Positions 1 through 32,000 of a DNA stretch of 32,000 bases are shown one piece after another. Source of the DNA: Ruminococcus albus AD2013 (GTDB lineage Bacteria > Bacillota > Clostridia > Oscillospirales > Ruminococcaceae); contig NZ_JAGS01000001.1 in NCBI RefSeq assembly GCF_000526775.1, forward strand, positions 1,089,685 through 1,121,684, written 5' to 3'. Below the pieces are notes generated by a model, which saw nothing but the letters and a program-made list of their open reading frames with translations, was not told where the DNA came from and searched no databases. Both the position numbers and the translations under genes were made by a program. Numbering within the stretch: the first letter of the stretch is position 1; every line of letters starts with the position of its first letter.

Positions 1-110
1 GAAAGGCAAACAACATCGAAGCAGGTGTAAGAATGGCGCGTGAAGCCATTGACAGCGGTGCGGCACTGGCACAGCTGAACAAGCTGATCGAGTTTACAAA
101 CAGAGGATAA
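1..110 (+). CDS. trpD: anthranilate phosphoribosyltransferase, C-terminal fragment (5' end outside window)
   Basis: The frame is open from the window edge and translates as KANNIEAGVRMAREAIDSGAALAQLNKLIEFTNRG*, with the stop at 108-110. This is a TrpD-like C-terminus and it lies directly upstream of trpC. Confidence 0.7.
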   Translation, partial: KANNIEAGVRMAREAIDSGAALAQLNKLIEFTNRG

Positions 111-114
111 ATAT

Positions 115-903
115 ATGATACTTGATGATATAGTTGCTCAGCGCAGGATACAGCTGAGACACGAAATGGAGCGCTGTCCCCTGAACAAGATGCGCCGCAG
201 GGCTGAGATTCAGCTGACAGAGCGCACTCCCCTTTCGCTGGAAAAAGCTTTGAAAAAGGATACTCTCTCCTGCATATGCGAAGTTAAGAAAGCTTCTCCC
301 TCAAAGGGGCTTATCCGTGAGGACTTCCGCCCTGTGGACTTCGCAAAGGAATACGAAGCCGCAGGTGCGAATGCCATAAGCTGTCTGACAGAAGAGCATT
401 ATTTTCAGGGCAGTTCGCAGTATCTTGCAGATATACGCAAGGCGGTGAATATCCCGATACTGCGCAAGGATTTCATCTTTGACGAGTACCAGATATTTGA
501 AGCTGCCGCCCTGGGTGCAGATGCTGTGCTGCTGATAGCGGCAGTGCTGGATATACCTGATTTTGAAAAGCTTTTCAAGCTGGCTAAGACACTGGGGCTC
601 AGCGTACTTGGTGAGATGCATACGGTGGAAGAGATGCAGTGCTACGCTCTCGACCGTGATGGCATGGTCATCGGTGTGAACAACAGAAATCTCAAAACAT
701 TTGAAGTTGATCTGGCGACAGCTTCAAAGCTGAGACCCTACGCTCCCGACGGTTCCGTGTTCGTATCCGAGAGCGGCATAAACACCAACGCAGATATGAA
801 AGCTGTACGAGAGGGCGGAGCTGATGCAGTGCTGATAGGCGAAACACTCATGAGAGCCGAAAGTATCACGAATAAGCTTCACGAACTGCGGGAAGGCTTA
901 TGA
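115..903 (+). CDS. trpC: indole-3-glycerol phosphate synthase
   Basis: 262-aa ORF with TrpC hallmarks ([29 protein letters not shown]). It sits in trp operon context. Confidence 0.95.
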   Translation: MILDDIVAQRRIQLRHEMERCPLNKMRRRAEIQLTERTPLSLEKALKKDTLSCICEVKKASPSKGLIREDFRPVDFAKEYEAAGANAISCLTEEHYFQGSSQYLADIRKAVNIPILRKDFIFDEYQIFEAAALGADAVLLIAAVLDIPDFEKLFKLAKTLGLSVLGEMHTVEEMQCYALDRDGMVIGVNNRNLKTFEVDLATASKLRPYAPDGSVFVSESGINTNADMKAVREGGADAVLIGETLMRAESITNKLHELREGL

Positions 904-1262
904 TGATACCAAAAGATACGAAAGTATACGACCACATACCGGACGACACAGAGATGATACGAAACGATACCAAAAAATGCAATGACATCGGCGAGGTACG
1001 AAAAGAGATCGACCGCATCGATGATATGATAGTGAAGCTGATAGCCGAACGCGGACAGTATGTAAAGCAGGCGGCAGGCTTCAAAAAGAACAGCGATGAT
1101 GTGAAAGCTCCCGACAGAGTTGAAAAGGTCATCGCAGGCGTTCGTGCAAAGGCAGAGTTATACGGAGCCGATTCCGATATAGCAGAAGCGGTATATCGTA
1201 CTATGATAAACTGCTTCATCGGCGCTGAAACAATAGAGTTCAACAGTAAGAAAGAGGTATGA
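900..1262 (+). CDS. AroQ-class chorismate mutase / isochorismate-pyruvate-lyase (PchB)-like protein
   Basis: By eye, residues about 28-115 (CNDIGEVRKEIDRIDDMIVKLIAERGQYVKQAAGFK...APDRVEKV...INCFIGAE) align with PchB/AroQ, including the Arg/Arg/Lys/Arg positions. The ATG at 900 overlaps the trpC stop (ATGA) and follows GGAAGG. The first ~25 codons lie in the ATAC decamer repeat, so the ATG at 954 is an alternative start. Confidence 0.75.
   Translation: MMIPKDTKVYDHIPDDTEMIRNDTKKCNDIGEVRKEIDRIDDMIVKLIAERGQYVKQAAGFKKNSDDVKAPDRVEKVIAGVRAKAELYGADSDIAEAVYRTMINCFIGAETIEFNSKKEV
902..980 (+). repeat. 10-nt phased ATAC(C/G)+A-tract array (solo copy)
   Basis: ATACC/ATACG pentamers start at 906, 916, 926, 936, 957 and 967. 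Positions 902-929 match 25924-25951 at 27 of 28 nt. Confidence 0.8.
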
Positions 1263-1265
1263 TCA

Positions 1266-2456
1266 ATGGATAAGATAGGACGCTTCGGCGATTTCGGCGG
1301 ACAGTATATCCCCGAAACAGTCATGACAGCAGTACATGAACTGGAAGCCGCTTACGACAAATACAAGGACGACCCTGAATTCAACAGGGAGCTGCGCGAG
1401 CTTTACCGCGACTACGCAAACAGACCTTCAATGCTTTATTATGCTGAGAAGATGACAAAAGATCTCGGCGGCGCTAAGGTGTATATCAAGAGAGAGGATC
1501 TCAACCACACAGGTGCCCACAAGATAAACAATGTTCTGGGTCAGCTGTTGCTTGCCAAGAAGATGGGCAAAAAGCGTATCATCGCTGAAACAGGTGCAGG
1601 TCAGCACGGCGTTGCTACTGCTACCGTATGCGCACTGATGGGTCTTGAATGTGAAGTATACATGGGCTCAACCGATATGGAAAGACAGTCCCTGAACGTT
1701 TACAGAATGAACCTGCTGGGTGCTAAGGTGACAGGTGTTGACAGCGGAACTGCTACCCTCAAAGATGCGATAAACGAAGCTTTCCGCGACTGGTGTTCAA
1801 ACATCGACACCACATTCTACTGCATAGGTTCCGTTATGGGACCTCACCCATATCCCACAATGGTGCGCGATTTCCAGAAGATAATCAGCGAAGAGATAAA
1901 GGCACAGATGCTTGAAAAAGAGGGCAGACTTCCCGATGCAGTTGTAGCCTGCGTAGGTGGCGGTTCAAACGCTATGGGTGCTTTCTATGATTTCATCGGC
2001 GATAAGGGCGTAAGACTTATCGGTGCTGAGGCCGCAGGCAGAGGTGTTGATACCCCCGAACACGCGGCTACTATCGCAAAGGGCGACCTTGGTATATTCC
2101 ACGGTATGAAGTCACTGTTCTTACAGAACGAGTACGGTCAGATAGACGAAGTATATTCCATCTCCGCAGGACTTGACTACCCCGGCATAGGTCCCGAGCA
2201 CGCTTATCTCCACTCCATCGGCAGAGCTGATTATTTCAGCATCACCGACGAGGAAGCTGTTCAGGCATTTGAATACCTCTCAAAGACCGAGGGTGTTATC
2301 CCTGCGATAGAATCTGCACACGCTGTTGCGGCGGCCATGAAGATAATCCCCCAGATGAGCAAAGATCAGATCGTCGTTATAAACCTGTCGGGCAGAGGCG
2401 ACAAGGACGTTTATTCCATAGCAAGATACAGAGGAGTTGAGTTAGATGAAAAATAG
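1266..2456 (+). CDS. trpB: tryptophan synthase beta chain
   Basis: 396 aa with the PLP-lysine motif HTGAHKINN and GGGSNAMG. Typical TrpB length and operon position. Confidence 0.97.
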
Positions 2457-3237
2457 GATAGACGCTTGCTTTGAAGACCTCAAAGCTCAGGGTAAAAAAG
2501 CACTTGTAACTTTCGTAACGGCTGGTGACCCCGACCTTGGCACCACAGAAAAGATCGTGCTTGAAATGTTCGATAAAGGCAGTGATATCGTTGAGATAGG
2601 TGTACCTTTCTCCGACCCCATAGCTGAGGGCGGCACGATACAGCGTGCTTCACTGAGATCGCTGAAACACAACACAAACCTCGACCAGATATTCGAGCTT
2701 GTAAGCAGGCTCCGCGACAATACGGACAAGCCTATACTGCTTATGATGTACTTGAACACTGTTTTCCGCTATGGTACGGAAAAGTTCTTCAACAACTGCA
2801 AGAATGTTCAGATAGACGGCGTTATAATACCCGATATGCCTTACGAGGAGCGTGACGAAGTAAAGGAATACTCCGAAAAGACAGGAGTAAGGAGCATTTA
2901 TCTTGTTGCACCCACATCAAAGGAGCGTGTTAAGATGATAGCCGAGGAAAGCAAGGGCTTCCTTTACATAGTATCATCTCTGGGCGTTACGGGTACACGT
3001 AAGGAGATCAGCACAAATTTCAATGAACTGCTGGCTCCCCTGAAAGAGGGTAATTATTGCCCTGCCTGCATAGGTTTCGGTATATCAAACGGTGAGCAGG
3101 CACGCAAGATGGCTGATTACTGCGATGGCTGTATCATCGGTTCGGCGATAGTTAATATCGTGGAAAAATACGGTGCAGACAGCGTTGAGCCTGTTGGTGA
3201 ATTTGTTGCAAGCGTAAGAGAAGCGCTTGATGCATAA
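2446..3237 (+). CDS. trpA: tryptophan synthase alpha chain
   Basis: 263 aa with [13 protein letters not shown] and GFGIS motifs. It overlaps the trpB stop by 11 nt. Confidence 0.95.
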
Positions 3238-3241
3238 AAAT

Positions 3242-3276
3242 AAGCTCGTGAGTTTAATTGCTCACGAGCTTTTGTT
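3242..3276 (+). terminator. intrinsic terminator of the trp operon
   Basis: A 10-11 bp perfect stem (aagctcgtgag/ctcacgagctt) with an 8-nt loop, followed by TTTTGTT, lies 5 nt after the trpA stop. Confidence 0.85.
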
Positions 3277-3410
3277 ATTCTCCGTTTTGGGATTTAAATA
3301 GTTGTTTCTCATTCCATAAAGCATTACTGAAAAGCCGAATACTCCCACCAACTGCGGCGGCAGAAACCTATTGATATCCGAAGCGGGGATATTCTCTTTT
3401 ACGGTGAATT

Positions 3411-4493
3411 TCATACTTCCGTACCGCTGATAGTACCTCCGCCGATGACATATTCGCCGTCGTAGAATACCACCGACTGTCCTTTTGATACTGCCTTGTG
3501 GGGTGTATCGAATTCGACTTCGGCTTTGTTTTCACCAGTGGGATAAATAGTACATGGAACGTCTTTCTGGTGATAACGGGTCTGGGCGGTACACCGCAGG
3601 GGCGAAGTCAGCTTATCAACGGTGATATAATTCACATCTTCTGCGGTGAGCCTTTTTGAGCATACCTGTTCTGCATTACCCATTATAAGTCGGTTCGATA
3701 CCATATCCTTCGCGGTTACGAAAAGCGGTTCGCTGTAAGAAACTCCCACGCCGCGGCGCTGACCGATGGTATAGTGTATAAGCCCCTTGTGGCGACCCAG
3801 CACCGTGCCATCGGAAAGCACGATATCGCCCTCGGGCTGTTCGCCTGCCCTCTCGGTTATGAAGCTTGCGTAATCGCCATCGGGTATAAAGCAGATATCC
3901 TGAGAATCACGCTTGTGAGCATTTATCAGACCGTTCTCTTCGGCGATAGCGCGTATCTCGGGCTTGTTCATAGCTCCCACGGGGAAAAGTGTGTGGGAAA
4001 GCTGTTCCTGTGTCATGCCGTAAAGAACGTAGCTCTGGTCTTTTGACCTGTCGGCTGAACGTTTAAGCAGCCATCTTCCGCTTGCTTCATCGAAATGGGA
4101 AGTCACGTAATGCCCCGTTGCGATGAAATCAAAACCAAGAAGCTTTGCTCTGTCGAGAAAAGAGCCGAATTTCAGGTGCTTGTTGCATTCTATACAGGGA
4201 TTTGGTGTGCCGCCCGCAAGATAGGTGTCAACGAAATTATCCATCACGCGGAGTTTGAATTCATCGGAAAAATTGAAGACATGAAAATCAATGCCGAGTT
4301 TCAGCGCAACAAGACGGGCATCTTCAACATCATTCAGCGAACAGCAGGTCTTTTCACGGACGCCGATATCCTCATTATTATAAAGGTGCATAGTCGCACC
4401 TGCGACTTCGTAGCCCTCATCAAGCAGCAGCTTAACTGCAGCAGAACTGTCAACACCGCCGCTCATGGCAGCGAGAACTCTTTTTTTAGCCAT
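3411..4493 (-). CDS. mnmA: tRNA-specific 2-thiouridylase
   Basis: PP-loop motif AAMSGGVDSS and the NPCIECN and RDSQDICF motifs. I chose the start at MAKKRVLAAMSGG (4493), which is preceded by AAAGGAAAG. The track ORF extends to 4559, but that would overlap the upstream gene. Confidence 0.92.
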   Translation of the reverse strand: MAKKRVLAAMSGGVDSSAAVKLLLDEGYEVAGATMHLYNNEDIGVREKTCCSLNDVEDARLVALKLGIDFHVFNFSDEFKLRVMDNFVDTYLAGGTPNPCIECNKHLKFGSFLDRAKLLGFDFIATGHYVTSHFDEASGRWLLKRSADRSKDQSYVLYGMTQEQLSHTLFPVGAMNKPEIRAIAEENGLINAHKRDSQDICFIPDGDYASFITERAGEQPEGDIVLSDGTVLGRHKGLIHYTIGQRRGVGVSYSEPLFVTAKDMVSNRLIMGNAEQVCSKRLTAEDVNYITVDKLTSPLRCTAQTRYHQKDVPCTIYPTGENKAEVEFDTPHKAVSKGQSVVFYDGEYVIGGGTISGTEV

Positions 4494-4510
4494 AATAACT
4501 TTCCTTTTTA

Positions 4511-5743
4511 TTATACTGTATAATCGGGTATGCCCTCTTCGCGGCAGATGCGCTGCCACATAGGCGACATACTGCGCAGACGCTTTATGGTCTCGGGCAG
4601 GACTTCCAGGATATAGTCGATATCCTCATCGGTGTTGCCGTCACCGAGTGTAAGCCTTAAAGAACCCTTTGCAAGCTCCTCATTAAGGCCTATCGCCGTA
4701 AGCACATGAGATGGGTCTATCGAACCGCTTGTACAGGCAGAGCCCGAAGATGCGGCAATACCCTTGATATCAAGCGCAAGGATAAGGCTCTCGCCCTCAA
4801 TACCTCGGAATGAGATATTCACGTTGCCCGCGCTTCTGCGTTCTCTGCCGCCGTTCAGACGAGAATAAGGTATCCCGGAAAGTATACCGTCAATAAGCCT
4901 GTCACGCATTTTCGCAAGGCGGATATTGCGTTCATCTATACACTCTACTGCATCGGTTATTGCAACACCCATGGCAGCTATGCCTGCAACATTTTCAGTG
5001 CCAGCACGCTTGCCGCGCTCCTGTGCGCCGCCATGGATAAGGCTTTCGAGAGGTGTGCCTGTGCGGACATAAAGCGCACCCACACCCTTTGGCGAATGGA
5101 ATTTGTGACCCGAAAGTGACAGCATATCGATGTTCATATTTTTAAGATCAAAATGCTGATGACCTATTGCCTGAACAGCATCGGTATGGAACAGAACACC
5201 TTTCTTTCGGCAGACCGCACCTATCTCTTCTATCGGAAGAATACTTCCTATCTCGTTATTTATAGCCATTACCGAAACAAAGGCGGTGTCCTCGCGTATG
5301 GCATTTTCTACCTGTTCGGCAGAAACGATACCATCTTCATCAGCAGGAAGATATGTAACATCAAACCCGTGATTTTCAAGATATTCGCAGGTATGAAGAA
5401 CCGCATGATGTTCGATATTGGTGGTGATGATATGTCGCTTGCCGTTTTTTGCGCCGAATTCGGCGGCACTTTTTATGGCGAGATTATCAGCCTCTGAACC
5501 GCCCGAGGTAAAAAATATCTCGGAGGGACGGGCTGCACCAAGGGCTTCAGCCACCTGTCTGCGTGCGTTGAGGACAGCTTTTGCCGCATCCATGCCCAGT
5601 GTATAAATACTTGATGGATTGCCGTACTGCTCTTTCAGATAGGGCAGCATGGCATTCAGGGCATTATCGGAAACGTTGGTGGTCGCCGCATTATCGGCGT
5701 AAACAAAGGGTTTATCCATAGTTTCAAACCTTTCTGCGATCAT
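4511..5743 (-). CDS. nifS: class I cysteine desulfurase (NifS/IscS type)
   Basis: PLP-lysine motif [15 protein letters not shown] and the catalytic-Cys loop SSGSACTSG. Its pairing with mnmA resembles B. subtilis yrvO-mnmA. An alternative start is [14 protein letters not shown] at 5719. Confidence 0.9.
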
Positions 5744-6213
5744 TCGCCGACTACTTTGTCAAAAGACGCGCCCAGTGATCTTGCTTCCTGCGAACCCTTT
5801 ACTGCCAGTTCGTCACAGCGTTCATTCTCGGTATGACCTGCATGACCTTTCACCCATACGAATTCCACCTTATGAACGGCGAGAAGCTGTAATATTATCT
5901 CCCACAGGTCGCTGTTGAGTGCGGGTTTCTTATCGGCTTTTACCCAGCCGCGCTTTTTCCAGCCCACAGCCCAGCCCTTGGTTATAGCATCTATCACGTA
6001 TTTTGAATCACTGTACAGCTTGATCTCACAGGGCTCTTTCAGCGCCTGAAGACCCTTTATTACCGCAGTCATTTCCATGCGGTTGTTGGTAGTCTTAGGG
6101 TCGCCGCCGTAAAGTTCTTTGCTGATATTATTGAACCTTAGTATCGTGCCGTAGCCCCCGGGACCCGGATTGCCCGAGCACGCACCGTCGGTAAAGATCT
6201 CGATTTTTTTCAT
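5740..6213 (-). CDS. rnhA: ribonuclease HI
   Basis: 157 aa with the N-terminus [22 protein letters not shown] and the motifs NNRMEM and [18 protein letters not shown]. Confidence 0.93.
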
Positions 6214-6301
6214 GTATAAGCTTTCCTTTTTGAATCAAAGTTTGATATATCTTATGCAGATACAGGTCAAAACATAAATCTGACCGATCATTTATCATTT
6301 T

Positions 6302-6330
6302 ATTATAACATAATATTGTCTGTTTGTCCA
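6302..6330 (-). promoter_or_regulatory. candidate sigma-A promoter for rnhA-nifS-mnmA
   Basis: The minus strand reads TGGACA-17 nt-TATAAT (-35 at 6325-6330, -10 at 6302-6307), about 90 nt upstream of the rnhA start. Confidence 0.45.
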
Positions 6331-6410
6331 GTATGTTTTTTAGGATAGTAACTCTAAACTCCTTTCTTTTAAATAATAATCATGTCTCCGTGTACCACGT
6401 TCCCATGATG

Positions 6411-6439
6411 TTGACACAATGCCCGAAATGTGATATAAT
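6411..6439 (+). promoter_or_regulatory. consensus sigma-A promoter for gltX
   Basis: TTGACA (6411-6416), a 17-nt spacer and TATAAT (6434-6439) with an upstream TG lie about 70 nt before the gltX start. Confidence 0.7.
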
Positions 6440-6507
6440 ATTATAGTATATTTTCCCCGCTGTCCGTGGTGCGGATAACGGGTATTTCTTAAAAAGGATC
6501 TGATAAC

Positions 6508-8166
6508 ATGGATAATTTCGCATTAGCTAAACTGCTGTTCCCCGACGTTACTGCCTCCCCTGAGGATATGGAGGCCAAGTACCCCCAAAGAGATCTGCCC
6601 GAGGGTGCTTTCGTTACAAGAATAGGCCCCTCCCCTACGGGATTTGTACATCTGGGCAACCTTTACAACGCTATAATCGCCGAGAGGATAGCTCATCAGT
6701 CTGGCGGCGTTTTCTATCTCAGGATAGAGGATACCGACAACAAGCGTGAGGTCGAGGGCGCGGTTGAAACTCTTATCAACGCTATGGAATACTTTGGCGT
6801 ACACTTTGACGAGGGTGCTACCGCCGAGGGCGACAACGGCGCATACGGTCCATACCGACAGCGTCAGCGTGCGGGCATATACCATGTTTTTGCTAAAAAG
6901 CTGGTTGAGCAGGGCAAGGCTTACCCCTGTTTCCTGACCGAGGAAGAGATACAGGCTATCCGCGATGAGCAGATGGCTAACAAGGAAGACCCCGGCATCT
7001 ACGGCAAATACGCTGAAAAGAGCAGGAGCCTGACACTTGATGATATCAAGGCAAATATCGATGCGGGCAAGCCCTGGGTGCTGAGATACAAGGGCGAGAT
7101 GAACAATGAGAGGATAGTCGTTGAAGACGCTGTCCGCGGCAAGATAGAAATGCCCCGCAATTTCGCAGATTTCGTACTGCTGAAGAGCGACGGCATACCC
7201 ACCTACCATTTCGCACACGTAGTGGACGACCACCTGATGCGCTCCACACACGTTATCCGCGGTGAGGAGTGGATAAGCTCACTGCCGATGCACGTTGAAC
7301 TTTTCAAACAGCTGGGCTGGAAACAGCCTATCTACTGCCACACAGCAACTCTGATGAAGATAGATGTTTCCGAGGAAGACCCCGAGAAGCAGATAAAGAG
7401 AAAGCTTTCCAAGAGAAAAGACCCCGAGCTGGCACTGGCTTACTATCAGCAGGAGGGTATCTCCAACGATGTTGTATGGGAGTTCCTGCTGACACTGCTG
7501 AATTCAAACTATGAGGAATGGCGTGCGGCTAACCCCGATGCTTCGTATATGGACTTCCCTTACAGTATCGAGAAGATGTCCATTTCAGGCGCACTTGTTG
7601 ATATGGACAAGCTCCGTGATATCGCAAAGGACACCATCGCACGTATGGACGCAGAGACAGTATACAATAACTGGCTGGCATGGTGCGAGGAATACAACAA
7701 GGACTTTGCAGAACTTCTGAAAAAGTACCGTGACAGAACTATCGCTGCGCTGAACGTCGGCAAGAACGGCAAAAAGCCCCGTAAGGATATTGAGACCTGG
7801 AAACAGGCTTGCGATTTCATGAGTTTCTACTATGATGAAACTTTCAAGTGCGAGGACGATATGGCTGAACAGGCTGACGAGGAGTCACGCAAGGCATTCT
7901 TCGCAAAGTACCTTGCAGGCTACGACCACAGTGATGACAGCTCCGCATGGTTCGATAAGGTAAAGGCTATCACCGAGGAACTCGGTTTTGCTGTAAAGCC
8001 CAAGGATTACAAGAAAGAGCCCGAGAAGTTCAAGGGCAGTATCGTGCATATCACAAATATGCTCCGTATCGCCCTGACAGGCAGAGCAAACGCTCCCGAT
8101 ATCCACGAAGTCAGCCATGTGCTGGGCGAGGATATCGTAAGGGCAAGACTCTCCAAGTGGGCTTGA
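6508..8166 (+). CDS. gltX: glutamate--tRNA ligase
   Basis: HIGH-type motif PSPTGFVHLGN, RIEDTD, and the KMSKS-type loop KLSKRK. 552 aa. Confidence 0.92.
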   Translation: MDNFALAKLLFPDVTASPEDMEAKYPQRDLPEGAFVTRIGPSPTGFVHLGNLYNAIIAERIAHQSGGVFYLRIEDTDNKREVEGAVETLINAMEYFGVHFDEGATAEGDNGAYGPYRQRQRAGIYHVFAKKLVEQGKAYPCFLTEEEIQAIRDEQMANKEDPGIYGKYAEKSRSLTLDDIKANIDAGKPWVLRYKGEMNNERIVVEDAVRGKIEMPRNFADFVLLKSDGIPTYHFAHVVDDHLMRSTHVIRGEEWISSLPMHVELFKQLGWKQPIYCHTATLMKIDVSEEDPEKQIKRKLSKRKDPELALAYYQQEGISNDVVWEFLLTLLNSNYEEWRAANPDASYMDFPYSIEKMSISGALVDMDKLRDIAKDTIARMDAETVYNNWLAWCEEYNKDFAELLKKYRDRTIAALNVGKNGKKPRKDIETWKQACDFMSFYYDETFKCEDDMAEQADEESRKAFFAKYLAGYDHSDDSSAWFDKVKAITEELGFAVKPKDYKKEPEKFKGSIVHITNMLRIALTGRANAPDIHEVSHVLGEDIVRARLSKWA

Positions 8167-8215
8167 ATGAATTCATAATTCATAATTCACAATTCATAAT
8201 TTTTGACAGGCATCA
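8167..8215 (+). repeat. truncated gene-proximal stub of the structured repeat family, with heptamer tract (copy D)
   Basis: The units AATTCAT/AATTCAT/AATTCAC/AATTCAT/AATT occupy 8170-8201 and begin 4 nt after the gltX stop. They are followed by TTTGACAGG. This matches the gene-proximal boundary CATAATTGTTG(A/G)CAGG of copies B and C when those are read on the minus strand. Confidence 0.7.
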
Positions 8216-8235
8216 TTACTTTTATGAGGTAAGCT

Positions 8236-8580
8236 ATGGCATACGAAGCACATCTGACCCGCGCTGACCTGTGGGTCTATGATAAAGAGCCCATAACTTT
8301 TGAAGAAGTTAAAGAGCTCACACTTCCTGATGGTTTTGAAGCCGTGGAAAACGGAAGCTTCTCCGACGGCGCTGTTAGTATCAGCCTTGAAAAATGCGCA
8401 GTATACACCAGACCCGACGGCGTGAAGAATTTTCTGATATTCGGAAATGGTGCGCCCTCTTTCAAGATGCTTAGCGAGGAAGATGCAACGCCCTTTATAA
8501 AGCTGGCTGAACTTCTCGGTGCTAAGGTGCAGGGGGACGATGGTGAGATATACACTCATGAGGGTGTTCAGTGGGAATAA
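8236..8580 (+). CDS. hypothetical small acidic protein
   Basis: 114-aa ORF with GAGGT 7 nt upstream. I recognise no family. Confidence 0.55.
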   Translation: MAYEAHLTRADLWVYDKEPITFEEVKELTLPDGFEAVENGSFSDGAVSISLEKCAVYTRPDGVKNFLIFGNGAPSFKMLSEEDATPFIKLAELLGAKVQGDDGEIYTHEGVQWE

Positions 8581-8592
8581 CAGGAGGTTATC

Positions 8593-8907
8593 ATGCAGAC
8601 CATTATAATCATGCTTGACCCTGCAAAACTTGAAAATCCCGACCTTGACCTCACCTATGAATTTCCCGTCAGGATAGAGGAATACACGGGTGACACAGTA
8701 CGCGACAACGGATATGATTACGTTGACGGCGATGTTATAGCATTGTGGCTTGAAACGGAGAACGCCGTATCAGGTGCCGAAAAGGTCATCGAACTGATAA
8801 AAGCAGAGAGGATAGTTGACAACGACCTCTCAAAAACAGTTGAGATATTGATATCGGAAGAGGACTGCGCAGAGATAGAAAAGTGCAGAAAGATATATCC
8901 ACGATGA
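8593..8907 (+). CDS. hypothetical small acidic protein
   Basis: 104-aa ORF with a strong RBS (CAGGAGGT) 6 nt upstream. It begins 12 nt after the previous ORF. Confidence 0.6.
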   Translation: MQTIIIMLDPAKLENPDLDLTYEFPVRIEEYTGDTVRDNGYDYVDGDVIALWLETENAVSGAEKVIELIKAERIVDNDLSKTVEILISEEDCAEIEKCRKIYPR

Positions 8908-8982
8908 TCTCATAAAGAAAGAATGGACAGGCGTTTCAGCCGCAGTTTATCTTATAGTCAAGAAAGTCAGGAGGGCTGCACA

Positions 8983-9363
8983 ATGATCGCAATAGAATTC
9001 GGAAACAAAGCTTTCAATGTTCCTCAGAGCGAGCAGACTGTATACATTGTGTTTGATACAAAGACACGATACGCTGACAGAAAAGAGTTTGCTGAAAAAG
9101 CGATAGAAAAGATGACCCTCGGCTATCCCGATTGGCGTGATGAACTGCTGGCTAAAATGGATCTTCAGCCTGCAAAAGAAGAGGATATTCAGTTTTTTAT
9201 ATATGGCGCAGCAGAGCGCATGAACGAAAATGTTACTCTTGATCTTGACCTTGAAAATGCACATGATTTTGAAGCTGTGATGCCTGTTGAATGGAACGAT
9301 GCTTCCTATATATTTGAATGCGGAGAAATGTACGTCTTTTACAACTGGAACACAACTTGCTAA
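8983..9363 (+). CDS. hypothetical small acidic protein
   Basis: I chose the start at MIAIEFGNK (8983) because AGGAGGG lies 8 nt upstream. The track ORF starts at 8923, where there is no RBS. Confidence 0.55.
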   Translation: MIAIEFGNKAFNVPQSEQTVYIVFDTKTRYADRKEFAEKAIEKMTLGYPDWRDELLAKMDLQPAKEEDIQFFIYGAAERMNENVTLDLDLENAHDFEAVMPVEWNDASYIFECGEMYVFYNWNTTC

Positions 9364-9413
9364 AAATAAAGATCAAATTATTATCAAATTATTAAATGAA
9401 AGAGATGAATAAT

Positions 9414-11423
9414 ATGGCAAAAAATAAAGAGGGCGGAAAGCCTTTTGAGATCCCTCGCCCCGAATTTCCCAAAAGAGCGGTAATTACGGGCGGTATGCCT
9501 TACGGCAACAAGGAACTGCACTTCGGACACGTTGGCGGAATGTTCGTGTTCGCTGATGCCTATGCAAGATTCCTGCGCGACAGGATAGGCAAGGACAATG
9601 TACTTTTCGTGGGCGGTACCGACTGCTACGGCTCCCCTATTGCTGAGGGCTGGAGAAAGAAAGTCGCTGACGGCGAGTTTGAGGGCAGTCTGACGGATTT
9701 CGTTCAGAGAAATCATGACAAACAGCAGAAGACCCTCGATGACTACGGTATCTCACCTGATATCTTCGCGGCATCGGGTCTTGGCAGAAGCAAGGAGATA
9801 CACGCCGAAGTCACCGACTGGTTCATAAACTCCCTCTACAAAAAGGGTCAGCTGAACAAAATAAGCACAATGCAGTTCTATGATGAAAAGGCAGGCTGTT
9901 TCCTCAACGGCAGACAGGTCATCGGCAAGTGCCCGATAGAGGGCTGTACTTCCGAAAAGGGCTATGCAGATGAGTGCGACCTTGGTCATCAGTATATGCC
10001 CGAGAACCTCATCGACCCTGTCAGCACACTGACAGGTGAAAAGCCCTCGATGCGCCCTGTTACAAACTGGTATTTCAAGCTGAGAGACTACGAGGAACTT
10101 CTGAAAAACTGGATAGAGATGCTGAAAAAGCGCAAGGACGTTCGTCCCGTAGTATGCAAGACAATCGAGGAATTTCTCAAGCCCCCCGTTATCTACATCA
10201 AGCGTGAATTTGAGGAAAAGTATCTCTCGCTGAAAGATCAGATGCCCGAACACGAGTTCTTTGAGGAGCCTAAAAAGCCCTCATTCACTGTACAGTTCAG
10301 AACTCTTTCTGACTGCGACGAGGCTGTAAAGGTGCTTGTAAACAACGGCATACGCTACCGTACAGGTAAGACTCTTGTTCCTTTCAGACTTACAGGCAAT
10401 ATCGAGTGGGGCGTTCCCGCACCTGTTATGGATAATGTTGAGGGTCTGACCGTATGGGTATGGCCTGAATCACTTTGGGCACCTATCTCATTCACACAGA
10501 CACTTCTAGAACAGCGCGGCAGAAGCAGGGACGAGTGGAAGGACTACTGGTGCAGCAAGGACAGCGGCGTTTACCAGTTCATCGGACAGGACAATATCTA
10601 CTTCTACGGTATAGCCGAACCTGCAATGTGGATGGCACAGCAGGAGTCCGATGTAAAGACTGCCGACCCCGCTGAGGGCGAGATGCAGATGCCTACCATC
10701 ATCGCAAACCACCACATTCTTTTCCTTGATAAAAAGGCTTCAAGCTCGGGTGCTGTTAAGCCGCCTATGGCTGACGACCTGCTGAATTTCTATACTCCCG
10801 AACAGCTTCGTATGCACTGGCTGGGTCTTGGTCTGGGTCAGAGGTCAGTAAGCTTTATGCCAAAGCCCTACAATCCCGATGCAAAGCCCGACGATGCCGA
10901 CCCCGTTGTTAAGGACGGTCTTCTGCTTTCAAACGTATACAACAGAATGGTCCGTACAGCGTTCTATACCACACAGAAGCATTTTAACGGCATAATGCCC
11001 TCCAACACACCCAGCGAGAATATCCTCGCAGAGGGCAAAAAGGCTGTGCTCGATTACGAAAGACATATGTCGAAATTCGCATTCCATCAGTGCACCTATG
11101 TACTTGACAGCTACATCAGAAACGGAAGCAAGTATATGGCTAAGACCATCAAGGAAGATACTCCCGCCGAGGAACTTTCGCAGGCGCTGGCAGACCTTTT
11201 CTACATGATTAAGATCGCCGCAGTGCTTCTGCACCCGCTGGCACCTTTTGGTACCGAAAAGGTACGTGAGTATTTGCAGGTCGGAGAGGAAATGTGGAGC
11301 TGGGACAACATCTTTGAACCACTGACATTCTTTGTCGGTGAGGGTCATGAGCTGAAATTCCTGCCCCCGAGAACGGATTTCTTCACTCGTCACGAAAGCC
11401 AGTTTGAGACAGCTGAAAAGTAA
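9414..11423 (+). CDS. metG: methionine--tRNA ligase-like class I aminoacyl-tRNA synthetase (divergent signature motifs)
   Basis: HIGH motif as ELHFGH, a MetRS-type Zn knuckle (CPIEGCTSEKGYADECDLGH) and GTDCYG in place of GTDEHG. The KMSKS position reads KASSS (10734-10748). The start at 9414 (MAKNKEGG) is preferred over 9396. Confidence 0.8.
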   Translation: MAKNKEGGKPFEIPRPEFPKRAVITGGMPYGNKELHFGHVGGMFVFADAYARFLRDRIGKDNVLFVGGTDCYGSPIAEGWRKKVADGEFEGSLTDFVQRNHDKQQKTLDDYGISPDIFAASGLGRSKEIHAEVTDWFINSLYKKGQLNKISTMQFYDEKAGCFLNGRQVIGKCPIEGCTSEKGYADECDLGHQYMPENLIDPVSTLTGEKPSMRPVTNWYFKLRDYEELLKNWIEMLKKRKDVRPVVCKTIEEFLKPPVIYIKREFEEKYLSLKDQMPEHEFFEEPKKPSFTVQFRTLSDCDEAVKVLVNNGIRYRTGKTLVPFRLTGNIEWGVPAPVMDNVEGLTVWVWPESLWAPISFTQTLLEQRGRSRDEWKDYWCSKDSGVYQFIGQDNIYFYGIAEPAMWMAQQESDVKTADPAEGEMQMPTIIANHHILFLDKKASSSGAVKPPMADDLLNFYTPEQLRMHWLGLGLGQRSVSFMPKPYNPDAKPDDADPVVKDGLLLSNVYNRMVRTAFYTTQKHFNGIMPSNTPSENILAEGKKAVLDYERHMSKFAFHQCTYVLDSYIRNGSKYMAKTIKEDTPAEELSQALADLFYMIKIAAVLLHPLAPFGTEKVREYLQVGEEMWSWDNIFEPLTFFVGEGHELKFLPPRTDFFTRHESQFETAEK

Positions 11424-11432
11424 TAAAAACAC

Positions 11433-11478
11433 AGACCCGAACTATCCGAGATAAGGACAGTTCGGGTCTTTCTTTGTC
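11433..11478. terminator. bidirectional intrinsic terminator between metG and the SdpI-like gene
   Basis: A 10-bp stem (agacccgaac/gttcgggtct) is followed by TTTCTTTG on the plus strand and preceded by an A-rich run, which gives a T-run for the minus strand. Confidence 0.8.
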
Positions 11479-11497
11479 GTTAAGACAAGGTCGTTCA

Positions 11498-12196
11498 TTA
11501 TCCGTTATTTGAACTTTCTTTTTTGCGTTCATCGTCGTATACACGCTTTGCGTAAACAAGCATAACAACTATCGCCGCTGTAAGATATGCAAGCATCAGG
11601 AGTATCGCCGACATACCGCTGACAAATGCAGTGGATATCATAGTGCAGACACCCACCAGCATCAGGCAAACTCCGCCGAAGAAATTCGACCTCTGCCAGG
11701 TGATATCGTTGTAAAGCGTCCAGCCCAGACGAAAACCGATAAGACCGTTGCGGCGGGTCTTTGAAATGCTGTTTCCTATGGGTATGAAGATCAAGCCGAA
11801 TATAAAAGCGTATATCCTCAAACCATCAATCGGCATATTTGAAATATCAGCATGACTGTCAGCGCACATCATTATCAGCATAACGATCTGTACCGCACCC
11901 ATTGCGCCTATTATCCATGGTGTGATCTTTCGCAGAACTTTCGCATTCTGCTTTGAACGTTTTTCTGAAACTTCATCTTCGTATACTTTGGTATCCATTC
12001 GTACAGCCACGTATTCAAGAAACGCCGCTAACAACAGAATAACGATGGGAAAAATAAAACTTGAATTTCTGCTTCCCCATTTGTCGATCTCCCCTGCCGC
12101 GTTGTAGTGAGTGGGGACTTTTTCGGGAAGAAAATTAACTGCCGCCGCAGTCGCTGTCAGTGGTAACAGGGCTATGCCCCATGTCAGTTTTTTCAT
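11498..12196 (-). CDS. SdpI/YhfL-family membrane protein (DUF1648 N-terminus)
   Basis: 232-aa polytopic membrane protein. The N-terminus LPEKVPTHYNAAGEIDKWGSR is typical of DUF1648-SdpI proteins. It lies downstream of an ArsR/SdpR-type repressor. Confidence 0.75.
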   Translation of the reverse strand: MKKLTWGIALLPLTATAAAVNFLPEKVPTHYNAAGEIDKWGSRNSSFIFPIVILLLAAFLEYVAVRMDTKVYEDEVSEKRSKQNAKVLRKITPWIIGAMGAVQIVMLIMMCADSHADISNMPIDGLRIYAFIFGLIFIPIGNSISKTRRNGLIGFRLGWTLYNDITWQRSNFFGGVCLMLVGVCTMISTAFVSGMSAILLMLAYLTAAIVVMLVYAKRVYDDERKKESSNNG

Positions 12197-12461
12197 TTTT
12201 TTTACCTTTCATCATCTCAAACCACATTACAAGCTCGTCAAAAACCGAGGTGTTGAGCTCGTAATAAACGAAGTTTTTTTCTTTTGTTTCTGTAATAAGG
12301 TCGGCGTTTTTCAGCTGTTTGAAGTGGTATGACATGGTAGCACCAGTCATATCAAAATGGGAACCGATATCCCCCGCCGACATTCTGCCCTCCCGAAGAA
12401 GTACGAGAATATCCCGTCTTACAGGGTCGGACAAAGCTTTGAATGTTTCCTGAAATCCCAT
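12135..12461 (-). CDS. ArsR/SdpR-family autorepressor
   Basis: The wHTH region FKALSDPVRRDILVLLREGRMSAGDIGSHFDMTGATMSYHFKQLKNADLI is ArsR-like. The 3' end overlaps the SdpI-like start by 62 nt in another frame. Confidence 0.85.
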   Translation of the reverse strand: MGFQETFKALSDPVRRDILVLLREGRMSAGDIGSHFDMTGATMSYHFKQLKNADLITETKEKNFVYYELNTSVFDELVMWFEMMKGKKNEKTDMGHSPVTTDSDCGGS

Positions 12462-12507
12462 CGGGCACCTCCCTTTTAAAATAGATCTTAGTTTTTTATA
12501 AGTTTGA

Positions 12508-12567
12508 AGAATTTCTAATTAGAATTTTCTCTAAATACAATATAGCACAATTCGGACATTTTGTCAA
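12508..12567 (-). promoter_or_regulatory. candidate promoter plus palindromic operator of the SdpR-like operon
   Basis: The minus strand reads TTGACA (12562-12567)-17 nt-TATATT (12539-12544). An imperfect palindrome AGAATTTCTAATTAGAATTTTCT (12508-12530, with perfect core TCTAATTAGA) lies just downstream of the -10. Confidence 0.5.
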
Positions 12568-12708
12568 GTGGTATTTAGAAAATTTACTAAATTAGCAAAA
12601 CAAACCTCTGAAAGCGTTAAACGGCTAAACAATGCAGTTTTGCAAAAGTATCAACCCGCGGGATCACCGCATAGTATAACCATAACACCAAAAGAAAGGA
12701 AGCATACT

Positions 12709-13488
12709 ATGACGGGTTTGATATCAGCAGCCTGTGCCACAGGCTTTACATTTTTTATGACCGCACTTGGGGCGGCGATGGTGCTGTTCATGTACAGCGA
12801 CGACTTTTCCGATAAAGTAAGGAGGGCGTTTCTAGGCTTTGCGGCGGGAGTGATGATAGCGGCTTCGGTATGGAGCCTGCTTATCCCCGCAATTGAAGAA
12901 TCAGAAAAACTGGGCAATCGGGGGTGGATACCTGCGGCGGGAGGATTCACCTGCGGAGTGGCGTTCCTGATGCTTCTTGACAAGTTACTCCCCTGTTTTA
13001 TGAAAAACAGCGACCCGACACATGAGCATCGAAAGGGTCGCACGGCGATGATGGTATTCGCCATAACCCTGCACAATATTCCCGAGGGTATGGCGGTGGG
13101 TCTGGCGTTTGCGGTTGCCGCAAGAAGTGCCGACCCTGCGCTTTTCGGGGCGGCGGTAGCACTTGCCGTGGGCATGGGTATACAGAATTTTCCCGAGGGC
13201 GCGGCAATATCCATACCCCTGCGTCAGCACGGCATGGGCAGACTTAAAGCCTTTCTCTGCGGTGCGGCTTCTGGCGTAGTTGAGCCGATATTCGGCGTTC
13301 TGACAGTTCTGGTGGCAGGTGCCGCACAGACTGTTCTGCCATGGTTTTTGTCCTTCGCAGCAGGGGCGATGCTGTATGTTGTGGCAGATGAACTTATCCC
13401 GGAAGCCCACCTTGAGGGTTCCCGGGCGGGAACTATCTGCGTTATGATAGGGTTCATACTGATGATGACCCTTGATGTGGCGTTATAG
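12709..13488 (+). CDS. ZIP-family divalent metal transporter (ZupT-like)
   Basis: Motifs HNIPEGMAVG and QNFPEGAA, with a polytopic membrane profile. I chose the start at MTGLISAAC (12709), which follows AAGGAAG. The track ORF starts at a GTG at 12568. Confidence 0.85.
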   Translation: MTGLISAACATGFTFFMTALGAAMVLFMYSDDFSDKVRRAFLGFAAGVMIAASVWSLLIPAIEESEKLGNRGWIPAAGGFTCGVAFLMLLDKLLPCFMKNSDPTHEHRKGRTAMMVFAITLHNIPEGMAVGLAFAVAARSADPALFGAAVALAVGMGIQNFPEGAAISIPLRQHGMGRLKAFLCGAASGVVEPIFGVLTVLVAGAAQTVLPWFLSFAAGAMLYVVADELIPEAHLEGSRAGTICVMIGFILMMTLDVAL

Positions 13489-13524
13489 TCATCAGATTTT
13501 GCGGACACTCATTCTAAAACAGAT

Positions 13525-13554
13525 ACAAAAAAGCGGGGATATGCTTCCCCGCTT
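13525..13554 (-). terminator. intrinsic terminator of the GH3 gene
   Basis: The minus strand reads aagcgggga-loop-tccccgctt followed by TTTTTGT, about 20 nt after the stop at 13575. Confidence 0.7.
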
Positions 13555-13574
13555 AAATCATATACGAAAACGTT

Positions 13575-14939
13575 TTATTTAAGGATACCCCTATCCTTTT
13601 TCAGGCGAAGAACTCTTTCAAGGCTCTCATCGATTCGCTTCTCGCTGAGGTCGCCTTTTTTAACAGCTTTTTCAACGCCTGCAACGGCAGAAGAAAGGTC
13701 TTCGGGCATAAGCAGAAGGTCGCCCCCCGCCTTTAATACAGCCACGGATATCTCATCGGAGCTGTAATAATTTGCCAGCGCACCCATAGCAAGTGCATCA
13801 GTGACGATAACACCGTCAAAACCCAGCTTTCCGCGAAGTTCATCGGTTATGATGGTTTTTGAAAGTGACGCAGGCTGGTTGTCAACATTCGCCATGGTGA
13901 TATGTCCAACCATGACCATATCTGCACCTGCCGCGATACCGCTTTCAAATGCCAGATATTCGGCATTTTCCAGTTCATCAAGTGTCTTGTAGCTGCTTGC
14001 CATGCCAACGTGAGAATCCTCGGCAGTATCACCGTGACCGGGGAAATGTTTCAGCGAGCAGACCACGCCGCCGTCCTTGAAGCCCTTGACTGCGCTGGCA
14101 ACAAGCTCTGCTGTCTGTTCAAAATCATCACTGTAAGCACGGGTGCCGATGACGGTATTATCGGGGTTCGACCAGGTGTCCGCCACAGGGGCAAAATCAA
14201 GATTGAATCCCAGTTCGGCAATATCCGAAGCAATGGTATAAGCGTTCTTGTAAGCCGTATCTGCGCCCTTATCGCGGTAGTTGTACATGGGCTTGAACTC
14301 AGTTGTGCCAAGCTTTTCAGCACACCTTGCAACGATACCGCCCTCCTCGTCAACAGCGAAAAACAGCGGTATATCGGAAACCTTGCTGTTGCTCTCGGCA
14401 GTAGATGCCAGCATCGTTTTCGTCTGCTCTACATCCTCCAGATTCTGGGCGAAATAGATAAGACCGCCCACGGGATACTCTTTCAGAGCATCAAGGGTCG
14501 CCCCGCCTGACTGAGTAACAAGGTCGTATCCCGTCAGGCTTTCGGGAGTGACCACAAACAGCTGACATATCTTCTCATGCAGACTCATTTCAGCCATCAT
14601 TTTGGTTATCTCGTCTTCCTTGACATCGTTTTCGACGGGTTCAGTATCCTTTGCAGTATTTTCGGCTGAGGAACTGTTCTCATCGGACTGCTTCTCGGTT
14701 TCTGTCTCAGGCTCTTTTTCGTCCGTCGGTTCATCTTCCTCGCCTTTATCGGACTTTTCAGCTTTCTTTTCGCGTTTTACCGAATTATCGGACGTTTTGC
14801 CGTCAGCAGGTTCAACAGGACGATTCTTCAGATAACCGTTAACAACATAGGCACTAAGTGCACCGGTTATCAGCAGAAGTATCACCAGAGTGCGTATACG
14901 TGCACTTTTAGCACCTGAATTTTTCTTCGGCTTCGACAT
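13575..14939 (-). CDS. membrane-anchored glycoside hydrolase family 3 beta-N-acetylhexosaminidase (NagZ-like)
   Basis: GH3 N-terminal domain motifs KHFPGHGDT and VTDALAMGA. There is an N-terminal TM anchor followed by a ~100-aa acidic low-complexity linker. I chose the start at MSKPKK (14939), which follows AGGAGTG. Confidence 0.85.
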   Translation of the reverse strand: MSKPKKNSGAKSARIRTLVILLLITGALSAYVVNGYLKNRPVEPADGKTSDNSVKREKKAEKSDKGEEDEPTDEKEPETETEKQSDENSSSAENTAKDTEPVENDVKEDEITKMMAEMSLHEKICQLFVVTPESLTGYDLVTQSGGATLDALKEYPVGGLIYFAQNLEDVEQTKTMLASTAESNSKVSDIPLFFAVDEEGGIVARCAEKLGTTEFKPMYNYRDKGADTAYKNAYTIASDIAELGFNLDFAPVADTWSNPDNTVIGTRAYSDDFEQTAELVASAVKGFKDGGVVCSLKHFPGHGDTAEDSHVGMASSYKTLDELENAEYLAFESGIAAGADMVMVGHITMANVDNQPASLSKTIITDELRGKLGFDGVIVTDALAMGALANYYSSDEISVAVLKAGGDLLLMPEDLSSAVAGVEKAVKKGDLSEKRIDESLERVLRLKKDRGILK

Positions 14940-14995
14940 AATATCACTCCTATAAACGATTTCGTAAAATAAAATACCAAAATACAGTATACCAC

Positions 14996-15024
14996 CATTT
15001 TCGGGATATGTCAACATTTGAAAC
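14996..15024 (-). promoter_or_regulatory. candidate sigma-A promoter of the GH3 gene
   Basis: The minus strand reads TTGACA (15019-15024)-17 nt-TATACT (14996-15001). Confidence 0.55.
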
Positions 15025-15054
15025 ATAAATTTGAGATAAAAATACAAAAAGCGA

Positions 15055-15090
15055 GCAAAATAAAAGTCCCGCGAATTATAACGCAGGACT
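15055..15090 (-). terminator. intrinsic terminator of bioY
   Basis: The minus-strand hairpin gtcctgcg/cgcgggac (one G.U pair) is followed by TTTTATTTT. Confidence 0.6.
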
Positions 15091-15113
15091 AATTTAGTAA
15101 ACGTTTAAGTTGT

Positions 15114-15692
15114 TTATATGCGAACTCTGCTTTTAACTGCCGCCGAAATCGAAACTGCCGCACCGAGTTTCACTATATCAAAGAAAACAAAGGGCAAAAC
15201 GCATAATTTCAGGGCATTTGCCACGGTCATATCGCCTTTAGTATCTGTGTATACCTTGATGAACCAAGCCGTTCCGAAAGCGTAGCACAGCGCCAGACCG
15301 ACGATCATCGAGATTATCTGAACGATAACGTTTACTGAAATCAGCTTTTCCGTCAGCAGGCAAAGCAGAGGAATTATCAGAAATCCGACAAGATATCCGC
15401 CTGTTGTACCCAGAAGAACTCCCAGACCGCTCTTAAAGCCCGAAAACACGGGAATACCAACCGCTCCGAGAAGCATATACACCAGTATCGCAAAGAATCC
15501 TCTCTTTCCGCCCAGCATGGATACAGCGCAAAAAACGGCAAATGTCTGTAAGGTAAATGGCACCGCAGTTGGTATGGAAATCCATGAACATACAGCCATC
15601 AAAACCGCAAACATCGCGGTCAGAGACATATCCTTTACGGTGAGCAGCTGCTTGTTTTCGTGTTTTGAGGGTGTTGCTGTTTGTGTTATCAT
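15114..15692 (-). CDS. bioY: biotin transporter BioY (ECF S-component)
   Basis: BioY-like six-TM profile (PFTLQTFAVF..., GYLVGF). I chose the start at MITQT (15692), which follows AGAGG. A biotin-operator-like palindrome lies upstream. Confidence 0.87.
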   Translation of the reverse strand: MITQTATPSKHENKQLLTVKDMSLTAMFAVLMAVCSWISIPTAVPFTLQTFAVFCAVSMLGGKRGFFAILVYMLLGAVGIPVFSGFKSGLGVLLGTTGGYLVGFLIIPLLCLLTEKLISVNVIVQIISMIVGLALCYAFGTAWFIKVYTDTKGDMTVANALKLCVLPFVFFDIVKLGAAVSISAAVKSRVRI

Positions 15693-15695
15693 ATT

Positions 15696-15753
15696 TGTAT
15701 ACCTCTTTTCTATCAACGGTATACATTATAACACAGCTTACAGAATTTGTCAA
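15696..15753 (-). promoter_or_regulatory. consensus promoter overlapped by a BirA-type operator
   Basis: The minus strand reads TTGACA (15748-15753)-17 nt-TATAAT (15725-15730). The inverted repeat TGTATACC-N14-GGTATACA (15696-15725) begins at the last base of the -10 hexamer and extends across the predicted transcription start. Confidence 0.6.
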
Positions 15754-15774
15754 CCCCTTTTCTGAAACAGTATA

Positions 15775-16836
15775 CTATTTCAGAAAAAATATCGAATATA
15801 TCAGAAAAGCTCCGCCCGCCACAAGCAGCATATAAAGCAGTACCAGAACATACAACCGCATACCACGGCTTTCCTTTTCCTCCGAGATGGGCATATTTTC
15901 TGTTATCTTCGGCTGAACAGGCTTTGTTTCGGGCATCTTGTTCTCCGCCGCACCGCGCTTATCTTTCGGAACATAGCACTCCTCATACCGCGGCGGTATA
16001 CTGTCTATGGGAAGACTGCTCAACTCCCTGTAAACCTCATCCATATCGGAAAATCTGCTCTCGGGATGCGCCATACAGCATTTCATTATAAACCGTCCGA
16101 GGTCGGGGGGCGCTCCCGCAGGCGGGTCAAAAGGCTGACCTTCAAGCCGCGCTTTAACGGCATTTTCCAGACTTTCACCCTCTTTTTGCAGGGGCAGAAG
16201 TCCACCGTTGAAGAGCTGATACAGCATCAAACCGAAGGAATATATATCTGCCCTAAACTTATCGAAGTCTTCCGAAAACGTTTCAGGTGCAGAATAGGTC
16301 GGGTCTGCAAGAGCGGGAAGATAAGTGCAGGGTGCGTCCATACAGAAATGCCCCTCGCTGTCTACGCGGATATTTTTCGGGCAGATATCCCCGAAAGTAA
16401 AGCCTTTGCGATGTGCTGTGCGTATCCCGCGGCAGATATTATCCGCCAGCTTTCGGGCAGTCACATAGGGCATCTGACAATCATTTTCAAAGGGTCGATA
16501 ATCGTCTGTCTGCACAAGGATATCCGCGGCAACAGGCGTTGCGCCGATGTTTTCGATGTTCTTGACCGTAAAGTTCCTCGCACTGACAAGGAAAGCTTCA
16601 CCAGCCAGAGGGAGTCGGGCATTTATCCTTTTTATGGCAGCCGCCGTCAGTTCCGAGAGGGGTCTGCCGCAGGAAGTACTGTCAACGGTAAGCACCCTGA
16701 CCGCGCTTTTACGCCCGTTTTTGTCTTTCAGCGAGAACATTGACCCAAGGTCGTCCTCCCACATAAAGCTGTCAACGAACCATTCGTCCCACAGCGGTTC
16801 GTAGCCCGAAAGCCTGCGCTCCAGACTTTTATCCAA
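15775..16836 (-). CDS. tail-anchored Hanks-type Ser/Thr kinase-like protein with degenerate catalytic motifs (possible pseudokinase)
   Basis: The kinase fold is recognisable from GDICPKNI (catalytic-loop D and N), SAPE, DIYSFG and HPESRF. The VAIK lysine reads SAVRVL (Arg), the G-loop is degenerate (LGSMFS) and DFG reads DAP. There is a single C-terminal TM helix. Confidence 0.7.
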   Translation of the reverse strand: MDKSLERRLSGYEPLWDEWFVDSFMWEDDLGSMFSLKDKNGRKSAVRVLTVDSTSCGRPLSELTAAAIKRINARLPLAGEAFLVSARNFTVKNIENIGATPVAADILVQTDDYRPFENDCQMPYVTARKLADNICRGIRTAHRKGFTFGDICPKNIRVDSEGHFCMDAPCTYLPALADPTYSAPETFSEDFDKFRADIYSFGLMLYQLFNGGLLPLQKEGESLENAVKARLEGQPFDPPAGAPPDLGRFIMKCCMAHPESRFSDMDEVYRELSSLPIDSIPPRYEECYVPKDKRGAAENKMPETKPVQPKITENMPISEEKESRGMRLYVLVLLYMLLVAGGAFLIYSIFFLK

Positions 16837-16868
16837 AATGCTCCCCCTCCTTTCTCACGGCAGTTCAC

Positions 16869-17363
16869 TTAAACGTTTACGAAATTCCAATCATCATCGG
16901 GCTCATATCTGCCCCATGGCGAATTGCCCTCAAAACCACCCAGATACACCGGCTTATCCCCGAGAATACATATTTGTATACCGTGTTCGGGCTCCCATTC
17001 ACAGCCTCCGCTGAGGTTCAACGCAGGGATATCAGCGTTCTTCGGGGCCTCAAACTCCACCGTAGAAATATTGAAATACCTGAACATCTCACCCGCAGGC
17101 GTAGTCTTGTCAACAGGCGGAAAATCAGATGGGTCGAATCTCTCCCCTGCCGCGTCCCTGCAAAGCTCGATAAAGAACAAACAGTACCTTTTCGCCGCTT
17201 CAGCTATCGCCGAAAGCGTATCTTCGGGCAGATGTATCAGGTGTTCCACGCACTTGTTTATGTACTCACCGCTGACATCATCTCTGGGAACATAGATCTC
17301 GATCTCATCACCGAGAATACTGTCGGTCACGATATCACCGTTACGGAAGATCTTATTCTCCAT
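16869..17363 (-). CDS. hypothetical cytoplasmic protein (164 aa)
   Basis: The ORF has an AAGGAGG RBS and starts 12 nt after the mgtE stop. The kinase-like gene starts 32 nt downstream of it. I recognise no family with confidence. Confidence 0.6.
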   Translation of the reverse strand: MENKIFRNGDIVTDSILGDEIEIYVPRDDVSGEYINKCVEHLIHLPEDTLSAIAEAAKRYCLFFIELCRDAAGERFDPSDFPPVDKTTPAGEMFRYFNISTVEFEAPKNADIPALNLSGGCEWEPEHGIQICILGDKPVYLGGFEGNSPWGRYEPDDDWNFVNV

Positions 17364-17375
17364 AATACGCCTCCT

Positions 17376-18851
17376 TTATCCTCCCAGATGCATAACGTTC
17401 AAAAGCAGCACCCAGCTGAGTCCATAGTAAGTCACCACAGCTACAAGGTCGTTGACGGTGGTTATCAGGGGACCCGAAGCCACTGCGGGGTCAACTTTTA
17501 TCTTCTTGAAAAACAGGGGTATTATTGTACCCACCGCGCTCGATATCAGCATGGCCACCATAAGCGAAACGCCTATACAGCCCGATACCGCAAAGGAAAA
17601 TCCTGCCGTGCGGTGCTTGAACAGCATGATGTAAAGTCCCACAAGCCCGAAGGACATCATGCCCAGAAGTATTCCGTTTGAAAGACCCACGCGGGTCTCC
17701 TTTGCCACAAGGTGCATCTTCTGTCTGAATGTGAGATTTTCATCCGTAAGCACTCGTATAGTCACCGCAAGTGACTGTGTGCCGACGTTACCAGCCATAT
17801 CCAGTATCAGCGACTGGAATGCCATGATAAGTGTCAGCTGAGATATTACTTTCTCGAATACGCCCACAACGCCCGAAACCAGCATACCCAGACAAAGCAG
17901 TACCAGCAGCCAGGGCAGACGCTTTTTCATACTCTGCAAGAGAGGTTCCTGCAAGTCTTCTTCCGCTGTCAGACCCGCAAACATCACGTAGTCCTCGCCC
18001 ATCTCGTCATCGACAACTTCGATAAGGCTTTTCGCCGTGATAACGCCTAGAAGTCTGCTGCTGTTATCCAGCACGGGTATCAGGTCTTCGGAATAGTCCT
18101 TCAGCTTTTCGATACACTCATCTATCTCCTCATTCGCATAAACATAGGGGAATGAGGTCATTATAAGGCTTTCGAGTGTCCTTGTGCTTCGTGCCGTGAT
18201 AAGCTCTTTCAGGTCGATAGCGCCGTAGAATTCCTCGTTATCGTCCACCACGAAAATGGTGGTGATATTGTCATTGTCCTCCGCCTGACGCACCAGTTCG
18301 CTCATCGCCTGCTTGATGGTGAGGTCTTCCTTGATGATGATGCAGTTCGTGGTCATCTTACTGCCTATCTCGTCCTCGTCGAAACTTGCTATCAGCCGAA
18401 TCTCTTTCCTGACCTCAGCGGAAAGTGCATCGATTATCAGTCCTCGCTTTTCACGCTCTATCTCACGAAGAACGTTCACTGCGGTATCCGTCTCCAGCAG
18501 ACTTACCACCGCAGCCGCCTTGTTGAGATCCATCTCGTTGAGGTATACACCCGCCTCGTCCTCATCGAGGTACTCAAAAGCTTCCGCCAGCATATCACCG
18601 CTGCACACGCGGTAAAGCTTCTGTCTTTCCTGTTTTGTAAGGTCAGCCACCACGCCCGCGATATCGTTGCCGTGGTAGTCTTCAAGTTTTTTCAGTATCA
18701 CACGCGGCGAATCGTTGCTGCGTATAACTTCGATTATCTCGCCCTCATAATCGGGCTTTACCGCCATTTCAGCGGTATCGTCAACTGTATTTATATCTGA
18801 GTTATCCTCTGTGTTCTGGGTATCCTTCCTGATATCCTCTGCCATATCCAT
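17376..18851 (-). CDS. mgtE: magnesium transporter MgtE
   Basis: MgtE N-domain, tandem CBS domains and the C-terminal TM domain with the motif DMAGNVGTQS. Confidence 0.93.
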   Translation of the reverse strand: MDMAEDIRKDTQNTEDNSDINTVDDTAEMAVKPDYEGEIIEVIRSNDSPRVILKKLEDYHGNDIAGVVADLTKQERQKLYRVCSGDMLAEAFEYLDEDEAGVYLNEMDLNKAAAVVSLLETDTAVNVLREIEREKRGLIIDALSAEVRKEIRLIASFDEDEIGSKMTTNCIIIKEDLTIKQAMSELVRQAEDNDNITTIFVVDDNEEFYGAIDLKELITARSTRTLESLIMTSFPYVYANEEIDECIEKLKDYSEDLIPVLDNSSRLLGVITAKSLIEVVDDEMGEDYVMFAGLTAEEDLQEPLLQSMKKRLPWLLVLLCLGMLVSGVVGVFEKVISQLTLIMAFQSLILDMAGNVGTQSLAVTIRVLTDENLTFRQKMHLVAKETRVGLSNGILLGMMSFGLVGLYIMLFKHRTAGFSFAVSGCIGVSLMVAMLISSAVGTIIPLFFKKIKVDPAVASGPLITTVNDLVAVVTYYGLSWVLLLNVMHLGG

Positions 18852-19136
18852 AGCCCTCCGTTCATTTAAAATAATGACGCAAGGGGTTAAAAATGGGCAT
18901 AAAAAGTCCTCTGCTGACCGTGGTATTACTGTAAAGCAACACCCTGAACGGGTCTGTCAGAGGCAACGCACATATATCCTTTGGTCTGTCTGAAAAGCAG
19001 ACAACATCACAGAAGACGACGAACCGTTACAGTTTGCCGTCCGCAGGATATTTCGCCGCATAACTGCCCTTTTGACCCGCAACTGTCACCGTTAGTCACT
19101 TCTGTCCTCACCATCCTTTACGATTGGAATTTTTTA
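18852..19136 (-). promoter_or_regulatory. long structured 5' leader of mgtE (riboswitch/attenuator candidate)
   Basis: About 285 nt separate the consensus promoter from the start codon. The leader contains GGUGAGG, several hairpins, and a long-range helix CCUCUGAC...GUCAGCAGAGG followed by ACUUUUUAU (about 18895-18965). Confidence 0.4.
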
Positions 19137-19143
19137 CTTTAAT

Positions 19144-19172
19144 ATTATACCACACTGATACAAATATGTCAA
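19144..19172 (-). promoter_or_regulatory. consensus sigma-A promoter of the mgtE operon
   Basis: The minus strand reads TTGACA (19167-19172)-17 nt-TATAAT (19144-19149). Confidence 0.7.
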
Positions 19173-19240
19173 TGGCTGACAAAGTGTGAATATGCAATTT
19201 TTTTCGTATCTGACGCGGGTTATTTGAGTTATTGCTGACG

Positions 19241-19776
19241 AGTGTCGCCCCTTCTATGTCAGTTCGAGCATGATCCGATTGCGACGTCGCAACCACTAAA
19301 CGAGTTAGTCCCTCGGGCGAGAAATCGGATAACAGCGGCAGTATCGTCCGTGGTTTCGATGTTTGTAGGTGGGTGCGGAATTTGTTTACGGACAAGAAGT
19401 GTCGCCCCTCGTTCCTCGGGTCGAGCCATCAAAGGCGCTACGCTGTTTGACGGCGGGCGAGGCAATAATTTTACGCGTATAGAAAGAGCGTGGACGTTTG
19501 TTTGTCCACGCTCTGAATACTCTTATTGCCTCGCCTTATTTGGTTGGAAGTTTGCTTTGCTATTTATTGCTTTGTTGCCACGTTGGTTTTGCGCCTTGAC
19601 CGAGAGGCTCTGCCTCTCGAGCTCTCCGCAAGCCTTTCGCGAAAGGCTTGACCCAAAGCTCATCTCCTTGGCTGGTTTCTCACAAAGTGCTGACCCGCCG
19701 TTTTGCAATTGTACCGCTCTCACAAAACCATAAATAGGCGGAATCGGCCCGCCCGGCCGAGGGCAATTATGAATTA
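19241..19776 (-). repeat. structured intergenic repeat element, copy A (extended)
   Basis: Positions 19398-19776 align module by module with 21631-21972 and 31057-31374. Hairpins: H1 19426-19453, H2 19457-19534 with inner hairpin 19485-19514, H3 19601-19619, H4 19629-19650. Positions 19241-19397 are an extra module that starts with the same AGTGTCGCCCC head. The 3' AATTATGAATTA overlaps the stop of the FAD gene. Confidence 0.85.
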
Positions 19777-21410
19777 ACAACGTGTTTTGCCGCAATGATA
19801 CCAAAGGTATAGCACTTGCCCAGTGAAAGTCCTGTCTGATGGAAAGGATAATCAGCTCCGCCATAGAACTGTCCGCCCAGATTTCCCACACAGTAAAGTC
19901 CTGCTATCGGCTTGCCCTCAGCGTCCAGTGCTCTCGCATATTCGTCTGTTACAACCCCCGAAACTTCCGCAGAAACACGGATATGCTTTCTCGCACCCCA
20001 GAAAGGCGCTTTCTCTATCTTGTGCATATACTTCGCAGGCTTGCCGAAGTCCGTATCCACGCCCTTTTCGCAAAGCTCGTTATAGCGGTCAACGGAAGCT
20101 TTCAGCTTATCGAAAGGAATATCCAGTTCCTTTGCAAGTTCTTCCAGAGTATCGCATCTGTGAAGGTCGATGAGGTTTCTGAATACGCCCTGAGGATTTT
20201 CTACCGCACCGGGTATGAACTTTTCCATCACAGCAGGCGGAACTTTTCCGCTTACGAACTCATCGTCAGGCCATTCCATATAGGTGCTGTCGTATATGGT
20301 GCAGTACCAGCCCTTTGAGCCTTTCTCTCTGTGTTCGGCGTCAAGCATCGAACCTTTATATGCGGGCTGTGAACGCAGGATATTTCCCATATATACAAAT
20401 CCCGTGTACTCGTTTGTAAATCTTTCTCCCTCCATGTTCAGGTAGAGGAATGGCTCTTCAAACATCAGTGCGGAGTCGAAATCGTGCATCATTTTTGTGT
20501 GACCGAGAGGTTCCATCTGCGCCCCTGCTGACATAGCAAGGATATGACCGTCGCCTGTTTTGCCGAACTGTTTTTTATCGAACTCGGCGATATCGGGGCA
20601 CCATCTTTTCACCATGGCGGGATTATTGGTATAATCACCGGTTGCGAGGATAACGCCCTTTTTCGCGTTGAAGCGCACATACTTGCCCTCTGCGTTCTTT
20701 GCGATAACAGCGCACACCCTGTCATTTTCACGGACTACCTGCACTGCGGGCGTATGGTAGAATACATCAAGAGCCACGCCTGTTTTCTGAACGTTATCGA
20801 TTATATTCCTAAGTGCATGACCCACGTTCTTTGGCTTGGGTCCGACCCAGGGTGCCCAGAAATAGCAGTGGTCATCGCCGTATTCATAGGAATTTTCCCT
20901 GTCCTGCCAGTGACCTGTGAAATCACCGCTGGTACTGATGAAAGCAAAAAGTCCGTTGCCGTCGTTGAGAAGTTCGGCAGAACGCTTATTATCGTCCACT
21001 TTGCTTCCGTCACCGTACTCTGTTTCCTTTGTCAGACCTGCCCTGTTCAGGAACCACATCATAGCTTCCTCGGAATGTTCAGCATAAGCGCGGAGAAGTT
21101 TTGTATCGGCACGCCAACTGCAAAGGCTGTTTGTATGGTGTATCCACTTTGCGATACCTGCCTCGGTGGAGCGCGACTTGATTATAGCCGAGCCGCAGTT
21201 GCCCTGAGATACAGCTCCTGATTCTTTTTGCAGAAGTGCAACCTTAGCGCCAAGCTCTGCTGCTTTACAAGCTGCGGGAACTCCTGCCGCGCCTGCGCCT
21301 ACGACTACCACATCGTAATCTTTCACTTCATCGGGAGTGATGCTCTGCAATTCGCACACCGAGCCTTTAACTTCTTCATCGGTGATGTTATCCAAAAATA
21401 TCTGTGCCAT
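19767..21410 (-). CDS. FAD-dependent oxidoreductase (fumarate reductase/succinate dehydrogenase flavoprotein-like family)
   Basis: N-terminal dinucleotide fold VVVVGAGAAGVPAACKAAELGAKVALLQKE and C-terminal GLYCVGN. 547 aa. Confidence 0.87.
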   Translation of the reverse strand: MAQIFLDNITDEEVKGSVCELQSITPDEVKDYDVVVVGAGAAGVPAACKAAELGAKVALLQKESGAVSQGNCGSAIIKSRSTEAGIAKWIHHTNSLCSWRADTKLLRAYAEHSEEAMMWFLNRAGLTKETEYGDGSKVDDNKRSAELLNDGNGLFAFISTSGDFTGHWQDRENSYEYGDDHCYFWAPWVGPKPKNVGHALRNIIDNVQKTGVALDVFYHTPAVQVVRENDRVCAVIAKNAEGKYVRFNAKKGVILATGDYTNNPAMVKRWCPDIAEFDKKQFGKTGDGHILAMSAGAQMEPLGHTKMMHDFDSALMFEEPFLYLNMEGERFTNEYTGFVYMGNILRSQPAYKGSMLDAEHREKGSKGWYCTIYDSTYMEWPDDEFVSGKVPPAVMEKFIPGAVENPQGVFRNLIDLHRCDTLEELAKELDIPFDKLKASVDRYNELCEKGVDTDFGKPAKYMHKIEKAPFWGARKHIRVSAEVSGVVTDEYARALDAEGKPIAGLYCVGNLGGQFYGGADYPFHQTGLSLGKCYTFGIIAAKHVVNS

Positions 21411-21428
21411 TGTTCTTCCTCCTTTTTA

Positions 21429-21464
21429 TGAACAAACTGCCGTCCACTCATGCAGGGACGGCAG
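21429..21464 (-). terminator. terminator-like hairpin immediately upstream of the FAD gene RBS
   Basis: The minus strand has a 9-bp GC-rich stem (CUGCCGUCC/GGACGGCAG) followed by UUUGUUCAU. The RBS GGAGGAA (21416-22) and the start codon (21408-10) follow directly. Confidence 0.6.
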
Positions 21465-21559
21465 CTTTTATGGTTCCGGTTCGTTAGTCCCTTTTGCGGA
21501 CTGTATTTCATTTGCTATGGTCTGTGTGTTTGGTACTGTCTGTCGGTCATGCCGCTTTA

Positions 21560-21600
21560 CGGGTTTATACGGTGGTATGCTTTGGTATCGTTTGGTATCC
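21560..21600 (-). repeat. 10-nt phased ATACC array (copy adjoining repeat B)
   Basis: GGTAT occurs on the plus strand at 21574, 21584 and 21594, with TTTAT at 21564. The minus-strand sequence GATACCAAACGATACCAAAGCATACCACCGTATAAACC aligns with 905-942 at about 76% identity. Confidence 0.75.
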
Positions 21601-21630
21601 GTTGGCAGACTTTTGTACTGCGGTTGACCT

Positions 21631-21972
21631 GTCGCCCCTTGCGGGTCGAGCCGTCAAAGACGCTTCGCTGTTTGACGGTATGCGCGGCAATAATTTTTAC
21701 GCGGAAATTTTGTGCGTGTCGTATGGTTTGGTACACGCTCGTACAATTTCGTTATTGCCGCGCTTTTTTTTGACAGGGGGCGTGAGTTTGCTGTGCTTTT
21801 ATAGTTCGCTTTGTATTTTGGTTTTGCGCCTTGAGTTGAGGGCTCTGCCCTCAAACTCCCGCAAGCCTTTCGCGAAAGGCTTGAGCCAAAGCTCTTTTCC
21901 TTGGCATACTTACCCCCACTACGCGAGTTCCCTGCCAACAATTATGAATTATGAATTATGAATTATGAATTA
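21631..21972 (-). repeat. structured intergenic repeat element, copy B
   Basis: Hairpins: H0 about 21631-21650, H1 21651-21678, H2 21682-21763, H3 21836-21854, H4 21862-21883. There are 4.7 units of AATTATG at 21940-21972, and the tract ends in the stop codon of the MacB-like permease. Confidence 0.88.
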
Positions 21973-23289
21973 CTCATACCTTAGTGCATCGATAGGATTC
22001 ATGTTGCCCGCTCTCTTTGCAGGATAGTAACCAAATATAAGTCCCGTCAGCATAGAGAATACCAGAGATATGATTATCGCAGGTATAGATGGCTGTACAC
22101 TCAGGTTGATGTACTCCGCATACTCTGCCGCAAATGAGTTCAGCAGGAATGCAGCAACCTTGCTCAGCAGTATGCCGTTCAGTACACCTATCAGTACGCC
22201 TATCGCACCGCCCGTCAGGCATATGATAACTGCTTCGATCACGAACTGACTCCTGATATCGCCATTCAAAGCACCCAGTGCTTTTCTGACACCTATCTCA
22301 CGTGTACGTTCAAGTATGCTGACAAGCATTATGTTCATAACGCCCACGCCGCCGACTATCAGGGATATCGCCGCTATAACGGAAATGGCAATGGTGATAA
22401 CGTTCAGCACTGTGGTTATCATGCCCATCTCTTCCTGCTGATCGTATATCTCTAAATACCATATCTCGTTGTTGCGGTAGATAGGCTCAAAGTAATCTTT
22501 GATATACTCCTTTGCAGTCTCCGAATCACAGTCACCTGTCCAGCCTATCTGTGCCGAACTCAGCTTTGTTTCTCTCGGTGAGACCCCCTTTGCGCTCAGC
22601 ATCGTGTTATAGGGGAAGTAAACATAAGTCTTGACATCCAGTTTTGATTTTGCAGTATTAATCTTCAGCGAATTTTTTTCAAGCTCGGTATACTCCATTA
22701 CTCCGACGATGGTAAGATTGATGTTAGCTTCTTTCATCATCTCGAAGCGGATCGTCTTGCCCAGCACGTTTTCTGTGGTACCAAAGTACTGCTCGCAGAA
22801 ATAGTCCGATACGATACAGGTATGTTTCATACCCTCGTTATCGGCATTGCTTGGTGCTCTGCCCTGAACTATCTGTTTCTTGAACTGGGGGGGATCAAAG
22901 TAGTCGCCTGATACGCCTATCATTATCGCTTTGAAGCTTTCGCCTTTCAGGTTGACTATGTCCGCACCGCCGTAAAGTTCGTTACAGCTGTATGTAAGTT
23001 CTCCGGGGTGCTGTGATATCAGATCCTGCACCATTTCAAGGGTGAGGGTATCGTCATCTTCCATAACCCTGCCGTTGTAATCCTCCCTTATCTCGGGATA
23101 GATCGTCAGCTTTACTTCACCTATCTGGTCGAAGGTCGAACTCAGTGTCTTTGAGATGGAGTTGCCTATGGTGGTGATGGTTATAACCGCGCTGATACCG
23201 ATTATGATACCAAGCATCGTCAGGAATGAACGCAGTTTGTTTATCGCCAGTGAAGCAAACGCCATTTTTATGCTTTCAAGGAAGTTCAC
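21970..23289 (-). CDS. ABC transporter permease, MacB/FtsX family
   Basis: 439 aa with an N-terminal TM helix, a MacB-like extracytoplasmic domain and a C-terminal FtsX 3-TM domain. Its ATGA start overlaps the stop of the upstream ATPase gene. Confidence 0.88.
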   Translation of the reverse strand: MNFLESIKMAFASLAINKLRSFLTMLGIIIGISAVITITTIGNSISKTLSSTFDQIGEVKLTIYPEIREDYNGRVMEDDDTLTLEMVQDLISQHPGELTYSCNELYGGADIVNLKGESFKAIMIGVSGDYFDPPQFKKQIVQGRAPSNADNEGMKHTCIVSDYFCEQYFGTTENVLGKTIRFEMMKEANINLTIVGVMEYTELEKNSLKINTAKSKLDVKTYVYFPYNTMLSAKGVSPRETKLSSAQIGWTGDCDSETAKEYIKDYFEPIYRNNEIWYLEIYDQQEEMGMITTVLNVITIAISVIAAISLIVGGVGVMNIMLVSILERTREIGVRKALGALNGDIRSQFVIEAVIICLTGGAIGVLIGVLNGILLSKVAAFLLNSFAAEYAEYINLSVQPSIPAIIISLVFSMLTGLIFGYYPAKRAGNMNPIDALRYE

Positions 23290-24002
23290 CCGAACACCTC
23301 CTTTTTATAATCGTCACTGATTATCCTGCCGTCGCTGATGGTTATCATGCGCTGACATTCGGAGGCAAGTTCGGGGCTGTGGGTAATGAGAACTATCGTC
23401 TTGCCCTCTTCCTCATGTAGTTTATGGAACAAGTCCATTACCATTCTGCCCGTCTTGGTATCAAGTGCGCCAGTAGGTTCGTCCGCTAGTATTATCGAAG
23501 GATCATTCGCCATTGCCCTTGCGATCGCAACACGCTGTTTCTGTCCGCCCGAAAGTCTTGCTGGGTCATGGGTGTATCTGTCGCTCATACCGACAAGCTC
23601 GATGAGTTCCAACGCTCTTTCGGTACGCTTCTTCTGGGATACGCCCGCATACATCATGGGCATCTCCACATTTTTCAGAGCGGTGATCTTGGGTATAAGA
23701 TTGAAATTCTGGAACACGAAACCTATCTCCTTGTTCCTTATGCGGGAAAGCTGTTTGTCGTCAAGGGTCTTGGTAGAAGTTCCGTTAAGGTCGTATTCGC
23801 CCTCGGTCTGTCTGTCGAGAAGACCTATAATATTCATCAGCGTACTTTTGCCCGAACCCGAAGCCCCGACTATGGATACGAACTCACCCTCATAGATGTC
23901 AAGTCCGATATCGAAAAGTATCTGGAGTTCATTTGGTTCACCCACGTAGTACTTCTTGGTCACGGATTCCATATGGATAACAGGGTCACTTTTTCTTTTC
24001 AT
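23286..24002 (-). CDS. ABC transporter ATP-binding protein (MacB/LolD-like)
   Basis: Walker A GASGSGKST, signature LSGGQKQR and Walker B ILADEPTGALD. Confidence 0.93.
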   Translation of the reverse strand: MKRKSDPVIHMESVTKKYYVGEPNELQILFDIGLDIYEGEFVSIVGASGSGKSTLMNIIGLLDRQTEGEYDLNGTSTKTLDDKQLSRIRNKEIGFVFQNFNLIPKITALKNVEMPMMYAGVSQKKRTERALELIELVGMSDRYTHDPARLSGGQKQRVAIARAMANDPSIILADEPTGALDTKTGRMVMDLFHKLHEEEGKTIVLITHSPELASECQRMITISDGRIISDDYKKEVFG

Positions 24003-25374
24003 TTACCTGCACCCTCGCTCCGTCACTCACTTCGGGCAGATCGCCGCCCTCGGGATCCTCTATGATAAGGTCGCCGCTCTTGACTTCACCGCTCTTCACC
24101 TCAACATAGAAGTCGCTTTCCGCGCCCTTCACCACCTTTTTCTTCCTGGCTATGTAGCCGCCTTCATCATCGTTGGCAGGCTCGGCAACGTATACGTATT
24201 CAGCGCCGTCCTCTTCGATTATGCCCGAATAAGGCACACTGAGCTTTTCGCCTACCTCATCGATGGTAACATCTACGGAAGCCGACATACCTATCAGAAG
24301 CTGATCGTTGGTCTCATCGAGAGTGACTTCAACCTTATAACCCGTTTCTACACCATCAGCAGTAGTCTCGGTGGAAACCACGTTCACAATACGTGTGATG
24401 GAAGCGGAGAACTCTTCGCCGGGGATGACCTTTGAAGTGACCTTGGCTTTCATGCCCTCAGCAATCTTGGTGATATCTGTCTCCTTGACAGTCAGCTCGA
24501 TAACAGTCTTATCGGTGTTTACGATAGTCATGATAGAGGGGGCTGAGGGAACACTTCCCTCGTTAACATTCAGTACGGTTATTATGCCCGACTGCGGTGC
24601 GTACACCTTGCACTGTTCTATCTGTTCGGAAAGCTTATCAAGCTTCTTCTGATCGTCACTTCCGCTGTCGAAGGCTTCACCGTCGATAACGTCCTGCAAT
24701 TTCTGGATAGTGTCATTGCACTGGTTCTCGGTGTCGCTGTAACTGTCGTTAGCGGCGGTAACAGCGTCATCGTATGCAGAAAGCCCCGATTTCAGTGTTT
24801 CAAGAGTAGTCCACACGGTGGTGTAATCGTAGTTCTCATCGCCGCGGTCGAGAGCTGAATTATACTCGTTGCAGAGGTTATTGTACTTTTCATAGGCGTT
24901 GTCACGGGCGGTGACTGCCTTATCAACCTCACGCTGTGCCCTTGCAAGAGCAGTTTCTTTTTTTGCCTTAGCAGAATCAAGGTCGCGCTGATTTCTGCTG
25001 CTGTCGGACTTCTCCTTTTTATCGGAATTGTCCATCTGCTTTTTCAGCGCATCGTATTCCTCCTGAAGTTCGGTGGAATCAAATTCGCACAGCAGGTCGC
25101 CCTCCTTGACCATGTCGCCAAGACTGACATTTACTTTGCTCACCGAACAGTTCAGCTTGGTGGTAACGTCAACCGTGCCGTTGCCGATGACCTTGCCCGT
25201 GGTGGATATCACCTTTGAAAGGTCGTTCTGACCTGCAGGGATAACAGTGTACTTTGAGTTCGCCATCATGCTCTCATTGGCGGCTTTGGTCATTGCATTG
25301 CAGGCATAGAGTCCTCCGCCTGCCAGCACTGCCACCACCACAGGGATAATGATAGCTTTTTTCTTTACAGCCAT
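23986..25374 (-). CDS. HlyD-family efflux adaptor (membrane fusion protein)
   Basis: N-terminal TM helix, lipoyl-like segments flanking a long coiled coil, and a beta-barrel C-terminus. I chose the start at MAVKKK (25374), which follows AGGAGG. Confidence 0.85.
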   Translation of the reverse strand: MAVKKKAIIIPVVVAVLAGGGLYACNAMTKAANESMMANSKYTVIPAGQNDLSKVISTTGKVIGNGTVDVTTKLNCSVSKVNVSLGDMVKEGDLLCEFDSTELQEEYDALKKQMDNSDKKEKSDSSRNQRDLDSAKAKKETALARAQREVDKAVTARDNAYEKYNNLCNEYNSALDRGDENYDYTTVWTTLETLKSGLSAYDDAVTAANDSYSDTENQCNDTIQKLQDVIDGEAFDSGSDDQKKLDKLSEQIEQCKVYAPQSGIITVLNVNEGSVPSAPSIMTIVNTDKTVIELTVKETDITKIAEGMKAKVTSKVIPGEEFSASITRIVNVVSTETTADGVETGYKVEVTLDETNDQLLIGMSASVDVTIDEVGEKLSVPYSGIIEEDGAEYVYVAEPANDDEGGYIARKKKVVKGAESDFYVEVKSGEVKSGDLIIEDPEGGDLPEVSDGARVQVNEKKK

Positions 25375-25656
25375 TAAAATGCCTCCTTCTTTTTTCTTCC
25401 ATAGAACCACTCTGATATCGGCAGAGATACTTAATTTCTGCCGAAAAATTACTGGGAATTAATGGAAGAATTACGTCACAAAATATATCTATCCGCAACA
25501 AAGAATGATGTGCGGTTTTGTGCAAACATATGTTTTTATATTAAATTTAGACTTATTTCCGAAATAGTTGTACAAAAACGTACAACTTTTCTGCAATTTT
25601 ACCTGATAGTGAAAGGTATGCGAGTGCATACCGCGATACTAAGGAGGTAATTAACT

Positions 25657-26442
25657 ATGAGCAGTATTAACAACAAAAGCAAAAGCTTCATGCTTTACAA
25701 GGAATGGGAAGAGATATTCCTCGCACTGGAAAGCGATGCCGAGAGAGGCGAGCTTATCCGTGAGATATTCGCCTTTACAAGAACAGGTGAAGAGCCCGAT
25801 CTGAAAGGCGCAATGAAGATCGCTTTCATGGTAATGTCAAATCAGCTTCGCCGTGATGCCGAGCGTTATAAAAAGGTATGCGACAGAAATCAGAAGAACA
25901 TCGCAAAACGCTGGGACAGCGAAGATGATACCAAAAAATACGAAAGTATACCAGAGGATACCAAAAATACCGATAAAGAAAAAGATGAAGAGAAAGATAA
26001 AGATACAGATAAAGAAAAGGGTGAAGACATACAGCATTCTGCAATGCAGAAGCAGTATCTTCCCGACCTCTCCCCCGCCCCCGAAAAACAGAAGTACGGA
26101 GAATTTGAAAATGTATCTTTATCCCGTGAAGAATACGAACGTCTTGCAGACAGGTTCGGCAGAGATATGACCGACAGATGTATCGAAAGCATGGACGCTT
26201 ACATCGAACAATCGGGCAAAGAATACCGAAGCTGTTATGCAAAGCTGAAAAACTGGATATCGGAAGAATCCGTAAAAACGGGAAATACTCCATCTTCAAA
26301 AGCTTCATCGGCTGAAAACGGCAAATTGACCGAGCAGGAACTCGCTGATTATGAATCCTATGCGAGAGCCCATTCAATGGAAGATTTTGCAAGGGAACTC
26401 AAAGAAAGATCAACAATTCTTTTCGGTGCCGAACAGCAGTGA
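25657..26442 (+). CDS. DUF6291 / phage replisome-organizer-like protein (orphan)
   Basis: The N-terminus FMLYKEWEEIFLALESDAERGELIREIFAF and the central YGEFENVSLSREEYERLADRFG...YAKLKNWI resemble Firmicute phage/plasmid replication-organizer proteins (from my recollection of the family). There is a strong RBS, TAAGGAGG. Confidence 0.7.
   Translation: MSSINNKSKSFMLYKEWEEIFLALESDAERGELIREIFAFTRTGEEPDLKGAMKIAFMVMSNQLRRDAERYKKVCDRNQKNIAKRWDSEDDTKKYESIPEDTKNTDKEKDEEKDKDTDKEKGEDIQHSAMQKQYLPDLSPAPEKQKYGEFENVSLSREEYERLADRFGRDMTDRCIESMDAYIEQSGKEYRSCYAKLKNWISEESVKTGNTPSSKASSAENGKLTEQELADYESYARAHSMEDFARELKERSTILFGAEQQ
25924..25975 (+). repeat. 10-nt phased ATAC(C/G)+A-tract array inside the DUF6291 gene
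   Basis: ATACC/G pentamers start at 25928, 25938, 25948, 25958 and 25967. There is a 27 of 28 nt match to 902-929. Confidence 0.8.
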
Positions 26443-26697
26443 AATATGCAAAAATGATAAAAATTTCACTAACGATACTATTATAACATTACGAAAAATA
26501 TTCGTCAAGATAGCAAACAAAATATGTACAAATTTCGACATTATGCACAAAACAAAAGTTAAGCGTAAAACAGGTTTTTTATAAATGAACTGTTGCAATA
26601 AAAACGCCTGTTTACGCAATTTGAGCTCATCAGCGCAAGGGTTGGAAATAACTGTAAGAATACCTTTGCAATGAATATTTTTCAGAATATTAAACGT

Positions 26698-26742
26698 AAA
26701 TATAAACACGCCGTCTTTCGTTCATACAAGCGAAAGACGGCG
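26698..26742 (-). terminator. intrinsic terminator of the FtsX-type ABC operon
   Basis: A perfect 12-bp stem (cgccgtctttcg/cgaaagacggcg, 26709-26742) is followed on the minus strand by TGTTTATATTT. Confidence 0.75.
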
Positions 26743-26758
26743 GTAAAAGAAAGTAAAT

Positions 26759-29476
26759 CTATTCTCTGTTTTTAAGCACCTCGGCGGGGGTTATCCGTTT
26801 CAGCTTACCTGTCAGCAAAGCAGTGCTGATAAAGTATACCGCAAGCACTGCGGCGTACAGTATCAGGTAAAGATATGGCGGAAAATCCAGCACCATTGAG
26901 CAGGCAACATTCGGTATAAAACTCGGATAGATGCAGTCCATCAGGAATTTCGCCAGCGGTATGCATATCAGCCCGCCGACGGATACGATGAAAAGATTGC
27001 CGTTCAAGTACAGTCTGCGCACCTCTTTCGGGCGGTAGCCGAATATCTTCATAAGGGAGATACCAAAGGAACTGCGGTCTATCATCACGCCCATCATCAG
27101 GTACATCACTACGACAAATATCACCGTTCCCGCGATCAGCAGAGTGTATACCAGCGGCTTCATCTGCTCTGTGAATACGCCCGAACTCTTTTCGATATCA
27201 GCCGCGGTGGTGAAGCTGTATAGTCTGCCCGCATCGATATCAAGTTCATCTGCCGAATATACAGCGTTGAAGTAGTCTTCGTCCTCGCCGAAAAGTTCAC
27301 GCATGGAGCCTATATCCATAAAGATCGTGAACCCCGGGGAATACTGCGCGATATCCGTCACGGTGAAAGTGTAGTCACGGTCAGCCGCCGCATCGGTGAA
27401 AGTCACCCTGTCGCCGATATCATAGCCGAAACGCTGAACAAGGGAGTTGTTGATAACTGCCTTATTCACGCCCTTTTCAGGGTCAGCATCGAAGTACCTG
27501 CTATTCTCGTTCAGACCGATCACCGTCACATCAAGGGTATGACCCGTGGAGTCAATGGAAAGTGTCTTGATGAAAGCGCTCTCTCCGCCTGCGGGGACTT
27601 CCTTTTCGGGATACTTATAGAGATACATATAGCCGTACTGTGTATCGGCTACGTTGTCATGCTTTACTGCCTGACACATCACCACGCAGTCAAGACCCAG
27701 CATCACCACCATCAGGGAGACCAGCATACCGAGGATAACCGTCAACGCCGAACGCAGTTCACGCACCATCTGCCTTACACGGAACAGGGTCATAAAGTTT
27801 TTCGACCTGATATTGAATCTGCGGTAGTTTGAAGCGCTCTGTTCGTTTTTGATGAGGGAAAGCGCAGTCCTCGAAAGTTTGCTGTTTATCACAAGTGCGT
27901 TGACGATCGCCGAGATGATCGGTGGCAGTACAAGCCCGTACACAAGCAGATAGGGCGCATAGCAGATATCGTACCGGGGCAGTGAGAAATAGCCATAGCT
28001 TGTCTGTAACCGCATACCGATGCCGATAGGTGAAAATCCAAGTGCTGTGCCGATAACTCCGCCGATGAATGCTATCAAAGTCGGAAGAGCTATGTAATGC
28101 CGCAGAAGGTCTTTTTTCTTAACACCCAGAGCGTACAGCGCACCGATGACAGGGGCTTCGCTCTCAACGCGGTGTACCACGAAAACAGATATCACGTAGC
28201 CGAAAAGGATAAGGACGATAACTCCCGCCGCAAGACCCGCGTTCTTGTCCATTATCACATCGTCTGCCGCGGCTTCTATGCGCTCGTTATCGCCGCGTGA
28301 AACGAAGGAAACAAGGTTCCCGATCTCGATATCGAAAGCCGCATCAAGCAGTTCGTCAATTCCATCACGCAGTTCACCCGCACCGCTGTTCAGTTCGGCT
28401 GAACCATCTTTTGCTTTGCGGACAGCGTCGGTGAACTCCGCAAGACCGTCACGGTAAGCGATTATACCCGAAATGCTGTCTTTCAGGTTTTTCAGTTCTT
28501 CTGACTTTGATATCTTTATCAGCCCGTCAAGTTCTTCGGCGTAGTTTTCTTCCGTCAGTGTGACTTTCATTCCTGCCGCTGACAGCTTTTCATTTGCCTG
28601 CGCAAAATAGGCATCAACAAGCTGCTGTGAAGCAGTTTTAAGTTCAGCGCTGTGAGAATCCAGTTCGGTCATGCCGTCACTGAGTTCGGCAGTACCATCA
28701 GTCAGGGAGTTGACTCCGTCCTCTATCCTGCGTCGGTCGGAGAGGATATCATCGATAGTTTCACGGAAATATTTATCCTCGACTTTCATATGATCAAGCT
28801 TGACAGCGCGTATCTTCTCTTTCAGGTCATCATCGGTGACATCAGCCCCCAGCTTGTAGGCGTAGACATACTCCTCTGCGGGAAGACCACCCTCGGCGCG
28901 GATATCCTCATAGCAATCATCCGTGACAAAAATAAGCCCGAAATACCGCGATTGCACAGCGGTATCGGAAAACTTTGCTTTCGGCTGATCGTAATCGGGC
29001 ACAGTACCTATACCCGTGACCGTGAATCCGTGTCCGCCCGCTGTTATGCTGTCCCCGATCTTCACGCTGTTTTCTGCGGCATAGCGCTTTTCGAGAACGC
29101 ACTCCCCTGCTTTTTCGGCAAGGCTGCCCTCATCGAGAATGATCTTATCGATATTTTCGCGGTTTTTGAACATTCTGAGCACGGTGTCCTCATCAACTGA
29201 AAGGTCGGTGTAGAACTCCGCCTGTATCGAGGTACCGCCCTCGGCAAGGGTATCGAACTCACTGTCCGAAAGGGGCAGAAACACTGTGAAGAAGCCGTCC
29301 TCGGTGTTGAATTCAGCCCGCTTTTCGACTGTGCCGTGCAGAACTGTTTCAGCAGAACCGACGATGCCGAGGACGAGAAAAATACCCATGGCGATGACCA
29401 GTATCAGGGCGGTATAACGCCCTATCCCTGCCATGAGATCGCGGGGCAGACGCTTTTTAAGCACTCTGTTCATCAC
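26759..29476 (-). CDS. large ABC transporter permease with two FtsX domains and a coiled-coil ectodomain
   Basis: 905 aa with two FtsX-type TM bundles. YhgE/Pip-like repeats (DGTAELSDGMTELDSH..., DGSAELNSGAGELRDGIDEL) lie in the first extracytoplasmic region. Its ATGA start overlaps the stop of the upstream ATPase gene. Confidence 0.85.
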   Translation of the reverse strand: MMNRVLKKRLPRDLMAGIGRYTALILVIAMGIFLVLGIVGSAETVLHGTVEKRAEFNTEDGFFTVFLPLSDSEFDTLAEGGTSIQAEFYTDLSVDEDTVLRMFKNRENIDKIILDEGSLAEKAGECVLEKRYAAENSVKIGDSITAGGHGFTVTGIGTVPDYDQPKAKFSDTAVQSRYFGLIFVTDDCYEDIRAEGGLPAEEYVYAYKLGADVTDDDLKEKIRAVKLDHMKVEDKYFRETIDDILSDRRRIEDGVNSLTDGTAELSDGMTELDSHSAELKTASQQLVDAYFAQANEKLSAAGMKVTLTEENYAEELDGLIKISKSEELKNLKDSISGIIAYRDGLAEFTDAVRKAKDGSAELNSGAGELRDGIDELLDAAFDIEIGNLVSFVSRGDNERIEAAADDVIMDKNAGLAAGVIVLILFGYVISVFVVHRVESEAPVIGALYALGVKKKDLLRHYIALPTLIAFIGGVIGTALGFSPIGIGMRLQTSYGYFSLPRYDICYAPYLLVYGLVLPPIISAIVNALVINSKLSRTALSLIKNEQSASNYRRFNIRSKNFMTLFRVRQMVRELRSALTVILGMLVSLMVVMLGLDCVVMCQAVKHDNVADTQYGYMYLYKYPEKEVPAGGESAFIKTLSIDSTGHTLDVTVIGLNENSRYFDADPEKGVNKAVINNSLVQRFGYDIGDRVTFTDAAADRDYTFTVTDIAQYSPGFTIFMDIGSMRELFGEDEDYFNAVYSADELDIDAGRLYSFTTAADIEKSSGVFTEQMKPLVYTLLIAGTVIFVVVMYLMMGVMIDRSSFGISLMKIFGYRPKEVRRLYLNGNLFIVSVGGLICIPLAKFLMDCIYPSFIPNVACSMVLDFPPYLYLILYAAVLAVYFISTALLTGKLKRITPAEVLKNRE

Positions 29477-30174
29477 AAGTCCTCCAGTTCGGCGGCGGGA
29501 ACTATCTTTTCATTTTCGTAGTCCTTTATGATCTGACCGTCCTTTATAACGATGACCTTATGCACCATATTTTTTATGGAGTTATTGTGTGTGACTATCA
29601 GCATTGTAGTGCCGTACTTTTTGTTTATCTTCTCCAGAAGTATCAGGATATCGCGGGAGGTCTTTGAATCAAGAGCGCCTGTAGGTTCGTCGCAAAGGAG
29701 AAGTTTCGGGTTTTTGATAAGGGCGCGGGCTATTGCGCACCTCTGCTGCTGACCGCCCGAAAGCTGTGCGGGGAACTTGTTCTGATGTTCTGTCAGACCC
29801 AGAACTTCCAGCAGTTCCTCCATATCAAGGGGAGAATCCGTAAGATATCCGCAGACCTGTATATTCTCTCTTACGGTGAGGTTAGGCACAAGATTATAGA
29901 ACTGGAAAATAAATCCCAGATAGTCGCGGCGGTAGTCCGAAAGTTCAGCAGGGCGCAGACCGAATATCTCCTTGCCGTCGACCCTGACCGACCCCGAATC
30001 CATAGTATCCAGCCCGCCGATGCAGTTTAACAGCGTGGATTTACCCGAGCCGCTGGTACCCTGAATAACGCACATCTGCCCCTTTTCCACCCGTGTGCTT
30101 ACACCTTTCAGCACCTGGATATAGCTTGTGTCCTTGCCGTAGCTTTTTTTAACGTCTTGTATCTCTAAAAACAT
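29473..30174 (-). CDS. ABC transporter ATP-binding protein
   Basis: Walker A GTSGSGKST, signature LSGGQQQR and Walker B LLCDEPTGALD. Confidence 0.93.
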   Translation of the reverse strand: MFLEIQDVKKSYGKDTSYIQVLKGVSTRVEKGQMCVIQGTSGSGKSTLLNCIGGLDTMDSGSVRVDGKEIFGLRPAELSDYRRDYLGFIFQFYNLVPNLTVRENIQVCGYLTDSPLDMEELLEVLGLTEHQNKFPAQLSGGQQQRCAIARALIKNPKLLLCDEPTGALDSKTSRDILILLEKINKKYGTTMLIVTHNNSIKNMVHKVIVIKDGQIIKDYENEKIVPAAELEDL

Positions 30175-30247
30175 ATTTGTTTCCCCTTTCTAAAGTTAGA
30201 ATAAGCTAACTAAATTATATGATATAATGCGTGATAACCGCAGAATA

Positions 30248-30883
30248 TCACGTCACACATCGTCTTCCAATGAATACTCCATCCACGCTTTTATCAGCAG
30301 ATCCATAACGGGCTTTATGAAATGCATAGCGCTGTCTCTGTTTTTTTTCGTGCTGCATCATATGTATGAAAGCGTTTATCTGCACATGGGTCAGCCAGTG
30401 AAGCATTTTTCTGTTGACCCGCTTGTTCGGTACGCAGGCGGCGTACTTTTCCGCAAGGGCAATATATGAGCTGTCCAGCTTATCGATAATGCTGTCAACG
30501 AATCTTTCGTACTTTGACCCTGCCGAACGGTCGAGAAGTATCGTCATCTCATCGTAGTGGTCATAGATGACATTTACGAGTTCTTCGCTGAAATCATCGT
30601 GGTCACCGCTGTGATGCTCATATGTCAGCAGGTCGGCTTCTATATCTTGGGCGAAGTGGTTTTCAAGTACTGCATTCAGCCGAGCCAGTGCTTCACCCAC
30701 CACGCCCTCAAACAATCCGTTTTTGTCTCCGAAAAAGAAGTATACAGCACCAGTAGTCAGCCCCGCCTCCGAGGATATTTTTCTGAGAGAAGCCTTCGTA
30801 AAGCCCTTTTCAAGGAACTCTCTTTTTGCGCACTCTACAAGCTTTTCGCGGCTCTCTTTATTATCTGTGATCTTTTCCGACAT
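30248..30883 (-). CDS. TetR/AcrR-family transcriptional regulator
   Basis: N-terminal HTH: FLEKGFTKASLRKISSEAGLTTGAVYFFFGDKNGLF. Confidence 0.9.
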   Translation of the reverse strand: MSEKITDNKESREKLVECAKREFLEKGFTKASLRKISSEAGLTTGAVYFFFGDKNGLFEGVVGEALARLNAVLENHFAQDIEADLLTYEHHSGDHDDFSEELVNVIYDHYDEMTILLDRSAGSKYERFVDSIIDKLDSSYIALAEKYAACVPNKRVNRKMLHWLTHVQINAFIHMMQHEKKQRQRYAFHKARYGSADKSVDGVFIGRRCVT

Positions 30884-30900
30884 AGTGTGTCCTCCTTTTG

Positions 30901-30953
30901 ATAACAGTGTTACGTAACACTGTTATTTTAACTCATATTTGTTAGTTTGTCAA
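30901..30953 (-). promoter_or_regulatory. promoter with a perfect 26-bp palindromic operator (probable TetR site)
   Basis: ATAACAGTGTTACGTAACACTGTTAT (30901-30926) is a perfect palindrome. The minus-strand promoter TTGACA (30948-53)-17 nt-TAAAAT (30925-30) places the operator over the transcription start. Confidence 0.65.
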
Positions 30954-31056
30954 GTGGGTTCGGGGAGATTTGGTTATTTTGACTAAAGTTGTTTCGGCGG
31001 TATGTGGCGTACGGAGTGGGGCAGGTCGATGGTTTTGTTTTGTGGCATCGGTTTGC

Positions 31057-31374
31057 GAGTCATCGGATTCGCTTCGCTGTCCGATGACAGGCGCGGCAAT
31101 ATTTACGGATAAAGTTTGAGCGTGGACGTTTGTTTGTCCACGCTCTGTATGCCTATATTGCCGCGCCCTATTTAGGCGGAAGATTGTTTCGCTTTTAAAG
31201 CTTACTGTGTATTTTAGTTTTGCGCCTTGATACGAGGGCTCTGCCCCTCAACAGTCAGCTTTGCTGACTGTTGCTCCATGCAAACTTTTCGCGAAAAGCT
31301 TGACCAAAAGCTCTTCTCCTTGGCTTTCTATCCTAAGTACAGCTATGTTATCTTCCTGTCAACAATTATGAATC
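31057..31374 (-). repeat. structured intergenic repeat element, copy C
   Basis: Hairpins: H1 31059-31088, H2 31091-31166 with inner hairpin 31118-31145 (identical to copy A), H3 31234-31249, an extra perfect 11-bp hairpin at 31249-31273, and H4 31281-31302. It ends in AATTATGAATC at 31364-31374. Confidence 0.85.
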
Positions 31375-31412
31375 AAAAAAGTCCCGAAACGCTTATATTT
31401 CGGGACTTTTTC
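31375..31412. terminator. bidirectional intrinsic terminator downstream of the FN3-repeat gene
   Basis: A 10-bp stem (agtcccgaaa/tttcgggact) is flanked by A6 and T5 runs, about 15 nt after the stop at 31427. Confidence 0.8.
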
Positions 31413-31426
31413 GTATATGCTTATTT

Positions 31427-32000
31427 TTACTTCACAGTTATTGTGACTGCGTTCTTGATAGCGTTTGCAGTATCCCATGTGCCGCCTACTCTTGCAGCGA
31501 TAGCTACTTTATAGGTCATGCCGGGTGTAAGGTTCTTGGGTGTTACATAGCTGTTGGTGGTGACGTTCGAGGTCTGAACTCTCCACTTGCCTGCAAGGTA
31601 TACCGCAATGCCGTACTTGTCAGCGCCGGTTACCTTATCCCATACGAACTGTACCTGATGGAACTGCTCGCTGTAATTTACCTTGATGTTGGTAGGGTAT
31701 GTTATTTCAGTTGAAGCAGCCTTGGGTGATGCGGTCACTGCGTTGGAATAATCGCTGTTCCACTTGCCGTTTGCGTATACCAGTACAGCAAACTTATAGT
31801 TCTTGTCTGCTGTCAGGTTCTTGACGGTATAAGAAGTGCTGCTTGTCTCGGCGATCTTCACCCACTTGTTGTTCTGTTCGCCGTATACAGCGTACTTCGA
31901 TGCGCCCGAAACCTTGTTCCAGCTGAGCTTAACGCTGTTTTCCAGAGATTCGGTACTGATCTTGGGAGCCTTGACATCTCCGCTTGAAGTGTTGCCTGCG
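31427..32000 (-). CDS. surface protein fragment with tandem fibronectin type III-like repeats (N-terminus outside window)
   Basis: The minus-strand frame stays open to the window edge. The track's M at 31861 is an internal GTG. Repeating ~90-aa modules are present (SWNKVSGASKYAVY.., VWDKVTGADKYGIAVY.., KNLT..K.Y.F). Confidence 0.7.
   Translation of the reverse strand, partial: AGNTSSGDVKAPKISTESLENSVKLSWNKVSGASKYAVYGEQNNKWVKIAETSSTSYTVKNLTADKNYKFAVLVYANGKWNSDYSNAVTASPKAASTEITYPTNIKVNYSEQFHQVQFVWDKVTGADKYGIAVYLAGKWRVQTSNVTTNSYVTPKNLTPGMTYKVAIAARVGGTWDTANAIKNAVTITVK

Follow-up and report, generated by a model that had tools for sequence, protein, structure and literature searches.

The best reading of a set of intergenic elements found in the Ruminococcus albus species group is that they form a lineage-specific, mosaic, hairpin-rich, interspersed repeat family. 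The family is previously undescribed, is of the same general kind as REP/BIME and BOX, and is neither a gene nor a known RNA. Three copies (A, B, and C) lie in the window, the whole stretch of 32,000 nucleotides of R. albus AD2013 DNA that was analysed. A preliminary description had taken them for a local family; the family itself is real, but its extent had to be revised from a local triplet to a genome-wide dispersed mosaic repeat with at least 148 further copies. In R. albus-type genomes it is present dozens of times, mostly directly behind genes.

Extent and architecture of the family

The copies outside the window, whose total of at least 148 is a lower bound, were gathered from R. albus AR67, KH2T6, and strain 7, related MAGs, and JGI/ENA metagenome contigs. 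Species-genome loci supplied 84 of them and 46 metagenome loci the other 64. A 21-base pattern gave 52 exact hits, confined to three of 185,579 species genomes, and the loci of these three genomes contain the 84 copies. Plasmid and phage collections held no matches to the repeat. The initial impression that this is not a known Rfam family is borne out: Rfam 15 returned nothing in the window at the gathering threshold and nothing on the elements at E<=10 in 18800-22100, where the lone match, Ms_IGR-4 (E 7.2), falls at 21269-21300 within the FAD gene. No account of such a repeat in R. albus turned up in the literature searched.

The core of the unit is ~275 nt long. Its parts follow the order leader (of which there are two types), H0, H1, compound H2, T-rich linker, TTTTGCGCCTTGA, H3, H4, and tail hairpin, with an optional (AATTATG)n terminal module at the end. 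Like BOX, the repeat is built of ordered modules, some of them optional or repeated; the variation includes the duplicated head of copy A, tandem tail modules, optional hairpins, and the optional terminal module.

Of the 148 copies, 80 are paired head to head. Neighbours no more than 600 nt apart comprise 40 head-to-head pairs, no tandem pairs, and no tail-to-tail pairs, which together with the single units gives the REPIN-type pattern of inverted doublets and solitary arms. Spacers in the pairs fall into classes of 72-79, 89, 115-133, and 148 nt. The fuller form of the element consists of two head-to-head arms around a spacer of fixed length classes, and single arms, such as those in the window, look like half elements.

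The copies in the window

For the window, a family profile was built from 74 copies, all from other genomes and with the window itself excluded. It matches all three copies (Table 1), and their likeness far exceeds chance. The shared, ordered hairpin modules of the preliminary description are all in place: H1 with the loop CGCT(A/T)CGCTG, compound H2 with the outer stem GCG.GGCAATA/TATTGCC.CGC, and an inner H2 hairpin GAGCGTGGAC-GTTTGTT-TGTCCACGCTC of the same sequence in A and C. These are followed by the invariant TTTTGCGCCTTGA, H3, H4, CCAAAGCTC..TCCTTGG, and the AATTATG tract, in that order. The fold of copy B is 4 sd better than that of dinucleotide shuffles, whichever strand is taken.

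The extra head ascribed to copy A is genuine. Its start is a direct repeat, D10, that is 76% identical to 19398-19426 at the head of copy A, it gives a weak family-model match at 19308-19394 (E = 1.8e-4), and it is also found in the sister strain L067. The terminal module of copy A has a counterpart behind copy B in KH2T6 and is present in L039. The leader GTACTGCGG.. is common to many copies.

Table 1. Positions of the repeat copies and associated features in the window
Feature	Position	Strand	Details
Copy A, extra degenerate head	19241..19397	+	H0-like start AGTGTCGCCCC; H1-like stem ATCCGATT/AATCGGAT around GCGACGTCGC
Copy A, core	19398..19676	+	profile match 19397-19716, E = 1.7e-91
Copy A, hairpins of first half	H0 19402-19424; H1 19425-19455; H2 19458-19535	+	inner hairpin of H2 19487-19513
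Copy A, second half	TTTTGCGCCTTGA 19587-19599; H3 19601-19619; H4 19629-19650; tail hairpin 19653-19671	+
Copy A, terminal module	19677..19776	+	contains CAATTATGAATTA and a terminator-like hairpin on the - strand, 19754-19736
Stop codon of FAD-binding gene	19767-19769		TTA, within copy A terminal module
Iteron-like GGTAT.C repeats	21560-21612		precede copy B leader
Copy B, leader, type II	21600..21630	+	GTTGGCAGACTTTTGTACTGCGGTTGACC
Copy B, core	21631..21906	+	profile match 21607-21965, E = 2.8e-82
Copy B, hairpins of first half	H0 21632-21649; H1 21650-21679; H2 21682-21763	+	H2 followed by T8
Copy B, second half	TTTTGCGCCTTGA 21822-21834; H3 21834-21858; H4 21862-21883; tail hairpin 21886-21904	+
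Copy B, terminal module	21907..21972	+	extension to CCTGCCAAC, then (AATTATG)x4
Stop codon of MacB/FtsX permease gene	21970-21972		last TTA of copy B terminal module
Copy C, core	31053..31328	+	H0 absent; profile match 31056-31387, E = 4.8e-70
Copy C, first half	H1 31059-31088; H2 31091-31166; TTTTGCGCCTTGA 31218-31230; H3 about 31233-31249	+
Copy C, extra hairpin	31249-31273	+	CAACAGTCAGC-TTT-GCTGACTGTTG
Copy C, end	H4 31281-31302; tail hairpin 31304-31323	+
Copy C, terminal module	31329..31374	+	TATCCTAAGTACAGCTATGTT..CAACAATTATGAAT
Bidirectional terminator, ordinary type	31376-31410		after copy C terminal module
Solitary terminal module	8167..8210	-	ATGAATTCATAATTCATAATTCACAATTCATAATTTTTGACAGG as read on + strand; no core element; immediately follows stop 8164-8166 of a class I Glu/Gln-type tRNA synthetase gene

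Paired stems exchanged as blocks

Between copies B and C, four base pairs of H1 change on both sides, as reported at the outset. Across the family the covariation score is 0.229, compared with 0.107 in shuffles (none of 500 reaches 0.229) and at most 0.078 in slid controls. In the stems 89% of cells are paired, almost purely by Watson-Crick pairs, which in H3 and H4 exceed wobbles and mismatches together by >20:1. H1 exists as at least five perfectly paired alleles, H3 and H4 as several each. Covariation takes the form of discrete stem alleles that are exchanged en bloc, even where strains have flanks of 97-100% identity. The claim of compensatory change is upheld by the strong covariation and refined in its mode: alleles are exchanged whole by recombination instead of drifting gradually as in an RNA.

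In the conserved helices, G·T and A·C mismatches are balanced (42/29, 14/19, and 3/14), so neither RNA strand is favoured, and without a G·U strand signal covariation alone does not show a functional RNA. This balance fits a constraint at the DNA level at least as well as one at the RNA level. An assignment to the + strand from whole-sequence folds (G·U 709 vs A·C 305) was abandoned, having arisen from the T-rich linkers. The + strand is A-poor and U-rich (T 6206 vs A 3378) and folds better than the - strand by a mean of 5.3 kcal/mol (60 of 71 copies). Operator-like GTATGC-N4-GCATAC motifs are attached to heads and also occur within some H2 loops. A sequence-specific factor may recognise the conserved loops and the invariant single-stranded motif.

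Position at gene ends

The copies are extragenic, lie in regions containing gene 3' ends, and are enriched after genes and between convergent genes. Among single copies with both neighbours assigned, 16 are convergent, 4 divergent, and 30 tandem; in the tandem regions the gene-sense strand is the element - strand in 20 and the opposite in 10, a 2:1 ratio that alone is not significant. A stop codon lies 8-31 nt from the GCCAAGG of the tail in about 22 copies. Of 47 heptad clusters, 39 are within 260 nt downstream of a tail and in matching orientation. The (AATTATG)n terminal module provides stop codons in all frames, and an element could therefore adjoin, or slightly enter, the end of a gene. 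The FAD gene is an example: in the window it terminates as VVNS* inside the module, and in R. albus 7, which has no copy A, as SVTGMV* followed by a normal terminator. Behind the orthologous xylulokinase gene, a plain terminator is found in R. bicirculans-type contigs and a different stop-rich palindromic element in other Ruminococcus MAGs.

A hairpin with a U-tract is found at H2 in 51 of 117 copies (44%) on the + strand and in 17 of 117 (15%) on the gene-sense - strand. Beside the element there is often an ordinary terminator as well. At copies A and C one stands between stop codon and tail, so the element is unnecessary for termination there. Clear promoters of the ordinary TTTACw-N17-TATAAT form lie immediately outside the tails; leaders and pair centres have no sigma-70-type promoter, and there is no internal promoter. 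Logan contigs carrying the R. albus 7 FAD gene have ragged ends at the gene's terminator and all extend 333-429 nt upstream into element B. Judging from these ragged 3' ends, the underlying runs may be RNA-seq; the contigs over element B would then point to possible transcription.

Age, exchange, and mobility

Element B is found at an identical position in the window and in L067, KH2T6, R. albus 7, and GCA_000621285, and orthologous insertions are common to species that share only 78-82% identity in the flanking DNA. No empty sites were seen when loci of different genomes were compared, the examined orthologous sites being occupied or differing in synteny. The best identity between paralogues is ~87%, and near-identical paralogues are absent. 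No copy bears marks of recent transposition. Modules have been gained, lost, and swapped between close strains; at the site of copy C, for instance, the sister strain L083 has H0 and lacks H2 and the extra hairpin. The family evolves as copies trade whole hairpin modules and as hairpins are lost by deletion between short direct repeats, and the Watson-Crick pairing of every stem has been retained throughout.

The reported lack of terminal inverted repeats and of a transposase agrees with systematic comparison. Heads aligned with reverse-complemented tails score a local mean of 11.4 (11.1 for shuffles), a result that also disposes of TGCGG..GCCAAGG, picked by eye at both ends as an inverted repeat. 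No flanking direct repeats or target-site duplications were seen around the copies, so neither hallmark of an IS-derived MITE was found. No associated transposase was found and no neighbouring protein recurs among the copies; tblastn with IS200 and IS608 TnpA over 0.84 Mb of loci gave one spurious Y1 match only, to an unrelated ORF in L058.

A serine-recombinase/MobA element has inserted independently seven times at one exact point in the tail, and the repeats at least serve this mobile element as attachment sites. The incoming element has an RSF1010-like oriT with a core, TGCGCCCT, that TGCGCCTT resembles; the idea of a pseudo-oriT was dropped, since the oriT similarity (15.7) does not exceed, beyond chance, that of shuffled sequence (15.5). 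An integron attC reading, weighed because the elements follow stop codons, was also discarded, as the core sites do not fit.

Possible functions

The favoured interpretation, to which we assign a probability of roughly 0.55, is a BIME/BOX/REPIN-like mosaic repeat that forms an array of stem-loops between cistrons or at the 3' ends of genes. The elements would be transcribed by read-through from the neighbouring gene, and the array may hold up 3' exonucleases and define where transcripts end. Read from head to tail, H2 and the U-tract behind it could plausibly act as an intrinsic terminator of convergent or antisense transcription, and the stop codons of the heptad module would let an element abut or slightly overlap a gene end. 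A simple exonuclease-barrier role leaves the strongly conserved loops and linker motifs unexplained.

A non-autonomous mobile element active now or recently, either a MITE or a giant REPIN-like doublet mobilised in trans by an enzyme recognising single-stranded DNA hairpins and the invariant motif (e.g. an HUH/Y1 transposase, Rep, or relaxase), appears unlikely. It would account for dozens of unrelated loci per genome, for strictly inverted doublets alongside single arms that, as with REPINs, may be decayed remnants, and for the replacement of the FAD gene end by a terminal module. The missing terminal inverted repeats and target duplications are what IS200/IS605- and REP-type elements also display, and purely Watson-Crick stems with no strand-specific wobble, beside an invariant single-stranded motif, would suit such an enzyme. 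Against this reading stand the ceiling of ~87% on paralogue identity, insertions shared across flanks of 78-82% identity, and the absence of any observed empty-site polymorphism, and neither a recurrent neighbour gene nor a Y1 transposase was found in the 0.84 Mb of loci. Constraint on the DNA itself, with hairpins or cruciforms and motifs acting as protein binding or processing sites, or as pseudo-oriT or single-strand-origin-like sites, is judged quite improbable. Symmetric, nearly perfect palindromes, the large A/T strand asymmetry, the operator-like motifs at heads and in some H2 loops, the seven recombinase insertions at one tail point, and the likeness to the oriT core speak for it. Against this, the oriT similarity is at shuffle level, no candidate binding protein was found, and use as an attachment site can be secondary, as the targeting of REPs by some IS elements illustrates. 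The head-to-head doublets might even be giant REPIN-like replicative units of a Firmicute, whose hairpins and TTTTGCGCCTTGA are recognised and nicked by a putative HUH-type enzyme, which could be a domesticated Y1 transposase, a Rep, or a relaxase related to the MobA of the element that inserts in the tail. This is a long shot; if true, such a system would copy elements, homogenise modules, and plant stop-plus-terminator cassettes at gene ends.

There is also little likelihood that the repeats are independently transcribed structured ncRNAs, multi-copy sRNA genes running from head to tail with divergent transcription from the pair centre that ends at H2 or the tail. Strong covariation, conserved loops, a U-rich and better-folding + strand, a terminator-like H2 and U-tract on that strand, and head-to-head pairs suited to divergent promoters are all consistent with this. 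Yet leaders and centres have no sigma-70-type promoter, though promoters outside the tails are plain, Rfam has no match, and the conserved helices show no G·U excess on either strand. The gain, loss, and swapping of modules between close strains would be intolerable for a defined RNA, and the putative terminator lies midway in the conserved unit. The chance that the long + strand ORFs are genes is close to nil. Open frames of 155-163 codons do span copies A and B (19242-19733 and 21494-21961), but only 19 of 117 copies are free of stops on the + strand, in no single frame, and 17 of 117 on the - strand; indels between copies are not multiples of three, and open frames are expected by chance on an A-poor strand. 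The repeat is thus non-coding, as first proposed.

Consequences for R. albus

R. albus is a major rumen fibre degrader in which many gene ends and operon junctions carry these elements, so that the ends and the stability of transcripts at those places are probably influenced by them. Short-read assemblies are broken by the repeats, which also give rise to false ORF calls, the 155-163-codon frames over copies A and B among them. For the serine-recombinase element they constitute a multi-copy safe landing site, and the attachment site in the tail may offer a natural place to integrate genetic tools in an organism that is difficult to engineer. Strong stem covariation produced by whole-module exchange is, more generally, a caution for covariation-based RNA discovery.

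Comparison with known systems

Intrinsic terminators resemble the repeat in lying just after stop codons, at positions where orthologues elsewhere carry a plain terminator, and H2 with its U-tract scores as terminator-like on one strand. However, the R. albus repeat is about 300-700 nt long with many hairpins, and 85% of copies are without a hairpin and U-tract on the gene-sense strand. MITEs, such as Correia in Neisseria, RUP in pneumococcus, and bcr1 in Bacillus cereus, are likewise short, non-coding, dispersed, hairpin-folding repeats that can supply terminators or promoters and be co-transcribed with neighbouring genes. MITEs are defined by IS-matching terminal inverted repeats and target-site duplications, whereas the R. 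albus repeat has no terminal inverted repeats, no visible target duplication, and no near-identical copies.

REP/BIME/REPIN sequences of E. coli and Pseudomonas share more with it. They too are many-copy extragenic palindromic units, mosaic with other motifs, sited after genes or between operon genes, and grouped in inverted doublets of which single units are the remnants, with neither terminal inverted repeats nor target duplication. They stabilise upstream mRNA, bind host proteins (gyrase and IHF in the case of BIMEs), and are targeted by other mobile elements. In contrast to REP, a 20-40 nt unit with one hairpin and a conserved GTAG-type 5' tetranucleotide, the R. albus arm measures ~275 nt, has at least six different hairpins, and carries no such tetranucleotide. 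It is present in tens of copies instead of hundreds, no RAYT gene was found for it in 0.84 Mb of loci, and it has a stop-codon heptad module and a Firmicute host.

BOX of Streptococcus pneumoniae, also from a Firmicute, is similarly modular, its boxA, boxB (n copies), and boxC being present, absent, or repeated. It forms stable predicted hairpins in intergenic positions near gene ends. The R. albus repeat differs in its strict head-to-head doublets, its discrete co-varying stem alleles, and its size, which is about ten times that of either BOX or REP/BIME/REPIN.

The repeat in copies A, B and C is dispersed, old, structurally constrained and modular; it lies at gene ends, forms doublets, carries a stop-codon module and exchanges modules between copies.

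Modular Organization and Distribution of the Repeat

As the preliminary description held, A, B and C all contain one ordered set of modules, from head to tail. With the window excluded, a profile from 74 copies in other genomes recovers them with E-values of 1.7e-91, 2.8e-82 and 4.8e-70, respectively, and weakly matches the additional head proposed for copy A. The fold of copy B is 4 sd better than those of its shuffles on both strands.

Features of the window and of collected loci (L-numbers: other genomes, MAGs, metagenome and Logan contigs)
Feature	Position	Strand	Description
Copy A	19398-19776	+	
Copy B	21631-21972	+	
Copy C	31057-31374	+	
H0, head hairpin			TCGCCC..GGGTCGA; absent from C
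H1			hairpin with loop CGCT(A/T)CGCTG
H1 stem versions			CCG/CGG+TCAAA; CTG/CAG+TCAAA; TCA/TGA+TCGGA; AAA/TTT+TCGGA; AAA/TTT+TCAAC
H2			compound: outer GCG.GGCAATA / TATTGCC.CGC plus inner GC-rich hairpin
Linker after H2			T-rich, then invariant motif TTTTGCGCCTTGA
H3			..GGC-TCT-GCC..
H4			CAAGCCTTT-CGCG-AAAGGCTTG
Tail hairpin			weak; CCAAAGCTC..TCCTTGG
Terminal stretch			AATTATG repeats at its end
Window neighbours		-	MgtE; FAD-binding oxidoreductase; two MacB/FtsX-ABC-HlyD type efflux operons; TetR regulator; fn3-domain protein
Promoter downstream of A	19172-19144		strong, sigma-70-type
Promoter downstream of C	30953-30925		strong, sigma-70-type
Conserved GC hairpin	21440-21475; L053 3943-3975	- (window)	GCTGCCGTCC..GGACGGCAG; ~20 nt upstream of FAD gene RBS
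Solitary terminal module	8167-8210		no core; four TAATTCA-type heptads plus TTTTGACAGG
GTATGC-N4-GCATAC and GGTATGCGGTCGCATA motifs	21560-21612; 902-991; 25924-25962		spacing ~10-11 nt
Lone ORF	25657-26442	+	DUF6291 domain
Insertion in permease gene, R. albus 7	L053 1-2835		
Tail-inserted mobile element	L009 1-3540		
Its RSF1010-like oriT	L092 1175-1215		inverted repeat plus TATAAGTGCGCCCT
Element downstream of xylulokinase	L113 3525-3700		

A 21-base pattern comprising the TTTTGCGCCTTGA motif and the H3 loop has 52 matches in a species-representative genome collection, all in R. albus AR67, R. albus KH2T6 and one Ruminococcus sp. MAG, and profile searches of these loci yielded 84 substantial copies. 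An H4 pattern added 64 copies from 46 metagenome loci, and copy B is also carried by R. albus 7 and GCA_000621285. Plasmid and phage collections hold no family match; nor does Rfam, from which the repeat had been thought absent. From these searches, each genome therefore carries at least about 25-35 copies, and the family does not extend beyond the R. albus species group.

Element B occupies the same site in five genomes from at least three species-level lineages, with flanks only 78-98% identical, and the orthologous pairs L019/L048, L014/L041 and L046/L031 are likewise occupied. More distant Ruminococcus have no element beside the FAD homologue. In AR67 and KH2T6, a head-to-head pair lies 29 nt past the stop codon of a xylulokinase gene, whose ortholog is followed by a plain terminator in R. 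bicirculans-type contigs and by only a 64-nt spacer in one other lineage. This downstream region thus differs by lineage; the repeat takes a terminator’s place and is lineage-specific. In two Ruminococcus MAG lineages (L113-L116), another palindromic element follows xylulokinase: stop-rich (AAGAATA)n repeats open it, GC hairpins occupy its middle and inverse A/T repeats close it. It looks like an analogous repeat family.

Stem Pairing and Exchange Between Copies

The compensatory changes reported from three copies extend to the family. Those listed for H1 between B and C are exactly as described, and 37 hand-placed pairs on 51 head halves are 89.4% paired, with a covariation score of 0.229 against 0.107 for shuffles (0/500 reach it) and at most 0.078 with slid partners. 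Around one same loop, H1 occurs in five or more stem versions, all perfectly paired; H3 and H4 have several each. Pairs are almost purely Watson-Crick, with 1948 such pairs, 3 G·T and 14 A·C in H3 and H4, and 1624, 42 and 29 in the head halves, while single mismatches in folds without G·U number 14 G·T versus 19 A·C; neither strand is therefore favoured. The + strand advantage in plain folding is due to its T-rich linkers.

Differences between close relatives fall in blocks. In a metagenome strain close to the window (L067/L083; flanks 97-100% identical), copy A has H1-H2-linker (~170 nt) and the terminal module swapped for other family alleles, with the rest identical. For copy C, the same comparison shows that H2 has been lost between AGGCG repeats and H0 between GCGAG repeats, and that one hairpin is present or absent. 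Between copy B and its R. albus 7 counterpart, the main differences are exchanges of the H1 stem and of the H4 module. These changes represent inter-copy recombination plus palindrome-mediated deletion. Since every allele still pairs, either pairing itself is constrained or it is restored by a mechanism copying the hairpins. Conservation is higher in the loops and TTTTGCGCCTTGA than in the stems, suggestive of a specific factor.

Doublets, Leaders and Tails

Head-to-head pairs account for 80 of the 148 copies, and neighbours less than 600 nt apart comprise 40 head-to-head, no tandem and no tail-to-tail arrangements. The spacers between paired heads fall into discrete classes (72-79, 89, 115-133 and 148 nt), and therefore the centre of the pair is a conserved module itself. 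Two leader types adjoin the heads, type I (..TAGTTTGCGAGTTTTCGCCCC) and type II (..GTACTGCGGT.....GTCGCCCC), one of each being found in the 133-nt pairs. The perfect palindrome CAAACAAATGTTCCACGTGGAACATTTGTTTG is an optional module just upstream of heads in six loci (L018, L019, L023, L025, L047, L048). The recurring GTATGC-N4-GCATAC and GGTATGCGGTCGCATA motifs, which look like operators or iterons, adjoin heads in L046, L047, L023, L008, L038 and L049 and lie inside H2 loops in L006, L029 and L045.

Tails are also modular: H4 comes in two or three variants, a further hairpin may stand between H3 and H4, and some tails carry CGCGGCA..TGCCGCG, an optional hairpin with a second tail unit behind it. 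Across 0.84 Mb of loci, 39 of 47 heptad clusters lie within 260 nt past a tail in the same orientation. On the gene-sense strand (AATTATG)n reads (TAATTCA)n, giving TAA in three frames, and the opposite strand gives TGA in three frames. In the window, the solitary terminal module sits immediately behind the stop codon of a Glu/Gln-type tRNA synthetase gene, shortly before the next ORF begins; it represents either a relic or a small unit in its own right.

Position Relative to Genes

Read on the - strand, which encodes all genes around A, B and C, the element begins at or just past the upstream gene’s stop codon, and the next gene, served by its own promoter downstream of A and C, comes after it. 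An ordinary terminator lies between stop codon and tail in A and C; in copy B, the permease gene stop codon is part of the heptad array. The FAD gene ends in ..KHVVNS-TAA within the terminal module in the window and KH2T6, whereas in R. albus 7, which has no copy A, it ends in ..KHSVTGMV-TAG before a plain terminator; the element has thus replaced its last codons.

Single copies with both neighbours assigned lie in convergent (16), divergent (4) and tandem (30) contexts, counted over two independent sets. In tandem regions the element’s - strand is co-directional with the genes in 20/30 and opposite in 10/30. Where a tail-side gene is called (62 single copies), the tail points toward a gene end in 46, a count that partly just reflects the convergent class. 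The stop-to-tail distance is more telling: in ~22 copies a stop codon lies 8-31 nt from GCCAAGG, at the edge of the conserved extension ..AGCAAACTTGCGGAAACTGCCAAGG. Among the head flanks examined, an ordinary terminator separates several heads from the upstream gene.

The GC hairpin ahead of the FAD gene occurs in the window, in KH2T6 and in R. albus 7, and is a possible attenuator or processing site. Upstream of element B, the MacB/FtsX permease gene is intact in GCA_000621285 and interrupted in R. albus 7 (CP002403) by an insertion encoding a serine recombinase and an AAA-ATPase_like/PDDEXK_9 protein. The DUF6291 ORF, amid - strand operons, has an acidic, lysine-rich region with 12-nt periodicity and could be a mobile element or replicon remnant.

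Alternative Identities and Proposed Role

The repeat is non-coding, as had been proposed: the + strand is free of stop codons in only 19 of 117 copies, and in no constant frame, which rules out a protein-coding reading. A classical MITE is ruled out as well. The resemblance between head and reverse-complemented tail does not exceed that of shuffles, in line with the earlier view that terminal inverted repeats are lacking; flanks examined display no target duplication; and the most similar paralogues are only ~87% identical. The loci share no recurring neighbour protein family, and a search of them for Y1 transposases agreed with the preliminary description in finding none. Seven loci (L009, L021, L026, L043, L047, L075, L092) contain a small mobile element at the identical point of the tail (..GCTTGAsCmAA|TGTTCACTAGCGATAAAG), encoding a large serine recombinase (Resolvase, Recombinase, Zn_ribbon_recom, DUF4368) and a MobA/VirD2 relaxase. 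The repeat therefore serves as a multi-copy attachment site for this element.

Promoter scans predicted none within leaders or centres, and the usual R. albus promoters (TTTACw-N17-TATAAT) lie plain just outside tails facing a gene start. The R. albus 7 FAD gene is present on Logan contigs (L106-L112, L054) from runs SRR4055029-45, SRR059973 and SRR1168528. Six have ragged ends 21-156 nt past the stop, around the FAD terminator, and two longer ones (SRR1168528, SRR4055031) continue 1.9 kb and >4 kb into downstream genes. At the 5' side, every contig begins 333-429 nt upstream, within element B, and five of them start from one and the same H3 base. Ragged ends within unique sequence are suggestive of transcript assemblies; an RNA-seq project for R. 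albus 7 exists (PMC4300822) and is a possible source of the runs. If the contigs are RNA, the FAD gene is transcribed together with the gene-sense strand of this element between H3 and head; that would fit the promoter scan, as no promoter is predicted between element B and this gene.

The elements would be transcribed by read-through and, by analogy, may work as arrays of stem-loops, fixing or shielding the 3' ends of transcripts or keeping cistrons apart. Such a role is established for REP/BIME in E. coli. Head to tail, H2 is followed by a U-tract in 51/117 copies and could halt transcription that is convergent or antisense; transcripts from either gene beside a pair would meet the far arm in this direction. 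A REPIN-like mobile unit, a site acting at the DNA level and an independent RNA all keep real weight, because the conservation of loops and TTTTGCGCCTTGA, the avoidance of wobble pairs and the mode of spread remain outside the 3'-end array model.

Comparison with Known Repeats

REP/BIME/REPIN and BOX are closest in kind, though the repeat is not a member by sequence or unit size, and MITEs are set apart by the negative outcome of their defining tests. The repeat is rated as a species-group-specific mosaic extragenic repeat, a known kind, in which size, strict doublets, the stop-codon module and block-wise co-varying stems are unusual.
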